Assembly: GCA_963704435.1 (NCBI GenBank) | Contig: OY969902.1 | Coordinates: 652,544-716,543 of the forward strand | Length of the DNA: 64,000 bases | Direction: 5' to 3' | From: an uncultured archaeon | GTDB taxonomy: Archaea; Micrarchaeota; Micrarchaeia; Micrarchaeales; CABMGC01 | In this document: piece after piece, positions 1 to 64,000 of the stretch | Numbering within the stretch: position 1 is the stretch's first letter | How the letters are laid out: each line of letters starts with the position of its first letter | Position numbers and translations under genes: made by a program | The notes under the pieces: model-generated | Seen by the model: the letters and a program-made list of their open reading frames with translations, nothing else | Databases searched by the model: none | What the model was told of the DNA's origin: nothing

Positions 1-146
1 TATTCCGCTACGTTGTTCGTGCAGATCCCGTTGTAGAATGCGCGCCTTTCGAGCAGCTTGTGCGAATCGTCCAACAGGCGATATCCTGAAGCGCTCTCTC
101 CCGGGTTGCCTCTCGCGGCTCCGTCCGTGTAAGCGTATACCTTCAC
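1..146 (-). CDS. rnhA: Ribonuclease HI, N-terminal part (gene runs off left edge)
   Basis: My own minus-strand translation from GTG at 146-144 gives (M)KVYAYTDGAARGNPGESASGYRLLDDSHKLLERRAFYNGICTNNVAE. TDGxxxGNPG and TNNxAE are type-1 RNase H hallmarks. It is absent from the ORF track because it is truncated. Confidence 0.55.
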   Translation of the reverse strand, partial: MKVYAYTDGAARGNPGESASGYRLLDDSHKLLERRAFYNGICTNNVAE

Positions 147-258
147 CAGGTCACCTTTAAATCATTCTTCTGAGCCAGCGAGCATTTCTGGAATCCCTGA
201 CTGGACAAACTTCCATTTAAATGTTGCGCTGACAATACTTATCCTTAATGGTATCGAC

Positions 259-597
259 ATGGCTAAGGGAGCAAAAAAGATAAAAAGGAAGCCCTCACGG
301 CGGTATGCTGCGGCCCCCAAGAGCAAGGCCAACAGCAAGAAGCTTGAGGCGTTCCTGAGGGCGCAGAAGATAGACGAGATATTGATGGCGGGCAACATCC
401 AGAGCCAGGCTGCGTCCGACAGCGCCGTCGAGGAGCGCCCTTCCGGAGAATCGCACATTGTCGATCTCCTTGAGAACACAAGACTGCCTTCCAGGACGGA
501 CCTGGAGACTCCCATGCGTCAGGTCAGGGCTAAGAAAAATAAGGCAAGCAAGAAACACAGAAAGGTGGCGAAAGCCAAAAAGAGAAAGAAAAGGTAG
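259..597 (+). CDS. Hypothetical small protein, Lys/Arg-rich at both termini
   Basis: ATG-initiated 112-aa ORF with MAKGAKKIKRKPSRR at the N-terminus and KKNKASKKHRKVAKAKKRKKR at the C-terminus. No family recognised. It competes with antisense ORF 162..515. Confidence 0.4.
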   Translation: MAKGAKKIKRKPSRRYAAAPKSKANSKKLEAFLRAQKIDEILMAGNIQSQAASDSAVEERPSGESHIVDLLENTRLPSRTDLETPMRQVRAKKNKASKKHRKVAKAKKRKKR

Positions 598-605
598 CTA
601 GCCGA

Positions 606-1790
606 TCATCCGCCCTTGCCCACGGAAAGCTTCACCCCTCCGTCAGGGTCACGTGTTATGGTTATGTCTAGGCCCTCGCTGCCTAGCATGTGCCTCAGTT
701 CCTCATAGGTATATGCGCCTATGTCGTCGCCCTTCTTGTTCCTGAGGACCTCCTCTCTCCGCTTCATAAGGGAGGCCTTCTCTATGACCGCGTATTTCAG
801 CGACATCTTGGGCTGCTTCATGCCATAGATGTCCTCTATGCCGAGCTCGACCGGCTTGTAGCCCTCGCTCTGGTATATGAAGGGCAGCACAGCGCCGAAC
901 TCGGAGGTTATCCCGTCGACCACCGTCTCGACCTTCTTCATGTCGCCCGCCACAAGGAAGTCGTCTCCGTTTAGGAAGCCCACGAACGTGTTCCCCCCTG
1001 CGTCCTTGACCTTGTCCTGGAGCAGCTGCGACACTAGCCGCAGTATGGTTATGGCGGAATCGTTCCCGAACTTGCTCGCGAACCCCGCGAGCCCGTCCAC
1101 CTTGAGCCTTCCCAGCTCGTAGTTCGAGTTGGTCTCCTTCAGCGCCTTCTCGACGCTGTCGGATATCCTGTCCTCGTTGGGCAGGTCTATGAGAGGGTCG
1201 AACTTCTTCCCCTTCTTCTTCAGGAATATGGTGACCAGGTCCCTCAGCTCGTCCGGGTCGAAGGGCTTCCTTATGTAGTAGTCGGCGCCGTACTTTATCC
1301 CCTTGAACCTGTTCGACGTGGCGTCGAGCGCGCTGACTATTATGATCGTCAGGTCGGTCATGCTCTTGTCCTTCTTGATGCTCTGGCAGATGTCCAGGCC
1401 GTCGACCCCAGGAAGCATCAGGTCGAGTATGACCAGATCCGGCTTCTCATGCCTTATGCGGCGCAGCGCCTCAGTCCCGTCGTATATCTGCGTTATCTCG
1501 TATCCCTTTCCGAGGGATATCGACATCAGCTTGTTTATGTTCCTGTCGTCCTCTACGATGAATATCCTCTTTATCGGCTGCTCCTCCTGGAGCATGTAAT
1601 AGGTCAGTATCCCCCCGCTGTTCCTGGACGCGATGGCGTTCGCCCGCTCGAGCTCGTCGAGCCCCCTTTTCAGCAGGTCATTATCTATTTCGATGGACTT
1701 TGCGAAGTCCTTGAGCTCTTCGTACGTGACTTCCTGCCTGTCATTTATGAGGGACATTATGTCAGATTCAACATCCTCAATACCTTTCAT
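606..1790 (-). CDS. Response regulator: N-terminal winged-helix-like region, REC domain, C-terminal degenerate GGDEF/Palm-like domain
   Basis: REC motifs: IFIVEDD, DLVILDLMLPGVDG, IIIVSA, KPF. The C-terminal half aligns to the GGDEF pattern: DPLIDLPNE (DpLTgLpNR), LKVDGLAGFASKFG (iDiDnFKxiNDxxG) and FLNGDDFLVAG (GGDEFxxll). Confidence 0.75.
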   Translation of the reverse strand: MKGIEDVESDIMSLINDRQEVTYEELKDFAKSIEIDNDLLKRGLDELERANAIASRNSGGILTYYMLQEEQPIKRIFIVEDDRNINKLMSISLGKGYEITQIYDGTEALRRIRHEKPDLVILDLMLPGVDGLDICQSIKKDKSMTDLTIIIVSALDATSNRFKGIKYGADYYIRKPFDPDELRDLVTIFLKKKGKKFDPLIDLPNEDRISDSVEKALKETNSNYELGRLKVDGLAGFASKFGNDSAITILRLVSQLLQDKVKDAGGNTFVGFLNGDDFLVAGDMKKVETVVDGITSEFGAVLPFIYQSEGYKPVELGIEDIYGMKQPKMSLKYAVIEKASLMKRREEVLRNKKGDDIGAYTYEELRHMLGSEGLDITITRDPDGGVKLSVGKGG

Positions 1791-1879
1791 GATACCACTG
1801 GTCGCGCCGATAGTAATTACAGCGAAAGGATAATATTGCTTCTCATTTAAACTTCTAACACGCTATCTGTAGTGATGAA

Positions 1880-2878
1880 TTGTACAAGGGAAAAACGCAG
1901 AGGGTTGCCCGCCATGCGGGAGGAGGCAGGAAGAAGGCGGTCGCAGCGGCAGCAGCGATACTCATTATCGCGCTTGCGGCCTACTATCTCGTCGGGCAGG
2001 GGGTCCCCCAGATAACCCAGACGCAGCTGATCTACATACCCGCAAACCAGACTTCATATTTCAGCGTATCGGGGTATACCGTCGCGATGAGGCTCCAGAG
2101 CTCGGCCAGCTCCGGGGTGACGCTGTACACGAGCAGGGTCCCGGTGCTCCTGGGCCCGATCTCCGCCGTCTCACTGACCTCCGGGTCGAGTGCGAGCGTC
2201 AGCAGCGCGGGATCCGCTATCTCCGACATAAACGTAAAGCTCGAATCAAGCAGCAGCAGCGGAGCGTCAATCGACGTGACCCCGCTGCCGGCTGCGCTCT
2301 CCGTGGCGCCGAGCAGCTCGGTCAGCGTGCTCAATCCCGCGGCGCTAGGAGGCAGCAACGCGAATACCAGCGCGATCACGCTGGCCACCACGGTATCGAC
2401 GACGTCCGCGACCACGACCGTGCAGAACACCGCAGCCACGCAGGAGCAGCAGGCGCTCAGCATAGCCAACACCTCGTCGACCGGGCTGCTGATGAAGAAA
2501 TACAAGGCGCTATACGACAGCGACACGGCGTGCAGCGCGAGCGTCTATGCCACGACCTACTCCCTGTACTACGGATTGGTGCCCGCAGTCCCAAACGATT
2601 TCGCCAACGTCAGCGCATTCACGCCAACGGACCTGACCGTGAGCGTGAGCCCAGTATCGGGCAGCAGGTACAACGTCACATACTCCGCGGTCTCGCACTC
2701 GCAGTACACGTCAGGTCCAGCAGTGATACTTACCGTCGACACTTCGTCCTCTTCGGTGGTGGCCACGAAGTTCACGGGGCTGTACACAGGTCTCGGCTAT
2801 GCGACCATAAACAGCACATACCTCTTCCAGAGCGGGGTCGCGAACAAGGCATGCGGCGCGCTGATATCCCCTCCATAA
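1880..2878 (+). CDS. Hypothetical Ser/Thr/Ala-rich membrane-anchored extracellular protein
   Basis: TTG start, basic N-terminus followed by a TM segment (AVAAAAAILIIALAAYYLV), then a long S/T-rich low-complexity region with several N-x-S/T sequons. Confidence 0.5.
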   Translation: MYKGKTQRVARHAGGGRKKAVAAAAAILIIALAAYYLVGQGVPQITQTQLIYIPANQTSYFSVSGYTVAMRLQSSASSGVTLYTSRVPVLLGPISAVSLTSGSSASVSSAGSAISDINVKLESSSSSGASIDVTPLPAALSVAPSSSVSVLNPAALGGSNANTSAITLATTVSTTSATTTVQNTAATQEQQALSIANTSSTGLLMKKYKALYDSDTACSASVYATTYSLYYGLVPAVPNDFANVSAFTPTDLTVSVSPVSGSRYNVTYSAVSHSQYTSGPAVILTVDTSSSSVVATKFTGLYTGLGYATINSTYLFQSGVANKACGALISPP

Positions 2879-2903
2879 TGCAGCGGTCCGCCAGCCGGGC
2901 GGG

Positions 2904-5153
2904 TCACTGCTTTTGCGTCCCTCTCTTCTTCTGCTTTCCGGATACCGGCAGCGTGAACCAGAACGTGCTGCCCTTCCCTGGCTCGGATATCACATGCATA
3001 GTTCCCCCGTGGAGGTTCACTATGCCCTTCGCGATTGAGAGCCCGAGACCGGTGCCCGACCCCTCCTGCTTGGTCAGGCCCTTCCTCTGCAGCTGGTAGA
3101 ACTTCCTGAAGAGCTTGGACCGGTCCTCGCGGCCGATTCCCACCCCTGTGTCGGAGACCTCCACCCTCACGTTCTTGCCCTTCCGGGAGACGTTGACCTT
3201 TATGCTTCCCTTGTCCGTAAATTTTATCGCGTTGCCTATGAGGTTGGCGAAGACCTGCAGGAGCCTGTTGGGGTCCGCCCTGATCTCGGGCACGTTGTAG
3301 TCTATGTTCCAGGAGAATTCCAGCCCCTTCTTCCGCGCCACCTCAGCTAGCGTGTTCAGGCTCGGCGTCTTAGCAAGCTCGTTGAGGTCGACGGCCTGGG
3401 GGTCTAGCTTTATCTTGGACGAGGCCAGCTTCGCCACGTCGAGTATCTGCATTATTAGCTCCATGAGCCTGTCCGATTCCGTGTTTATTATGTTGACGTA
3501 CTCGCTCTGCTCGCTGCTGAGCGTGCCGAACGTGCCCTCCGTGAGCAGCTTCGCGAAGCCCTTTATGTTGGTGAGCGGCGTCTTGAGGTCGTGGGACAGG
3601 TCGTATATGAAATGCGTCTGCAGGTCGCTTTCCTCCTTCATGCTGTCGCGCTCTTTCGTCAGCTTCTCGACCTCGTCCTTGAGGCTCTCGTTCATGCGCT
3701 TCGTGCCGAGCTCCTTCATCATTATCATGTATCCGACCAGGCTGCTCTCCGCGTCTGTGACGCTTCTTACGGTCTGCTCGCAGGGGAGGCCCTCGTCGCT
3801 GCCCTTGGTCTGGATGTTGACGAACACGTTGCCCACGGTCCCGTTCTTCTTCGCCAGCGAGAGAGACGCGTTCGCCTTGTCCTGGCTGTCCTTGTCCAGG
3901 TACAGCAGGGTCAGCGCCCTCCCCTGCAGCTCGTCCCGCGTGTACCCGAGGATCCTCTCCGCGCTCCTGTTCGCCCCGCTGACATATCCGAACGCATCCA
4001 CGGTCACCACGGCGTCACCGGCGTACTCGACGAGCTCGTCGATGGTTTTCTGCATGCTGCTTATGCGCTTCTCCATGCTTCCGCTGGACAGGACGCACGA
4101 GAATCCGCCGAACGCGTTCTTGACGAACGTCGCCTTCACCTCGACGAACACGTCGTTGCCCGCGTTTATCGTCATCTGTCTGACTAGCGCATCCTTGGCC
4201 GATCCAAGGCCGCCGATGAGGTCGCGCTCCCCGCCGTACTCAAGGTCGGAAAGCTTTCCCCCTATCACCATCTCCTTGCGCATCCTGAGTATCCTCTGCA
4301 CGCTGTCCGTCGCCCATATGACCCTCGTGTCCTTGTCCATGAGCAGGAATGCGTCGTTAGTGCTGTAGTTCGCCAGTTTCGCCTCCTCGTCCAGCATCCT
4401 GAGGTTGGTTATGTCGTACGCGGTGACCAGGACCAGCTTCTCGTTCACCTCGCTTCCCGTCAGCCTGTAGAACCTGCCCGCGGCGTGCCTGTCCTGCGTC
4501 TCGATGACGCGCCCGCGCGCGAGGCTCTCGGCGGCATCCGCACCGACGTCGAAGAACTCCCCGAAGTTCCTGCCGTTCAGTTCCCTCTGCATCCTTCCGG
4601 ACGCCTTGACCATCGCCTTGTTGGCCTTGACGATGTTTCCCTTCCTGTCCAGCATGAGCCTGGCCGCTCCGGGGTCGAAGGCAGCGTCAAAATACTTTGC
4701 GAGGCTCACGCTCCTCTCCCGTTCTGCCCTTGCGGCCGCCTCGTAGGCGACTACTCCAGACAGGAGCGCGGCCCCCTCGACGAGCGCGGCCCCGAATGCG
4801 TCCTCCCGCTTCGAGAGCAGCGTCAGGATGAAGACGCTCCTCCCCTCCGCGACCGCGGGGAGCAGGACGCAGCTCCTGAAACCTGCATTGTAGTACTTGA
4901 CAAGCTCCTGGAACGCGGAGTAGTCCCCCAGCCTGTTGTCGACGTAGGGCTTGCCCGTGTTAATGGCGAATTCCTCGAGCGGGGATAGGCCCTCCTTCTT
5001 GTCATAGGTTCCGACGAGCCTTGCGTAATCCGCGGAGAGGAGCCCGCTTATCTTATCCTTTGACTTCTCCAGAAGATCGTTCACGCCGCTTGTCCCCATC
5101 GCTATCGTAAAGAGCTCGGCTATCAGCCTGTCGATGGGGATTTGCTCCTGCAT
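2904..5153 (-). CDS. Soluble multi-sensor histidine kinase (GAF-like + PAS repeats + HisKA + HATPase_c)
   Basis: H-box FIYDLSHDLKTPLTNIKGF, N-box FANLIGNAIKFT, G-boxes DTGVGI and GTGLGLSIAKGIVNLHGG. No hydrophobic TM segment is visible. Confidence 0.85.
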   Translation of the reverse strand: MQEQIPIDRLIAELFTIAMGTSGVNDLLEKSKDKISGLLSADYARLVGTYDKKEGLSPLEEFAINTGKPYVDNRLGDYSAFQELVKYYNAGFRSCVLLPAVAEGRSVFILTLLSKREDAFGAALVEGAALLSGVVAYEAAARAERERSVSLAKYFDAAFDPGAARLMLDRKGNIVKANKAMVKASGRMQRELNGRNFGEFFDVGADAAESLARGRVIETQDRHAAGRFYRLTGSEVNEKLVLVTAYDITNLRMLDEEAKLANYSTNDAFLLMDKDTRVIWATDSVQRILRMRKEMVIGGKLSDLEYGGERDLIGGLGSAKDALVRQMTINAGNDVFVEVKATFVKNAFGGFSCVLSSGSMEKRISSMQKTIDELVEYAGDAVVTVDAFGYVSGANRSAERILGYTRDELQGRALTLLYLDKDSQDKANASLSLAKKNGTVGNVFVNIQTKGSDEGLPCEQTVRSVTDAESSLVGYMIMMKELGTKRMNESLKDEVEKLTKERDSMKEESDLQTHFIYDLSHDLKTPLTNIKGFAKLLTEGTFGTLSSEQSEYVNIINTESDRLMELIMQILDVAKLASSKIKLDPQAVDLNELAKTPSLNTLAEVARKKGLEFSWNIDYNVPEIRADPNRLLQVFANLIGNAIKFTDKGSIKVNVSRKGKNVRVEVSDTGVGIGREDRSKLFRKFYQLQRKGLTKQEGSGTGLGLSIAKGIVNLHGGTMHVISEPGKGSTFWFTLPVSGKQKKRGTQKQ

Positions 5154-5230
5154 GGCCTCTGATTAAAATCTCTCGCTAAGTTAATAATGTTTGACGTGAA
5201 CTAGGTATAACTGCATAAAAAGGAAGTCGC

Positions 5231-5893
5231 ATGGAGGCGAAGGAGGTCTTTGACGGAGTGTTCATGGTGGGAAGGAAGCTAGCCACGCGCAACCTGACCA
5301 GCGGGACCAAGGTATACGGCGAGGAGCTGGTGCGGATCGGCGGCTCCGAGTACCGGTTGTGGAACCCCTACAGGAGCAAGCTAGCGGCGGCGATACTGCT
5401 TGGCATGAGGGGCATGCGCATAGGGCGTGGCTCAAAGGTGCTGTACCTCGGCGCTGCGACGGGCACCACCAGCAGCCACGTGAGCGACATAGTGGGGAAG
5501 GGAGGGCTGGTGTACTGCATAGAGATATCCGAGAGGAGCATGCGGGAGCTCGTGGGCGTCTGCGAGTCGCGCGAGAACATGCTTCCGATGCTCAAGGATG
5601 CGAGGGACACGGACAGCTACGCAAAGGAAGTGGGCGTGTGCGACGTGCTATACCAGGACATAGCCGCCAGGGACCAGGCGGACATACTCAACCGCAACAG
5701 CACCCTGCTGAGGAGCAAGGGCATGGCGTACGTCGCAATAAAGTCGCAGAGCATAGACGTGACCGAGGACCCGGAGAAGGTATACGCGGATTTCCTCGCA
5801 AAGGTCTCGGAAATATTCGAAGTCCTTGAGAAGATAGACCTCAAGCCCTATTCGAAGATGCATATGTTCGCGGTCCTCAGGAAGAGGAGATGA
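5231..5893 (+). CDS. flpA: Fibrillarin-like rRNA/tRNA 2'-O-methyltransferase
   Basis: VYGEELVRIGGSEYRLWNPYRSKLAAAIL, then the SAM motif VLYLGAATGTTSSHVSDIV. At 220 aa it is typical of archaeal fibrillarin. Confidence 0.9.
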   Translation: MEAKEVFDGVFMVGRKLATRNLTSGTKVYGEELVRIGGSEYRLWNPYRSKLAAAILLGMRGMRIGRGSKVLYLGAATGTTSSHVSDIVGKGGLVYCIEISERSMRELVGVCESRENMLPMLKDARDTDSYAKEVGVCDVLYQDIAARDQADILNRNSTLLRSKGMAYVAIKSQSIDVTEDPEKVYADFLAKVSEIFEVLEKIDLKPYSKMHMFAVLRKRR

Positions 5894-5975
5894 TTTACTG
5901 GCAAGGCTGTGCCTCCGGAACCGGCACGAGAAACAATAAAAACCCAGACAGGCTAAGTGCAAGTGAGGAGGGGCC

Positions 5976-6803
5976 TTGATGCCGGATTTCGGGAGATATC
6001 TGAGAAGTTTCGAAAACGCAAAGTTCTCAGAGGTGGTCTGCAAGCACTGCTGGACGCATGCCAAGTCGGCAAGCGCAGTCGATGCCGTCTGCAACTTCTG
6101 CGAGCAGCACGTAAGCGCGTCCGCCTATGCGCTGCACAATCCAGAAGCCGAGGCCATCTTCCTTAAGCTGCAGAGCGCCGCGGCCCGCGGCCTCAGGGCC
6201 GACGACCTTGGCGCGCTGGACGCGCTCTTGAAGGGATGCTCAGATCCGCAGGTCCTCTACATATCTGGAATATTCTACTCGATTCTTTCGGATTCCCTCT
6301 ATCTCTGCAGGAACTACGCACTCCCTGGGTTCATGGAAGAGAACTCCGGCAACATTAAGGCCAGTCTCGGCTACTCCGCCAGGTCCAAGGAGCTGTTCTA
6401 CGGAGCGATAGCCCTTTCGGGAACGGAGCCGGCTTCGGGAGCCGAAGCGGAGTCGCTACTTTTCATGGAGTTCCTGTGCTGGATCAAGCTCGGTAGGCTC
6501 GCGGATGCGTCAAGGGTCCTGGAGACGCTCCACAAGCTGGCGAAGGACGAGAAGGCGCTAGACTACTCCGACATGGTCTTCAGCGTGGAATCAGGAGCGA
6601 AGGACGCGGACGCCAGGCTCGCCAAGCTGCTTTCGGGGAACGAGGCCAACGCCTTCTATTATCTTGCAAAGCGCCTGGCGAAGGGGAAGAGGTTCGGCGA
6701 GGCGCTGTCCGTGCTCGCGCGGCTGGGTCGGAAGGTCAACGTGCAGATGGCCCCGCAGCTCGCAAGCTCGATAAGGGCAGCGCAGGAAGCATCAAGGGTG
6801 TGA
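5976..6803 (+). CDS. Hypothetical protein with N-terminal CxxC...CxxC zinc ribbon and helical repeat-like C-terminal region
   Basis: CKHCW...CNFCEQH near the N-terminus. The remainder is alpha-helical and Ala/Leu-rich. A GGAGG-like motif lies upstream of the ATG. Confidence 0.5.
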   Translation: MMPDFGRYLRSFENAKFSEVVCKHCWTHAKSASAVDAVCNFCEQHVSASAYALHNPEAEAIFLKLQSAAARGLRADDLGALDALLKGCSDPQVLYISGIFYSILSDSLYLCRNYALPGFMEENSGNIKASLGYSARSKELFYGAIALSGTEPASGAEAESLLFMEFLCWIKLGRLADASRVLETLHKLAKDEKALDYSDMVFSVESGAKDADARLAKLLSGNEANAFYYLAKRLAKGKRFGEALSVLARLGRKVNVQMAPQLASSIRAAQEASRV

Positions 6804-6808
6804 AAGGG

Positions 6809-8257
6809 TCAGCCCTTTATGACTCCCATCGGCACGTTCCTGCTCACGATCTGCGATATCCCCGCCTTCTCGACTACGCCGACCACGTCGTCAACGTTCT
6901 TGTAGGCCCACTCAGCTTCTTCGCTTATGAGCTTCTTGCTCCTTACGCGTATCTCTATCCCCTTGCTCTTTAGCGACTCTAGCGTCTTGGACGCAGGAAT
7001 GTCCCTGAGGGCCTGTGATCTTGACATTACCCTTCCCGAGCCGTGGCATGTGGTGCCGAATGTCTCTCGCATGGCCCCATCAAGGCCACATAGCACATAG
7101 CTTGCCGTCCCCATGCTCCCCGGTATGATTACCGGCTGGCCCGTTCCGCGGTACTCCTTGGGCACCTCCTCCCTTCCCTTAGAGAACGCCCTTGTCGCCC
7201 CTTTCCTGTGCACGTAGACCCTGACCCTTTTGCCTCCGAAATCGTGCTCCTCGAGCTTCGCTATGTTATGCGCGACATCGTACAGCAAGTCCATTCCCAG
7301 CGCATCAGCGCTCTCGCCGAATATCTCCTCGAAACTCCTCCTCACCGCGTGCGTTATCATTTGCCTGTTCGCGAACGCGTAGTTAACAGCGCATTTCATC
7401 GCCGCCAGGTAATCGTCAGCTTCCTTGTCTCCTATCCTGGCGTAGCTCAGCTCCCTGTCTGGAAGGGTTATTCCCTTCCTGTTCTGGTATTCAACGAGCG
7501 CCCTGAGGTAGTCGCTGCAGATCTGGTGGCCGAATCCGCGCGACCCGCAGTGCACCATAATGACGACCTGGCCCTTGAAGAGGCCGAAGGCCTTCGCCGT
7601 CTTCTCGTCGCAGATTTTGTCGACGCGTTGTATCTCGAGGAAGTGGTTGCCCGCCCCGAGTGTGCCCAGCTCGTCGATTCCCCTCTTCTTCGCGTCGGCG
7701 CTCACCTTGGAGAAGTCAGCGCCGTCCATTGCGCCGTTCTCCTCCGCCCTCGCAAGGTCTTCGCTCACGCCGAAGCCCTTGCCCAGCGCATACCCGACGC
7801 CTTCCAGGGCGGTCCTCTCCAGGTCGCCCATCGTAAAGCCCATCTTCAGCCTGCTGCCGACGCCGCTGGGCACGTTCTTGAACATCGCGTCGAGCAGCTG
7901 GTTAAGCTTCGGCCTGACCTCCTTCTCCGTCAGCCCTGTTTTTATCAGCCGCACACCGCAATTGATATCGTAGCCCACGCTCCCAGGAGAGATTATCCCA
8001 TCGTTTGCATCGAAAGCCGCGACGCCTCCTACGGGAAATCCGTAGCCCTCATGCGCGTCGCTCATAAGCAGTATGTTGCCAACGATCCCTGGCAGCTTCG
8101 AGGCGTTCACCGCCTGCTGGAGGGTCCTGTCGCTCTTTATCTTCTCGAGCATCGCGCCAGTTGCGTAAACGACGACGCCCGAGTTCATTCCCATGGCCCT
8201 GTCCTGCCTTATCTCGAACTTGACATCGCTAAGCCGCTCCAGCTCCACAAACAGCAC
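6809..8257 (-). CDS. rtcB: RNA-splicing ligase RtcB
   Basis: GYDINCGVRL, GAGNHFLEIQ, HCGSRGFGHQ, HRKGATRAF, CHGSGR. Full length, 482 aa. Confidence 0.95.
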   Translation of the reverse strand: MLFVELERLSDVKFEIRQDRAMGMNSGVVVYATGAMLEKIKSDRTLQQAVNASKLPGIVGNILLMSDAHEGYGFPVGGVAAFDANDGIISPGSVGYDINCGVRLIKTGLTEKEVRPKLNQLLDAMFKNVPSGVGSRLKMGFTMGDLERTALEGVGYALGKGFGVSEDLARAEENGAMDGADFSKVSADAKKRGIDELGTLGAGNHFLEIQRVDKICDEKTAKAFGLFKGQVVIMVHCGSRGFGHQICSDYLRALVEYQNRKGITLPDRELSYARIGDKEADDYLAAMKCAVNYAFANRQMITHAVRRSFEEIFGESADALGMDLLYDVAHNIAKLEEHDFGGKRVRVYVHRKGATRAFSKGREEVPKEYRGTGQPVIIPGSMGTASYVLCGLDGAMRETFGTTCHGSGRVMSRSQALRDIPASKTLESLKSKGIEIRVRSKKLISEEAEWAYKNVDDVVGVVEKAGISQIVSRNVPMGVIKG

Positions 8258-8362
8258 CCACTCCCTGTTTTTACGTCGTTTTTAATGACAAAGATTAAAT
8301 ACCAGTAAATAACATATATGCTTACAAAGGATTTTAATGTATCCCTGATAATTCATATCCGT

Positions 8363-8461
8363 GCAGGGATGGCGGAGCCTGGTCAAACGCGGCAGACTCA
8401 AGATCTGCTGACCTAAGGTCTGCGAGAGTTCAAAACATTTGAGCAAATCTCTCTCCCTGCA
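8363..8461 (+). tRNA. tRNA-Leu(CAA), type II, with a 13-nt insertion in the T-loop
   Basis: Acceptor stem GCAGGGA/TCCCTGC plus discriminator A. Anticodon arm GCAGA-CTCAAGA-TCTGC. Variable arm TGACCTAAGGTCTG. T-arm GAGAG-TTCAAA[ACATTTGAGCAAA]T-CTCTC, whereas tRNA-Leu(CAG) in this window has an uninterrupted TTCAAAT loop. No encoded CCA. Confidence 0.8.
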
Positions 8462-8488
8462 CGCTTCTGTTTCGATGGGGTGGACTAT

Positions 8489-9247
8489 ATGGCAAAGAAA
8501 ACAAGGAATGCAAGGACGAAGGCGAAGGTCGCCAGGGCGAGCGTCGCCTCCGGAAGCAAGAACTCCGTGATAGCGAAGCTCAAGAAGGCGAAGATAAAGG
8601 ACAGCGTGCTAGTGGACATGTCGAGCTACGCGCAGACCGAGGACTTCACGAGCTCGGCGGCATGCGCGATGATGGTGCTCAAGTACGTCAACCCCAGCTT
8701 CAAGTTCAAGAGGGAGCAGGAGTACAGCATCTGGCAGGAGGCCGTTAACGGCAGCGTCTGGTACGGCTCGAAGTACGGCCTCGCCTACGCGCTGGCGAAG
8801 CGGGGCGCCAAGGTCGGCATAATAAGCAACACCAAGGACGAGGGGTACGAGAAGAAGATGGCCGTCTACGAGAACGTCAACCTCGACACGCTGCTCGCGT
8901 CTTTCAATGAGATAAGGCAGAAGTCGGTGTCGGCAGGCGTGGAGGAGGAGCACGGCGTGGTTACGCTCGGTACCATAAAGAAGGCGCTGTCGTCCAACCA
9001 AATCCCGATAGTGCTCATAGACGCCAGGATAATAAACTCATACCTGGACTCGATGCCGCACTGGGTCGTCGTGAAGGGCTATGACAAGGACACCTTCTAT
9101 GTCGTGGACCCGTATTCCGACAGCACGATAACCCTCGGCACTGACGCGTTCAAGTCGGCGCTGGGCTTCGACAACAACTACCACATGATAGCGGTCAGTG
9201 CCCCTGCCGGAAGCGCCAGTAGGGCGAAGCCAAGGCGCGTCGGCTAG
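8489..9247 (+). CDS. Papain-like cysteine peptidase, C39-like domain, with a Lys-rich N-terminal tail
   Basis: Q...C pattern YAQTEDFTSSAACAMMVLKY and His/Asp pattern PHWVVVKGYDKDTFYVVDPY match the peptidase C39-like catalytic arrangement. No signal peptide. The ATG at 8489 is preferred over the GTG at 8480. Confidence 0.55.
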   Translation: MAKKTRNARTKAKVARASVASGSKNSVIAKLKKAKIKDSVLVDMSSYAQTEDFTSSAACAMMVLKYVNPSFKFKREQEYSIWQEAVNGSVWYGSKYGLAYALAKRGAKVGIISNTKDEGYEKKMAVYENVNLDTLLASFNEIRQKSVSAGVEEEHGVVTLGTIKKALSSNQIPIVLIDARIINSYLDSMPHWVVVKGYDKDTFYVVDPYSDSTITLGTDAFKSALGFDNNYHMIAVSAPAGSASRAKPRRVG

Positions 9248-9254
9248 AAAGCCT

Positions 9255-9539
9255 TTACGGGCGGCGCGGCATTCCTGCCTGTCCTGGGGCAGGTCCGCGC
9301 GCGAAACGCGCAACGTTCCTATTCCTGTCAAGCCGGCTATAGCAGCCGAGGCACATTACCCTGCGTCTGACGATGCCCGCCCTGACGTACGGATCCCTCT
9401 CCTGCACGTACCGCGGCGGTATTACTCTTATCCTGTCCCTTTCGATTGGACGCTCGCAGCGCATGCAGCGGTCCTCTATGCCGTACGCGTCTTCTAAGAC
9501 AGCTCCCGCTGTCGCTACTACTCTTTCGGAATCTCCCAT
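9255..9539 (-). CDS. Putative small zinc-ribbon protein
   Basis: CMRC...(33 aa)...CLGC four-Cys pattern. It lies in a GC-rich region with several competing overlapping ORFs, so support is weak. Confidence 0.3.
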   Translation of the reverse strand: MGDSERVVATAGAVLEDAYGIEDRCMRCERPIERDRIRVIPPRYVQERDPYVRAGIVRRRVMCLGCYSRLDRNRNVARFARGPAPGQAGMPRRP

Positions 9540-9686
9540 ATCCCCATCCCATCCTTCTGCGCACTATTTCCCCAGTGCCTGCTGTCCCTCCGTTATGCAT
9601 AATTTACCGCGGCCTGATATTTAATTGTTGTGTTTCATAAAACCCATGACGCTTGCTTCACGTTTGCTTGTCGTCAGTGGTTCTCT

Positions 9687-10556
9687 ATGCGCTACGTTAT
9701 TGCCGTCGGGGGTAATGCGCTCGGAAGCCCGGGTACGCTTAAAAACCTTTTCAGCGCGGTCATGGTGCTGCGGAAGAGGGGCGACGAGATAGTCATCACC
9801 CACGGGAACGGCCCGCAGGTTGGGGAGCTGGCGTCGCTCGAGAGCAAGAGCCTGGCAGTCCTCACGGCGCAGACCCAGGCGGAGATAGGGCTTGAGATGG
9901 AGAACGGCATGGCCGAACATGCTGGAAGGCGGGGCGGGATCAGGCTGGCGACAGTCCTGACGAGGGTATTGGTGAATAGGGCAGACAGGGAATTCAGGGA
10001 GCCAAGCAAGCCAATAGGCCCCTTCCTTGACAGGGCCGACGCCATGCGCCTAGCGGGAAAGGGATTCGCCGTGAAGAAGCTCTTCCACGGATACAGGAGG
10101 GTCGTGCCATCGCCGATTCCAAAGAAGATAATGGAAGAGGGACTGATACGCCAGCTGCTGGGTGACGGATATGCCGTCATAGCCGCCGGAGGCGGAGGGA
10201 TAGCGGTCACGCGCAGCAAGTCAGGCTTGTCATATTCCAATGCTGTCATAGACAAGGACCGCGCGTCATCGCTGCTCGCGACCTCGATAGGCGCGGACAG
10301 GCTGTTCATACTCACGAACGTCGATGGAGCGTTCACGGGCTACGGGGGCAAAAAGCCGCGGCTCATAAGGCGCGCAACCATCAGGGAGATGCAGGGGCTT
10401 ATCAAGAGCGGCGAGTTCGAGAAGGGAAGCATGCTCCCGAAAGTGGAGGCGTGCGTCGAGTTCGTAAAGAAGACGGGCAGGTCCGCGGCCATAGGGAACC
10501 TCAAGGATGCGGCCGGCGTAATTAATCTCGGGAAGGCGACGCTCATCGTCGAGTAG
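9687..10556 (+). CDS. arcC: Carbamate kinase family protein
   Basis: MRYVIAVGGNAL, ITHGNGPQVG, AAGGGGIAV, and the amino-acid kinase fold tail SAAIG. The internal ATG at 9687 gives the canonical N-terminus. Confidence 0.8.
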   Translation: MRYVIAVGGNALGSPGTLKNLFSAVMVLRKRGDEIVITHGNGPQVGELASLESKSLAVLTAQTQAEIGLEMENGMAEHAGRRGGIRLATVLTRVLVNRADREFREPSKPIGPFLDRADAMRLAGKGFAVKKLFHGYRRVVPSPIPKKIMEEGLIRQLLGDGYAVIAAGGGGIAVTRSKSGLSYSNAVIDKDRASSLLATSIGADRLFILTNVDGAFTGYGGKKPRLIRRATIREMQGLIKSGEFEKGSMLPKVEACVEFVKKTGRSAAIGNLKDAAGVINLGKATLIVE

Positions 10557-11643
10557 CTTGTACTGCTTTCCTGGCACTCGCTATGACGTCCCTTATTCCG
10601 GCGTCGGTCTTTATGCCGTTCGGATCGAAGTGCGTCCTGCTCGCAGCATGCCTTCGGGATAGCGTCTTTATCATTCCGTCGATGGGCACGGATCCCATGT
10701 GCAAGTGCCTCGTTATCTTCGAAACGTTGTAGAAGAGGGGCGTGTCGACCTCGTCGCGTATCCTCTCAAGCAGGCGAATCGCCTCGGGCGAGCATCCCTT
10801 GCCCGACTCCAAGGTCTTGGCGATGGCTTCCCGGTCCTGGAGGCTTCCTGTCCACAGCGGACCGAAGAGGATCATCTCCTTCCCGCAGTAGCCGCAGCAC
10901 GTCTCGGCTTTCGGAGCGACGCCCCTCGCGAACGAGAAGCTGTGGCAATTCCTGCAGTACGACCCGAGCCCCGTGCGCTTCACGGACCCCACTGCCGCAT
11001 CTGCTCCTTCCCTGAGGAACAGGAACACTCTGAAATAGTGCATGTCCGAGATGCTCAGCACGGGCTCCACCCCCAGATTGAACTGAGCGGCTTCCCGCGC
11101 GATGTAGTCCAGCAGTATCCTGACTCCGACCTCGTGGCACAGCTCGTTGTGCAGGGGCATGGATCCGTACAGCTTGAGGCACGCCTTCTCCTCCGCTCCG
11201 CACAGCGTTGCCGTGTCCGTGGCGGTCACCATCAGCAGGGTGCCGCCTTTCGACACCTTAAGCAGGTCGTAAATGCAGGGCACGGGGGTGCCGAACGGGT
11301 CGAGGTCTATTATGTCGAACGCATCCTTGCGCGTGTTCGCGAATTCCTGGATGCTCATGTTGAGCGCATCCAGCCTAAGCCCGTTCCTTTTCACGTTGGC
11401 CTTAGCGGCCCTGGCGGCGTCCTCGTTTATGTCGAGAAGCGTGGCGTCCCTTATTCCCGCCTCAAGCGCGTATCTTATTCCCCTGATCCCGGTCGCAGCC
11501 GTGCAGTCCAGGAGCCGGGCGTCCTTGTGGCTATTCGCCCTGAGGAATGCGACGGAGATGTCCCTGAGCTTGCCCATCTTTGGGTTGTAGAATACGCCCT
11601 CTGGCACGGATATGGCTGCCTTTCCCTCGTTGATCTTTCTCAT
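10543..11643 (-). CDS. trm1: tRNA (guanine26-N2)-dimethyltransferase Trm1
   Basis: EGKAAISVPEGVFYNPKM, LDCTAATGIRGIRYALE, IDLDPFGTPVP, and the Cys cluster CRNCHS...CGYCG. Confidence 0.9.
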   Translation of the reverse strand: MRKINEGKAAISVPEGVFYNPKMGKLRDISVAFLRANSHKDARLLDCTAATGIRGIRYALEAGIRDATLLDINEDAARAAKANVKRNGLRLDALNMSIQEFANTRKDAFDIIDLDPFGTPVPCIYDLLKVSKGGTLLMVTATDTATLCGAEEKACLKLYGSMPLHNELCHEVGVRILLDYIAREAAQFNLGVEPVLSISDMHYFRVFLFLREGADAAVGSVKRTGLGSYCRNCHSFSFARGVAPKAETCCGYCGKEMILFGPLWTGSLQDREAIAKTLESGKGCSPEAIRLLERIRDEVDTPLFYNVSKITRHLHMGSVPIDGMIKTLSRRHAASRTHFDPNGIKTDAGIRDVIASARKAVQATRR

Positions 11644-11658
11644 GGGCGATCTCCCAAA

Positions 11659-11889
11659 TCAGGCCTTTATCTTGAGCAGGGCGTCCAGCAGCCCGTGCGC
11701 GTACGATATGCTGGCGAAAGCCGTGTACAGGTCTCCCTTCGCCAGCCACGACCCCGCGTCCTTCGAGTAGTCGATTGCGAGCGCGAGGACCTCCTTCTCC
11801 TTCGCGCTTAGGCTGAGGGGCTTGAGCTTTTCGACACTGCCCTTGAACAGCAGTATGTCCTTTTCGATCCTAGCGGATATCTCCTGCAT
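11659..11889 (-). CDS. DUF357-like small protein
   Basis: 76 aa. YSKDAGSWLAKGDLYTAFASISYAHGLLDALL resembles the archaeal DUF357 pattern, recalled from memory. Confidence 0.45.
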   Translation of the reverse strand: MQEISARIEKDILLFKGSVEKLKPLSLSAKEKEVLALAIDYSKDAGSWLAKGDLYTAFASISYAHGLLDALLKIKA

Positions 11890-12015
11890 TCGAACCTGCC
11901 TTCTGCCTACAGATAGGAGGGCCGGTGCTTTAAATGTTGGTTATTTTCTGGCGTTCTGCGGCAGGGCACTCAAAAGCTTTATAATCCTGAGAAGGGATGG
12001 TTGTGCGGTGCCCGT

Positions 12016-12609
12016 ATGGCGAGAGAAGTGCCTTGGGACGCGCAGACAGACGCGTTCGTGTCAGACCTGAATTCAATCATATCCAAGAAGTACAGCGTGA
12101 GCTTCAGGTCCATGCTTCTTAATCCCGACGCCTACGTCAAGAAGAAGGACATCGCTGACACGGTAAAGAAGGTCAAGGCGGAAGTCGACACCTACTTCTC
12201 GCAGCTGCTCGGCAATCTCAAGGATGAGCAGGCCTCATTTGCCACCGAGCTAGAGAAGAAGACGGACCAGTACAAGAAGATGGACGCGGTCGTGTCCAAC
12301 AAGTCCTCGGTGCTGCGAATCCCCTACGTGAAGCCGCTTTTTGTCAGGAGGAATCCCGACAATGAGGAGATGATGCTTGTTGAGCAGTACGACAGCGGCA
12401 TGGATGCGCTGATCGGAAAGCTCGTCGGCGTCTCGAACTACGTGGCTGACATATCCGCGACGTACAAAGAGCACCGCCTGGGGTCGTGGCTGTTCTCCGG
12501 GACCAAGAACTACGTGCTTACGATAAACCCGCCAACCAGCCCCGTCTTCGCGATAGAGAACAGCAGCACGCTTATTAACGCGATACTCGACAGCATATCG
12601 AGCGGGTAG
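12016..12609 (+). CDS. Hypothetical protein
   Basis: About 197-aa ORF from the ATG at 12016 (the track starts at a TTG at 12001). Coiled-coil-like N-terminal half. No family recognised. Confidence 0.5.
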   Translation: MAREVPWDAQTDAFVSDLNSIISKKYSVSFRSMLLNPDAYVKKKDIADTVKKVKAEVDTYFSQLLGNLKDEQASFATELEKKTDQYKKMDAVVSNKSSVLRIPYVKPLFVRRNPDNEEMMLVEQYDSGMDALIGKLVGVSNYVADISATYKEHRLGSWLFSGTKNYVLTINPPTSPVFAIENSSTLINAILDSISSG

Positions 12610-12613
12610 CGGG

Positions 12614-13180
12614 ATGGCGAAGAAGACCGTCATAGTGATAACGGGAGTTCCTGGAACCGGGAAGACGAGGCTCGCCGCGCTGCTTAGGAAGAAGCTGAAG
12701 GACGCCGAAGTCATAAATGCGACCGAGCTGATAAACCGCGAGAGGCTCTTCTCGTCCCGCGCGCGCGACGGCTCCAAGATCGTGAGGATGGCGGGTCTGG
12801 AGCGCGCCCTATCGCGGGAGATATCCAGAAGCGACGCGCGGGTGGTGATTGCGGAAGGCCACATCCTGTGCGACGTCAGGATCAGGGGCGCGAAGGCGGT
12901 GGTCCTGAGGGAGCACCTCAGTGCGATAAAGAAAAGGCTGCTGGCCAGAGGATACGGCAAGGAGAAGGTCAAGGCGAACCTCGTATCCGAAGCGACCGAC
13001 TACTGCGGCGCGCACGCAGAGAGGAACTACGGCGAGGTCTTCGAGATGCTATCGGGATCGGGGTCGACCCTTCCGAGCATCGTGAGGCTGGCGAGGGGAG
13101 GCGCTGTCAAGAAGCAGGAGATAGACCTTCTAGAAGAACTGCGCGAGATGATCGAGAAGGACAGGGATTTCGCGATATGA
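12614..13180 (+). CDS. P-loop NTPase, adenylate-kinase/Fap7(AK6)-like
   Basis: Walker A ITGVPGTGKT at residues 9-18. Size about 188 aa. Family assignment is tentative. Confidence 0.5.
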   Translation: MAKKTVIVITGVPGTGKTRLAALLRKKLKDAEVINATELINRERLFSSRARDGSKIVRMAGLERALSREISRSDARVVIAEGHILCDVRIRGAKAVVLREHLSAIKKRLLARGYGKEKVKANLVSEATDYCGAHAERNYGEVFEMLSGSGSTLPSIVRLARGGAVKKQEIDLLEELREMIEKDRDFAI

Positions 13181-13181
13181 C

Positions 13182-14558
13182 CTATACGCCCATCCTCCCG
13201 AGCAGCTCCGAGTAGACGACCTCAGCATACTCCTTCGGTACGCCTTCGTGGACCTTTGATCCGGCGAGTCTTATGTCCTTATGCCTTTTCATGGTCTTCC
13301 CGGATGCGACCGCGCGTAGCGCCTCCTCGATGCTGGCATGCTTGTTGAGCTCTATCGCGCACATATTCTCTCCGATTACGGTCAGCCCCAGGGCTCCACT
13401 GTGCGCATCCGAGAACTCGCCCTGCGCCCTTCTCATGAAAACGCTGGGCCCCCTGAGCACCCGCGACCTGATCGACTCCTTCGGGGCGATGAACACAATC
13501 AGCCCCTTGCCCTTGTGAACTATCGGAATTGCAAAATAAACCCGGAATCCGAACTTCTCCAGGTAGGATTTAACGAACTCGGAGACCTTCCTCAGCTGCG
13601 GCCAGATTATGTCCTCGCTCTTGTCAGGCACACTGGTCTCGACCAGTAACACCTTCAGTCCGGATTTTTCCGCGAAAGCCCTTATCAGACCCGCCGCCTT
13701 GGCGGAGGCGAAACCCTTTCCGTAGAACGCCCCTAGGCTAGGCTTTTCAGTGAAGTTCCTTGCCACAATCACAAACTTCGCAAGAGATTCGGTTGATACG
13801 CCGGCGGCCACGTTCCTGTTCTTGTCAATGGGGTCTATTACTACGAACTGCGAGTTGAACTTCTTTATGAGGGCAGCATCGTTCAGCGCCGTCTTGGTCT
13901 TCGGGTATAGGATCATCGGAGGCCTGAAGTCTGCCGCGCTTTCCAGCAGTTTGATCAGAGAGCCGTAGTGGTAAATGAGCAGTTCGCACAGGTATCCCGA
14001 GAAACCGCTAATGGTAACCTCGGCGCCGTATATGCCGTGCGCGCCTAGGAGGTATTTCAGGAGCCTTACCTCGTCACGCTGCCTCTCCGAGAGGTGCTTG
14101 TTTATGAAAACTGCGTGCATCGGCGACCTGTCGACTGACGTGCCCATGTCCTCGATGTTGTCTATCTTGAAGGCCGGGACAATGTCGGCCTTGACTCCAA
14201 GGTCGTCAAGGTATACCCTCACGTACGGATGCTCGGCGTACTTTATCTCGTATCTCTCTCCCTTTCCCTTGACGATCGCCTTCGCGCAGGCCATTCCTTC
14301 CTTGGTGATTCTCTCCCTCGACCGCGTCTTGCGGAAGAGCAGGAATATGTCGATGTCCGAATCGCCCCTCAGTTGCGTGCCTCTGACAACCGAGCCCACC
14401 ACCCTCGTCTCGACCCCCTTCGGCAGGACCTTCTTCAGCCTCCCGGTGAGCAGGTTTATGTTGTGGACTGATTCCACGAGCTCCCTTGCGCTCGGCTTTA
14501 TCTCTTTTAGCACCTTCTCGAAGATGGAGTTCGCAATCCTCTCCTTGCCCTCCTGCAT
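13182..14558 (-). CDS. cca: CCA-adding enzyme (archaeal class I tRNA nucleotidyltransferase)
   Basis: GSVVRGTQLRGDSDIDIFLLF (NTase GS...DxD), YAEHPYV, SVDRSPMH, ISGFSGYLCELL. The start is set at MQEGKE (14558). The track start at 14603 would abut tRNA-Ala. Confidence 0.9.
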   Translation of the reverse strand: MQEGKERIANSIFEKVLKEIKPSARELVESVHNINLLTGRLKKVLPKGVETRVVGSVVRGTQLRGDSDIDIFLLFRKTRSRERITKEGMACAKAIVKGKGERYEIKYAEHPYVRVYLDDLGVKADIVPAFKIDNIEDMGTSVDRSPMHAVFINKHLSERQRDEVRLLKYLLGAHGIYGAEVTISGFSGYLCELLIYHYGSLIKLLESAADFRPPMILYPKTKTALNDAALIKKFNSQFVVIDPIDKNRNVAAGVSTESLAKFVIVARNFTEKPSLGAFYGKGFASAKAAGLIRAFAEKSGLKVLLVETSVPDKSEDIIWPQLRKVSEFVKSYLEKFGFRVYFAIPIVHKGKGLIVFIAPKESIRSRVLRGPSVFMRRAQGEFSDAHSGALGLTVIGENMCAIELNKHASIEEALRAVASGKTMKRHKDIRLAGSKVHEGVPKEYAEVVYSELLGRMGV

Positions 14559-14607
14559 GAAAACATATTTAATAGAAAAGGCATGTTTAATAACGTAAGG
14601 CATTGAA

Positions 14608-14679
14608 GGGCTCGTGGCGCAGCAGTAGCGCGTTCCGTTCGCAACGGAAAGGTCGCGGGTGCGAATCCCGTCGAGTCCA
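14608..14679 (+). tRNA. tRNA-Ala(CGC)
   Basis: Acceptor stem GGGCTCG/CGAGTCC with the G3:U70 wobble typical of tRNA-Ala. Anticodon arm TTCCG-TTCGCAA-CGGAA. T-arm GCGGG-TGCGAAT-CCCGT. Confidence 0.85.
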
Positions 14680-14702
14680 CTGATGCTTTCGCTGCAAGGC
14701 GG

Positions 14703-15515
14703 TCATCGCCCTTTCAGTGAGATTTTGTTGAAGGCTAGCACAGCCAGGAAGAGCGCTATGCTGACGAGCACGATCGTGCCTCCGGAGGCGAGGTTGTACC
14801 AGAACGACAGGTACAGCCCGGATATCACCGAAGCCACCGCAAGCGCGTTGGCCAGAAGAATGGTTCGCCTGAAATTTACCTTGAAGAGCATTGCGGATAT
14901 GGAAGGCACGACTATCATGCTAGTCACGAGCAGCACCCCGACTAGCTTTATAGAGACCACGATGGTGAGACCAGTCAGGAGCGTGAAGAGGAGCTCGAGC
15001 CTCTCGACGGGCATGCCGCTTATCTTTGCGAATTCCGAGTCGAACGTTATGGCGAAGAACTCCTTGAAGAGGAGGTAGATTGTCGCAATCACGAACGCGC
15101 TCAGGCACAGCGCCAGTATCACGTCCTGCGTGCTTATCCCAAGTATGGCCCCGAACAGGTAAGACTCGAGCTCGGCGGTGGCCGCGTTCGACAGGCTTAT
15201 GAGCACGATGCCGAGCGCAAGCCCCGCGGAGAACATTATGGCTATTGCAGTGTCTCCCGCGATGTGCAGCTTTCTCAGGTAGTTTATGCCGAATATGCCC
15301 GCGAATACTGCAATCATCGCGCCCCACAAGGTGTAGAACCCGAAGAGTATCCCGGCGGCTATCCCCGCGAGCGAAACGTGCCCGAGGCCATCGGATATGA
15401 GCGAGAGGCGCCTTAGCACTATGAAGACGCCCATCGTCGAGCACGTGAGCGCCACCAGTATTCCTGCTATGAACGCGCGCTGTCCGAAGGCGTATGTGAG
15501 AAGCCCTATCGTCAT
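14703..15515 (-). CDS. Zn/Mn-type ABC transporter permease (ABC-3 family)
   Basis: 270 aa and polytopic. It lies in an operon with an ATPase and a ZnuA-like binding protein. Confidence 0.85.
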   Translation of the reverse strand: MTIGLLTYAFGQRAFIAGILVALTCSTMGVFIVLRRLSLISDGLGHVSLAGIAAGILFGFYTLWGAMIAVFAGIFGINYLRKLHIAGDTAIAIMFSAGLALGIVLISLSNAATAELESYLFGAILGISTQDVILALCLSAFVIATIYLLFKEFFAITFDSEFAKISGMPVERLELLFTLLTGLTIVVSIKLVGVLLVTSMIVVPSISAMLFKVNFRRTILLANALAVASVISGLYLSFWYNLASGGTIVLVSIALFLAVLAFNKISLKGR

Positions 15516-15519
15516 TGGA

Positions 15520-16293
15520 TCATCCCCCCTGCCTCTTCAAGGTCGCTTCCAGCTGCCTCACGAGCTCCTTGGAGTGCTTGTGCGAGAAGAGCAGGTCGAG
15601 AAGCCTGCGTCCGGTGAGCTTCTTGGGCTCCCCGTCATAGAGCACCTTCCTGTTGATGTACAGCAGCCTGTCGGTGTGCGCGAGCAGCGAATACACGTCG
15701 TGGGACACGAGTATCACCGCGACGCCGTAGACCTCGTTCACGTGCTTCACGAGCACATAGAACGCCTCCTCGCCTGCGAGGTCGACCGCAGCGGTCGGCT
15801 CGTCCATCACCAGCAGCGCAGGTTCGGAGACGAGCGCGCGGGCGATGAGCGTCCTCTGCAGCTGTCCTCCCGAGAGCGAGTTCACCTGCGCATTCCTGAA
15901 CTTCCACATATTTACGTTCCGTATGGCGTCATCAATTGCGGCATTGTCCTTCTCGGAAAGCCTTCCCAATATGCCTATTTTGCTGTAGAGGCCAGTGCCG
16001 ACCACCTCCCTGACCGTCGCGGGGAAGTTGCTGTCTACGCGCTCTATGTTCTGGGGAAGGTAGCTTATCCCCTGACGCCCATCGGTCGCTTCGGGGAACT
16101 TCTTTATGCTGCCCCTTGTTGGCTTGAGGAGACCCACCATGAGTTTCAGCAATGTCGTCTTCCCGGCGCCGTTTGGGCCGGCGATTCCTATCACATCGCC
16201 TTCATTGACTTCGAACGAGACTCCCTCGAGCACGGCCCTACTCCGGTCGTAGGAGAAGGACACGTCATCGAGTTTCAGAAGTCTTTTGGCCAT
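15520..16293 (-). CDS. ABC transporter ATP-binding protein (ZnuC-like)
   Basis: Walker A GPNGAGKTT, signature LSGGQLQR, Walker B LLVMDEP. Confidence 0.9.
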   Translation of the reverse strand: MAKRLLKLDDVSFSYDRSRAVLEGVSFEVNEGDVIGIAGPNGAGKTTLLKLMVGLLKPTRGSIKKFPEATDGRQGISYLPQNIERVDSNFPATVREVVGTGLYSKIGILGRLSEKDNAAIDDAIRNVNMWKFRNAQVNSLSGGQLQRTLIARALVSEPALLVMDEPTAAVDLAGEEAFYVLVKHVNEVYGVAVILVSHDVYSLLAHTDRLLYINRKVLYDGEPKKLTGRRLLDLLFSHKHSKELVRQLEATLKRQGG

Positions 16294-16318
16294 GCGAAAT
16301 CATCGGCGGGAAAAATAC

Positions 16319-17347
16319 TTAAGACGGAGTGCAATTCAGGCCCTGCTCCAGCACGCGAAGGTTGTCGTACATGAGGGAGGTGTAGTTTGCGCCGCCGGAA
16401 ATCTGCTGCGGGGTCAGTATCTCCATGGTGTATATATTGTATATCGTCCCGTTTATCGCCTCCGCTATGTTCTGGTCGACGGTCACCGTAGGGTCCGCGG
16501 ACTCCTGGAATATCGCGTGGACGTGATCTGCAGTGGCTTCAGCTATGACTTGCGACACGTGCTGCGCGGACACCTCCGCATCGGGGCTTTCGCTCCCCAC
16601 CGGGAGCTCGGTGAGGTTATAGCTTATCGCCAGGTACCCCAGGAACGCATGCGAGTCTATCACAGTCCGGCTCCTGCATTGCGCAAGGCCTGACTTGTAA
16701 GCGGAGTTGAGAGTGTTGATCTGGGATATGAATGCATCTGCGTTCGCCGTGTAGTTCGCAGCATGGGAGGGGTCCATCCTTATCATGGTGTTCTTTATCT
16801 GTTCGACAACAGGCGGCATGAGTGCGGGGTCGAGCCAGAAATGGGGGTCATCGACGGTTATGTTCGTGTTATTGTCGAGCTGGCTCATGTTTATCGAATC
16901 TATGAGCGGGACGAGGACTATGCTCGCGTTGGTGGATTGCGCCAGCGAGACCGCCCAGTTCTCGAGCGCGGGTCCGTCATAGAAGAATACCTTTCCAGTG
17001 GAGAGATTGTAGGCATCCTGCGGCGTGGGCTCGTAATCATGGGGCTCCACTCCAGGAGCAATTATCTGCTGAATGCCAACCAAATTGCCGACGACTGGTT
17101 TGACGAGATAGTATATGGGATTGAAGGATACCACCACAGCAGAGCCTTTCGGGTTTGCCCTGCCTGCGCTAGAGGCATAGCCAAAAACCAGAAGCGCACC
17201 TATGCCTGCAATGATGATGACCAAATAAATTATCCCGGTGTTATTATTTTTATTGATATCCGTTCCTTTCACATTCACACCTTGCCTTCTATTCAAGCCT
17301 CTCAAATTAGATGCGCTCTCAATACCTATTAAAATTTGCCCTGACAT
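16319..17347 (-). CDS. Metal ABC transporter substrate-binding protein (ZnuA/TroA-like)
   Basis: N-terminal TM/signal anchor IIYLVIIIAGIGALLVF, then PGVEPHDYEPTP and DPHFWLDP motifs. The start is reset to the ATG at 17347. The track extension to 17578 overlaps the divergent GT2 gene. Confidence 0.8.
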   Translation of the reverse strand: MSGQILIGIESASNLRGLNRRQGVNVKGTDINKNNNTGIIYLVIIIAGIGALLVFGYASSAGRANPKGSAVVVSFNPIYYLVKPVVGNLVGIQQIIAPGVEPHDYEPTPQDAYNLSTGKVFFYDGPALENWAVSLAQSTNASIVLVPLIDSINMSQLDNNTNITVDDPHFWLDPALMPPVVEQIKNTMIRMDPSHAANYTANADAFISQINTLNSAYKSGLAQCRSRTVIDSHAFLGYLAISYNLTELPVGSESPDAEVSAQHVSQVIAEATADHVHAIFQESADPTVTVDQNIAEAINGTIYNIYTMEILTPQQISGGANYTSLMYDNLRVLEQGLNCTPS

Positions 17348-17365
17348 AGTTTTACGTTGTAGTCC

Positions 17366-18061
17366 ATGCCACTGACAAAAAAGCGCGTCAAAGGTAAGCA
17401 GGTATCCATAGTCATTCCGACGCTCAATGAGGAAATGAACATAGGCGAGGTGATACGTGGGGTCAAGCACCAGCTTAGCGACTACAGCTATGAGATCATA
17501 GTTGTGGACGGCCACAGCAGCGATGGGACAGTTAGGGTAGCCCGTCGCCTCGGAGCTAGGATACTGTACGATAATCATGGCAAGGGCTCTGCGCTAATAA
17601 AAGGACTGAGTAGCGCGAAAGGAAACATATTGGTATCGATGGATGCCGACCTGTCGCACGAGCCGCGGGAGCTCAGGCTTCTCATAGACGCGATAGATAT
17701 CGGCTACGACCTGTGCACCGGCTCGAGGTTCCTCATAGGTGGCGGTTCTGAGGACATACCTCCGCTGAGGGTAATCGGGAACAAGTTCTTCGTTTTCCTG
17801 GTGAACGTGATTTTCCATGCAAACTACACGGACATGTGCTACGGCTACCGCAGCTTCCGCAAGAGCGCCCTGAAGAAACTGGACCTCAAGGAGAAGGGCT
17901 TCGGCATAGAAACTGAGATTAACATAAAGGCGGTGAAGAAGGGGCTGAAGGTGATTGAGATCCCGAGCACGGAGAAGAAGAGGGCATCTGGCACAGGAAA
18001 GCTGACGACGTTCGGCGACGGATACGTGATACTCAAGACGATACTGAAGAATGCCTTCTAG
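17366..18061 (+). CDS. Family 2 glycosyltransferase (dolichyl-phosphate hexose synthase-like)
   Basis: VSIVIPTLNEE, IIVVDGHSSDGT, MDADLSHEP. Confidence 0.85.
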   Translation: MPLTKKRVKGKQVSIVIPTLNEEMNIGEVIRGVKHQLSDYSYEIIVVDGHSSDGTVRVARRLGARILYDNHGKGSALIKGLSSAKGNILVSMDADLSHEPRELRLLIDAIDIGYDLCTGSRFLIGGGSEDIPPLRVIGNKFFVFLVNVIFHANYTDMCYGYRSFRKSALKKLDLKEKGFGIETEINIKAVKKGLKVIEIPSTEKKRASGTGKLTTFGDGYVILKTILKNAF

Positions 18062-18064
18062 CGG

Positions 18065-19258
18065 TCAATCCGTGAACAGGTGCACGAACACCCTCGCGGT
18101 GTTCACAAAATCCTCTATCGGTATGTATTCATTCGGTTCGTGTTCGACTTTTGGCTCTATCGTCCAGACTGCGGCGTCAAATCCCGCATTCCTCACGTCC
18201 ACAGCCATCGTGCCCCCTCCAATACCAATCAGTCTCGCGTTCTTGCGCAGGACCTTCTTTATCGCGCTCCTGAGCCTCTTTACGATTTCCGAATCGTCTC
18301 GGACGGGCTCGGCGGAATCCTCCGCCACCACCACCTCTACAGTTATCTTCGCACTGCGCTTCCTGCCCAGTTTCCTCAGGTCCTTTACTATTTCCATCAG
18401 CTTGTAGCAGGGCAGAATTCTGCAGTCCATGTAAAATACCTCCTTGCCGGGCAGGATGTTCACGCTGTCGATATTCTTCTCGTGCTTTGTCATCTCGAAT
18501 GTTGAGCCATCAGGCATGAGCTGGGTCTTTCTGCTATACTTTCTGTGCAAGTAGCCATCGGCTTCCAGCACATATTTTGCGGCTTCCCTGAACGCATTTA
18601 TTCCATATTCAGGAGAGGCTGCGTGGAACTGCTTCCCGGTGACGGTTATCTTGACCAATAACCTGCTCTTTTCCGCTATCTCTATCGTGTCCCCTGCAGC
18701 CGCCCCGTCGTCAGGCACCACAAACATGTCGCCCTTCTTGAAGAGTCCCTCATTCATTAGCTTCTTACCACCATACCCGTTTCCCTGCTCCTCATCGGCA
18801 GCTAGGACGAGCCCGAAATTGTACTTCAGATCCCTCCCAAGCAGCGCCTTTAGCGCATACATCGAGGCAACAACTCCCTGTCCGTCGTCCTGCGTCCCGC
18901 GACCATACACCTTCCCATTCTTGACTATCCCCTTGAAAGGGTCGGTCTTCCATAGGCTCCTGTCGCCCTCAGCAACCGTGTCAATGTGCGCCATCAGCCA
19001 CAGCGTCCTCTTCTTATTACCGTACTTCACCACAAGGTTTGGTCTCCTTACGCCATGATTATCGGCGTATTCATACCTCTTGGGTTTGAGCCCCCAGCCC
19101 TTCAGGATCCTCTCAAGGAAATCCGCCCGCTTTGCCTCCCCGGTGCCGCCGCTCTCCGGAGATACCGCCTTTATCGAAATCATCTTCGAAAGGGTGTCTG
19201 TCATCTCCCTCTCATAACCGCGAACCACTTCTTCCGCATCACGATTGTCATTACGCAT
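18065..19258 (-). CDS. M20 family metallopeptidase (ArgE/DapE-like)
   Basis: LMAHIDTV, GRGTQDDGQG, ADEEQG. 397 aa. Confidence 0.8.
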   Translation of the reverse strand: MRNDNRDAEEVVRGYEREMTDTLSKMISIKAVSPESGGTGEAKRADFLERILKGWGLKPKRYEYADNHGVRRPNLVVKYGNKKRTLWLMAHIDTVAEGDRSLWKTDPFKGIVKNGKVYGRGTQDDGQGVVASMYALKALLGRDLKYNFGLVLAADEEQGNGYGGKKLMNEGLFKKGDMFVVPDDGAAAGDTIEIAEKSRLLVKITVTGKQFHAASPEYGINAFREAAKYVLEADGYLHRKYSRKTQLMPDGSTFEMTKHEKNIDSVNILPGKEVFYMDCRILPCYKLMEIVKDLRKLGRKRSAKITVEVVVAEDSAEPVRDDSEIVKRLRSAIKKVLRKNARLIGIGGGTMAVDVRNAGFDAAVWTIEPKVEHEPNEYIPIEDFVNTARVFVHLFTD

Positions 19259-19315
19259 GCGTTACTAATTCTTGGAAGAATATTAAACCCGAACGGTTCA
19301 TTACTTTTTCCAGTG

Positions 19316-20485
19316 TCATCTCGCAGCGCTGACTATCTTTATTACGTCATTGTCCTTCAGTTCGTAATCCTTTCCGAGTCTCATCTTCTTCCTCGCATCT
19401 ACCGCGTAGAGCATGCTCTTCGCGAGGTCAGTGTGTATCTTTGCCGCGAGGTCGACCGCCTTCGATCCCTTTTTCAGCAGTATTGCGTCCGGCAGCACGT
19501 TCCCATAGTGGTCTGTGTACTTGTTCTCGTCCTCCACTGGATACGCGACTATGTTGTCGAGCACTTTGAAGACGACGGCATTCATTATGTCCTGGACTCC
19601 TGTGCCGTTGTTCTTCTTCATGTATCTCGCCATGTAGTCTAGAGCGCGCTCCTGATCTCCGCTCACATTGCCCTTCAGGCCGAACCCAGCGCTCCCTGGA
19701 ACATAGTCTATCGTCCCTTTGTTGCCCGCCTTCCTTAGCGCAAGTTCTATCGCACCGGAACAGCCTATCACCATGTAGTCCTTTAGCTTATTCCTGAGTT
19801 CGGAAAGCGCTCCCTCCCTGCTCATGTCAAGCTTGTTAGCGGCGACAACGGTCGGTTTGCTTATCTTCAGGAGCGCACCCGAGAACCTTCGCGTATCTTC
19901 CCCGCTCCACGATATCTGGGACGTGCCAAGGCCACTGCCCTCTGCAGCCTGCCTTATCTGCCCTTCGCTCACGTTGAACCCCGAAAGCAGCTCCTTCAGC
20001 GCGACCGCGCCGTCCGTCCTCCTCGCGATTGACTTCACGTGCCTTGCGATTATCCCAGAGAGCCACGCAGTGACCTCCTCGCTCACCATCCGCACGTCCT
20101 CATCAGGGTTGCAGCCCTCGCAGGGGTTCCCGTTCACATCGGTCTTCCCGCTCAGGTCAACCACGTGTATTAGCGCGTCCGCTCCCATGAGGTCGTTCAG
20201 GAACTGGTTTCCCATTCCCTTCCCGAGATGCGCATCCGGGACTAGACCCGCGACGTCCGTGATGTTCACAGGGATATGCCTAATTCCACGTATGCAGAGC
20301 GAGTTCTTCGGAGTGCATTTCACTCCTAGCTCCTTTTCCACGCACTCCCTGGTGGCGTACGCCACTCCCATGTTCGGCTTTATGGTGGTGAAGGGATAGG
20401 GCGCTATCTCCGCCTCAATCATGGTCAGTGCGGAGAATATGGTCGTCTTGCCCTTGTTCGGCGCGCCAACTATTCCAATGAGCAT
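19316..20485 (-). CDS. Obg-family (YchF/DRG-like) GTP-binding protein with C-terminal TGS-like domain
   Basis: G1 GAPNKGKTT, YPFTT, DVAGLV, NKLD. The C-terminal DVIKIV element resembles TGS. Confidence 0.8.
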   Translation of the reverse strand: MLIGIVGAPNKGKTTIFSALTMIEAEIAPYPFTTIKPNMGVAYATRECVEKELGVKCTPKNSLCIRGIRHIPVNITDVAGLVPDAHLGKGMGNQFLNDLMGADALIHVVDLSGKTDVNGNPCEGCNPDEDVRMVSEEVTAWLSGIIARHVKSIARRTDGAVALKELLSGFNVSEGQIRQAAEGSGLGTSQISWSGEDTRRFSGALLKISKPTVVAANKLDMSREGALSELRNKLKDYMVIGCSGAIELALRKAGNKGTIDYVPGSAGFGLKGNVSGDQERALDYMARYMKKNNGTGVQDIMNAVVFKVLDNIVAYPVEDENKYTDHYGNVLPDAILLKKGSKAVDLAAKIHTDLAKSMLYAVDARKKMRLGKDYELKDNDVIKIVSAAR

Positions 20486-20497
20486 CGGATTCCTCCA

Positions 20498-21805
20498 CTA
20501 TTCAAATAGCTTTACCTTCACTACCCTCTTGTCCTTTATCTCCCTGAGCAGGTAGTAGACCGAGATTATCGAGAACACAAGGACGACGCCTATGATGAGC
20601 GCGACCTGCGGCATGCCCGAGATGAACGCCAACATCGCGACTATGGCGATTATCGGGAGATACGGATATCCGGGCATCCTGACGTCTGCCTTGCGCCCTG
20701 ACTTCCTGAAGTGTATGAGCGCGAGGCAGGCCATGATGTATGCAAAGATAAGGCCGAAGTTGCTTATCGCGGCTATGACATATATGTTCCCCGCGAAGAG
20801 GGTCACGACCCCTATCGCAGCGGAAAGTATGACCCCGTTCACGGCCACGTCCCTCCTTTTGTCGAACCTCCTCAACGCCTTAGGAAGCAGCCTGTCGGAG
20901 CTTATCTGGTAGGATATCCTTGAAGCGCTCAGCATCATCGCGAGGGCGGCGGAAGCGGTGGCCACCAAGGCCCCTATATCGACCAGCAGGAGCAGGGCAT
21001 AGGGCGCCCCCGCGGCATTGAGCGCGAAAGCCAGGGGGTCCGCAGCTATCTTGTACTCCTGCGTCGGTACTAGAAGCAGCAGGGACACGGCGACCAGCAC
21101 GTACACCACGATGCTTATGATGACCGCGGCGAGCATCGCTTTGGCGGCGGCGCGGCTCCCCCCCGCGATTCTAGATCCGAACGTGGTTATCGTCTGGAAC
21201 CCCGTATAGGCGAAGAATATCACGACGCTCGCGGCGAAGATCGAACCCATGCTGAAGTCGCTCGGGCTGAAGCTGACGTATCCGAACGAGTCCGTCCTGA
21301 ACACGAACATTATGGAGAACGCTATGAACGCCGCGAGTATCAGCAGCTTGACTACGACGAGCGAGAAGTCGGCCTTCGCCGCCTTCCTTATCCCAAGAAG
21401 GTTGACCGCCGCAATCGCGAAGATCAGCAGCGCCGCGAAGACCTGCGGCGCAATCGAGGCTCCCATGCCCAACATGCTGGTGAGGTACGAACCGAAGCCA
21501 AGCCCTATGGCCGCTATGGCGGTCGCGTAGCTGAAATATGCGAGTATCCCCGTCAGGAAGCCGACCTCGCTGCCGAACGCATTGTATGCGTACGAGTAGG
21601 ACGCCCCTTTCTCGTTGGGCAGGAGGGAGCACAGCTCCCCGAACACTAGCGCCATGATCAGCGCGACTATCCCTACCAGCAGGAACGCGACGAGCGCGAA
21701 CGAGCCTGCCAGGGCGATGGCAGTGCCGCTGAGCACGAATATGCCTGCGCCGATGATCGCGCCCAATCCTACGGCGGTCGCGCTCGCCAGACCGATCTTT
21801 TTCAT
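20498..21805 (-). CDS. APC-superfamily amino acid/polyamine permease
   Basis: 435 aa with about 12 TM segments. The N-terminal GAIIGAGIFVLSG motif is typical of the family. Confidence 0.85.
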   Translation of the reverse strand: MKKIGLASATAVGLGAIIGAGIFVLSGTAIALAGSFALVAFLLVGIVALIMALVFGELCSLLPNEKGASYSYAYNAFGSEVGFLTGILAYFSYATAIAAIGLGFGSYLTSMLGMGASIAPQVFAALLIFAIAAVNLLGIRKAAKADFSLVVVKLLILAAFIAFSIMFVFRTDSFGYVSFSPSDFSMGSIFAASVVIFFAYTGFQTITTFGSRIAGGSRAAAKAMLAAVIISIVVYVLVAVSLLLLVPTQEYKIAADPLAFALNAAGAPYALLLLVDIGALVATASAALAMMLSASRISYQISSDRLLPKALRRFDKRRDVAVNGVILSAAIGVVTLFAGNIYVIAAISNFGLIFAYIMACLALIHFRKSGRKADVRMPGYPYLPIIAIVAMLAFISGMPQVALIIGVVLVFSIISVYYLLREIKDKRVVKVKLFE

Positions 21806-21953
21806 GGATTACACTGACATCTCAATAAATAAAAACGTATCAAAACCGAACACGCCACCGCATTTGCCCCCTCGCTCAGATAAAATTCCCAGCAGCGCGC
21901 CTCCATTTCCGCTTCTTTATTATATTTTCCGAGCCACAATATAGACTGCCGCT

Positions 21954-22039
21954 GCGGGGGTGGCAGAGCTTGGTCAAATGCGACAGGTTCAGGGCCTGTT
22001 CTCCTAGTGAGTGCGCGAGTTCAAATCTCGTCCCCCGCA
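21954..22039 (+). tRNA. tRNA-Leu(CAG), type II, no intron
   Basis: Acceptor stem GCGGGGG/CCCCCGC plus A. Anticodon arm ACAGG-TTCAGGG-CCTGT. Long variable arm. T-arm GCGAG-TTCAAAT-CTCGT. Confidence 0.85.
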
Positions 22040-22111
22040 TATCGCCGTCCGCCGCAGGCTCAGAAGACGCATCGCTTTAAACCTTTTCCTTCTATTAATA
22101 CTGGTGAACTT

Positions 22112-22378
22112 ATGCCCAAAAAGGAAGCGGACACTGGCTCGTTTGATAGGATGCTTGACTATTACGTGAAGCACACGGCGTGGATCGTGTTCAGGTCGCT
22201 GTACTGGGCGATATACCTGCTTGTGTTGGGCGGAATACTATTGTATTACAGCTACCAGAACATTGCGGTGTCCATCCAGACGTTCTTCGGCTTCGCCTTC
22301 TTCATACTGGCCGTCATGATAATGATCTACGGCCTGACGGAGATATTGCACAACAAGCTGATGAAGAAGTACGCTTGA
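22112..22378 (+). CDS. Small two-TM membrane protein, hypothetical
   Basis: The ATG at 22112 gives 88 aa with two hydrophobic spans. The track ORF start at 22007 overlaps the tRNA and was trimmed. Confidence 0.45.
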   Translation: MPKKEADTGSFDRMLDYYVKHTAWIVFRSLYWAIYLLVLGGILLYYSYQNIAVSIQTFFGFAFFILAVMIMIYGLTEILHNKLMKKYA

Positions 22379-22437
22379 AGGCCTTGTTTTTTGCCTTCTT
22401 TTTTCTTTTTTCGCTTTATTTCCCGTGTTGAGTACTC

Positions 22438-23589
22438 ATGCCTATCCTGCCAAACATATACAACTACAAGAACCTGAAGGTTCTGATAGCCATTCCCCTA
22501 ATCCTGATGCTCCTCGGGATCTACTTCTCGACGCAGATAGTGTATGACACATCGCTAAAGGGAGGCGTCAGCATAATACTGCAGACCAACTCAACGGCCA
22601 GCACCTCTTCCCTGGCAAGCGCCATAAGCTCGAAGTTCGGAGCTGAGGCACCGTCCGTTGCAGCGAGCCCGGGCGGGATCCAGATCACGCTCAGCATGAA
22701 TCAGAGCCTATCCGATGCGGAGGCGAGTCTCACGGCGTTCTATGCGCAGGAGGCCAACTACTCGTCATACGTGCTCAACTCCACGAATCTCGGCTTCGAG
22801 CTCCAGAGGGACAGGGGCAACGCGACGCTGATGCAGGAGATCCAGCAGTCCAATGCGGCCTCAAACGCGTCGATGACTAGCATGCGCAGCACGCTCAAGA
22901 GCGAGCTCGCCGCACTAAAGCCGTTCGGCGCGTCATCCGTGGTGAACGCCAGCGGCGTGGCCCAGCTCCAGGCGGCCGCGCAGGGCGCATACACCAACGC
23001 CAGCGGGGAGTACGAGAGCAATGTCATAAGCACCCTGCACTCCATAGTGGATTTCTCTTCGTTCTCCTACCAGCAGGTGTCCCCCACTCTCGGCAGCTTC
23101 TTCCTGTCGCAGCTGACTGACACCATGATAATGGCCTTCATACTGATATTCATTGCCGTGCTCGTCATATTCAGGTCGCCCGTGCCCGCGGCGATCGTCG
23201 TTTTCGGGGCGGCGAACGACATCGTGGTCGCGCTCGGCGCCATGGGGCTGTTCAAGATACCGCTCGGTGTGCCCAGCATCGCGGGGCTCCTCATGCTCAT
23301 AGGATACTCCATAGACACGGACGTGCTCACCGCGACAAGGATACTGCGGAGGGGCGAGGGCAAGGCCGAGGACAGGGCGTATGCCTCGATGAAGACGGGA
23401 ATAACGATGACCGCCACGGCGGTGGTGTCCTTCGGGGCCCTCTTCGCCATATCTGTGATAGCCTACGTCCCGACCTATTATGAGATAGCCGGCGTCGTGC
23501 TGGTGGGGCTTGTGGGAGACGTAATAACGACCTGGTTCGGGAACGCGGCTCTCGTGCTGCTTTACAAGAAGAGGAAGGATCGGCTATGA
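22438..23589 (+). CDS. secF: Protein-export membrane protein SecF (long extracytoplasmic loop)
   Basis: N-terminal TM, S/T/N-rich loop, and a C-terminal TM bundle with LIGYSIDTDVL. A 4-nt overlap with the downstream SecD gene suggests translational coupling. Confidence 0.7.
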   Translation: MPILPNIYNYKNLKVLIAIPLILMLLGIYFSTQIVYDTSLKGGVSIILQTNSTASTSSLASAISSKFGAEAPSVAASPGGIQITLSMNQSLSDAEASLTAFYAQEANYSSYVLNSTNLGFELQRDRGNATLMQEIQQSNAASNASMTSMRSTLKSELAALKPFGASSVVNASGVAQLQAAAQGAYTNASGEYESNVISTLHSIVDFSSFSYQQVSPTLGSFFLSQLTDTMIMAFILIFIAVLVIFRSPVPAAIVVFGAANDIVVALGAMGLFKIPLGVPSIAGLLMLIGYSIDTDVLTATRILRRGEGKAEDRAYASMKTGITMTATAVVSFGALFAISVIAYVPTYYEIAGVVLVGLVGDVITTWFGNAALVLLYKKRKDRL

Positions 23590-25196
23590 AACTCGCATCC
23601 TACCTCAAGGATTTCAGGATCGCCTTCCTGCTCGTACTCATAGCGCTGCTAGTATTCGCGGACGCGCTGTACGGGGGCCCCCACCTGCTACACCTCGGCG
23701 TAGAGTTCATTGGCGGCACGCAGATCCCGGTGCAGCTCGAGCATTCGGTGGACCCCGCTACGATGACCCTGCTGCAGGGCACGCTCCAGTCCCGCCTCTC
23801 CACGTTCGGGCTCAAGCAGGTCACGATCGAAGGGATAGGCGAATCCGAGGTCTATGTGACGATACCATCCGTGTCCCCTTCTGAGATAAACAGCACGATA
23901 TCGCTCATAGAGAGCCAGGGAGTCTTCGAGGGCCTGGTCAACGGGCAGCAGGCGATCAACGGATCATCGATGATAAGCGGGAGCATCGGAGCCATACAGC
24001 CCGAGGTCTCGGGGGGCAACGTCACCTGGGCGGTCAACTTCTACATAACGCAGCAGGCGGCCGTAACGTTCGCCAAGGTGGTCTTCGGGCAGGCGAACAA
24101 GCCCCTCTACATGTTCCTTGACAGGCCGTCCGACGCGATAGTGCTCGTGAACTCATCGCTGCTCCGCGCATCAAGCTCGCTGCTCACCGCGAACCAGAGC
24201 GCGAAGATACAGGCCATGCAGCAGGCGGTCTCGTTCGGGAACCAGACCCTGCCCCTTGAGATATACGATCCGGGGCTCGGCAACCTGAACTCGGTGGTCT
24301 CCTTCTTCTCGGCCTCCAGGGCCAAGTACGGCGAAGTCATACTCGCGAACAACACCCCCAACGGCATAGTCTCCAATCTCACCGCTTTGAATTACTCCCT
24401 GCGCTTCGTCTCGACCCTGAACATGTCGCCGGTCTTCGTCAGCTCGCTGTCGGGCACGTCGCAGACCGTGGTCGTCGATTCCTGGCCTGCCATAGGTCTA
24501 CTGTCTTCCCCGATGCTGAGCCCGGGTGTGACGAACGGCTCCATAGGCCAGAGCTACGAGATAAGCGGCGGTGCGCCGCAGACCCTGACGTCCCTGGCGG
24601 CGAGGGAGAATTTCGCGGCGAACGAGTCAAACAAGATAGTCAGCATACTTAACGGAGGCGCGCTTCCCGTGGCCGTGATAGTCGGGGAGCCCGAGACGAT
24701 ACCCCCTACCCTGGGCCAGCATTTCGAGACCATAAGCATCATCGCGCTGCTGGCCGCGATCCTGGCCGTGTCGCTCACGATAGGCATAAGGTACAGGCGC
24801 GCATTCCTCATACTGCCGATAGTCTTCACCACGCTGGCTGAGCTCTTCATAATACTCTCGATAATAGGGCTCATAGGCACGATAGACCTCTCGGCCGTGG
24901 CAGGCATGATAGCCGTGATAGGAACCGGCGTCGACGCACAGATAATAATAACGGACGAGGTGCTGGCGACCTCGTCCGAGCACGCCCTGAAGCTCAAGCT
25001 GGGCCACGCATTCTACATAATCTGGGCCGACGCGGCGCTGCTGGTGGTAGCGATGCTGCCGCTCCTCTTCTCCACCTCGCTGGTGACGATAATAGGGTTC
25101 GCCGAGTCGACCATACTGGGAGTGCTTTTCGGGGCGTTCATCACCCGGCCGGCGTACGGGTCGATAATAACGAGGCACTACGCGAAGCCGGAGTGA
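23586..25196 (+). CDS. secD: Protein-export membrane protein SecD
   Basis: 536 aa with a large periplasmic-type loop. C-terminal TM bundle with IGTGVDAQIIITDE. Confidence 0.75.
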   Translation: MKLASYLKDFRIAFLLVLIALLVFADALYGGPHLLHLGVEFIGGTQIPVQLEHSVDPATMTLLQGTLQSRLSTFGLKQVTIEGIGESEVYVTIPSVSPSEINSTISLIESQGVFEGLVNGQQAINGSSMISGSIGAIQPEVSGGNVTWAVNFYITQQAAVTFAKVVFGQANKPLYMFLDRPSDAIVLVNSSLLRASSSLLTANQSAKIQAMQQAVSFGNQTLPLEIYDPGLGNLNSVVSFFSASRAKYGEVILANNTPNGIVSNLTALNYSLRFVSTLNMSPVFVSSLSGTSQTVVVDSWPAIGLLSSPMLSPGVTNGSIGQSYEISGGAPQTLTSLAARENFAANESNKIVSILNGGALPVAVIVGEPETIPPTLGQHFETISIIALLAAILAVSLTIGIRYRRAFLILPIVFTTLAELFIILSIIGLIGTIDLSAVAGMIAVIGTGVDAQIIITDEVLATSSEHALKLKLGHAFYIIWADAALLVVAMLPLLFSTSLVTIIGFAESTILGVLFGAFITRPAYGSIITRHYAKPE

Positions 25197-25302
25197 CCCG
25201 GGCATTTGCGGCAGGGGATTTCCGCGCCATCGGAACGGTTAACCGATAACATATATATTACTGGAAAAACAATGTTAGAATCAAGCGATTGTAGCTGAGT
25301 CC

Positions 25303-25929
25303 ATGAAACACTGCCCGATATGCAATGCAAGCGGCGCCGATGTCCGGTTCTTCGGAGAGTTCTGCGAGGACTGCATGGGGAAGAAGCTGAAGGCGGAGCT
25401 GCCTAGCTATGTCGAGCTTGAGGTCTGCAAGGAGTGCGGAAAGACCCGGCTGGGGAAGGACTTCGTGCCGCTGGAGAACCGCGAAGTGGAGCTAATACTG
25501 AAGAGCAGGTACCGGGGATACAAGGTGAGTCTCATATCAATGCACCTGCCGCTGGCGAGGATAAGGGTGACGGACAACGACACGGGGCTGACCGTGGAGA
25601 AGGGAGTCGACCTCCTGTTCAGGAAAACGCTCTGTGAGAACTGCACCAGGAGGAGGGGAGGCTATTTCGAGTCCACCATACAGTTCAGGGGCAATCCCGA
25701 GAAGATAAACCGGCTCATAGCCGCGCTGCAGGCCTACCTGACCAAGAATGACGGGTTCATCGCCAAGGTGGAGGAGCTGCACAACGGGGTCAACGTATTC
25801 GTGAGCAGCAAGGCGCTCGTGACGTCTTTCCTCTCAAGGAAGGGCCTCGACAGCATAGCGTCGTACACGCTCCACACGGAGAAACGGGGCAAGAGGCTCT
25901 ATAGGAGCACCTTCTCGGTCAGGGTATGA
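25303..25929 (+). CDS. NMD3-family protein (ribosome large-subunit biogenesis/export adaptor homolog)
   Basis: N-terminal Cys pairs CPIC...CEDC...CKEC, followed by an NMD3-like beta-rich region. 208 aa. Confidence 0.6.
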   Translation: MKHCPICNASGADVRFFGEFCEDCMGKKLKAELPSYVELEVCKECGKTRLGKDFVPLENREVELILKSRYRGYKVSLISMHLPLARIRVTDNDTGLTVEKGVDLLFRKTLCENCTRRRGGYFESTIQFRGNPEKINRLIAALQAYLTKNDGFIAKVEELHNGVNVFVSSKALVTSFLSRKGLDSIASYTLHTEKRGKRLYRSTFSVRV

Positions 25930-25933
25930 ATGG

Positions 25934-26596
25934 GTGGCGCAGATGACGATAAAGGCGGTCTTTTTCGACTGGGGCGGGACGATAGCCAAAATGCCGATGC
26001 ACAACTCGTGGAACGAGATTGACAAGGCTCTCGGCTGCGTCGACGAGATGAACGCACTCGAGGGACGCTACCTGCGCAAGGAGCTCGGCTATCCCGAATG
26101 GTGCAGGCTGTCCGTAGACGTATACGTGAGGCTGGGCCTAACCGAGAAGACGCTGCAGGGGATTGCGGACAGGGTAACGCTGCATAAGGGGGTCAATGAG
26201 ACGTTGAGCGAGCTGAGGTCGCGCGGGATAAAGATCGGCATAGTGTCCGGCGGGATCTATAACCTTTACGAGTACGCCGCCAGGAAGTTCGGCATCTCTG
26301 CCGACCATGTCGCTTTCGCCACGACGCTGAATTTCGACAAGAGCGGATTGCTGGCCGGAGGGAAGTACAGTGCGAGCATCAAGGAGAGCAAGCTTCAAAT
26401 GCTCAAGGACTACCTGAGGGATTCGAAGCTGTCCCCCGAAGAGCTGCTTTACGTGGGGCACACGCACGATGACATACCTGTATTCAAGATGGTCACGGGC
26501 ATAGCCTTCTCCGCCGACTCGGAGGAATCGAAGAGGAACGCGAAATACGTCATCAAGGGGGACGACCTGAGGGAAGTCCTGAAATATGTCGCATAG
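25934..26596 (+). CDS. HAD-superfamily hydrolase (phosphoserine-phosphatase-like subfamily)
   Basis: Motif I FFDWGGTI, motif II IVSGG, motif III/IV K...GHTHDD. Confidence 0.7.
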   Translation: MAQMTIKAVFFDWGGTIAKMPMHNSWNEIDKALGCVDEMNALEGRYLRKELGYPEWCRLSVDVYVRLGLTEKTLQGIADRVTLHKGVNETLSELRSRGIKIGIVSGGIYNLYEYAARKFGISADHVAFATTLNFDKSGLLAGGKYSASIKESKLQMLKDYLRDSKLSPEELLYVGHTHDDIPVFKMVTGIAFSADSEESKRNAKYVIKGDDLREVLKYVA

Positions 26597-26610
26597 GCCG
26601 CGATAATAAT

Positions 26611-27645
26611 CTAGTCACTAAGCCGAACCGGCGCATTTCCGATTATGCTCAGCACGTAGCCGCATTTTTTACAACGCATCCCCGCATTTAGGTTCCACTG
26701 CGCCACAGACATCCCCGTCCGGCCTATTGCGAGTTGCCCGCAGTTCGGACAGTAAGTGTTTTCATAGGCGTTGTCCGGCGCGTTCCCTACATAGACGTAC
26801 CTCAATCCTCTACCCTTCGCTATGTCGTAGTGCTTCTTTAGGGAGTCATATGCGGTAGGAGGGATGTCTAGCATCTTGTAATCGGGACGGAATCTCAGGA
26901 AGTGCATCGGCGTGTCCTGGCCAAGGTTCGCGCAGATCCATCCGGTCAGCTCGTCGCAGGCATCCTGCGAATCTCCAATGCGCGGTATCACAAGGTCGGT
27001 AATCTCTATGTGGATTCCCGCCTTTTTCATCTCCAGCAGCGACTCCCTTATTGGGTCGTTCGATGGGACGAGCTCGTATTTGCTTGCGAATCCCCGCTCC
27101 CCATTTCCTTTGAAGTTTACCACTGCGGCGTCTATAATGCCCTTCATCTCGTGCACCGCTTCAGGGGTCATGAATCCGTTCGTCACGAAGACGTTGAACA
27201 GACCCTTACTGTGCGCTTCCTTGGCAACGTCAAGCGCATACTCCAAGAATATGGTTGGCTCGTTATAAGTGTAGGCGATTCCCTCGGCGCCGTCCTGCAG
27301 CGCCATCTCCACCGCACGCCCCGGGCTCAAGTCCTCCATCGCGGCGTCTAGCGCTTTGGATATATCATGGTTCAGGCAGAAGGGACAGCCGAAGTTGCAC
27401 GAAGCCGTGCCCAAGCTGAGGACGCGCGTGCCCGGCATGAAGTGGTTGAACGGCTTCTTCTCGATAGGGTCGATCTGGACTGACGTGATCTCGCCGTAAT
27501 TCATCAGATAGAGCTTTCCACCTATGTTCTCCCTTACGGAGCAGAAGCCGCGTCCGCCTTCCCTTATCTTGCAGAGCCTCGAGCACGTGCGGCACTCGAC
27601 TGAGTCGCCCTCTGTTTTTCTGTATAGCAGAGCCTCCTTTCTCAT
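26611..27645 (-). CDS. AmmeMemoRadiSam-system radical SAM enzyme
   Basis: CNFGCPFCLNHDIS radical SAM cluster motif. N-terminal CRTC...C and C-terminal CPNCG...CKKCG zinc ribbons are typical of this subfamily. Confidence 0.8.
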   Translation of the reverse strand: MRKEALLYRKTEGDSVECRTCSRLCKIREGGRGFCSVRENIGGKLYLMNYGEITSVQIDPIEKKPFNHFMPGTRVLSLGTASCNFGCPFCLNHDISKALDAAMEDLSPGRAVEMALQDGAEGIAYTYNEPTIFLEYALDVAKEAHSKGLFNVFVTNGFMTPEAVHEMKGIIDAAVVNFKGNGERGFASKYELVPSNDPIRESLLEMKKAGIHIEITDLVIPRIGDSQDACDELTGWICANLGQDTPMHFLRFRPDYKMLDIPPTAYDSLKKHYDIAKGRGLRYVYVGNAPDNAYENTYCPNCGQLAIGRTGMSVAQWNLNAGMRCKKCGYVLSIIGNAPVRLSD

Positions 27646-27744
27646 CAGTAATAATTATGGCGCCCGACGTATTTAACATTAATCCCAGGACCTGCCGTCG
27701 GGTCTGCCGTTGGCTATTTATCTGTTTTCTTCGCCTTTCTCACA

Positions 27745-30174
27745 GTGTTGCGAGTGAATGAAGATCGCGGCCTGACCTCGGCGGAGGCGGAGAAGCTTCT
27801 GCTGGAGCACGGGCCGAACCAGATATACAAGCCGACGAAGGTCAGTTTCTTCAGCATAGCCCGGCATGAGATAACGGAGCCGATGATTCTCCTCCTGTTC
27901 ATCGTGGGCATAGTCTATAGCGTCTGGGGCAACGTCGAGGACGCAATCACGATTTTCGCCGTGATCCTGGTGCTGGTGATCGCCGAGGTGAACAACGAGT
28001 TCAGGGCGAAGGAGGCGATAACCGCGCTGGGGCTGATAGCCGCGCCAAAGGCAAAGGTGTTCAGGGACGGGCGCGTGTCTGAAGTCGATGCGTCAGAAAT
28101 AGTTCCTGGGGACGTGCTCGTCCTCCTGCCCGGCACGAAAGTGGCGGCAGACGCCAAGATAATCAGGTCCATAGGCGTCCAATCGGACGAATCCCCGCTC
28201 ACCGGAGAGTCGGTTCCTGTGGGAAAAAGCACAGGCGACGAGATTTATGCAGGCACGGTCGTGTCTTCGGGGGAGGGCTCGGCGCGCGTATACGCGACAG
28301 GCGCATCGACGAAGTTCGGCAAGATAGCGCAGCAGGCGAAGGAGGTCAAGCCCCCTAGGACGAAGCTCCAGCAGGAGATGAGGTCCCTATCTGGAAAGCT
28401 GGTCTACATAGTGGTCTTCTTCTCTGCAGCGATTCCGCTGATCGGAATACTGGAGGGCCGTCCGATAAAGGTGATGGTCCTCACAGGCCTGTCGCTAGCC
28501 TTCGCGACAATACCAGAGGAACTTCCGATAATAATAACGATGGTCCTGGGATTGGGCGCATACACCCTGTCCAAGAGGAAGTTCCTGGTAAAGAAGCTGA
28601 ACTCTGCCGAGGCGCTCGGCACCACGACAGTGATAGTCACCGACAAGACCGGCACCATAACCCAAGGCAGGATGAGGATAGCGTCGCTCTATCCGAAAGA
28701 AGGTGCCCGAGAGCTAATGGGCAAGGCGGTTTCCGCGGTGTCGGACTACGAAGCGTCGTATATGGACCAGGAGCTGCGTAACGAGGCCAGGCGTTTGCGC
28801 GCGACAGTAAGCGCGTCGCACATAATCCGGCAGAGAGACTTCGGAAATGGCAGGAAGACGAAGACCGTCATAAGGAAGGGAAGGAACGGATACGAGCTGT
28901 TCCTGAGTGGCGCCCCGGAGGAGGTGTTCGCACTGTGCAAAAGCGTGACCCGCGTCGCGCGCGAGGAGCTGTCCCGGGAGACCGGGCGCGGAAGGAGGGT
29001 CATCGCAATCGCATACAAGAGGCTCGGCCCGTCCGGCGCCAATCTCGGCTTCCCGAGGCTTGAAAAGGGCCTGGAGTTCTGCGGGCTGATAAGCTTCGAG
29101 GATCCGATAAGGAAAGGCGTCAAGGAAACCATCTCCAAACTCTCAAGGGCAGGGATCCGGACCCTGATGGTGACCGGAGACCATCCCCTCACCGCGAGGT
29201 TCGTGGCCTCGAAGGTCGGCGTCCCTTCGGGAGAAGTGCTTACCGGCGCGGACGTCGACCGCATGTCCGAACCCGCGCTAATGAAAGCAGTAAAGGCGGT
29301 CTCGGTCTTCGCGAGGACAGAACCCGGGCACAAGTACCGCATAATGCGCGCTCTCCAGAAGAACGGTGAAATAGTCACGGTCACCGGCGACGGCATAAAC
29401 GACGTCCTCGCGTTGGAGGGCGCCGACATAGGGATAGCGATGGGCATAAAGGGGACGGATGTCGCGAAGGAGGCGGCAGGGGTGGTCCTCGCCGACGACA
29501 ACTACCTCACGGTCGCGCAGGGGGTCTTCGAAGGCAGGACCTTCTTCGACAACCTGCAGAAGGGCATAGAGTACTACCTCTCGGTCAAGGTGGCCCTCGT
29601 GCTGATATTCCTGCTTCCCGTACTCCTTCTCGTGCCGCTGCCGTTCGCGCCCATACAGATAATCGTGCTCGAGCTGTTCATGGACCTGGCGGCGTCGGCG
29701 GGCTTCGTCGCGGAGCCGAAGGAGAAGGACATCTACTCAAGGCCGCCCCGCAATCCCAAAGAGCCCATGCTGAACGCCCGGCTGGTCAGGAACGTTTTTG
29801 CGAAGGGGCTCGCGCTCTTCGCGGCAGTGACCGCGGTTTACTTCTACGCCCAGGCCGTGGGGATAGGTGCGCCTGAGGCGCAGACGCTCGCATTCTCGGC
29901 ATGGATGTTCGGATACCTGGCTCTCGCGTTCGTCTCGCGCTCCGACAGGGAGACGCTTAGCTCGCTGGGAGTGTTCTCAAACAAGGTCATAGACCTGTGG
30001 GCGGCGGTTTCCGTAGGGTTCCTTCTTGCGCTGATCTACGTCCCGGTCCTCAGGACAGGATTCGGGCTCGCGGAGGTAAGCCCCATCCCGTTAGGAATGG
30101 TGGCTATCGCATCGGTCATGATAGTCGGCATCTTGGAGGCATGGAAATATCTGCCGCGTCACCAAGACGGCTGA
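27745..30174 (+). CDS. P-type cation-transporting ATPase (type II, Ca2+/Mg2+-like)
   Basis: TGES, the DKTGTITQG phosphorylation site, MVTGD, TGDGINDVLAL. About 10 TM segments. Confidence 0.9.
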   Translation: MLRVNEDRGLTSAEAEKLLLEHGPNQIYKPTKVSFFSIARHEITEPMILLLFIVGIVYSVWGNVEDAITIFAVILVLVIAEVNNEFRAKEAITALGLIAAPKAKVFRDGRVSEVDASEIVPGDVLVLLPGTKVAADAKIIRSIGVQSDESPLTGESVPVGKSTGDEIYAGTVVSSGEGSARVYATGASTKFGKIAQQAKEVKPPRTKLQQEMRSLSGKLVYIVVFFSAAIPLIGILEGRPIKVMVLTGLSLAFATIPEELPIIITMVLGLGAYTLSKRKFLVKKLNSAEALGTTTVIVTDKTGTITQGRMRIASLYPKEGARELMGKAVSAVSDYEASYMDQELRNEARRLRATVSASHIIRQRDFGNGRKTKTVIRKGRNGYELFLSGAPEEVFALCKSVTRVAREELSRETGRGRRVIAIAYKRLGPSGANLGFPRLEKGLEFCGLISFEDPIRKGVKETISKLSRAGIRTLMVTGDHPLTARFVASKVGVPSGEVLTGADVDRMSEPALMKAVKAVSVFARTEPGHKYRIMRALQKNGEIVTVTGDGINDVLALEGADIGIAMGIKGTDVAKEAAGVVLADDNYLTVAQGVFEGRTFFDNLQKGIEYYLSVKVALVLIFLLPVLLLVPLPFAPIQIIVLELFMDLAASAGFVAEPKEKDIYSRPPRNPKEPMLNARLVRNVFAKGLALFAAVTAVYFYAQAVGIGAPEAQTLAFSAWMFGYLALAFVSRSDRETLSSLGVFSNKVIDLWAAVSVGFLLALIYVPVLRTGFGLAEVSPIPLGMVAIASVMIVGILEAWKYLPRHQDG

Positions 30175-30194
30175 AGAGCGCCAAATCCGAGTTC

Positions 30195-30989
30195 TCATTT
30201 GCCGTGCTTAAGCTTCTTCGCGCCCTCCTCCTTGGTGGCCTTCGCGAAGAGCTTCACAAGGCTCTTGCTCTCCTCTATCGCAGTCCCCACCTGGACGGCA
30301 TCCGCCCCGCTCTTTATCACCTGCCTCAGGGACTCGACATCCCTTACGCCCCCTCCGACTATGTACGGGACCGATATGGCGTTCTTGACCGCGCGTATCA
30401 TCTCCAGCGGCACGTGTCCCTCGCCCTGCAGCTGCGGGTTCGATCCGGTGTCTGTGACTATGAACCTGTTCCCTATGTACTCGCCGGCCAGCGCGAGCGC
30501 GGCCGCGATCTTCGGCTTCTCCCTTGGCACGAGGTTGACGTCGCCGACCCAGCCGACAGTCCCTCCCGGCGACACGACTATGTATCCTACGGGCAGCGCC
30601 TCGATGCCGAGGTTCCTTATGACCGGCGCAGAAAGCATCTGGGCCTGGATCATCCAGTAGGGGTTCCTGGCGTTCAGCAGCGACATGAAGTATATAGCGT
30701 CCGCGTGCTTGGTCAGGGTCGCTATGTTGCCCGGGAAGAGCACTACCGGCACGCCTCCCGCCTTGTCCTTTATTCCTTTCGTAACGCTGTCCAGCAGCTC
30801 GCCCTGTGCGCTGGTGCTCCCTCCTACGAGCAGCACGTCCGCACCGTCCTCCACTGCGGATACGCCCATGCGCACCGCGTCGTCCGGAGTCCTGTAGTCA
30901 ACGGGGTCCAGGAACATGAAGAACAGCGCGCCCTTCCTCTCCAGCTCCTCGTTGATGTACCTCTCTATCCTGCCTATCTTGATTGCCAT
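30195..30989 (-). CDS. Geranylgeranylglyceryl phosphate synthase (PcrB/GGGPS family)
   Basis: LLVGGS, FPG, IVGGGVRD and VQVGTAIEE motifs of the TIM-barrel GGGPS family. Confidence 0.85.
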   Translation of the reverse strand: MAIKIGRIERYINEELERKGALFFMFLDPVDYRTPDDAVRMGVSAVEDGADVLLVGGSTSAQGELLDSVTKGIKDKAGGVPVVLFPGNIATLTKHADAIYFMSLLNARNPYWMIQAQMLSAPVIRNLGIEALPVGYIVVSPGGTVGWVGDVNLVPREKPKIAAALALAGEYIGNRFIVTDTGSNPQLQGEGHVPLEMIRAVKNAISVPYIVGGGVRDVESLRQVIKSGADAVQVGTAIEESKSLVKLFAKATKEEGAKKLKHGK

Positions 30990-31005
30990 GGAAAAACCAT
31001 CTTCG

Positions 31006-32001
31006 CTAAGCGTAAATTTCCTTCCGCTCCCGCTTCTCCCTCTCCTCTAGGAACATGTCCACGAGCTCCTTCATGCCCTCCTCCATCTTTACCTTCGGCT
31101 CGAACCCCAGCTCGTCCCTCATCTTGCTCATGTCCAGCACCCTGTTCGAGGTCATGAACCTGAGCTCGTCGCTCTCCAGACTCCTCTGCCTTGCCAGCAC
31201 CTTCACTATGAGCTCGCTGACGTGCCTGCTCGGCACCGGTGCGCCAAGCATCCTGGCGGAGAGGCTCAGGAGCTGCTCCTGGGTGTACGGGACCCCGTCG
31301 CTGAGGTTGTAGGTCTTGTTCAGGCAGGCCCCGTTGCCCTTCGCGAGCAGGAGCGCCCTGATCACGTCGTCGTTGTGCACCAGCGCCATATGGTTCTGCC
31401 CGCTGCCTATTATCACGATCTTCCCCTCGTGTATGGCCCTGAAGACCTTGAAGAAGGACGTCTTGAACGACGGTCCGTATATCGTCGAGATCCTGAATAT
31501 CGTGTATGGCACGTCCCCCGCGGCGATCTCCTGCTCGGCCAGCATCTTGCTGTAGCCGTACTTGTCCCTGGGCATCAGCTGGGACGTCTCCTTCAGCATC
31601 TCGCTCCTCCTCCCGCCGTAGACGTCGCTCGTGCTCGTGAATATGAGCTGCTTGACCCCGTTCTTCCTGCACGCCTCCATGACGTTCTTCGTCCCGTAGA
31701 CGTTGACGCGCATGAGCTCCCCGATCCTGCGCTTCTCCTCCCTGACTATCGCAGCGAGATGGTATACGACGTCCGCGCCGTCGCACGCGCTGTCGAGGAC
31801 GCGCACGTCCTCGACGTTGCCCACGAAGGGTATTATGCCCGACGGAAGGTTGGCCGTATGCCCCTTGCTCTGGATGAGGCCCCTGACCGTATTGCCTTCA
31901 TTTATCAGCGCCCTCACGAGCTCGCTGCCCAGCGCGCCGTGCGCCCCGGTCACGAACACGACCTTCTTCCGCCCCTTTGCCACATCCTTCATCTCAGCCA
32001 T
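31006..32001 (-). CDS. NAD-dependent epimerase/dehydratase (SDR, UDP-sugar 4-epimerase-like)
   Basis: Rossmann motif VTGAHGALGSELV and catalytic YGYSK (YxxxK). Confidence 0.85.
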   Translation of the reverse strand: MAEMKDVAKGRKKVVFVTGAHGALGSELVRALINEGNTVRGLIQSKGHTANLPSGIIPFVGNVEDVRVLDSACDGADVVYHLAAIVREEKRRIGELMRVNVYGTKNVMEACRKNGVKQLIFTSTSDVYGGRRSEMLKETSQLMPRDKYGYSKMLAEQEIAAGDVPYTIFRISTIYGPSFKTSFFKVFRAIHEGKIVIIGSGQNHMALVHNDDVIRALLLAKGNGACLNKTYNLSDGVPYTQEQLLSLSARMLGAPVPSRHVSELIVKVLARQRSLESDELRFMTSNRVLDMSKMRDELGFEPKVKMEEGMKELVDMFLEEREKRERKEIYA

Positions 32002-32874
32002 CTAAACGCGCCTGATCCCTTCCTTCTCCTTCTTCTCACCGAGCAGCTTTGAGGCCAGGAACCTGGCGTAGCTCTCGGGCACCTTGGTCATCGCATACTG
32101 CGTCCAGTCCTTGCCGAAGGGCACGTACACGCTGGCCTTCGCGCCCCTCTTGACCATCCTGCCGATCGCCTTCGCGCTGTAGCCCAGCTGGAACTCGAAT
32201 ATTAGCGACTTCCTGTACTTTCCGCCGCTGACGAGCCGGTTTATGACGCTCTCCGGGGCGGACTGCAGGACCACGTTCCTCGTGCTGTCCGCCGCGAACC
32301 TTATCCTCTTCTCCATCAGCGCGCTCTCCTCCTTGCTCTCGGCCTTCGGGCAGATTATCTTCAGCGCCTTGACCGAATCCCCATTGCGGTTCAGGTACTC
32401 GTTGGAGTCCTTTATGCTGACCGCGTAACCCATGCCCTTCGCGTCCTTAAGGGAGCCCAGGTCCCCCTTCGCCCCGCCAGCCATCTCGAGCCACATGAAT
32501 ACGCCGTACTTGTTCGCCGTGGCCAGTATCTCCGATACGTTCCGGGCCGCGACTTCCTCCGAGACCTCGGTACCGACCTGGCCGAGGGGCACGTGGACGC
32601 TCGCCTTGAGCCCCATCCTGGCTATCCTCCTTATGAGCTCCAGGTAGGTGGTCGTGGCGTACCGCGCCTTCGCGGTGTCCCTGGCGCTGTCGCTTAGGAA
32701 CGCTATCGAGACCGGCAGCTTCTTCCCGTTGAGCTCCTTCGCCTTCGCGATCGCGGAACTCATCGTGGTGCCAGCTATGTGCTTCCTGATGAGCCTGTAG
32801 AGAAGCCCCTCAACGATCGTCGCATGCTCTCTCAAAGGTATCACGCTTTGCCGTAACCGAAAGATGCCCCTCAA
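32002..32874 (-). CDS. Proline dehydrogenase family protein
   Basis: HIAGTTMSSAIAKAKELNGKKLPVSIAFLSD (FIAGET...LGE-like) and the C-terminal SVYVPFGKDWTQY match the PRODH TIM-barrel pattern. Confidence 0.6.
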   Translation of the reverse strand: MRGIFRLRQSVIPLREHATIVEGLLYRLIRKHIAGTTMSSAIAKAKELNGKKLPVSIAFLSDSARDTAKARYATTTYLELIRRIARMGLKASVHVPLGQVGTEVSEEVAARNVSEILATANKYGVFMWLEMAGGAKGDLGSLKDAKGMGYAVSIKDSNEYLNRNGDSVKALKIICPKAESKEESALMEKRIRFAADSTRNVVLQSAPESVINRLVSGGKYRKSLIFEFQLGYSAKAIGRMVKRGAKASVYVPFGKDWTQYAMTKVPESYARFLASKLLGEKKEKEGIRRV

Positions 32875-32902
32875 GTTATATTAGTATAGAACAAATAGCC
32901 TT

Positions 32903-34123
32903 TTGAATGGTTGCATGTTGCCTCACTCGGACCGCGCAGAGATGACCGGAAAGGTCAAGTCCAGCCCCGAGGACTTCGTGGTCAGGGAGATTACCGGAGG
33001 GGGCCGAGTGCTGGAGCCGGGAAGGGCCTACGACGCGGCTTCGCTGGGCGAGCAGGAGGTTCCGGGAGGCGCGCACATAACCTTCGTGCTGCAGAAGAGG
33101 GACTGGGACACCATAAGTGCGCTCATCGCGGTGGCGAAGCGGATGGGCCGCGGAAGGAAGTCCATAGGCTACGCGGGGACGAAGGACCGGATGGCGGTAT
33201 CCGTCCAGCTCGCCAGCGTCTATCACCCCGGGCCCTTCGACCCGTCGGGCCTGAGGATAAAGGACATAGCGATAAACGGGTCCTGGCGCAGCGAAGGGGT
33301 CAGGCTAGGGACCAACCTAGGCAATGCGTTCACGATAACCGTGAGGGAGGCGCGCGGCGCAGACTCAATAGGCAGGGTCGCGGAAGGGCTGGGCGGCAGG
33401 ATGCCCAATTATTTCGGAGACCAGCGGTTCGGGGAGCGCCTCAACAACGCGAGGATCGGGCTGATGATCCTGAAAGGGGACCTCGAGGGCGCGGCGATGG
33501 AGTTCCTCACGGGCACGGACAACGAGAGGAGCGCGGAAGTGCTCGAGGCCAGGAGGCGGCTCGGCGAAGAGCGGGATTTCGCGGCCGCGCTCGGATACTT
33601 CCCCCGTTTCCTGAGAGGCGAGCGGACAGTGCTCGCGCACCTGGCGGAGCACGGAGGGAACTACGCAAACGCGCTGAAGAAGCTTCCGAGGGGCCTCTCG
33701 CTCATGTTCGTGCACTCGGTGCAGGACCAGATATTCAACGAGGAGCTCGAGCGCCGCTCAAAGGAGGGGAACTTCGGCTCGGGCCTGTGCGCCAAGGCGG
33801 ATTTCTACGGGTTCCCGGACACGGCGCATCCCGAGCGCGGATCAGGCGGATTCCCCCTCGCGTGCATCGTCGGCTACGAGACCAAGGAGAGTGAGATGAG
33901 CGACTACGCCAGAGAGTCTCTGGAGCGGATGGGGATAGCCAAGGAGTACTTCATGCTTAGGCACCTGCCCGAGCTGGCCACGAGGGGCTCGTACAGGGCG
34001 CTGCTGGCGCCCGTCAAGGACTTCAGGCACTCGGTATCGGGCGACAGCGTAACGCTCGAGTTCTCGCTGCCCAGGGGCTCGTACGCGACCGCGCTGCTCA
34101 ATGAGTTCATGGCGTCCAAGTGA
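32903..34123 (+). CDS. truD: tRNA pseudouridine(13) synthase TruD/Pus7
   Basis: SSPEDFVVREI, GYAGTKDRMAVSVQ (catalytic Asp motif), NYFGDQRFG. Confidence 0.85.
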   Translation: MNGCMLPHSDRAEMTGKVKSSPEDFVVREITGGGRVLEPGRAYDAASLGEQEVPGGAHITFVLQKRDWDTISALIAVAKRMGRGRKSIGYAGTKDRMAVSVQLASVYHPGPFDPSGLRIKDIAINGSWRSEGVRLGTNLGNAFTITVREARGADSIGRVAEGLGGRMPNYFGDQRFGERLNNARIGLMILKGDLEGAAMEFLTGTDNERSAEVLEARRRLGEERDFAAALGYFPRFLRGERTVLAHLAEHGGNYANALKKLPRGLSLMFVHSVQDQIFNEELERRSKEGNFGSGLCAKADFYGFPDTAHPERGSGGFPLACIVGYETKESEMSDYARESLERMGIAKEYFMLRHLPELATRGSYRALLAPVKDFRHSVSGDSVTLEFSLPRGSYATALLNEFMASK

Positions 34124-34170
34124 GACATACCTATTTAAATCGCGCCATCCAGAGTAGTTTGTAAGTACCT

Positions 34171-34332
34171 ATGGCAACAAGCAAGCCGACCCACCCGACC
34201 GCCGAGGAACTGAGAAGGATGAGCGGATTTCAGATCATAAAACTGAATAAAAAGCTATATTACGGGCTCATAATCTTCACGATCCTTTTCATAATCGCCG
34301 TGATCCTGTTTCTCGCTCCGTATATCGCCTGA
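34171..34332 (+). CDS. Unannotated 53-aa tail-anchored membrane protein (below the ORF-track size cut-off)
   Basis: My translation is MATSKPTHPTAEELRRMSGFQIIKLNKKLYYGLIIFTILFIIAVILFLAPYIA. A TATTTAAAT box lies about 35 nt upstream of the ATG. There is only a weak resemblance to archaeal Sec61-beta, which I do not claim. Confidence 0.35.
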   Translation: MATSKPTHPTAEELRRMSGFQIIKLNKKLYYGLIIFTILFIIAVILFLAPYIA

Positions 34333-34467
34333 GCGCCGCAGGGAAGGCCATCCTGCGCGCCCCCGCCGCGCCATCTTCCTGATGGAGCGCTGCTAAACGG
34401 GTTCATAAAGAAGGATAGCTGCGCTGTGCCCTTGGCATAGTGGGTTTCGCGCCTGGGCCAAGCTTTC

Positions 34468-37400
34468 CTAGGAGTGGGAAGCATGCGCGTGATGCGTGCC
34501 ATGCGCAAAAACGTTCCCCTCGCTCTTGCGTTCCTTCTTCCGCTTCCTCCTAAAAAGGTAGGCGACCAATAGGATGACCGCGACCGCAGCTACTGCCGCA
34601 GCCGCATAATAGAGCTGCCCTGCGTTCTGGCTTACGGGCGTAGCTACGGTACGTGCAGTCGTAGTCGGCGTCACCGTCGTCACAGTGGTGCTCGCAGGCT
34701 GCGATTGCTCGAACAGCGCAATCACAGGGTCCTCCGTTATGTTGAACGACACCATGCACGAGCTCGCGTTTACGCTGAACGGAGCTATTGCTTTCCAAGT
34801 GCCGTTTGATAGGAGGTATGGCGCTATCTCAGAGGAAGGCAGGGTGCAGTTGTATTTAAGCGAGGTGAGGATGTTGAGTACGGTTTTCTGCGTTGAATTC
34901 AATGTCCCATTGCGCGTAGCATTTATCATTACGGCAGCAACCAGCAAGTGATTTGCCATCGGAGGCGTATTCGCGCTCGTAATGTTGCTTGTGATTATCT
35001 TAAACTCCCCAGGTTGCGATGACTGAATGGAGAATATCGCCCTGCCTTTGTTCATGTTCACGATGCAAGGTTTTGAATTCGACAAATTCAGCAGGACGGA
35101 GGACGCGATCCCCGTCACGTTTATGCGAGTAGCGTTCGAACCCACCACCGGAATCGTGGTCACGGGAATCGCTGTGCTGTTTGACTGCGCATACACCGAT
35201 ACCGATGCCGTCTGCACAAGGGGCAAGTAAGATATGCTGTTGAGCTTCGCATAGTATGTGAGGCCGCCCTGGCTAGTTACAAGAGTAGGCGATCCGGGAG
35301 CGAGGGTCAGCGACTGGCCGTTGATTGTCACGCCCACGCTTGACGGGGTTATATAGTTGAGGGTTATGCCGAACTGCGCCTTACTTACATTAAGCGTCTC
35401 CTGGTTCGCGTTCGAGAAGTTTAGTATGGTGTACCCCGTCTGATTGCCTTTAAGGTAGGCGGATACTGTGGGGACTTGAGAGGCTCCATTCGGTACGACG
35501 CCCGTACCCCCCGTGCTGACAGGGAGGATTGTCGTCGTGGCTGCTGCCACGTATGAAATCGTGTTGGTAACGATAACATTTGCCGTTGCAGAATCTGTGA
35601 CTATTATGTTCGCCGTGTATGTTCCTGATGTGGCTCCCTGCAGGAATGTGAACGTGCCCGTAGCCAAAGAAGTCGTGTAGAGGTTGCTGTAGGAGAGGGC
35701 TCCCGAAGGGTTGTAGACGAGGAAGTTATAGGTAAATGAAGGAATTCCGCCAGTGACTGCGGTCGTAAGAGTCTGATACTGGTTGGGATATATGACTGCA
35801 CCACTTTCAGATAATAATGATGAAGTCAGCATCGCATTGACGGTCGTAATGGTGTTTACGCTGTTGGCTATCGCGTTGGCAGTCGCGGAGTCCGTTATTA
35901 TGACATTGCCGAATATGACGTTGCCGGAGTTGCCGATGGTGTTGAACCCGAATGCGTTGAACGCTCCCGCAACCCCTGTGTAGAGCATGTTCCCGACCAA
36001 GGTCATTCCGTTGTACACGAGGAAGTTGTAGGTGTACGGTGCGCGGCCTCCGTTGGATATTCCGTTGAAGACCACTATTTGTCCTGCGTCCGCGAGTGCG
36101 TTGGTCGAGACCATTGTGGGCGCGAGAGTGTTGTAGACTGTGAAGGTGATCGTGTTAGTGACGACGACGTTGGTCGTAGCGCGGTCAGTGACGATCAGGT
36201 TCGCGGTGTATGTTCCTGCGGTGGAGCCCTGCGTGAAAGTCAGGGTGTTGGTCACCGAGGCACTGATCCAGTTGGCGCTGTAGACAACATTCGCTGGGGT
36301 AAAAGTCAGGGAGTTGTAGACGAGGAAGTTATAGGTGTAAGACAGCGTTCCGCCAGAGACGGTCGCCGTGAGTATTTGCTTCTGCCCTATATCTACGTAG
36401 GTGTTCGCCGTCCAGGATGCCGACAGCAGCATCGCGTTGACGGTCGTAATGGTGTTTACGCTGTTGGCTATCGCGTTGGATGTCGCGGAGTCGGTTATTA
36501 TGACATTGCCGAATATGACGTTGCCTGAGTTGCCGATGGTGTTGAATCCGAACGCGTTGAACGCTCCCGCAATCCCGGTGTAGAGCATGTTCCCGACCAA
36601 GGTCATTCCGTTGTACACGAGGAAGTTGTAGGTGTACGGTGCGCGGCCTCCGTTGGATATTCCGTTGAAGACCACTATTTGTCCTGCGTCCGCGAGTGCG
36701 TTGGTCGAGACCATTGTGGGCGCGAGAGTGTTGTAGACTGTGAAGGTGATCGTGTTAGTGACGACGACGTTGGTCGTAGCGCGGTCAGTGACGATCAGGT
36801 TCGCGGTGTATGTTCCTGCGGTGGAGCCCTGCGTGAAAGTCAGGGTGTTGGTCACCGAGGCACTGATCCAGTTGGCGCTGTAGACAACATTCGCTGGGGT
36901 AAAAGTCAGGGAGTTGTAGACGAGGAAGTTATAGGTGTAAGACAGCGTTCCGCCAGAGACGGTCGCCGTGAGTATTTGCTTCTGCCCTATATCTACGTAG
37001 GTGTTCGCCGTCCAGGATGCCGACAGCAGCATCGCGTTGACGGTCGTAATGGTGTTTACGCTGTTGGCTATCGCGTTGGATGTCGCGGAGTCGGTTATTA
37101 TGACATTGCCGAATATGACGTTGCCTGAGTTGCCGATGGTGTTGAATCCGAACGCGTTGAACGCTCCCGCAATCCCGGTGTAGAGCATGTTCCCGACTAG
37201 GGTCATGCCATTGTATACGAGGAAGTTGTACGTGTAAGGAGAGCGGCCGCCGTTGGCTATTCCGTTGAAGACCACAATCTGTCCCGCGTCCGCGAGTGCG
37301 TTGGTCGAGACCACGGTGGGCGCGAGTATATTGTAGGAAGTGTATGTCATAGTATTTACAGAATTTACGCCGATCTTGTCTGTGATTATGATATTGACCG

Positions 37401-38334
37401 TAATGGTTCCCGCACCCCACGCCGGATTCTCTGTGAAGGTAAAGGTATTGGACGTCACGGAATTGACATAAAGCACGTTGTTTCCTACCGGACCCACAGC
37501 GTTGTAGACGAGGAAGTTATAGGTATAGGGAGTCACTCCGCTGATAACGTTTGCGGTTATCGTCTGAATCTGGTTAGCGTCTATGTAGGTCCGGGCATTG
37601 GTGAAGGAATTTGATGTCACGCCCTGGAACACGTAGGCGGCTATCGAAATTACTGTGTTTGAAGCCGGCGTCGGCGCTGGCGCGATTGCATTGGCCGAAT
37701 AGGTTCCTATCGCCAATGCGTTCACTGCGACCATCGCAGAGAGCACGTTGCCGTTCAGGGAGTTCACCGTCGCAATGAAGTTTCCAGGGGCGTTTGTCGT
37801 ATACGCGGTGAGGGCATTTCCCGCAGAGGCGAACGCGATCAGCACGAAGCTGTTGCTCGTAGTGACTGTGTAGGTGAGGCTCAATGTATTTGAGGATATG
37901 GAGTTGGCTGTGTTCGCGGAGAAGACTCTCGCGTTGGAGTAGATTTCGTTGACTCCGAAGCCAGTGAGGACGAGGTTATACGAGCCACCCCCGACGGGAG
38001 TATTGGCAAAGAAGTTACCGACATAACCTCCAAGGGCGTTGTAGCCTATGCTTGTGGCATTGAAAACCGAAGTGCTCCCTGAGCCGAGCGCGTTGGAAGC
38101 GGTGTTGGAGGAAATCCAGTTGCTCGCAGCAGTCGTGACGCCGCTGCCTATTGCTGTCATAGCTCCGCTCCAAAAGTATGTCGTCTGGCCCGAAGTCATT
38201 GTCAACTGGAGAGAGTTCGACGTCGTGGTATTCGCGGTTCCTACGACATAGAATACGCTCGCCTGTGACCATTCAGCGAGGGAGAACAGCATAATTACAA
38301 CAAGAAATAATGCTCTCCGCAGCTTATTCTCCAT
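34468..38334 (-). CDS. Giant secreted, C-terminally anchored repeat protein (S-layer/adhesin-like), seven ~100-aa YTYNFLVYN modules
   Basis: Signal-like N-terminus MENKLRRALFLVVIMLFSLAEWSQA. Seven occurrences of (P/S)(Y/F)TYNFLVYN about 100 aa apart, and many N-x-S/T sequons. C-terminal TM YYAAAAVAAVAVILLVAYLF, then RRKRKKERK and a His-rich tail HGTHHAHASHS. Confidence 0.85.
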   Translation of the reverse strand: MENKLRRALFLVVIMLFSLAEWSQASVFYVVGTANTTTSNSLQLTMTSGQTTYFWSGAMTAIGSGVTTAASNWISSNTASNALGSGSTSVFNATSIGYNALGGYVGNFFANTPVGGGSYNLVLTGFGVNEIYSNARVFSANTANSISSNTLSLTYTVTTSNSFVLIAFASAGNALTAYTTNAPGNFIATVNSLNGNVLSAMVAVNALAIGTYSANAIAPAPTPASNTVISIAAYVFQGVTSNSFTNARTYIDANQIQTITANVISGVTPYTYNFLVYNAVGPVGNNVLYVNSVTSNTFTFTENPAWGAGTITVNIIITDKIGVNSVNTMTYTSYNILAPTVVSTNALADAGQIVVFNGIANGGRSPYTYNFLVYNGMTLVGNMLYTGIAGAFNAFGFNTIGNSGNVIFGNVIITDSATSNAIANSVNTITTVNAMLLSASWTANTYVDIGQKQILTATVSGGTLSYTYNFLVYNSLTFTPANVVYSANWISASVTNTLTFTQGSTAGTYTANLIVTDRATTNVVVTNTITFTVYNTLAPTMVSTNALADAGQIVVFNGISNGGRAPYTYNFLVYNGMTLVGNMLYTGIAGAFNAFGFNTIGNSGNVIFGNVIITDSATSNAIANSVNTITTVNAMLLSASWTANTYVDIGQKQILTATVSGGTLSYTYNFLVYNSLTFTPANVVYSANWISASVTNTLTFTQGSTAGTYTANLIVTDRATTNVVVTNTITFTVYNTLAPTMVSTNALADAGQIVVFNGISNGGRAPYTYNFLVYNGMTLVGNMLYTGVAGAFNAFGFNTIGNSGNVIFGNVIITDSATANAIANSVNTITTVNAMLTSSLLSESGAVIYPNQYQTLTTAVTGGIPSFTYNFLVYNPSGALSYSNLYTTSLATGTFTFLQGATSGTYTANIIVTDSATANVIVTNTISYVAAATTTILPVSTGGTGVVPNGASQVPTVSAYLKGNQTGYTILNFSNANQETLNVSKAQFGITLNYITPSSVGVTINGQSLTLAPGSPTLVTSQGGLTYYAKLNSISYLPLVQTASVSVYAQSNSTAIPVTTIPVVGSNATRINVTGIASSVLLNLSNSKPCIVNMNKGRAIFSIQSSQPGEFKIITSNITSANTPPMANHLLVAAVMINATRNGTLNSTQKTVLNILTSLKYNCTLPSSEIAPYLLSNGTWKAIAPFSVNASSCMVSFNITEDPVIALFEQSQPASTTVTTVTPTTTARTVATPVSQNAGQLYYAAAAVAAVAVILLVAYLFRRKRKKERKSEGNVFAHGTHHAHASHS
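35822..37330. repeat. In-frame tandem repeat, 600-bp period, about 2.5 copies, inside the surface-protein gene
   Basis: Line-by-line comparison shows 35978-36597 identical to 36578-37197 (620 bp, no mismatch seen). Flanking partial copies (35822-35977 and 37198-37330) have scattered substitutions. Track ORFs 36079..36528 and 36679..37128 give identical peptides. Confidence 0.9.
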
Positions 38335-38376
38335 CTTATCGCGCTCAAGGCCTCCTTCAGTCGTAATATTAGGTCA

Positions 38377-38388
38377 ATTTATATAAAT
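38377..38388 (-). promoter_or_regulatory. Candidate TATA box for the surface-protein gene
   Basis: Palindromic ATTTATATAAAT lies 43-54 nt upstream of the ATG at 38334, with GGAGG between them. Confidence 0.35.
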
Positions 38389-38472
38389 CACATGCTTGGC
38401 AACAGAATAAACTTGCAAGTTGTCTCGCATGAATGCCTGGCCACTCTCTTATGACTGAATTGCAAAAGTAGG

Positions 38473-38572
38473 CGCCGGGATTGGGATTCGAACCCAAACT
38501 GCCCGCAAGGGCAACCAGATCTCGAGTTTCGCCACAAATTACTGGCGCGTTACCTGGTTCCGCCATCCCGGC
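38473..38572 (-). tRNA. tRNA-Ser(CGA), type II, with a ~14-nt intron in the 5' strand of the anticodon stem (about position 30/31)
   Basis: The reverse complement reads GCCGGGA-TG-GCG...CGC-G-CCAG[TAATTTGTGGCGAA]A-CTCGAGA-TCTGG, variable arm GCCC-TTGC-GGGC, T-arm TTGGG-TTCGAAT-CCCAA, acceptor TCCCGGC and discriminator G. The stem CCAGA/TCTGG forms only after the insert is removed. Confidence 0.75.
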
Positions 38573-38673
38573 ACAACAGCTCTCTTATCAGCGGTAATTA
38601 ATATTTTTATCCAATCCTATTTATCTACCTGCGTTTGCCTGATGGCTGGCTTAAGCCGATGCATTGTGGTTCG

Positions 38674-40239
38674 ATGGATAAGTCTTTCGTAAGGAGCATG
38701 CTTCCGCGGCTGCTGATAATGGTATTTTTCATCGTGCTCTCCGCGGTCGGGATAATATTCTCCGCCTTCCTGCTGCTTACCGCGCAGAGCGATTACATGC
38801 GCCTGCTTGCGGTGTGCTTCGGCGCCCTGTCCGCGATATCCGGATTCCTGAACGTCGTGTCCGCTAATTTCTATTACCACTCCTACTTCTACGACTCCTA
38901 TCTGGCAGAGCTGAAGAAGAGGCTCAAACCCACGCGCGCGTATCCGAGCGTGGCCATCGCGATTCCCGTGTACAACGAGGATCCGGCTATGGTCGCGCGC
39001 AACCTGAAGAGGCTGAAGGAGCTAGACTACGCGAAGGGAAGGGTGAACTACTATCTGCTCGACGACTCTACAAATCCCGACACGAGGAGCAGCATCGAGG
39101 CATTGGCCCGGGAGAGCGGCGCGGGATACCTGCACCGGGACGTCAGGTCTGGGTTCAAGGCGGGCGCGCTGAACAACCTCTTGAACGGTCTGAGCGAGGA
39201 GTTCATCGCGGTCTTCGACGCCGACGAGCATCTGACTGACAGGAACTTCCTCAAGGACCTGCTTCCATATTTCCAGGACAGGAGAGTCGCGTTCGTGCAA
39301 ACCGAGAAGAGGTACGCGAAGGGGACGTTCTTCTCGGACAGCATCGACCTTTTCGACGCAATATTCTTCAAGTTCATACAGACGTCTAGGGCGCTGCACG
39401 GCACCGCGATCTTCGGAGGCTCGTGCGGGATCATAAGGGTCTCGGCGCTGAGGGCGATGGGTGGGTTCCCCGAGTTCATAACCGAGGACACGTTCTTCAG
39501 CTTCGAGTCGGACATGAACTCATTCAAGAGCGTCTACGTGCCGAAGGTCTACGCGCTCGGAAGGCCGATAACCACCTTCACCGACCTCGCGAGGCAGCAG
39601 TGGCGCTACAACTACGGGGATACGCAGTTCCTGCTCTACATGTTCAACGTGTTCAACAGGAGCGAGCGCGGGAAGAAGCGGGCCATGCCGGCCGTGTCGA
39701 AGATAGACTACATGGCCCACGGCTTCGGGCTCAACTACCTATCCGTGGTGCTCATAATGTTCACGCTGGTGTCGATGCTGACCGTCCTCTCGGCTGCGCC
39801 CTTCGCGTTCGTCTCCCTGCAGCAGATACTGCTCATGAAGTATCCTGTGGTGAACATGGAGATCCTTGCCCTACTGACGTTCTCGCTCTCGCTGCTCACG
39901 CCTGCAGTGATAACGAAGGTCTATTTCGGCTCCTTCTCGAAGGGCGTGATGGTGTTCGTGCTCAACTTCGCGCTCTCGTTCACCCGGCTCAGGGCAGCCA
40001 TCGCCGCGGTGCTCAACAACAACCCGGTCCGGAGCTGGATAAAGGGCGATGGCCTGAGGAGCGGAAGGAGGATGGCAGTGTCCCTGAGCAACTCGGCCGC
40101 GGAGCTGGCGTTCTCCGGAATCCTCTTCGTTGGCGGAATGGTGGCCCTTGTCGCGAGCAACCTGTCGGGCGCGCTGTGGCTATTCTGGTACGCGGCGCTC
40201 TACAGCACGACGTTCATTTTCTTCTTCAAGTACGGGTAG
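38674..40239 (+). CDS. Processive family 2 glycosyltransferase (cellulose/chitin/hyaluronan-synthase-like), polytopic
   Basis: IPVYNED, LLDDST, FDADEH, QTEK, EDTFFS, and QQWRYNYG (Q-x-x-RW-like). TM segments lie at both ends. The start is uncertain between 38635 and 38674. Confidence 0.85.
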   Translation: MDKSFVRSMLPRLLIMVFFIVLSAVGIIFSAFLLLTAQSDYMRLLAVCFGALSAISGFLNVVSANFYYHSYFYDSYLAELKKRLKPTRAYPSVAIAIPVYNEDPAMVARNLKRLKELDYAKGRVNYYLLDDSTNPDTRSSIEALARESGAGYLHRDVRSGFKAGALNNLLNGLSEEFIAVFDADEHLTDRNFLKDLLPYFQDRRVAFVQTEKRYAKGTFFSDSIDLFDAIFFKFIQTSRALHGTAIFGGSCGIIRVSALRAMGGFPEFITEDTFFSFESDMNSFKSVYVPKVYALGRPITTFTDLARQQWRYNYGDTQFLLYMFNVFNRSERGKKRAMPAVSKIDYMAHGFGLNYLSVVLIMFTLVSMLTVLSAAPFAFVSLQQILLMKYPVVNMEILALLTFSLSLLTPAVITKVYFGSFSKGVMVFVLNFALSFTRLRAAIAAVLNNNPVRSWIKGDGLRSGRRMAVSLSNSAAELAFSGILFVGGMVALVASNLSGALWLFWYAALYSTTFIFFFKYG

Positions 40240-40245
40240 TTTGGT

Positions 40246-40554
40246 ATGATCTTCATCAAGAAATACACGACCGATAACGGCGACCTAGTCGCGATGTGCG
40301 ACGAGGAGCTGCTGGGCCGGGTGCTAAGCGGGGGGAAGATCGTCGTAGACCTCGCGAGGTACGCGTCGTTCTACAAGGGAGAGCTCATAAGCGAGCCCGA
40401 GGCGAAAAAGAGGATCAGCGCGGAGGACATCTTCTCGGCGAACGTCGTGGGCGAGAGGTCCGTGGCGGTGCTCGTAGAGCTGGGAATCGTTACCCGCGGC
40501 AGCGTCGTGATGCTGGGCGAGGTTCCCTTCATCCAGGTGTACAAGACCGCCTAG
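40246..40554 (+). CDS. DUF424-like small protein
   Basis: 102 aa. LVAMCDEELLGRVL...GELISEPEA resembles archaeal DUF424, recalled from memory. Confidence 0.45.
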   Translation: MIFIKKYTTDNGDLVAMCDEELLGRVLSGGKIVVDLARYASFYKGELISEPEAKKRISAEDIFSANVVGERSVAVLVELGIVTRGSVVMLGEVPFIQVYKTA

Positions 40555-40559
40555 CCGCG

Positions 40560-40895
40560 CTACTCCTTGAGCCGGATTATCGCTTCGGCCATGTCCCCTT
40601 GGGTCTCCTCAAGGGCCTTCCTGGCGGCCTCGGCGTCCGCGCCAGTCTGCTCCTGCACGAACTTCACATCGTCGTCGCTTATCTCCACAGCTACCCTGTC
40701 GACCTCGCTTATCCTGCCGGTTATCTGGAATGTCCTCATCCCCTGGCCCTCTATGAGGGTGACCTCGGGCTCCTCGACCACTATGTCCTTGTCGCCGCAC
40801 TCTATGACGACCCTCTTGCTCGCTATGCTACTGCTCTTTATGCCGAGCTTGTCGAGCATGCCCTTGAGGGCCCTCGGATCCATTGCTGGGAACAC
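40560..40895 (-). CDS. nac: Nascent polypeptide-associated complex protein (NAC alpha homolog)
   Basis: NAC domain KRVVIECGDKDIVVEEPEVTLIEGQGMRTFQITG plus a C-terminal UBA-like region EEARKALEETQGDMAEAIIRL. Confidence 0.9.
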   Translation of the reverse strand: MFPAMDPRALKGMLDKLGIKSSSIASKRVVIECGDKDIVVEEPEVTLIEGQGMRTFQITGRISEVDRVAVEISDDDVKFVQEQTGADAEAARKALEETQGDMAEAIIRLKE

Positions 40896-40960
40896 TATCG
40901 CACCTGCTGGGGTTCGGTCGGGGTTGAAGGCGCCGGGCGGACGTATCCGCCCAGGCGGAA

Positions 40961-41260
40961 TCAGCCGAACAGGCTGGCAAGCCCGCTGGCGGCCTCCTCC
41001 TCGCTCTTCTTCTCCTCTTCCTTCTTGTGCTTCTCCTCCTTCGCGGCAGGGGCAGCGGCGGCCGCTGCAGGCGCAGCCTGCATGACCTGGGCGTTCTTTA
41101 TCACTTCCTTTATGTTAACGCCCTTGAGGGAGCTGACAACCGACTTCGCCATCGCTTCATCGGGCGCCATGCCCGCAGCCTTTATGACGCTCTTTATGTT
41201 CTCTTCGTTCAATTCCTTTCCCGCTGCATCCAATAGAAGAGCGGCGTATATGTATTCCAT
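40961..41260 (-). CDS. rpl12: 50S ribosomal stalk protein P1 (aL12)
   Basis: [22 protein letters not shown]..., an Ala-rich hinge, an acidic block and the canonical tail GLASLFG. The start is set at the ATG at 41260. Confidence 0.9.
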
Positions 41261-41285
41261 AAATTCACCTAATCGTAAACTGCAA

Positions 41286-42131
41286 TCATTCCTCGGCACC
41301 GGATTCGGCCGATACCGCGTCCGCCTGGGCGGCCGCGTTGGCCAGTAGCATCTTCGTTATCTCGGGCTCCGGTATCTTCGCCTCCATCCCGAGCGCAAGG
41401 GCGCTCCTGTACGCGCGCGCCGTAAGGATCTCCGCGTTGTACCTGTTGACCATCCCGATCTCGATGCTGAGCGCGAGCGCCTCCCTGAAGATCCTCGTCG
41501 CCTCGCGCCTGACGAAGTCCTCGTCCATGCCCAGCGCCGCCTCCCCGTACAGCAGCCCGCCGGAGAGCGCGACCTTCAGCTTCGGCGCGACCTCGAACGG
41601 CTTTATGTCGAGTATCTTGAGCGCGTTCGCGACAGCCCCGCTTATCTTCTCGCCCTTCTTCACGAGCACCTTGCCCTTCGCGATGACGACCTTGCCCTTG
41701 TCTATCTTCACGTCGATTCCGCCGGCCTTCAGGTCGGTCACGGTCTGGCCCGGAGCCACGCTGGTCTCGCCCGGCTCTATGCTTATGTCCTCAGGGGAGA
41801 CCTGGTTCGGCTTCGCGGCCAGCTTGAGCCTGTTGGCGCGAATCATGTTGTAGAGCTCCATCGGCTCCCCGTTTGAAAGTATAAGCGCGACGTTGCCTGA
41901 AAGGTCGCCTGAGAGCTTCTCGAACCCGCTCTCGCTCAGCGCCCTGCTGAGCAGCGTCTTCCTGGCTATGACCATCTTCGAGCCGTGCTTGAGCTCGTTC
42001 CTCACCTTCTGCAGCAGCCGGTCGGGTATCCCCTCGGTCGCCATGACCGCGATGGTCTTGTGCGACTTGAGCTCGCTCTTGAGCCTGTCAACGAGTTCAA
42101 CCTTCTGGGCCTTTATCATCGTCATGTTCAC
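41286..42131 (-). CDS. rpl10: 50S ribosomal protein uL10 (P0), short form without stalk tail
   Basis: [38 protein letters not shown] is typical of the uL10 N-terminus. The protein is 281 aa and ends ...[10 protein letters not shown] with no LFG tail. Confidence 0.9.
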
Positions 42132-42766
42132 ACCAGCTTCAGGGGCTTGCTCATCGTAAGCTTGACGTAGACCGACCTTACGTGGTGGACTCCGGCCTTC
42201 TTGGTCACGCTCCCGACGACCTCCTTTATGTTGTCAAACGTCTTCCTTGCTTCCATCTTCTCGCTCCCGACCACGCAGTGCACCGTAGGCAGGAACTTGC
42301 CCTTGTTCTTTATCGGTATGCTCCTGTTTATCTCGTTGGACATCTTGGTCAGGTCCTGGATGTTGGGCAGCGGCTTCGGCATCTTGTTCCTGGGCCCCAG
42401 GAATGGACCGAGGTACCTGGCTATCGTAGGCATGAGGCTCATCTGCGAAACGAGCACGTACTTCAGCAGCGATGCCAGCTTCTCCTTGTCGTTGGCCATC
42501 CCCGCTATGGCGCTGCCCTCTATCACTTCTATCCCGCTGGCGCGCGCCTTCTCCACGAGGTCCTTGTCGGTCGCGAAGATCGCTATCTTGCTCTCCTTGC
42601 CCTTCCCGTTGGGAAGCGTTATGTCAAGGTTGAGCCGGTTGTTGGGCTTCGTGAAATCGAGGCCCCTGAAGTTTATCGCGAGCTCCACGCTCTGCTCGAA
42701 CTTCCTCTTGCCCCGGTTCTCCTCCAGGAACTTCTCGAACTCGGCGTATCGGTCTTCAAGTGCCAT
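42128..42766 (-). CDS. rpl1: 50S ribosomal protein uL1
   Basis: FEQSVELAINFRGLDFTKPNNRLNLDITLPNGKGK. A 4-nt overlap with uL10. Confidence 0.9.
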   Translation of the reverse strand: MALEDRYAEFEKFLEENRGKRKFEQSVELAINFRGLDFTKPNNRLNLDITLPNGKGKESKIAIFATDKDLVEKARASGIEVIEGSAIAGMANDKEKLASLLKYVLVSQMSLMPTIARYLGPFLGPRNKMPKPLPNIQDLTKMSNEINRSIPIKNKGKFLPTVHCVVGSEKMEARKTFDNIKEVVGSVTKKAGVHHVRSVYVKLTMSKPLKLV

Positions 42767-42861
42767 GTAACCCCTCCTGCATAATGCAGTGCTTGCGGGA
42801 AAACAAGTAAGAATAATTTGCCAGAGAAGGAATAAATAGCTTTTGCAACGCGCCGCGAGTT

Positions 42862-42879
42862 GCGCGGCCGGGGCCGCGC
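42862..42879. repeat. Perfect GC inverted repeat (possible terminator/insulator hairpin)
   Basis: GCGCGGCC-GG-GGCCGCGC lies 7 nt downstream of the stop of the 42886..43797 gene and upstream of the uL1 operon. Confidence 0.4.
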
Positions 42880-42885
42880 AATCGG

Positions 42886-43797
42886 TTATGCGACCTCCAG
42901 CCTCCCATCGCCGTAAGACCTTAGACTTCCTACAAGCATCATCAGCAGCTCCTCTCTCTGGCCTTCATCGACTATGCCTACCTTTTTCGCCGCACCTCGC
43001 ACGTAGCTCTGCAGGTTTGTCCCCACATACCTGCCCCACTTTCTCATCTGTTCCGGATATTTCTCATAATCCCTCCTATATGGCTCTGGCACGCTGCTCG
43101 CGATGGCAGTTGCCTTTTCCTCGCCTTTCTCGATTATGCTCATGGCTACGGGCAGGATTTCGTCCTTCAGGTTCTTCGGGTCGTTTAGGTACTCGATTGC
43201 AATCGGGTAGACGACCCCCCTTATCCGCTTTTCTACACAGGCTACCGCATTGACCTGCGTCGCGATAAGGTAGCTTAGGCTTGTTATGTTCATCTTCCTG
43301 CCCTGCACTGTTACCGTCTGGAAGGGCTCCATCAGCCTTTTGTCCACAGGTATCACTCCGACGCCAGTGCCTTCGGTGAAGATGTCGACTTTGCCCAAGA
43401 AATCCATACTACCCTTTCCCCCAGAAAGCTTGATCTCAGTGAGCGGGGATTCGATGTTTATGGTGGTCGGCTCTCCCATCGTGCCATACCTTACGAGATG
43501 GTGCAGTATCAGATGCTGCTCCTCTACCGTAAGCCCGCACCTTTTTGCGACATTTTCCACCTTCTCCCTGGTAGCGATGATGTCCGCATCGACCGAGTAG
43601 CGCAGATATGGGCCGAGCTCCTTTGGCGTAAGCAATTTTATCGGGGTGCTTCCGACGTAATATATTTCGCCCATCAAGTCAGGCCTGCCCAAATCGCATG
43701 TCTTTAGGGCTATGTCCAGCTCAGCTCGGTGCGCCATATTTTCAATCGCCAATCCACCACGCATAATATGATTTACGTTTCCGACGTTTATAAGCAT
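42886..43797 (-). CDS. Hypothetical protein with a nucleotidyltransferase-fold signature (AbiEii/DUF1814-like)
   Basis: YYVGSTPIKLL...(12 aa)...LRYSVDADIIA fits the G[GS]-x(n)-RxSxDxD minimal NTase motif of AbiEii-type proteins. The rest of the protein was not recognised. Confidence 0.5.
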   Translation of the reverse strand: MLINVGNVNHIMRGGLAIENMAHRAELDIALKTCDLGRPDLMGEIYYVGSTPIKLLTPKELGPYLRYSVDADIIATREKVENVAKRCGLTVEEQHLILHHLVRYGTMGEPTTINIESPLTEIKLSGGKGSMDFLGKVDIFTEGTGVGVIPVDKRLMEPFQTVTVQGRKMNITSLSYLIATQVNAVACVEKRIRGVVYPIAIEYLNDPKNLKDEILPVAMSIIEKGEEKATAIASSVPEPYRRDYEKYPEQMRKWGRYVGTNLQSYVRGAAKKVGIVDEGQREELLMMLVGSLRSYGDGRLEVA

Positions 43798-44039
43798 TTT
43801 TCAGTATATTTTCTGGCCTGCAGGCATTAAACTGTAAGAAATGCTTCTTAAGCATTCCGTGCGAGCTTGCATTGGACTCACCCGCGCCTTCCCTGGCAGT
43901 TCTGGCCAGCGCCGGAAGCTACCGTCGATTTCCATACAAACCTTTAAATAAGTTCTTTGGCAATAACCATATTGACTAGGGGCGCGTCCTCTAATTCTGC
44001 GCGCTGACTTAATCACATCATACTTAATCGGTAGATTTT

Positions 44040-45311
44040 ATGGCAGAGAAACCGCACATGAATTTGATCTTCATAGGGCACGTCGACCACGGAAAGTCGA
44101 CCACAGTGGGAAGGCTCCTCTACGACACCGGAGCCGTGAGCGAGCAGGACATGAAGAAGATGAAGGACGAGGCGCTGAAGCTGAACAAGCCAACGTTCGA
44201 GTTCGCGTTCTTCATGGACGAGCTGAAGGAAGAGAGGGAGAGGGGAATCACGATAGACATAGCCCACAAGGACTTCAAGACCGCGAAGTACTACTTCACG
44301 ATAATCGACGCCCCTGGCCACAAGGACTTCGTAAAGAACATGATCACCGGAGCCAGCCAGGCAGACGCTGCGGTCCTGGTAGTCGCAGCCCCCGAGGGAC
44401 CCCAGTCGCAGACCAGGGAGCATGCGTTCCTCGCGAAGGTCCTTGGAGTCAACCAGCTCATAGTCGGGATCAACAAGATGGATGCTTGCAACTACGACAG
44501 GCAGAAGTACGAGGATGCCAAGCAGAAGCTGACGACGATGCTGAAGGCGATAGGCTACGACGTGACGAAGATACCTTTCATACCCTACTCCGCATACACC
44601 GACGAGAACGTCTCGAAGGGGAGCGAGAAGATGAACTGGTACAGCGGACCGACGATACTTGCCGCGCTCGACAACCTGGTAGTGCCGCCTAAGCCCACGG
44701 ACAAGCCGCTGAGGCTGCCGATCCAGGACGTTTACAGCGTATCTGGCTTCGGGACCGTTCCTGTAGGGAGGGTCGAGACAGGGATAATGAGGCCGGGAGA
44801 CCAGATAATAATAATGCCAGGCGGTGTCAGGACCGACGTCAAGAGCATCGAGATGCACCACCAGCAGCTTGAGAAGGCCGAGCCCGGAGACAACATCGGG
44901 TTCAACATAAAGGGCGTAGACAAGAAGCTCATAAGGAGGGGAGACGTAGTCGGCCCTGCCAGCAACCCGCCTACGGTAGCGGAGGAGTTCACGGCGCAAA
45001 TCGTCGTGATAGACCACCCGACCGCGATAGCGCCGGGATACAGCCCTGTGTTCCACATACACACGATGCAGATGGCGGCCACGATAACCGAGATACTTGA
45101 GAAGAAGGACCCGAAGACCGGCCAGACGCTGCAGAAGAACCCCGAGTTCATAAAGACAGGCGACGTGGCGATCGTGAAGGTGAAGCCGAGCAAGCCCGCC
45201 GTAGTCGAGAAATACAGTGAGTTCCCGCCTTTGGGCAGGTTCGCGATAAGGGACATGGGTCAGACGGTCGCAGCCGGCGTAGTCCTTGATGTTGTGAAGA
45301 AGGCGGCTTGA
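44040..45311 (+). CDS. tuf: Translation elongation factor EF-1 alpha
   Basis: GHVDHGKST, DAPGHKDF, NKMD. Full length, 423 aa. Confidence 0.97.
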   Translation: MAEKPHMNLIFIGHVDHGKSTTVGRLLYDTGAVSEQDMKKMKDEALKLNKPTFEFAFFMDELKEERERGITIDIAHKDFKTAKYYFTIIDAPGHKDFVKNMITGASQADAAVLVVAAPEGPQSQTREHAFLAKVLGVNQLIVGINKMDACNYDRQKYEDAKQKLTTMLKAIGYDVTKIPFIPYSAYTDENVSKGSEKMNWYSGPTILAALDNLVVPPKPTDKPLRLPIQDVYSVSGFGTVPVGRVETGIMRPGDQIIIMPGGVRTDVKSIEMHHQQLEKAEPGDNIGFNIKGVDKKLIRRGDVVGPASNPPTVAEEFTAQIVVIDHPTAIAPGYSPVFHIHTMQMAATITEILEKKDPKTGQTLQKNPEFIKTGDVAIVKVKPSKPAVVEKYSEFPPLGRFAIRDMGQTVAAGVVLDVVKKAA

Positions 45312-45616
45312 TGCCAATCGCGAGAATCAAGCTGATAAGCAGGACGAAAGGTTCGTCCAGGGACATAGCCTATCAGATAATCGGCATAGCGAAGACGATA
45401 GGGGTCAAGTGCAAGGGCCCGGTCCCGCTCCCAACGAGGAGGCTTATCATACCCGCGAGGAAGACCCCTTGTGGGGACGGATCGCACACCTACGAGCATT
45501 GGGAGATGAGGATACACAAATGGCTGGTGGAGATAGAGGGAAGCGACCAGGCGCTCAGGCAGATAATGAGGATCCCTGTGCCAGACACCGTGCAGATCGA
45601 GATATCCCTGTCCTAG
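45308..45616 (+). CDS. rps10: 30S ribosomal protein uS10
   Basis: ARIKLISRTKGS...GPVPLPT...HTYEHWEMRIHKWLVEI. ATGA overlap with tuf. Confidence 0.95.
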   Translation: MMPIARIKLISRTKGSSRDIAYQIIGIAKTIGVKCKGPVPLPTRRLIIPARKTPCGDGSHTYEHWEMRIHKWLVEIEGSDQALRQIMRIPVPDTVQIEISLS

Positions 45617-45660
45617 GGCCTGCCGTTCTTATCCTTTTTTCTTTTTATGGTAGAGCGCGC

Positions 45661-46818
45661 TCAGATTCCGGCTTCCTTCTTAAGAGATTCGGCCAGGTCC
45701 GTCCTCTCCCAAGTGAAGTCGGGGTCCTCCCTACCGAAGTGGCCGTAGCACGCCGTCTTCCTGTAGATCGGCCTCCTCAGGTCGAGGGCCTTTATCATGG
45801 CTCCGGGCCTTATGTCGAAGACCTTCTTCGCCACCTCCGCGATCTGCTCGTCAGGTATCTTTCCCGTGCCGAACGTCTCGATGTAGAACGAGACCGGCTG
45901 GGATATGCCTATGGCGTACGCCACCTGGACCTCGCACCTTTTCGCTAGGCCGGCGGCCACGATGTTCTTGGCGATGTACCTCGACATGTACGCCCCCGAC
46001 CGATCCACCTTCGTTGGGTCCTTCCCGCTGAAGCACCCGCCTCCGGTCCTTCCCATGGCGCCATAGCTGTCCACCACGATCTTCCTTCCGGTGAGCCCCG
46101 TGTCCGCGAGAGTCCCGCCTATCACGAACCTTCCCGTGCCATTGACTATGAACTTCGTGTTCTCGTCGAGCAGCTCCTTCGGTATGACCGGCCGGATTAC
46201 CTTCTCTATTATGTCGCTCTTTACCTGCTCGGTCTCCACGCCATCATTGTGCTGTGCGGCAATTACGACAACCGCGACCCTCTTAGGAACGTTGTCCACA
46301 TACTCGACGGTCACCTGCGATTTCCCATCAGGCCTCAGGTAGGGCAGGGTGCCGTTCTTCCTGCATTCCGCGAGCCTGAAGGCGAGCTTCTGCGCCAGCA
46401 GGATCGGAAGGGGCATGAGCTCCTTGGTCTCGTCGGACGCATAGCCCGAGACCATTCCCTGGTCTCCTGCGCCGATGTCGAGGCCCGTGCTTTCCACGAC
46501 GCCCATCGCAATGTCCGGGGACTGCTCCTCGATCGCGGTTATTATACCGCACGTCGCCCAGTCCAGGCCGTCCTTCGCGTTGTCGAGGCCTATCTCCTTC
46601 AGCGTTTTCCTCACCGCCTTGGGCAGATCCACGTATGCGCTTGTGGTTATCTGGCCCGTTATCAGGACCATGCCCTGCATGACCATCGTCTCGCACGCGA
46701 CGTGCGCCGCAGGGTCCTTCTCGATTATCGCATCGAGCACGGCGTCCGATATCTGGTCCGCGACCTTGTCAGGGTGCCCTTCCGCTACGCTCTCCGATGT
46801 GAATGAGTATTTTGACAT
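45661..46818 (-). CDS. metK: S-adenosylmethionine synthetase, bacterial/eukaryotic MetK type
   Basis: [51 protein letters not shown]. Confidence 0.95.
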
Positions 46819-46847
46819 TTTTACACCAACGCAAAACAGGGATAAGA

Positions 46848-48311
46848 TCAGTTCATCTTCTTCTCGGCTCTTAGCATCTCGAGCGCCAGGGACCTGTTGC
46901 TGCCTATGACGTTCTCGCTCTCGGCGTCGTCCTCGCTCAGGTCGTAGAGCTCCTTCTTCCCGCCTCTGTAGGACATCAGCTTGAAGCCTTTGTAATACGT
47001 GGCAGTGGCGAACTTGTTGTAGGCCATCTTGGTCCTGTATATGGCGTCCGCGTTCTTGGACCTCCTCCTCAGCAGCTCGAGCAGGTAGGTGTCCCAGACC
47101 TCGGTTATCCCGACGTGGTCCGAGAACACGAAGTTGTCCCTCCTGAGCTGCCCGTTTATCTCGTCGGCCCTGCCGTAGCCTATGTTGACTATCGAGTCGC
47201 GCAGCGCCGTGAGGCTCACGTACTTGTCCACCTCCTCCCTGTTGCTCACCTGCCTGCCGTTCTCGAACCTCGCGGTTATCAGCGGCACCCGGGTCAGCTG
47301 CTCGTACGGGAACATGTTGTGGTACATCTGGCCGTGCTCCATGAACGCCTGGCCGTGGTCGCTCGCGAGCACCACGACCGCGTTGTCCAGGGCGCCGTTC
47401 CTCTTAAGTATCCCCATCAGGTCCGCCACCCGTGCGTCGAGGTAGGCGATCCGCTTCTCATATGCCTCGCGTATCTTCTTCACTCGGTCTGGCTCCAGGA
47501 GCCCGCTCATGTACAGCCACTTGTCCTGCTCGACATACGTGTCCGAGACGAGGTTCGTGGGATAGCCCTCGTGGCCCTCCATGTAGCTTATGAACATGAA
47601 GCTGCTCCTGCCCTGCGAGCCCTTGAGGTACGAGTCGATGAGAGCGTTCGTCTTCCTCGCCCCGGCGTCTATCTTGTAGAACCCGTACTCCTCGGAGAAC
47701 TTCTTGTTCAGCCTCGTCCTGAGGTCCATGTAGAGCCTGTCGAGCCTCTTTTCGGGTATCAGCCGCGATATGGCGGACGCGAGCTCGATCAGCCTCTTCC
47801 TCGCCATGTCGCTCGACACCAGCCGCAGCGACGACTTCACCAGCGGTGTGCCCGAATCAAGCTTGTCGTTTATCCATACGTTGTGCGTGGACATGAATCC
47901 GCTGGCCAGCCCGGTCTGCACGCTGATGAACGGGCTGTTTGAGAAGAGGGCGGTTTCATAGCCGAGGTAGCTCATCTGCTTCGCCAGCGTTATCTCCTTG
48001 GATTCGAGGTAGGACCTCTTCTTCAGGAAGGGGTCCGTGTTCGCGTCGGCGTTCTTGATCGGGTCCTTGTTCAGCTCCCTTATGCCCTTGACCCGCTTTC
48101 CGAGGAATATGGAGACGTGCGAAGGGACGGTGAAGGTCCCAGGGGATATCGCGTTCCGGTAGACCACGCCCCGTCCTGCTATCCCGTCTATCGTGCTGAG
48201 CCTGCGGCGTCCGCCGTAGGAGGCGGTGTTGTCCGCCCTCAGCGTGTCGAGCATGACGAATATTACGTTGGGCCTGCCGGACTTCAATGGATCACGCATG
48301 CGCGGCTGCAA
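46848..48311 (-). CDS. Sulfatase-like (alkaline-phosphatase superfamily) hydrolase/transferase, Thr-type active site
   Basis: [14 protein letters not shown]. The active-site segment [13 protein letters not shown] aligns with the sulfatase C-x-P-x-R signature. [12 protein letters not shown]. No signal peptide or TM segment. Confidence 0.8.
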
Positions 48312-48380
48312 ACCGATTGGTAAGCCGCTTCAGGACAAATTGCCACTCAAGGTTTTTATTGATTCTGTAAAGCTTCGCGA

Positions 48381-49340
48381 TCACTTGGATATGTCCAGGT
48401 AGGAGAGCATTATCGGGAGTATTATGGTAGCGTCCCCGTCTATGGTGACCTGCCTGGCCCTCTCCTTGACCTTGCCCCACGACACTGCCTCTGTCAGCCT
48501 GGCGCCGGATAGGCTTCCGTCGAACTGCGTGGCCGTGGTTATGTAGACCGCGTAGTCGAGCCCGCCCTTGAACTGGTTCCACCAGATAACGTGGTGCTTG
48601 CTGATGCCACCGCCAACCATCAGAGCGCCGGTCTTCTTGTTGTCGAATGCTATGTTGCTGAGGGCTATCTCGTCCCTTATCAGGTTGAGCTTGAAGTCGC
48701 TGTGGCTCTGCGAGAACACTGTCATCTGCGTGCCGAAGGCCCCGTCGAGTATGCCCGGGTTGAATATCGGGACGTCGTGGAGGTATGCCTGCCTGATTAT
48801 GGAGCCCTTGTCAGTCATCCTCTTTCCGAACTCCCGTATGAGCTCGCTCGCGCTGTACTCCTTCTTGTAGTCCTTGGAGGCGTAGATTTCGCCCATTATC
48901 TTCTCGAAGTACTCCTCTACGGCGAGGCCGTACTCGTCCTGGCCTATGAATACGTTGCCGAGCCGGTACACCTTGCGCTTGAACAGGTCCGCGTCGTCCG
49001 CGTAGAAGCTTCCGACGCTGTACTTGCCTCCGTGGGCCCTCGCCAGGTCGTGGTCGAGCGTTCCGCACGTCGTGATTATCGCGTCGAAGTACCTGACTGA
49101 CGTGGCCAGAGCCCCCCTCAGTCCGGTCGCCACGATGTCCGCGGGGAACGATAGGAAGTTGAATGACGACTCGTCCCTGAGCATCTCTCCGACAATCTTT
49201 ATGCCGTCGACCATGTGCTGGGCGGAGAATCCGCCGACGCTGTCCATGGAGTCGATGAGCTCCTTGACGGTCATGCCCTTCCTGAGCTCTATGTCCTTGA
49301 CGTGCCTCTTCAGCAGTTCCCTGTTGCTTATTGCAGCCAT
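48381..49340 (-). CDS. dys: Deoxyhypusine synthase
   Basis: GGFSAQHM, IITTCGTLDHD, MVGGGISKHH. The start is probably the MAAISN codon at 49340 (the track starts at 49367). Confidence 0.9.
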   Translation of the reverse strand: MAAISNRELLKRHVKDIELRKGMTVKELIDSMDSVGGFSAQHMVDGIKIVGEMLRDESSFNFLSFPADIVATGLRGALATSVRYFDAIITTCGTLDHDLARAHGGKYSVGSFYADDADLFKRKVYRLGNVFIGQDEYGLAVEEYFEKIMGEIYASKDYKKEYSASELIREFGKRMTDKGSIIRQAYLHDVPIFNPGILDGAFGTQMTVFSQSHSDFKLNLIRDEIALSNIAFDNKKTGALMVGGGISKHHVIWWNQFKGGLDYAVYITTATQFDGSLSGARLTEAVSWGKVKERARQVTIDGDATIILPIMLSYLDISK

Positions 49341-49441
49341 AAAAACACCGCGCGATGGATTGCGCATATGCTTATGGCTTGGATAAAGATAAATGGCTAT
49401 GCCGTCGAGCCAGCAGGGGTATTATTTCCTACTCAGAGAAG

Positions 49442-49672
49442 TCAATCAATATGGCTGTCCCTTCTGTGCCTTGTAGCGCTTTCCCTAACGGTTTTCATCA
49501 AAGCAGAAGGTAATGACTCTTTATTGGTTCGATCTTCAATCAAATCCCAGAACGCTCTTAGCTGAGGCACAGTAAATCCTTCCTCAGTTACGGCCTGTTT
49601 TACTACCTGTTGCTGTGCTAAAGCAGGACTGTCCGCCGGCCCTCCCTTTTTATCGCTAAGTAGTTGCATCAT
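49442..49672 (-). CDS. Hypothetical 76-aa ORF in an AT-rich islet
   Basis: ORF only, with no recognisable family. It could be a gene remnant. Confidence 0.25.
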   Translation of the reverse strand: MMQLLSDKKGGPADSPALAQQQVVKQAVTEEGFTVPQLRAFWDLIEDRTNKESLPSALMKTVRESATRHRRDSHID

Positions 49673-49761
49673 ATTATCGAATAGAATAATGAATTTCTTC
49701 GTATTTAAACGTCCTTTCCCATCACGTCAATTGTCTTATTTGAAGCGATCGCGTCCGTGAC

Positions 49762-50166
49762 CTAATCCCTCATATTCAAATCGTTTTTTTCTTCAAGGGA
49801 GAACAGTAGCTCCTCATTGTCGTCTTTTGCTGCCTTCACTCTGGTCTTCTTTCCGCATCCGGCGCACTCATAATGTATGATGAAAGAGTTACCGTCGTAT
49901 TCCGTACTGACGGGGATCATGAGCGCGCCGCATCTGGAAGCTCTGTCCCCCGGCTTATTGTCAACATGCTTGCTCGTGAGGCATTTCGGACAGTGGTCCG
50001 TATAGCCACCGCCTTTCACACGCGTGCCGCATACCTCACACACGAAATCCTCGACGCGCTTCTGGAAATCGACTGACCCCAATCCGCTCCGTCTCGCGGG
50101 CGGGCTGTCGAAGCCCCTTGACCTCGCAACCCCCTTTTTGCCATGGTTTTTTGACTTTTGCAGCAT
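49762..50166 (-). CDS. RNHCP-domain zinc-binding protein
   Basis: FVCEVCG...YTDHCPKCLTSKHVD...GDRASRCGALMIPV...YECAGCG matches the RNHCP domain pattern, with TDHCP in place of RNHCP. Confidence 0.6.
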   Translation of the reverse strand: MLQKSKNHGKKGVARSRGFDSPPARRSGLGSVDFQKRVEDFVCEVCGTRVKGGGYTDHCPKCLTSKHVDNKPGDRASRCGALMIPVSTEYDGNSFIIHYECAGCGKKTRVKAAKDDNEELLFSLEEKNDLNMRD

Positions 50167-50251
50167 CTCCTCACCCGTACACCAAAGTCATTCGGTGTGA
50201 ACATTTTTATTTCTTCAATACAACAACATTTTATAACATTAGGTGGTTTAC

Positions 50252-50476
50252 ATGGTGAAGAAAGGCGCAGCCAAGAGAAAGTACACAACAATAACCATTC
50301 CTTCCCCTCTTTTTGCAAAGCTCCAGGAAAAGATCAAGAGCACGGGATTCTCCTCGGTCTCCGACTATGTTACCTACATACTCCGCGAGACGATAACCGA
50401 GATTGAGCTGAAGAAGGCAGGCAAGGAGAAGGCAGGGGGCGTTATCGAGAAGCTCAGGGCGCTCGGATACGACTGA
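50252..50476 (+). CDS. Ribbon-helix-helix (CopG/Arc/MetJ-like) protein with C-terminal KLRALGY tail
   Basis: Beta strand YTTITIP, helix SPLFAKLQEKIKSTG and helix SVSDYVTYILRETI, then a Lys/Gly linker and EKLRALGYD. Confidence 0.6.
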   Translation: MVKKGAAKRKYTTITIPSPLFAKLQEKIKSTGFSSVSDYVTYILRETITEIELKKAGKEKAGGVIEKLRALGYD

Positions 50477-50500
50477 CTGCACGCAAAACGAGTTGCGCAA

Positions 50501-51253
50501 ATGACGAAGCAGGACCTGAAGGCGCTTGAGGAAAGGAGCATCTACCTAGTCAGGGACGCCAATGAGAAGTTCCGGAACGTCGCGGTTCTCTGGGGCACGG
50601 GGAAGGACAGCACAATTCTTCTGTATCTGATAAAGAAGGCATTCCGCGGCAAGGTCCCATTTGCCGTGGTTAGCGTGGACAACGGCGCCGAGTTTCCCGA
50701 GACGATTGCCTTACGGAATGAGCTGGCTAGGACGTGGAAGCTCAATCTCATAGTCGTGCCTAGCGGATCCGAATCCGGAGCGAGAAGCCCGGGATGCTGC
50801 GGCGAGAGCAAGGAACAGGCGCTCTCCAGGGCCATCGCAAAGCGCAAGTTCGATGCGGTTCTGGTCTCGACCAGGTCCGACGAGGAGCGCTATTTTCGGA
50901 ACCGCGTCAGCTCAAAATCAAGCAAGGGTCAGATTGAGATGCGTGACGACAGGTCGTCCAAGCTCGAGGTCAAGGGCTGCGCTACCGTAGCCCCAATTCT
51001 TGACTGGACCGGAATCGACGTGTGGAACTACATCGAATCCGAGCGGATACCGCTGAATCCCCTTTATCTCGCGCTTAATGGAAGCCGGTATGGGAGAATC
51101 GGATGCACGCGCTGCTCCGTACCCATCAAGTCGGGCGCGGACAGCGTCTCCAAGATAATAAAGGAGTCCGAAGCGCGCGGCGCAGGCGCGAATCCAGGCG
51201 GCAGATCCGAGAAGGACCTGCTCCTGCAGAAGCTGAGGGCCCTGGGCTACTAG
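50501..51253 (+). CDS. CysD-like PP-loop protein (PAPS reductase / sulfate adenylyltransferase subunit 2 family)
   Basis: LEERSIYLVRDANEKF, PP-loop WGTGKDST, VDNGAEFPET, WTGIDVWNYI. The C-terminus is QKLRALGY. Confidence 0.8.
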   Translation: MTKQDLKALEERSIYLVRDANEKFRNVAVLWGTGKDSTILLYLIKKAFRGKVPFAVVSVDNGAEFPETIALRNELARTWKLNLIVVPSGSESGARSPGCCGESKEQALSRAIAKRKFDAVLVSTRSDEERYFRNRVSSKSSKGQIEMRDDRSSKLEVKGCATVAPILDWTGIDVWNYIESERIPLNPLYLALNGSRYGRIGCTRCSVPIKSGADSVSKIIKESEARGAGANPGGRSEKDLLLQKLRALGY

Positions 51254-52500
51254 CTGCCCGGGCCGCGCGTCCTGAAAAACCTCACTTTCGGCTTCTCGCT
51301 CTTCTGCATCTTCCTTACGTCAATACCCTTCACGAAGGATATGTTGGCGGGTATCGCGAACGTCTCCGCCCTGACCTCGTCGCTGTACAGCTTGCGCATC
51401 GCCTCCTTGTCCCCCTGCAGCGCGGCGTTGATGAAGGCGCGGACGTTGACGAGCGAAGAGTATCTGTCCGATCTCACTTCCTCCATGCCCTTCGGGAGCA
51501 TTATCGCGAGCGGCACCCTCACGATCTCGTCGGACAGCGCAGGCCCGTGGCCGATGAAGCCGTGCTCTCCGAACTCCTGCCCGTGGTCCGAAGCGATTAT
51601 TATCATCTGGTCCTCCCCGAACCTGTCGATAAGGTCCTCGACGATCTCCAGTGTGTACCGGTAGCATTTCAGGGATGCCTTCTCGTAGAGCCGCTTCCAC
51701 AGCGCTATGAGCTTGGGGTCGGTCTTCTTCTTCATGAAGGGTGTCGACCACGTGAAGTCCCTCTCCTTGACTCCGACGTAGGGGTCGTGCGGCTCCATGA
51801 AGTCGACAAAGAGGAAGAAGGGTTTCTTGAACCGGGACTTCTTCTCGGTCGCGACCGTGGGCCGCCCTCCCTTCTCTATGGGCCAGCCGTCGATGAACCG
51901 GGCCTTGAGCTTTTTCATCGCGGCCACAGGGGTCAGGACGACCCCCGAGGCTATCGCCTCGAAAAATAGGTTCGGGTCCTCCTTGAGGATGGACATGGAG
52001 ATTCTGAACAGGTCCCCGACTCCGAGGTCCCCGCCGTGCTCGTTCCTGTACTTAGAGGCGGCGATCTTGGCCTTCTGCGAGGCCTCGACGACCATGCCGA
52101 ACACGTCGGTGAAGTACGGCTCCTCCTTGAATTTGTCGAATTCGTCGAACCCGTACACGGGATGGAAGAACGGGTTTGCGGATATGGCGTAGGTCCTGTA
52201 GCCGGCGTCCTTCAGGTCGCTCACCAAGGTCCTCGCGTTCAGCCTTATCCTATCTATGTCCAGGCACTTTATGTCCTTCGTCTCGTGCGCGCCGTGCTCG
52301 CTGGCGTAGGTGCCCGTGAGCAGCGAAGCCGTTGACGGGAGCGTCCAGGTGCCGGGGGCTATGCACTTGTCTAGGCATATGAAGTTGCCGAGCTCGGAGA
52401 GCTGCATCCCCCTCCTGGTCGAGAGGTCCTTGAAGGTGTCGAGCCTCATCGTGTCCATTATGATTATCGTTATGTTGAACTTCTTCATTGGAAAGCCCAC
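51250..52500 (-). CDS. Sulfatase-like (alkaline-phosphatase superfamily) hydrolase/transferase, Thr-type active site; paralog of 46848..48311
   Basis: ITIIIMDTMRLDTF, WTLPSTASLLTGT, ASDHGQEFGEHG. Its 3' end overlaps the CysD-like gene by 4 nt in convergent orientation. Confidence 0.8.
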   Translation of the reverse strand: MGFPMKKFNITIIIMDTMRLDTFKDLSTRRGMQLSELGNFICLDKCIAPGTWTLPSTASLLTGTYASEHGAHETKDIKCLDIDRIRLNARTLVSDLKDAGYRTYAISANPFFHPVYGFDEFDKFKEEPYFTDVFGMVVEASQKAKIAASKYRNEHGGDLGVGDLFRISMSILKEDPNLFFEAIASGVVLTPVAAMKKLKARFIDGWPIEKGGRPTVATEKKSRFKKPFFLFVDFMEPHDPYVGVKERDFTWSTPFMKKKTDPKLIALWKRLYEKASLKCYRYTLEIVEDLIDRFGEDQMIIIASDHGQEFGEHGFIGHGPALSDEIVRVPLAIMLPKGMEEVRSDRYSSLVNVRAFINAALQGDKEAMRKLYSDEVRAETFAIPANISFVKGIDVRKMQKSEKPKVRFFRTRGPGS

Positions 52501-52587
52501 CGTTGTATTCTGGGAATATCTCTCCTTTGCTATTTAAAGCCAGACGCTAGGTAAAGGCGGCATCCCTCTCAGCCACGTCATTTAAGG

Positions 52588-53364
52588 TCAGCGCATGACG
52601 AAATTCACATTCACGCTCTTCTGCACTGTCACCGATCCGCCGAAGAACAGAGAACTGTTGCGCACCGCAGCTATGCCCATTGAGGTGTCAGAGGCATAAA
52701 CAGGGTAGAATATCTGGCTGTTCTGCACCGTTATGTTCTTTATTTCTACAGAGGTTCCGCTCACTGCCAGGATCTTGGCCTGAGAGGTCGCGTTGGCAAG
52801 AGCCCTGGATAGGGCAAGCTGGCCCAGCGCGCCCTGCTGGCCTGGGGACAGCTGCGCCTGCACGTTCTGCAGCTGCAGCCCTGGAATCGCGGAGAGCTGG
52901 GTGATTGCGGCGGACGCATTCCCTATGTTGGGTATCGTGACAGAGATGTATTCAGAAGCTGCAAAATATGGCAGTTTCTGCGGAACGCAGTAGGTCCCTA
53001 TGGTTATGTTCATCTTCGGATAAGTGCAGATGGTTGGCTGGTAGATGCTGTACGACTGCGTCTGGATGTCGGACGCGTTTCCGTTCACGAGGGGCATCAG
53101 CGTATTGTTCAGCACGTTGGTGAGAACGCTAAGGTTTGCGTTTGCGGCGCCTGCCGTCCTTCCGGTAGCGTTCAGTTGGACGGAAAGCACGGCCTCAGCA
53201 GGTTTGGTGGCCGCGGTACCCACCGCAGTCACGGTTATGGTTGGCGGATGAGGTAGCCAGACCAGAACGGCAGACGCAAAGATCACGAGGAATGCCGCGA
53301 TGACCGCTATCGCTACAATTATGACGAGACTCGCACGGCAGGAATTCTTGGCGGGTGATGGCAC
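52588..53364 (-). CDS. Membrane-anchored secreted protein, possibly SIMPL/DUF541-like
   Basis: N-terminal TM LVIIVAIAVIAAFLVIFASAVLV, then a beta-rich, N-x-S/T-rich ectodomain. The family call is tentative. Confidence 0.4.
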   Translation of the reverse strand: MPSPAKNSCRASLVIIVAIAVIAAFLVIFASAVLVWLPHPPTITVTAVGTAATKPAEAVLSVQLNATGRTAGAANANLSVLTNVLNNTLMPLVNGNASDIQTQSYSIYQPTICTYPKMNITIGTYCVPQKLPYFAASEYISVTIPNIGNASAAITQLSAIPGLQLQNVQAQLSPGQQGALGQLALSRALANATSQAKILAVSGTSVEIKNITVQNSQIFYPVYASDTSMGIAAVRNSSLFFGGSVTVQKSVNVNFVMR

Positions 53365-53449
53365 GCTATCACTGCACGTAGTTTGCTGAGCAGGCTTAAA
53401 TGCCTTGTTCCTGCTGGTCTTCCATACGGGCCAGCACAGTCCAGCAATC

Positions 53450-54343
53450 TCAGCCTGCGACGTTGGTTATCGCCGCCAGCGCCCCGCCGAATAGCGCGAG
53501 CCCTCCCAGCGCAGCGGTCAGGTACACTATCTTTGAGTGTTTCGCTATCCTCAGCAGGAAATCTATAAGCAGCAGGCTCACCACGGTGGACACGGCTATG
53601 GCTATCATAAGCCCGGGCACGCCTATCGCGCCCACCGCCGTTGCTACGCTGGCCCTGCTCACCACCAGAGTGAGGGCCACGGCCGCGCTAGTCGCGAATA
53701 TCGAGTTGAGGAACGAGAGCCTGAAGGCCTCGTCCGCCTCCACGTTCAGGAGCAGCATCGTGCTGGTGGTCGCCCCAGACCTGCTGACCCCCGGAAGCGC
53801 CGCGATTCCCTGCGCGATGCCGACCAGCACGTAATCGACGATTCCCATGTCCTTGAGCTTCCTCCTCTTGCCTGCAGCAGAGCGAGCCGACCTAGCGTGC
53901 CTTATCAGGAACGCATCCCCAATCAGTATGATGCCCATGAGCAGCATCGGTATGCCTGCGTTGTACGTTCCCTGGATCGAGTCCACCACGAGATATAGCG
54001 GCGCCCCGATGATTCCGGTAAATACCATCGAGACCAGAATGTAGTTGAAGAGGCGCCTGCTGTCGGCGTCGCCGCGCCTTGCAAGGAAGCGGACCATCGA
54101 GGCCAGCTCCTTCCTGAAATAGATTATCGCGGCGAACACGGTGCCTATCTCCATGAACAGGCCGAACGTATACGCCTCGCTGAACGGCAGGTTAAGCAGG
54201 TACGTGGAGACGATTATGACCTGCGTCTTGCTGCTTATTGGGAGCCACTCGGATATGCCCTGCACTACGCCGAGCACGATCCCGTAGAGCGCCTGCTGGA
54301 GGCTAATCGAAGCCAGCATAAGGAGGCTCAGCAGATTCGGCAT
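53450..54343 (-). CDS. uppP: Undecaprenyl-diphosphatase (UppP/BacA)
   Basis: GVVQGISEWLPISSKTQ, GIAALPGVSRSGATT. About 8 TM segments. Confidence 0.9.
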   Translation of the reverse strand: MPNLLSLLMLASISLQQALYGIVLGVVQGISEWLPISSKTQVIIVSTYLLNLPFSEAYTFGLFMEIGTVFAAIIYFRKELASMVRFLARRGDADSRRLFNYILVSMVFTGIIGAPLYLVVDSIQGTYNAGIPMLLMGIILIGDAFLIRHARSARSAAGKRRKLKDMGIVDYVLVGIAQGIAALPGVSRSGATTSTMLLLNVEADEAFRLSFLNSIFATSAAVALTLVVSRASVATAVGAIGVPGLMIAIAVSTVVSLLLIDFLLRIAKHSKIVYLTAALGGLALFGGALAAITNVAG

Positions 54344-54417
54344 AAGGGGTGTTCCTGTTGCAAACTATAAAAAGCATCCGCAGCGGCAAAAAGAGAGAAA
54401 AGTGGGTGCTGCGAGCG

Positions 54418-55182
54418 CTACGTTATGTCCTGCGCCACTATCGTTGCCAGCGATGTCTGTGCGACATTGTTGGAGATTACAATTACTTCAGTAACTTCGT
54501 TGCCTTTGTACCCTACCATCTCCGCGCCAACAACACCGCTTCCATAAGAATATGTCATTCCGTTAAGGCTGGACACAGTGGCGGTACCCCCTGTGATGGC
54601 CGTGAATGACACGTTTTGGATCATCTTTGAATACAGGAACGCCGGAACTTGCGATTGCAGCGTTATCATAAACAGGCTTGATCCATACGGATTTGCGCTT
54701 GAAGCATTCAGGGTGTAGGTGGAGAAGAATGCATTTGTGACATTGTTAGTGAAGTAGGTGCTGATGTATTTAGCGCTAACCGAAGGAGGCACGGCTTTTA
54801 CTCCACCGGTCGAATTAAAAACGCCTCCTGAACCGAGCAGCGATACCGCCTGTTGGTAGCTCATATATGACTGTCCGGGGCCACCGCCCTGGCTTGCATA
54901 GTATGCGGGTCCGGAATTGCCACTTGACGATGCTATAGAAGTCGTAGGTGCCGTAGTTGCCTGGGTAGTCGGAGAAGTCGTAGGCGATGTAGTTGGAGCA
55001 GTTGTAGGCGATGTCGTAGGAGACGTTGTAGGCGACGTAGTCAGGGCCGAAGTCTGCGGTACCGTTGTTGGAAATGTTGTAGTGCTCGTTACGTTATTTC
55101 TAGGCAGCACCAGCAATACTGCTGCTGCTACAATAATCACTATGACGACAGCCGCACCTATTAAGGCAGAATTATTTGCCAT
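54418..55182 (-). CDS. Membrane-anchored secreted protein with a Thr/Pro-rich linker
   Basis: N-terminal TM LIGAAVVIVIIVAAAVLLVL, the run TSPTTSPTTSPTTAPTTSPTTSPTTQATTAPTT, and a C-terminal globular region. Confidence 0.6.
   Translation of the reverse strand: MANNSALIGAAVVIVIIVAAAVLLVLPRNNVTSTTTFPTTVPQTSALTTSPTTSPTTSPTTAPTTSPTTSPTTQATTAPTTSIASSSGNSGPAYYASQGGGPGQSYMSYQQAVSLLGSGGVFNSTGGVKAVPPSVSAKYISTYFTNNVTNAFFSTYTLNASSANPYGSSLFMITLQSQVPAFLYSKMIQNVSFTAITGGTATVSSLNGMTYSYGSGVVGAEMVGYKGNEVTEVIVISNNVAQTSLATIVAQDIT
54937..55044. repeat. Coding 15-nt (TSPTT) tandem repeat
   Basis: About seven imperfect pentapeptide units are visible in the protein and as gtagg(c/a)ga(t/c)gt-type units in the DNA. 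Coordinates are derived from residue numbering. Confidence 0.7.
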
Positions 55183-55228
55183 GATTATCGAAATTAGTCC
55201 ACATCTACATTATAAAAATGTTCCGTTG

Positions 55229-55289
55229 GCTTGGGGTTGCCGATATATGGTCTTTACGTCGCAATTGGGGATTGTATGTATAAATATAT
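55229..55289. repeat. Direct repeat copy 1 (~59 bp); its first 14 nt are identical to the tRNA-Trp 3' end region
   Basis: gcTTGGGGTTGCCGATATATGGTCTTTACGTCGCAATTGGGGATTGTATGTATAAATATAT. The 14-mer gcttggggttgccg recurs at 56453-56466. Confidence 0.8.
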
Positions 55290-55345
55290 GTTATGATATA
55301 CACATGAACAAAACTAAAATTTAAAGAGAAATATTTTACTGTGAT

Positions 55346-55789
55346 TTGATGACCACCAAGAGGCAAGTTGCGTACAAAAAAGAGATACGAAAGCTAATAT
55401 CAGGGAGAAAGATAGATGCAAGACTCCAGGAGCTAGGAGGCGACTGGCGCGGAGAGATGCTTTCCCGTCTTCGCGCTTTGATCAAGCAAGCCGACCCTGA
55501 AGCCATGGAAGAAGTGAAGTGGATAAAGCCGACCAATCCGCTGGGCACCGCAATTTGGTCCCACGAAGGGTCGATCTGCACCTGCGAGATCTACAAGAAT
55601 GTCGTAAAGATGACATTCTCTAGGGGTGCCTCGTTGGATGACCCTTCAGGCCTCTTCAATTCTAGTCTCGAGGCTAGAGTGTGGCGCGCCATCGACTTCC
55701 ACGAAGGCGACAAGATTAACGAGAAGGCTTTGAAAACTCTTATCCGCTCTGCTGTAGCCCTGAACATTAAAAAAAGCATGCACGATTGA
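55346..55789 (+). CDS. DUF1801 (YdhG-like) domain protein
   Basis: EEVKWIKPTNPLGTAIWSHEG...VKMTFSRGASLDDP...AIDFHEGDKINEKALKTLIRSAVALN. AT-rich codon usage. Confidence 0.6.
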   Translation: MMTTKRQVAYKKEIRKLISGRKIDARLQELGGDWRGEMLSRLRALIKQADPEAMEEVKWIKPTNPLGTAIWSHEGSICTCEIYKNVVKMTFSRGASLDDPSGLFNSSLEARVWRAIDFHEGDKINEKALKTLIRSAVALNIKKSMHD

Positions 55790-55794
55790 AAAGG

Positions 55795-55854
55795 TTTGGG
55801 GTTGCTGATATATGGTCTTTACGTCGCAATTGGGGATTGTATGCCTAAATATAT
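55795..55854. repeat. Direct repeat copy 2 (~59 bp)
   Basis: tTTGGGGTTGCTGATATATGGTCTTTACGTCGCAATTGGGGATTGTATGCCTAAATATAT has 3 substitutions across the 59 aligned positions (55231-55289 vs 55796-55854), plus one more at the position just upstream. It lies 565 bp downstream of copy 1. Confidence 0.8.
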
Positions 55855-56340
55855 CTAGATTTGCGTTTTAGTAAGCTTTCTCATAGCCAGTCGATGCAAA
55901 TTCCAGAGTATGATCGGCATAAGAAGATTATACCAGAAAGACGTAGCATCTATGTATTCGTGTACTCGATCAACTTTTCCGTTTCGTATATGATAGGTAA
56001 TACAGTACCTTAAGGTGCCAGTACGTACATCTCCTTTGAAGCCAAAGGTAAATTTGCCTGTCGATTTGGCTCCGTGTGTATATTCAATACACAAATTTTC
56101 CTTATTTGCAAACCAGTTTGTAATTTTTATTTTGTGTTGCTTGTCATGTGTTCTGCCAGACATGGCAATATCAACAAATGCCCGAAGTTCTCGTGCCCCG
56201 CGGTACTCGGTTCCGCCTGGTTCCATGATCCAGACACAATCATTAGTTAGATAACTTATAGTTCGCTTAAGATTCTCGCTGTCATTCGCCACGAGGTCTA
56301 ACAGGTCCTTTATAAGCTGTTCATTGCGCTTATCCAACAC
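55855..56340 (-). CDS. SnoaL/NTF2-like fold protein, hypothetical
   Basis: 161 aa. The N-terminal pattern LIKDLLDLVANDSENLKRTISYLTNDCVWIMEPGG is typical of SnoaL-like domains. Strongly AT-rich. Confidence 0.45.
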   Translation of the reverse strand: MLDKRNEQLIKDLLDLVANDSENLKRTISYLTNDCVWIMEPGGTEYRGARELRAFVDIAMSGRTHDKQHKIKITNWFANKENLCIEYTHGAKSTGKFTFGFKGDVRTGTLRYCITYHIRNGKVDRVHEYIDATSFWYNLLMPIILWNLHRLAMRKLTKTQI

Positions 56341-56455
56341 ATCTCCTAATTTTATTTTTATAGTCAGATTGATATATGTCCCACCAACATCCTCCAGGGT
56401 TCATATCTCATACATAGACGACAGGCTCAATTCTGTCGTCGTAAGACACACCGCT

Positions 56456-56599
56456 TGGGGTTGCCGGGATTTGAACCCGGACATGCAGGTGACTTCTGCG
56501 ATCATTGATCATCGCTCCAAATCCTAATCATCGCCATATGGCTCAATCGAATTATAAACATCTGGAGCCTGCCGCGCTGCCAGGTTACGCCACAACCCC
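56456..56599 (-). tRNA. tRNA-Trp(CCA) with a 71-nt intron at the canonical 37/38 position
   Basis: The reverse complement reads GGGGTTG-TG-GCGT-AACCTGGCA-GCGC-G-GCAGG-CTCCAG[71 nt]A-CCTGC-ATGT-CCGGG-TTCAAAT-CCCGG-CAACCCC-A. A relaxed bulge-helix-bulge can be drawn: C32:G, U33:A and C35:G with the intron 3' end. Confidence 0.8.
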
Positions 56600-56620
56600 T
56601 CGTTTTTTATCTTGCAGTGT

Positions 56621-56634
56621 GGAATATATATTCC
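56621..56634 (-). promoter_or_regulatory. Candidate TATA element for tRNA-Trp (palindromic, possibly bidirectional)
   Basis: GGAATATATATTCC is centred about 28 nt upstream of the tRNA 5' end (56599) and about 40 nt upstream of the divergent HAD gene start (56668). Confidence 0.4.
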
Positions 56635-56667
56635 TTATCGTAAACTGTATCTGTTCGTGCAAGTGTT

Positions 56668-57276
56668 GTGATGATAAAGGCCATAATATTCGATGTAGGC
56701 GGAGTCATAATCGACTTCAGCAATGACGACGACTATTATCCCTACCTCTCAAAGGTCAGCGGCGCTAGCATCAGGAAGATAAAGAAGCTGATAGAGGGAA
56801 GGCTGTGGGTGCAGCTGGACAAGGACGAGATCTCGCAGAATGAACTGGACAGGACGGTGTCGCGCAGGCTCGGCATTTGCGAGAAGGAAGTGAGGTGGTA
56901 CGAGTCCTATGAGGAGACGGGCAGGATAAACCAGAAGGTAATCAATGACATAAGAAAGCTTTCAAGGAATTACGAGATCGCGTACCTCTCCAACGTGGAC
57001 CTTTCAAGGTACACCTACACGCTGAAGCTGATGAGGTCCTATCGTAAGCTGTTCAAGCACGAGTTCGCCTCGTGCTACCTGCATATGAGGAAGCCGGACA
57101 CGAAGATATTCAAGTATGTGCTCTCGAAGATGTTATTGAAGCCGAGCGAGGCCATCTTCATAGACAATACGCTAGAGAACGTAAAGGGGGCGAGGCGAGC
57201 GGGATTAAAAGCCATACTGTTCAAGGACAGCAGGGGCATGGATGCGGATCTGCGCAGGCTGGGAGTGAGGTTTTAG
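56668..57276 (+). CDS. HAD-superfamily hydrolase, subfamily IA
   Basis: Motif I IIFDVGGVIID, motif II YLSN, motif III K, motif IV FIDN. Confidence 0.8.
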   Translation: MMIKAIIFDVGGVIIDFSNDDDYYPYLSKVSGASIRKIKKLIEGRLWVQLDKDEISQNELDRTVSRRLGICEKEVRWYESYEETGRINQKVINDIRKLSRNYEIAYLSNVDLSRYTYTLKLMRSYRKLFKHEFASCYLHMRKPDTKIFKYVLSKMLLKPSEAIFIDNTLENVKGARRAGLKAILFKDSRGMDADLRRLGVRF

Positions 57277-57277
57277 C

Positions 57278-58729
57278 ATGGTGGCTGCGGTCGCGGACGA
57301 GAAAGGCATAACCGTCAAGAAGAAGGACAACTTCTCCGAGTGGTACACGCAGGTCCTGATAAAATCAGGGTTCATCGACTACAGCGAAGTATCCGGAGCG
57401 ATAGTATTCAGGCCGTACGCGTATTTCGCCTGGCAAGAGATTTCGAAAGCGGTGGACGCTGAATTGCGGAAGAACGGGGTAGAGGATGTCTACTTCCCAA
57501 TGCTCATACCTGAGAGGCTCCTGTTGAAGGAGAAGGAGCACTTCGAGGGGTTCAACCCCGAGGTGGCCTGGGTCACCGAGACAGGGAACTCCAAACTGAC
57601 CGAGCGGCTTGCGATTAGGCCCACTTCCGAGACGATAATGTACGTGAACTACTCGAAATGGATAAGGTCGTGGAGGGACCTCCCTCTCAGGTACAACCAG
57701 TGGAACAACGTCCTAAGGTGGGAGTTCAAGCACCCCACGCCGTTCATAAGGTCGAGGGAGTTCCTCTGGAACGAGGGGCACACGGTGTTCGCTACGAGAG
57801 ACGAGGCGCTGAGGGAGAGGGACTTCGTGCTGGAGATGTACCAACGCATCCTTAGGGACTACCTGGCCCTCCCAGGAATTCCCGGCACGAAGAGCGACCA
57901 CGAGAAGTTCGCGGGCGCAGAGGCCAGCTACAGCATCGAGCACATTATGCCCGACGGCTGGGCGCTGCAGGGGCCAGACTTCCACAGTGACGGCCAGAAC
58001 TTCTCCAAGGCCTTTGAGATAAAGTTCCTTAACCGCGAGGGTTCGCAGGAGTACGCGTGGCAGAACACGTACGCGATCACGACGAGGGAGCTCGGCGTCG
58101 TGGTGGCCGTGCACGGCGATGACAAGGGTCTTGTCCTTCCTCCAAAGATAGCCTATGTCCAGGTCGTGATAGTCCCGATACTGAAGACTGACGCGTCAAG
58201 GGAGGTGCTGGAATTCGCCAAGAAGCTGGAGAGGAGGCTCGCGATAAGGTACAGGGTCAGGCTCGATTCTAGGGAAGACTACACCCCCGGCTACAAGTTC
58301 AACGAGTGGGAGCTCAAGGGCGTGCCTCTGAGGATAGAGGTCGGCCCCAGGGACATGGCCAAGGGCACTGTAGTCTGCGTCAGGAGGGACACTGGCAGAA
58401 AGGAAGAGGTGAAGCACGAGTCCGTGGAGAGCGAGGTGGGCAGGCTTCTCGACCAGATCCAGGCGGACCTGTACGAGAGGGCGAAGTCGCTCCTCAAGGA
58501 TAGCGTGCACCTGGCGGATAGCTATGATTCGCTTAAGAGCATACTCGACACGAAGAAGGGCATAGCGCACGCGCCGTGGTGCGGCGACACCAAGTGCGAG
58601 CTTTCGGTGAAGGAGGAGACAGGTGCGAAAATCACCAACATCCCGTTTGACCAGAAGGGCTTGAAGGGAGACTGCGTCTACTGCGGCAAGAAGGCCAAAT
58701 TCATGGCAAACTTCGCCAGGTCCTACTGA
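57278..58729 (+). CDS. proS: Prolyl-tRNA synthetase (archaeal/eukaryotic type)
   Basis: FSEWYTQVLIKSGFIDYS, IRPTSET, RWEF..P.PFIR.REF, and the C-terminal Zn-binding CGDTKCE...CVYCG. Confidence 0.95.
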   Translation: MVAAVADEKGITVKKKDNFSEWYTQVLIKSGFIDYSEVSGAIVFRPYAYFAWQEISKAVDAELRKNGVEDVYFPMLIPERLLLKEKEHFEGFNPEVAWVTETGNSKLTERLAIRPTSETIMYVNYSKWIRSWRDLPLRYNQWNNVLRWEFKHPTPFIRSREFLWNEGHTVFATRDEALRERDFVLEMYQRILRDYLALPGIPGTKSDHEKFAGAEASYSIEHIMPDGWALQGPDFHSDGQNFSKAFEIKFLNREGSQEYAWQNTYAITTRELGVVVAVHGDDKGLVLPPKIAYVQVVIVPILKTDASREVLEFAKKLERRLAIRYRVRLDSREDYTPGYKFNEWELKGVPLRIEVGPRDMAKGTVVCVRRDTGRKEEVKHESVESEVGRLLDQIQADLYERAKSLLKDSVHLADSYDSLKSILDTKKGIAHAPWCGDTKCELSVKEETGAKITNIPFDQKGLKGDCVYCGKKAKFMANFARSY

Positions 58730-58768
58730 CCCTTGGATTCACTTCGCCAACCAAGCGGCGCTGGCCCG

Positions 58769-59635
58769 CTAACCCGCTATGAGCAGGTAAGTGAACAGCA
58801 GAAGTATCGCGCCTAGCGCCAGCTTCTTCTCGATCTCGTCCTCTTTGAAGAGCAGGCCGCCGGCAAGCACGGTCATCACGACGTAGACCGTGTTCCTGAC
58901 GGGCGTCACCAGGCTGACATCCGCGCCCACCAGGGATAGGTAGTAAGTCATCCCATAGCCGAGCGTCAGCACGGCCATCAGCAGTATCGGGAGCGCGTAT
59001 GTCTTCACTGTGCTGACTATCTCCTTCACGCCCCCGTACTTGAAGGATATGAAGACGGCGAAGTCGAACGCGACGAATATCTCCGAGAGGACGAAGAAGG
59101 TGAAGACGTCGACTCCCGTTGCGGAGAGTATGTACTTGGTGAGTATCGCCTGCGCCGCCACGAGGAACGACCTCACTATTATCATCGTCATGTACTTGTT
59201 GCTCTCGAAAGGCTTCTTTCCGCGTTCGAAGAGGAGCGCGTAGATGACTACTGTTATCACAGCTATGCTCACGTACTGCAGGTAGTCCAGGTGCTCCCCC
59301 AGCAGAGGGAGCGCCAGCAGCACGACGAACACGCTGGGCAGTGAGCTGAACGCGGCCGATGCGACGGATACGCTGCCGTGCCTGTAGACCCTTGCCGCAA
59401 GCAGGTACGTCAGGGCTATCAGTATCCCGTTCGCGAAGACGAGCGCAAGCTGGAACGCTGTGAAGTTGAAGTTCTGAGCTAGGAGCAGGAGGGGCAGGGA
59501 GAGTATTGCCGCGATGAAGCTAAATGCCGAAGTGAATGCGGTCGCGTGCTCCCTCTTGAGGGAGAATTTCTCCACTATCGTGAACATGCCCAGCATTATC
59601 GAGGACGCTAGGGCGAAGTAGTACCACGCGATCAT
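58769..59635 (-). CDS. EamA/DMT-family transporter
   Basis: 288 aa with 10 TM segments in two EamA-like halves. Confidence 0.8.
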   Translation of the reverse strand: MIAWYYFALASSIMLGMFTIVEKFSLKREHATAFTSAFSFIAAILSLPLLLLAQNFNFTAFQLALVFANGILIALTYLLAARVYRHGSVSVASAAFSSLPSVFVVLLALPLLGEHLDYLQYVSIAVITVVIYALLFERGKKPFESNKYMTMIIVRSFLVAAQAILTKYILSATGVDVFTFFVLSEIFVAFDFAVFISFKYGGVKEIVSTVKTYALPILLMAVLTLGYGMTYYLSLVGADVSLVTPVRNTVYVVMTVLAGGLLFKEDEIEKKLALGAILLLFTYLLIAG

Positions 59636-59657
59636 TGGAACATCTCACTTGTTCGGA

Positions 59658-59730
59658 TAGCCCCGACCGGATTCGAACCGGTGTAAGCGGGTCCAAAGCC
59701 CGCTATCCTTGGCCGCTAGATGACAGGGCT
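59658..59730 (-). tRNA. tRNA-Gln(TTG)
   Basis: The reverse complement reads AGCCCTG-TC-ATCT-AGCGGCCAA-GGAT-A-GCGGG-CTTTGGA-CCCGC-TTAC-ACCGG-TTCGAAT-CCGGT-CGGGGCT-A. A1:U72 is as expected for archaeal tRNA-Gln. Confidence 0.85.
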
Positions 59731-59783
59731 TCATAGCTATGTATGATTCTCCATATTTAAGTTTTTATGGCGCGCAGGGCTTC

Positions 59784-60191
59784 TCAGAGCTCCCTGGTCT
59801 CGGCATCGATCGGCTTGCGCTCGTGCTCGAAGGCCGCAGTCTTAGCCGCCTTGAGCGAAAGGGTCGCGCAGTGCATCCTAACGGGACCCGGGTCGACCCC
59901 TATGAGCTTCAGCAGGTCCGCCCGGGTCATCTTCTCCAAAGTGCGCAGGCTCTTCCCTTTCAGCCGCTCGGTGAGCAGGCTTGCGGTGCCCATGGATATC
60001 ACACAGCCCGACCCATCGAACGAGACGTCGGCCAGCTCGTCCTTCTCTATCTTCAGGTACACCGTGATTGAGTCGCCGCACGAGGCGTTCTCCTCGCTCG
60101 CGCTTACGGTGGCGTCAGCCATCCTCCTCTTGTTGAGCGGATGCTCGTAGTTGTGTATCAGCTCCTCGGCGTATATGTCAAGCCCTGCCAT
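59784..60191 (-). CDS. Fe-S cluster assembly scaffold, IscU/SufU (NifU N-terminal) family
   Basis: HPLNKRRM, NASCGDSITVYLKI, GSGCVISMGTAS, HCATLS. The start is set at MAGLDIY (60191). Confidence 0.8.
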   Translation of the reverse strand: MAGLDIYAEELIHNYEHPLNKRRMADATVSASEENASCGDSITVYLKIEKDELADVSFDGSGCVISMGTASLLTERLKGKSLRTLEKMTRADLLKLIGVDPGPVRMHCATLSLKAAKTAAFEHERKPIDAETREL

Positions 60192-60299
60192 GCGAATTCG
60201 ACCTTCCAGATCCTTTCCAATAATCGGGCGCAACACCGATATAAATGCATTAGGCGTCCGTCCACACTCGGTTATAAAACCATAAAGTCAATTGATATC

Positions 60300-60665
60300 A
60301 TGCATAGGCTCATACTCGACACCAGCTCGATAATCTTCGCGGCATCCAGGAAGGTGGACGTGTTCCGCTCGGTGGAGGAGCAGCTCGGAGCGGTTCCGGT
60401 CGTCTCGTCAGGCGTCATGCGGGAGCTCAACGGCATCGCGATGGGCAGGACGAAGGAGGGCAGGTCCGCCAGGGTGGCGCTCGAGATGATGAAGTGCCAC
60501 GGCGTGGAGGTCGTGAAGGACGACGGGGACGTGGACAAGTGGGTGTTCCGCGTAGGCAGGGCTCCGAGCGTCTACGTCTGCACAAACGATATTAACCTTA
60601 AGCGGGCATTAAGGAAAGAGGGCAAGCGCGCGCTCAGCGTCTCCGAGAACGGAGTACTGAGGTAG
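60300..60665 (+). CDS. PIN-domain protein (Fcf1/VapC-like)
   Basis: 121 aa from the ATG at 60300. LILDTSSII (N-terminal acidic residue), VMRELNG, CTNDINLKRALR. It occupies the position upstream of rpo7 that is common in archaea. Confidence 0.6.
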   Translation: MHRLILDTSSIIFAASRKVDVFRSVEEQLGAVPVVSSGVMRELNGIAMGRTKEGRSARVALEMMKCHGVEVVKDDGDVDKWVFRVGRAPSVYVCTNDINLKRALRKEGKRALSVSENGVLR

Positions 60666-60679
60666 TATATTATATATGT

Positions 60680-61282
60680 TTGACCCAAATCTTACTGCTT
60701 GGTGAGCTTTTGTATTACAAGTATACCGTTACCGACTCGATAAGCGTACCCCCTAAGTACATCGGGGAGGACGTGGCCGGGGCGACCACGAAGATACTGA
60801 GGATGAAGTACGAGAGGACGCTCGACAAGGACATGGGCATAATGCTCGTGGTTTTCAACGTAAGGGACATAAGCGACGGCTACATCCTGCCCACCGATCC
60901 TAACATCCACCACGATGTCACGTTCGACGTGCTGACCTTCGGGCTTGAGGTGGACGAGGTCGTGGTGGGGGAGGTCTCCGAGCTCGCGGACTTCGGCCTT
61001 TTCGTGAGGCTCGGCCCGATAGACGGACTGGTCCACCTGTCCCAGATAACCAGCGACTTCATAACGTACGACAGGAAGATGGGGGTCTTCTCTTCGAAGA
61101 ACTCCAAGAGGTCCGTGAAGAAGGGCGACACCGTGTACGCCAAGGTCTCCACGATAAGCATGAGGAACACGATACAGGACATAAGGATAGCGCTCACGAT
61201 GAGGGCCGAGGGCTTCGGCAGGCCCGAATGGATAAAGGAGGACAAGCTCAGGGTCGTGAAGGAGAAGAGAAGGAGGAAATAG
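60680..61282 (+). CDS. rpoE: DNA-directed RNA polymerase subunit Rpo7 (E')
   Basis: YYKYTVTDSISVPPKYIGEDV, then an S1 domain GEVSELADFGLFVRLGPIDGLVHLSQI. No ATG is available. The start is a TTG at 60680 or, more likely, at 60710. Confidence 0.85.
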   Translation: MTQILLLGELLYYKYTVTDSISVPPKYIGEDVAGATTKILRMKYERTLDKDMGIMLVVFNVRDISDGYILPTDPNIHHDVTFDVLTFGLEVDEVVVGEVSELADFGLFVRLGPIDGLVHLSQITSDFITYDRKMGVFSSKNSKRSVKKGDTVYAKVSTISMRNTIQDIRIALTMRAEGFGRPEWIKEDKLRVVKEKRRRK

Positions 61283-61283
61283 C

Positions 61284-61868
61284 GTGGTCGTTGCTTTACA
61301 GCCGGTGCAAACTGAAGGGAATAGAGGGATTGCGCCCGTGCAGATAAAAGAGGCTACCGCCACTCAGGCCCTTTCCAAAATACTGACAGGCGTAAGCCTT
61401 GACGCAAAGAAAGGACTCCGGAGCTATTATGAAAGGAAGTCCGGCGAGCTCTCTCGCGAAGCGGAAGGCAGGAAAAGGGAAAGGAAGGGACGCCCCACTG
61501 GAAACAAATACAGAGTAATAATGACCGGCCGTGCTATGGGTTACAGGAACATGGCCGCCGAGACGGACGAGCCTAAAGAGCGGGCCGTGCAGGTATTGGA
61601 TTCCGAAGTGAGAACGGCGCTATACCTGTATTTCATGGGAATGGCGCACCGGGCGGAGATGGCAGTCCCTCTGCGTAGCAGGATGGACTTGTTCGTGTCT
61701 TTGGCTGCGCCACGAGAAGCGTACTTCGCCGCCGAAGGCAAGAAAGGAAACCTGCCGCTTGATGACTATTTCAAAAAAGTTGGAGAGGAATCGGCATTCA
61801 GGATTACTGCCAAACACCTTGGTGTGATAATCCAACTAGAGGAATCATTCAGGTCTATTAAGAAGTGA
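61284..61868 (+). CDS. Hypothetical protein inserted between rpo7 and spt4
   Basis: 194-aa ORF with no recognised family and a basic central region RKRERKGRPTGNKYR. The true start is uncertain. Confidence 0.4.
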   Translation: MVVALQPVQTEGNRGIAPVQIKEATATQALSKILTGVSLDAKKGLRSYYERKSGELSREAEGRKRERKGRPTGNKYRVIMTGRAMGYRNMAAETDEPKERAVQVLDSEVRTALYLYFMGMAHRAEMAVPLRSRMDLFVSLAAPREAYFAAEGKKGNLPLDDYFKKVGEESAFRITAKHLGVIIQLEESFRSIKK

Positions 61869-61872
61869 TCAC

Positions 61873-62064
61873 ATGGTAGAAAAAGCATGCAAGAACTGCA
61901 AACTCATCATCTCGCAGGGGGACACCTGTCCGATCTGCGGGCAGAAGAACCTGACATCTAAATGGACAGGATATGTTGTCGTGCTAAATGCGGAGAAGTC
62001 CGATGTTGCGAAGAAGCTCGGCCTGAAGGTCAACGGCTCTTACGCCATACACATGAACGACTGA
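61873..62064 (+). CDS. spt4: Transcription elongation factor Spt4 (RpoE'')
   Basis: 63 aa. Zinc ribbon CKNC...CPICG, then TSKWTGYVVVL. Confidence 0.8.
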   Translation: MVEKACKNCKLIISQGDTCPICGQKNLTSKWTGYVVVLNAEKSDVAKKLGLKVNGSYAIHMND

Positions 62065-62091
62065 CTCCTGTTTGTGGACTGTGCCGCAGCG

Positions 62092-62787
62092 CTATTTCCC
62101 TTTTGCCTCCTCCTTTGCGCGCGCGTAATCCTCCTCCACGACCACCTTCTCTATCTTCCCCATGTACCTGAGCGCGGAGTTGACGAAGTTGGACTTGTTG
62201 ACCAGGAACTTCGAGTCCTTCTCCACCTTGTCCCCAAAAGTGACCTTCATCTGGCCTCCGGATACCGAGACTGCATCGGGCTTTAGAGAGAACGCTTCGG
62301 CCAGCGCCTTGGCCTTCCCTGCGTCGTCGTCGATCTTCTCGACCACCTTGATCTCGTACTTCAGCTTCTCTCCAGCCAGCGGATGGTTCGCGTCCACGAC
62401 GACCCTTCCCGAGTTTATGCTCTTCACGACCGCGACCATGTTGTCGAGCTCGAGCTGCATCCCCGGATACGGCTCGATATCCCTCTTCCTGAAGTCGCCC
62501 AGCGGAAGCACCCTTACGAGGTCCGGGTTCCTATCAGAGAAAGCGTCCTTGGCCTCTATCTCAACGGTCTTGGACTCGTTGACGCCCATCGAGCGCACGG
62601 CGTCGTCCACGCCCTTTATGACGCTCCCCTTCCCGATTATCACCAGCTGAGGCGCGTAGGATGCGTCCTTGTCCAGCATGCCGTTCTCCTCCGCGACCTT
62701 CCTGATGGTGGTGTGCGCGAGCATGTTGTCCGCGACCCGCCACGCGCTGTAGTCTATCTTTACGAAATCTCCGTCGATGAAAGGCAA
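62092..62787 (-). CDS. FKBP-type peptidyl-prolyl cis-trans isomerase (long archaeal SlyD-like type)
   Basis: GDFVKIDYSA, VIIGKGSVIKGVDDAV, the IF-domain insert, and VVDANHPLAGEKLKYEIKV. Confidence 0.9.
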   Translation of the reverse strand: MPFIDGDFVKIDYSAWRVADNMLAHTTIRKVAEENGMLDKDASYAPQLVIIGKGSVIKGVDDAVRSMGVNESKTVEIEAKDAFSDRNPDLVRVLPLGDFRKRDIEPYPGMQLELDNMVAVVKSINSGRVVVDANHPLAGEKLKYEIKVVEKIDDDAGKAKALAEAFSLKPDAVSVSGGQMKVTFGDKVEKDSKFLVNKSNFVNSALRYMGKIEKVVVEEDYARAKEEAKGK

Positions 62788-63463
62788 GGGCTCACCTGAA
62801 TCAATAACTTATTATTATCTTGTTCACCTTAATAAATTAGAGGGTTTTGGCTTGGAAAAGAAGAGCGTTATCGAGATTGTCGGGGCAATATTCATAGTCC
62901 TGATATTCCTGACGTCCTATGCCGCGTTCTCGAACTCGAGCACTAACCTGGGCGGAAAGACAACGACGACCGTGCTGGTGCAGACCTACTACGCCACGGC
63001 CCAGGCCAAGGCGAACATAACCTCCTACGGCCAGGTCCTCGCGGTGAACGTCTCGTGCGCGAACGCCACCGGAGTGGAATCCTCCATAAGCAGCCTCCTC
63101 ACGGTCATGGAGAGGAACGGCTCGGTCAGCAACTTCTACTCGCCCAGCCCCGGGCAGATCCTGGTGCAACTGGGCAATTATACCGCATATGGGGCGTATG
63201 CGTACCTCGCGGGCCGCATCGGCGCAGGCGCGTCATGCGCGAGCTTCGCTTCGCAGGCGACAGTGCAGCTGCCGGCCAGCATGCCCTTCCGCATCCCGCT
63301 CGCCAAGTCAACCCTGACCGTGGAGATACCGAGCGGCCAGAGGAGTTTTGTGCTTCCGGTGGTGCTCAGTGCAGGCATGGTCCGGTCCGTGAACGTCTCC
63401 GTAGCCGCGCTCGTCACAGAGACCGGCGCAGTCTACGGCAACATGACAGTCACGAGGGCCTAA
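62777..63463 (+). CDS. Hypothetical membrane-anchored secreted protein
   Basis: TM IVGAIFIVLIFLTSYAAF, then an ectodomain with N-x-S/T sequons. The likely start is the TTG at 62852, because the ATG at 62777 overlaps the FKBP gene start on the other strand. Confidence 0.45.
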   Translation: MKGKGSPESITYYYLVHLNKLEGFGLEKKSVIEIVGAIFIVLIFLTSYAAFSNSSTNLGGKTTTTVLVQTYYATAQAKANITSYGQVLAVNVSCANATGVESSISSLLTVMERNGSVSNFYSPSPGQILVQLGNYTAYGAYAYLAGRIGAGASCASFASQATVQLPASMPFRIPLAKSTLTVEIPSGQRSFVLPVVLSAGMVRSVNVSVAALVTETGAVYGNMTVTRA

Positions 63464-63473
63464 TGGTGGTGGA

Positions 63474-64000
63474 ATGGCTGCGGCGGACAAGACAAGGGAG
63501 GAGATAAGGAAATTCGCGCTGAAGAACGCCACCGACTTCGGCAAGGCCAGCGCCGCCGCGGTGCTCGGCAAGATCCTCGCAGAGAACCCGTCGCTCAGGT
63601 CGGACATCGGCGCCGCAAGGTCCATGGCGGAAGAGATAGTGGGCGAGGTCAATGGCATGACCCATACGGGCATCGAGCGCGCTTTCAAGGCGTACGCGAA
63701 GGAGTTCGAGAGGAAGGCGGAGGAGACCGCCGAGAAGGCGTCGAAGCACAACCTTGCCATCGAAGGCGCGGTGGAGGGCAAGGTCGTGACCAGGTTTCCT
63801 CCAGAGCCTGGCGGCTACATCCATATAGGGAACCTTAAGCAGTGCATGCTCAGCGAAGAGATAGCGAGGATGTACAAGGGCGCCATATACTTATACTTCG
63901 ACGATACGAATCCCGAGAAGTGCAGGCAGGAGTACGTCGACGCGATAAAGGAAGACCTGAAGTGGATGGGCGTGAACTTCGGCAGGGAGTATTACGCCAG
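63474..64000 (+). CDS. gltX: Glutamyl-tRNA synthetase, 5' part (runs off right edge)
   Basis: My translation from the ATG at 63474 gives ...ALKNATDFGKASAAAVLGKIL..., then RFPPEPGGYIHIGNLKQ (HIGH-region variant) and LYFDDTNPEK. Confidence 0.85.
   Translation, partial: MAAADKTREEIRKFALKNATDFGKASAAAVLGKILAENPSLRSDIGAARSMAEEIVGEVNGMTHTGIERAFKAYAKEFERKAEETAEKASKHNLAIEGAVEGKVVTRFPPEPGGYIHIGNLKQCMLSEEIARMYKGAIYLYFDDTNPEKCRQEYVDAIKEDLKWMGVNFGREYYA

Follow-up and report, generated by a model that had tools for sequence, protein, structure and literature searches.

Organization of the locus

The window, which was the whole 64-kb stretch of archaeal DNA analysed, contained a putative RHH repressor gene and a CysD-like gene in tandem on the forward strand. 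The RHH gene (positions 50252–50476, from the ATG at 50252 to the stop codon at 50476) encoded 74 amino acids and was assigned by its homologues, a family profile, and an AF2 model. A Shine-Dalgarno-like AGGTGG, read from the sequence, was located on the same strand at 50241–50246, 5 nt upstream of the ATG, and GGTG elements resembling it were also found 5′ of the RHH start in related loci. An alternative GTG start for the RHH ORF was observed at 50243. The CysD-like gene (50501–51253, forward strand) encoded a divergent PP-loop protein of 250 amino acids, belonging to the "minimal CysD" clade and containing a PAPS_reduct domain (PF01507, 5e-27). Both genes were in the same frame and were separated by a spacer of 24 nt (50477–50500, forward strand) with an inverted repeat, CGCAA-N6-TTGCG. 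They are probably co-transcribed.

A sulfatase-family gene (PF00884) on the reverse strand at 51250–52500 was convergent with the CysD-like gene and overlapped its stop codon, and a second one (PF00884) was located at 46848–48311, also on the reverse strand. Sulfatase or Phosphodiest genes recurrently adjoined RHH genes in related loci, and both sulfatase-family genes belong to this recurrent neighbourhood, outside the tail pair proper. The window operon, composed of the RHH gene and, after the spacer, the CysD-like gene, and flanked by the sulfatase-family genes, was reduced in comparison with those of its relatives.

The RHH protein and its family

A β-strand, KYTTITIP (residues 10–17), and two helices made up the predicted core of the RHH protein, and a linker rich in Lys and Gly joined this core to a C-terminal helix with EKLRALGY-D at its end. 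The strand was followed by TGFSSVSDY; an N-terminal strand of alternating polar residues, followed by two helices with a G-x-S/T N-cap, is expected of the RHH superfamily. The helices spanned residues 18–29, 36–56, and 61–70 in the AF2 monomer model, in which the tail helix was predicted with modest confidence (pLDDT ~60). When the protein was searched against the PDB with Foldseek, RHH proteins accounted for 12 of the 13 top matches, every one with an E-value of at least 1. The matches to Pfam RHH_1 and to the NCBIfam NikR N-terminal model were both below threshold. A homologue search found 312 sequences, and a profile built from non-Micrarchaeal family members matched the window RHH over its full length with an E-value of 2.3e-23.

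These matches place the window RHH in a large archaeal family of tailed RHH regulators, proposed here and as yet without a name. The family, for which there was no Pfam model, formed no fewer than 1120 clusters at 50% identity and 5536 or more at 90%, and its members came from Micrarchaeota, Thermococci, Thermoplasmatota, Aciduliprofundum, and Altiarchaeales. When 51 diverse members were aligned, the L, L, G, and Y of the tail were the only invariant columns. A search of archaeal RHH proteins for LGY-type tails, which the sequence-only reading had called for, showed that 124 of 149 diverse representatives ended in LxxhGY followed by 0–4 residues. Judged from these alignments, members of the family are marked out by a charged, flexible linker that carries a short amphipathic helix, h-h-E-K-L-[RK]-A-L-G-Y, at its end. 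In the window protein a predicted RHH core was combined with the charged linker and the L-x-x-L-G-Y helix, and its gene headed a sulfate-activation operon.

Family members were encoded at the head of operons for sulfate activation (APS/PAPS), for the most part Sat–PAP phosphatase–APS kinase–sulfotransferase. The order Sat, DHH, APS kinase, sulfotransferase was found in 45 loci, with CysD followed by CysN as the alternative, and most family members headed Sat-type operons containing neither CysD nor a GTPase. Cultured A. boonei and a Thermococcus MAG shared the same Sat-type order. A cognate toxin gene was absent directly 3′ of the RHH gene; this position was occupied by a PP-loop enzyme homologue in the window and by Sat, CysD, or a 99-amino-acid protein in the relatives.

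Promoter and operator

Upstream of the RHH gene, the predicted promoter with its operator (50200–50241, forward strand) contained AACATT repeats at 50200, 50225, and 50235. A degenerate palindrome, ACATTTTATAACATTA, was located at 50226–50241 with a perfect half-site, TAACATTA, at 50234–50241, and TTTTTATTT at about 50204–50212 is a probable TATA element. With up to 2 mismatches allowed, related loci totalling 956 kb contained 59 matches to the consensus palindrome, TAATGTTATAACATTA, and 56 of these lay within −120 to +60 of an RHH start, spread over 55 Micrarchaeal loci. The window copy had 3 mismatches and was the sole match in 64 kb, where 6 of 100 shuffles gave at least one match. Sat-type loci had tandem repeats of 10–11 bp containing TAATTA at the RHH promoter. 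RHH proteins usually bind repeats, inverted or tandem, at their own promoters, and such repeats were present here as predicted operators. The most likely targets of the RHH protein are the repeated half-sites that lie between the TATA box and the start of its gene, where it would act as a repressor.

The CysD-like protein

The CysD-like protein was 50% identical to its nearest full-length homologue, and its top PDB fold match was 1ZUN_A. It scored 156 bits against the NCBIfam CysD model PRK05253, under the cut-off of 195 bits, and 115 bits against TIGR02039, under the cut-off of 397; relatives such as L067 exceeded the PRK05253 cut-off with 308 bits. The window protein had lost 32 of the 101 columns that were at least 90% conserved in 20 homologues. 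Three catalytic segments of CysD were compared, the PP-loop S-x-G-K-D-S, RRDE..R.KER, and ER.GR. The window protein departed from this set: its PP-loop read GTGKDS, 6 residues were deleted within RRDEHGIRAKER, and ER.GR had been lost. It is probably degenerate and catalytically impaired or inactive. The core was predicted by AF2 with pLDDT above 90, and the values fell below 50 at residues 129–157 and 228–250.

The C-terminal tail of the enzyme, QKLRALGY (51227–51250, forward strand), was analysed through homologues, an alignment to the canonical CysD tail, and the AF2 model. All 22 CysD-like homologues ended in [KR]LRALGY[ML]. In the AF2 model the tail helix was of low confidence (pLDDT below 50) and was unpacked against the body. 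A C-terminal ...GY[FM] is expected of CysD, and the window protein, ending in LRALGY, had this tail. The tail of the minimal CysD clade was aligned to that of 1ZUN_A with a domain E-value of 1.4e-5, which bears out the earlier suggestion of a likeness to the basic-x-G-Y-F tail of bacterial CysD. From this alignment, the enzyme tail is read as the ancestral CysD C-terminal module (ER.GR...ME..K..GY[FM]), its RHH-type sequence having been acquired in the minimal CysD clade.

Identity and conservation of the shared tail

The RHH product ended in ...GVIEKLRALGYD, as read from the sequence, and the CysD-like product in ...LLLQKLRALGY. The RHH tail, EKLRALGYD, was encoded at 50447–50473 on the forward strand, and its residues L68, L71, G72, and Y73 were invariant in 44 Micrarchaeal members. 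The sequence-only reading had reported that both adjacent products end in KLRALGY with four synonymous differences, and the sequence and its codons agreed on both counts. The RHH codons were aag ctc agg gcg ctc gga tac and the enzyme codons were aag ctg agg gcc ctg ggc tac, with synonymous differences at four of the seven positions and identity at the other three.

The weight of this match against chance differed with where it was sought. When the residues of the window's 71 gene-like ORFs were shuffled, 7-mers shared at any position arose on average 0.88 times per shuffle and at least once in 57% of shuffles, so the shared 7-mer alone is weak evidence. At the C-termini of adjacent genes such sharing was rare. 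A common C-terminal 5-mer appeared there in 10 of 2000 shuffles, and the analytic expectation for a common C-terminal 7-mer was about 3e-6. Furthermore, the RHH and CysD-like genes were the only real ORFs of the 64-kb window that ended in LGY.

Conservation was what settled that the match is real. Both tails were conserved in orthologues together with the gene adjacency, for which the sequence-only reading had asked. The tail was kept in all 120 RHH homologues among the matches listed, and within Micrarchaeota it was present in the RHHs of 79 of 80 species. Downstream sequence was sufficient in 74 loci of these 80 species; CysD was located downstream of the RHH gene on the same strand in 67 of the 74, and each of the 67 had the LRA[LF]GYM tail. 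A consensus of 10 residues, V-[IM]-E-K-L-[RK]-A-L-G-Y, was common to the RHH and enzyme tails.

When the two tails were compared in 62 genomes, 362 of 434 tail positions were identical, and the identical positions used the same codon in 42.5% of cases, as against about 35% expected. It is therefore the peptide that is maintained, as the sequence-only reading had proposed from the four synonymous differences, and the codon usage ruled out recent gene conversion as the source of the identity. Covariation between the RHH and enzyme tails within genomes was essentially absent, with an identity of 6.96 observed and 6.83 permuted (p = 0.046).

The C-terminal half of the RHH protein and the last ~44 residues of minimal CysD gave reciprocal profile matches with E-values of ~1e-4 in small databases, whereas the canonical CysD profile gave no match to the RHHs. 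The earlier idea that the small DNA-binding protein carries a copy of its neighbour's C-terminal peptide stood in part: the peptide is the same, but it was not simply copied, being the hallmark of a very large RHH family.

The tail as a module

Further proteins carried the tail, namely a CysH-like paralogue, a single member of the 99-amino-acid family (L019), and some APS kinases. The pattern was specific to the pathway. When it was searched in 1813 gene-like ORFs from two locus sets (1231 and 582), 225 matches were obtained, and all but one belonged to four families: RHH (including one RHH fusion), CysD/CysH-like, the 99-amino-acid family, and APS kinase. In P0244 the tail occurred in tandem duplicate, which shows that an internal position is possible for the motif. 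A similar end, ...L.ELGYL, was seen in APS kinases that have been crystallised. We take this end helix to be an ordinary part of the APS kinase fold, in which case the motif may also be a plain helix end. In addition, L..LGY resembled the first helix of PG_binding domains in weak Pfam matches. The likeness of the tail to the MIM1-like pattern (ExxLxxRLxxL) is presumably a resemblance only.

The two tails may alternatively be functionally unlinked. The RHH tail would be a tetramerisation or cooperativity helix like those of Mnt or LacI and the CysD tail that protein's own C-terminal helix or lid, their identity resulting from old 3′-end recombination or from convergence on a helix cap (L..LG-aromatic). 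The ~44-residue reciprocal similarity could be a recombination footprint, the missing covariation and the native ends of the APS kinases with the weak similarity to PG_binding helix 1 fit this explanation, and operators of 2–5 phased repeats require several dimers. Against it, the solvent-exposed E, K, R, and A were also identical in both families in more than 60 genomes, the same tail was present on a third and a fourth family of the same neighbourhood, and the motif was missing from about 1600 other ORFs of these loci. The degenerate window enzyme, without its catalytic motifs, had also retained the tail. Unlinked tails are considered somewhat unlikely.

The tail might instead be an effector site, whose basic residues and Tyr bind APS, PAPS, or PAP, that is, a ligand-contacting lid common to the regulator and to CysD, CysH-like proteins, and APS kinase. 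Every tail-bearing enzyme handles APS or PAPS, and the RHH protein lacks a sensor domain of its own; MetJ is an example of a bare RHH that binds a corepressor resembling a nucleotide. A helix of ~10 residues is, however, unlikely to serve as a common ligand site across three unrelated folds, and in the window enzyme the helix survived the loss of ER.GR. The C-terminal helix of APS kinase, as we understand the solved structures, is away from the active site. Overall, an effector site is very unlikely.

A degradation or targeting signal, coordinating the turnover or localisation of the regulator and the enzymes, would agree with a portable C-terminal tail on a flexible linker in several pathway proteins. 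No candidate receptor was apparent, and the distance from Tyr to the C-terminus was 0–4 residues with the motif internal in P0244, unlike the carboxylate-anchored HbYX. This role is highly improbable. The same distances and the internal motif led to rejection of the HbYX and PDZ readings of the tail.

A candidate GTPase partner

An EF-1α-like or CysN-type GTPase was encoded directly after CysD in at least 58 of the 67 Micrarchaeal operons. The partner GTPase of the relatives scored 273 bits as EF-1α and 222 bits as CysN, both under the cut-offs. No operon GTPase was found beside the window CysD-like ORF in the 64 kb searched. The only EF-Tu-type GTPase there was the housekeeping aEF1α at 44040–45311 (705 bits, cut-off 502), about 5 kb away. 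Tail-bearing loci without an operon GTPase in the fetched flanks were the window, L081, L002, L011, L019, and L021.

The sequence-only reading had raised the possibility that both tails compete for a CysN/EF-1α-like GTPase, and aEF1α may be added as a target, so that formation of the CysD–GTPase complex would be linked to transcription. In favour of this, CysD acts together with CysN and has the tail module as an ancestral feature, and the relatives encode such a GTPase after CysD. The C-terminal part of CysD is missing from the 1ZUN model, in which 204 of 325 residues were modelled; this is consistent with a mobile C-terminal part, and with only these residues modelled the chain is uninformative on where the tail binds. 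In the accessible text of papers citing 1ZUN, nothing on the CysD tail was found. A precedent exists in the archaeal stalk protein aP1, whose acidic linker and C-terminal helix, LxxLxxLFG, bind a cleft of aEF1α (PDB code 3WY9; PMC4267659).

Other observations speak against this proposal. At least 45 RHH-tail operons were Sat-type and had no CysN, and some tail-bearing loci lacked an operon GTPase in the fetched flanks. Canonical CysD ends in KKEGYF, without both leucines, yet the RHHs adjoining canonical CysD–CysN kept LRALGYLD, and the canonical CysD profile did not match the RHH tails. Because the Sat-type operons have no GTPase, canonical CysD ends in KKEGYF, and the window lacks an operon GTPase, GTPase docking is unlikely as a general function of the RHH tail, and competition between the two tails for such a GTPase is quite unlikely. 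What stood of the proposal was that a candidate partner is encoded after CysD in at least 58 relatives; it was not supported by the Sat-type RHH operons or by the window. Among the loci compared, no operon-encoded protein was common to all tail-bearing systems.

Proposed mechanism

The tail may well be a portable docking helix that couples the regulator and the pathway enzymes and feeds back on operon transcription; this reading, to which we give nearly an even chance, suggests a physical link between the pathway enzymes and their own regulator. The tails of the regulator and of the enzyme would engage the same surface. They could engage each other, by tail bundling or by RHH oligomerisation on the repeated operators, or both could engage a conserved third-party receptor. 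Against the docking reading stand the shortness of the tail helix, which is hardly long enough for a stable bundle, the lack of an operon-encoded protein common to all tail-bearing systems, the near absence of covariation between the tails, and the similar helix ends of the APS kinases and PG_binding domains. The tails may compete for one docking surface, and the amount or state of the pathway enzyme would then be fed back on transcription of the operon.

A more specific form of the docking-helix reading is put forward tentatively. The helix h-h-E-K-L-R-A-L-G-Y would be a pathway-specific assembly and feedback tag, distributed from DPANN archaea to Thermococci, by which the repressor, minimal CysD, CysH-like proteins, and some APS kinases bind one another or a common receptor, so that enzyme abundance or complex state directly sets transcription; the regulator and the enzymes would then be linked by tail mimicry. 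The local pair of the window could be a relic, since its operator is degenerate (3 mismatches) and its enzyme looks decayed.

For archaeal sulfate activation or PAPS synthesis we are aware of no described transcriptional regulator, and a literature search found none. The tailed RHH family is a very widespread candidate for such a regulator, and its likely operators can be read from sequence. It is directly testable because it is present in the cultured, tractable Aciduliprofundum boonei and Thermococcus. Furthermore, minimal CysD of DPANN archaea was found paired with an EF-1α-like GTPase, which is relevant to the proposal that CysN arose from EF-1α.

Comparison with known systems

When the CysD-like protein was compared with CysD–CysN of P. 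syringae (PDB code 1ZUN), they shared the PAPS_reduct/PP-loop fold and the homologous C-terminal module, and relatives of the window had an EF-Tu-type GTPase gene directly downstream. However, the minimal CysD clade lacked the insertion of ~35 amino acids (1ZUN residues 232–265), had the tail LRALGYM in place of KKxGYF, and was paired with a GTPase scoring higher as EF-1α. The window copy differed further in its score below the CysD cut-off, its loss of conserved catalytic residues, and the absence of a GTPase gene.

In aP1, as in the tail studied here, a charged flexible linker leads into an amphipathic helix at the C-terminus, in which hydrophobic residues occupy i, i+3, and i+6 and an aromatic residue adjoins Gly (LxxLxxLFG in aP1, MxxLxxLGYM here), and Micrarchaeal aP1 ended in GLASLFG. 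The resemblance is one of pattern only, and most RHH-tail operons have no EF-1α-like GTPase.

Mnt of phage P22, and by analogy the tetramerisation helix of LacI, is similar in being a small protein with a strand, two helices, and an extra C-terminal helix. The tail of the window family is shorter and is carried on an acidic or basic flexible linker. No other part of the family is as conserved, and the sequence of the tail is also found on enzymes of the regulated pathway. With MetJ, Arc, and CopG the family shares phased inverted or tandem repeat operators at its own promoter, which are predicted here.

In sulfur assimilation, the tail of CysE inserts into CysK, CdiA-CT mimics this tail, and CymR–CysK is a complex of regulator and enzyme. 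The concept is the same, a short C-terminal peptide coupling the formation of an enzyme complex to the control of sulfur assimilation, whereas the proteins, the pathway step, and the motif are different, and docking in the window family is a proposal from sequence.

The RHH antitoxins (ParD, VapB, FitA, and RelB-type) were the nearest Foldseek neighbours, with E-values of at least 1, and likewise consist of an RHH followed by a disordered C-terminal segment that binds a partner. They are autoregulators encoded first in their operons, and their tails bind the product of the downstream gene. In the window family, however, the downstream genes encode metabolic enzymes (Sat, CysD, and others) and not toxins, and the tail is invariant although the downstream gene varies. 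If the tail is a docking tag, it would provide a compact coupling of enzyme complexes to their own transcription, akin to that of CysE–CysK and CymR or to the conditional cooperativity of antitoxins.

The gene pair and its shared C-terminal tail

The ribbon-helix-helix (RHH) ORF on the forward strand (start codon ATG at 50252, stop codon at 50476) encoded 74 residues and ended in GVIEKLRALGYD. The CysD-like ORF (250 residues, 50501–51253, forward strand) ended in LLLQKLRALGY and lay in the same reading frame, with one stop codon between the two. The 24-nt spacer (50477–50500) contained a small inverted repeat, CGCAA-N6-TTGCG. Re-reading of the sequence bore out the earlier statement that the seven common tail residues are written with four differing synonymous codons. 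No further real ORF in the 64-kb window had an LGY ending. Taken alone, a common 7-mer was not unusual, as one arose among the window's 71 gene-like ORFs in 57% of residue shuffles. The adjacency of both genes and the C-terminal position of the motif were unusual: neighbours with the same C-terminal 5-mer occurred in 10 of 2000 shuffles, and the analytic expectation for the same C-terminal 7-mer in neighbours was ~3e-6.

Conservation decided whether the shared tail was real, and confirmed the observation. The tail was retained in all 120 of the RHH homologues among those listed and in 22/22 enzyme homologues. The RHH tail was present in 79 of the 80 Micrarchaeota species loci, and of the 74 loci whose sequence extended far enough, 67 had a same-strand downstream CysD gene, each of the 67 ending in LRA[LF]GYM. 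The tail and the gene adjacency were thus conserved in orthologues. Between the two proteins of a genome, 362 of 434 tail positions were identical (62 genomes), and the same codon was used at 42.5% of these identical positions, against ~35% expected. This low share therefore indicated that the identity is held at the peptide level, as the sequence-only reading had proposed, and that the enzyme tail of the same sequence is kept by selection on the peptide.

Predicted RHH fold and putative operators

No Pfam model covered the RHH protein, and its match to the NikR N-terminus was sub-threshold. The protein contained a KYTTITIP strand followed by two helices predicted by AF2, and its Foldseek neighbours were nearly all RHH proteins, none of them significant. 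A conserved putative operator added to the evidence for an RHH fold. The 956 kb of related loci contained 59 copies of the palindrome TAATGTTATAACATTA (≤2 mismatches). Of these, 56 were at the RHH promoter, downstream of the TATA box and ahead of the start codon. Because of this position of the putative operator, the RHH protein may be read as an autorepressor. The window copy was degenerate (50226–50241), with a perfect half-site and phased AACATT repeats. Perfect extra copies off the RHH promoter were observed in two Micrarchaeota loci (L018:8484–8499 and L013:6833–6848), the former just upstream of the GTPase gene.

The broad tailed RHH family

An RHH profile search of 1.84 billion representative proteins gave 1120 clusters, and a word-indexed search gave at least 5536 clusters at 90% identity. 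The ending L-x-x-h-G-Y plus 0–4 residues was found in 124 of the 149 best representatives, typically as ...EDEEKVKERLRALGYLD, and the L, L, G, and Y of the tail were the sole invariant columns when 51 diverse members were aligned. Named clusters of the word-indexed search came from Thermococcus, Thermoplasmata, Aciduliprofundum boonei, and Altiarchaeales. Longer members of ~185–214 residues (P0146, P0155, P0189, P0220, P0256, P0272, and P0275) had an extra N-terminal RHH_1-type domain fused to the tailed RHH, and two tailed RHH paralogues were adjacent in L141–L144, L150, L152, L156, and L160.

Across 80 metagenomic loci, sulfate-activation operons began with the tailed RHH gene. A Sat-type ATP sulfurylase followed ~14 nt after it in 45 of the 80, and was itself followed by a DHH and/or Phosphodiest protein, then APS kinase and sulfotransferase. 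The DHH protein resembles an archaeal PAP phosphatase (PMC10322725). Four metagenomic loci had canonical CysD-CysN after the RHH gene. In cultured A. boonei, the order was RHH, Sat, DHH, sulfotransferase, APS kinase, and Na/sulfate symporter, and a Thermococcus MAG had a similar operon. In Palaeococcus pacificus, a CopG gene, a candidate relative with a locus tag adjoining sat, was reported to be up-regulated along with sat (PMC6981617). Within 100 nt before the RHH start in L083–L125, Sat-type loci contained 3–5 tandem 10–11 bp repeats with TAATTA, located after the TATA box and before the Shine-Dalgarno sequence and different from the Micrarchaeal palindrome. These comparisons point firmly to a conserved tailed RHH protein that heads sulfate-activation operons and has its own putative operator.

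The Micrarchaeal operon and the window locus

The typical Micrarchaeal operon was composed of RHH, a 99-residue protein, minimal CysD, and a 407-residue GTPase (L001–L080, for example L067:7992–11389 and L076:7959–10274, the latter in Ca. Micrarchaeum sp. A_DKE, NZ_CP060530.1). The 99-residue protein bore a GATIYLKGL motif and had no Pfam or NCBIfam match. The GTPase scored higher as EF-1α than as CysN (273 vs 222 bits with NCBIfam; 214 vs 154 bits with PDB chains), and the operon may be relevant to the proposal that CysN arose from EF-1α.

The minimal CysD clade (262 residues) exceeded the NCBI CysD cut-off with 308 bits and was missing the ~35-residue insertion of bacterial CysD. The final ~60 residues of the clade, tail included (ERSGREQDKEKIYVMEKLRALGY), aligned to P. 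syringae CysD, and the basic-x-G-Y-F tail that the sequence-only reading had ascribed to CysD proved correct. The window enzyme had a PAPS_reduct domain, with CysD as the nearest family (156 bits vs the cut-off of 195), and had lost 32 of the 101 columns that are ≥90% conserved in homologues, including part of RRDEHGIRAKER and the ER.GR motif. In the AF2 model, the core was confident, and pLDDT was <50 at residues 129–157 and the tail.

The window locus is a reduced form of the Micrarchaeal operon, in which both the 99-residue gene and the operon GTPase are absent. The sole EF-Tu-type GTPase in the window was the housekeeping aEF1α (44040–45311, forward strand), followed by the genes of ribosomal protein S10 (45308–45616, forward) and MetK (45661–46818, reverse). 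A longer antisense ORF over the aEF1α gene (44013–45317, reverse) was rejected as an ORF-listing artefact. The gene of an RNHCP-domain zinc-ribbon protein (49762–50166, reverse) was divergent from the RHH gene and shared with it the 85-bp intergenic region containing the putative operator; such a gene was also near RHH in L081, the closest relative contig. Sulfatase-family genes were located at 46848–48311 and 51250–52500 (both reverse), the latter overlapping the CysD-like stop codon. Sulfatase/Phosphodiest (alkaline-phosphatase superfamily) genes recurred beside tailed RHH genes at many loci, Micrarchaeal and Sat-type alike.

The arrangement in L081 differed again. Its CysH-like PAPS_reduct paralogue (8575–9381, reverse) ended in KKLRELGYN, within a CysD-type C-terminal module, HERAGRG...MKKLRELGYN, also carried in L002 (9566–10360, reverse), L011, L019, L021, L033, L038, and L070. 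The family scored under the CysH cut-off, and the L081 copy, the sole copy read, had no ECGLH cysteine motif. The paralogue often adjoined a sulfatase gene and RHH.

The tail as a module

RHH proteins beside canonical CysD-CysN retained LRALGYLD, whereas that CysD ended in KKEGYF, and the canonical CysD profile had no match to RHH tails. Whichever of Sat and CysDN an operon uses, the tail thus marks the regulator family as its hallmark. The proposal that the RHH protein had copied its neighbour's peptide therefore stands for the shared tail and is doubtful for the direction. The minimal-CysD and broad RHH profiles matched reciprocally over ~44 residues (E ~1e-4; database size, a few thousand ORFs). 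In the simplest history, CysD would always have had a ...GY[FM] tail, and the minimal-CysD clade would have altered or exchanged it so that it matched the RHH-type helix.

The tail acts like a module. Proteins other than RHH and minimal CysD also carried it, namely the CysH-like paralogue, some APS kinases, and one member of the 99-residue family (L019:2388–2741), whose C-terminal extension ended in ...KEKEELMRQKLSALGYM; in this locus it is grafted onto a fourth protein family. One RHH protein (P0244) had the tail twice, in tandem. Among 1813 gene-like ORFs in two locus sets (1231 + 582), the tail pattern matched 225 times, all but one within the RHH, CysD/CysH-like, 99-residue, and APS kinase families. 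The pattern can also represent an ordinary helix end, because APS kinases generally end in ...L.ELGYL, including the crystallised 7yq0 and 8a8h, and L..LGY gave weak Pfam matches to helix 1 of PG_binding domains. Archaeal APS kinases (L083–L162) natively ended in ...EESVEKVLKKLEELGYI/L, close to the RHH tail.

Both parts, a probable RHH autorepressor and a CysD-family enzyme, belong to kinds already known. What appears undescribed is the role of the tailed RHH family as regulator of archaeal sulfate-activation operons, the RHH tail common to pathway enzymes, and the operon of minimal CysD, EF-1α-like GTPase, and 99-residue protein. Literature searches gave nothing relevant.

Proposed role of the tail

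We infer that the tail acts as a docking helix on a tether, because it is portable, is better conserved than any other part of a protein without a sensor domain, hangs on a variable charged linker, has low AF2 monomer confidence in the enzyme and only modest confidence in RHH, and has exposed residues (E, K, R, and A) identical in both families. The sequence-only reading had proposed a CysN/EF-1α-like GTPase as the shared docking partner. Such a GTPase is indeed encoded in the operon of relatives, and the tail of stalk aP1 on aEF1α is a precedent, but most tailed RHH proteins head Sat-type operons without one, so that it is unlikely to be the partner of RHH tails in general and is doubtful as the shared one. 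The alternative of unrelated structural roles for the two tails carries substantial weight. No pairwise covariation was found between RHH and enzyme tails, which argues neither for nor against feedback through the enzyme tail.

Since an invariant peptide would need an equally invariant receptor, the favoured reading of the docking helix is that the tails self-associate or meet a universal cellular receptor. Enzymes that also carry this helix could take part in the interaction or compete for it, which would provide feedback. The hypothesis is directly testable in cultured archaea. For self-association of the RHH tail, which would give tetramerisation or cooperative binding on the phased operator repeats, Mnt and LacI provide the model.
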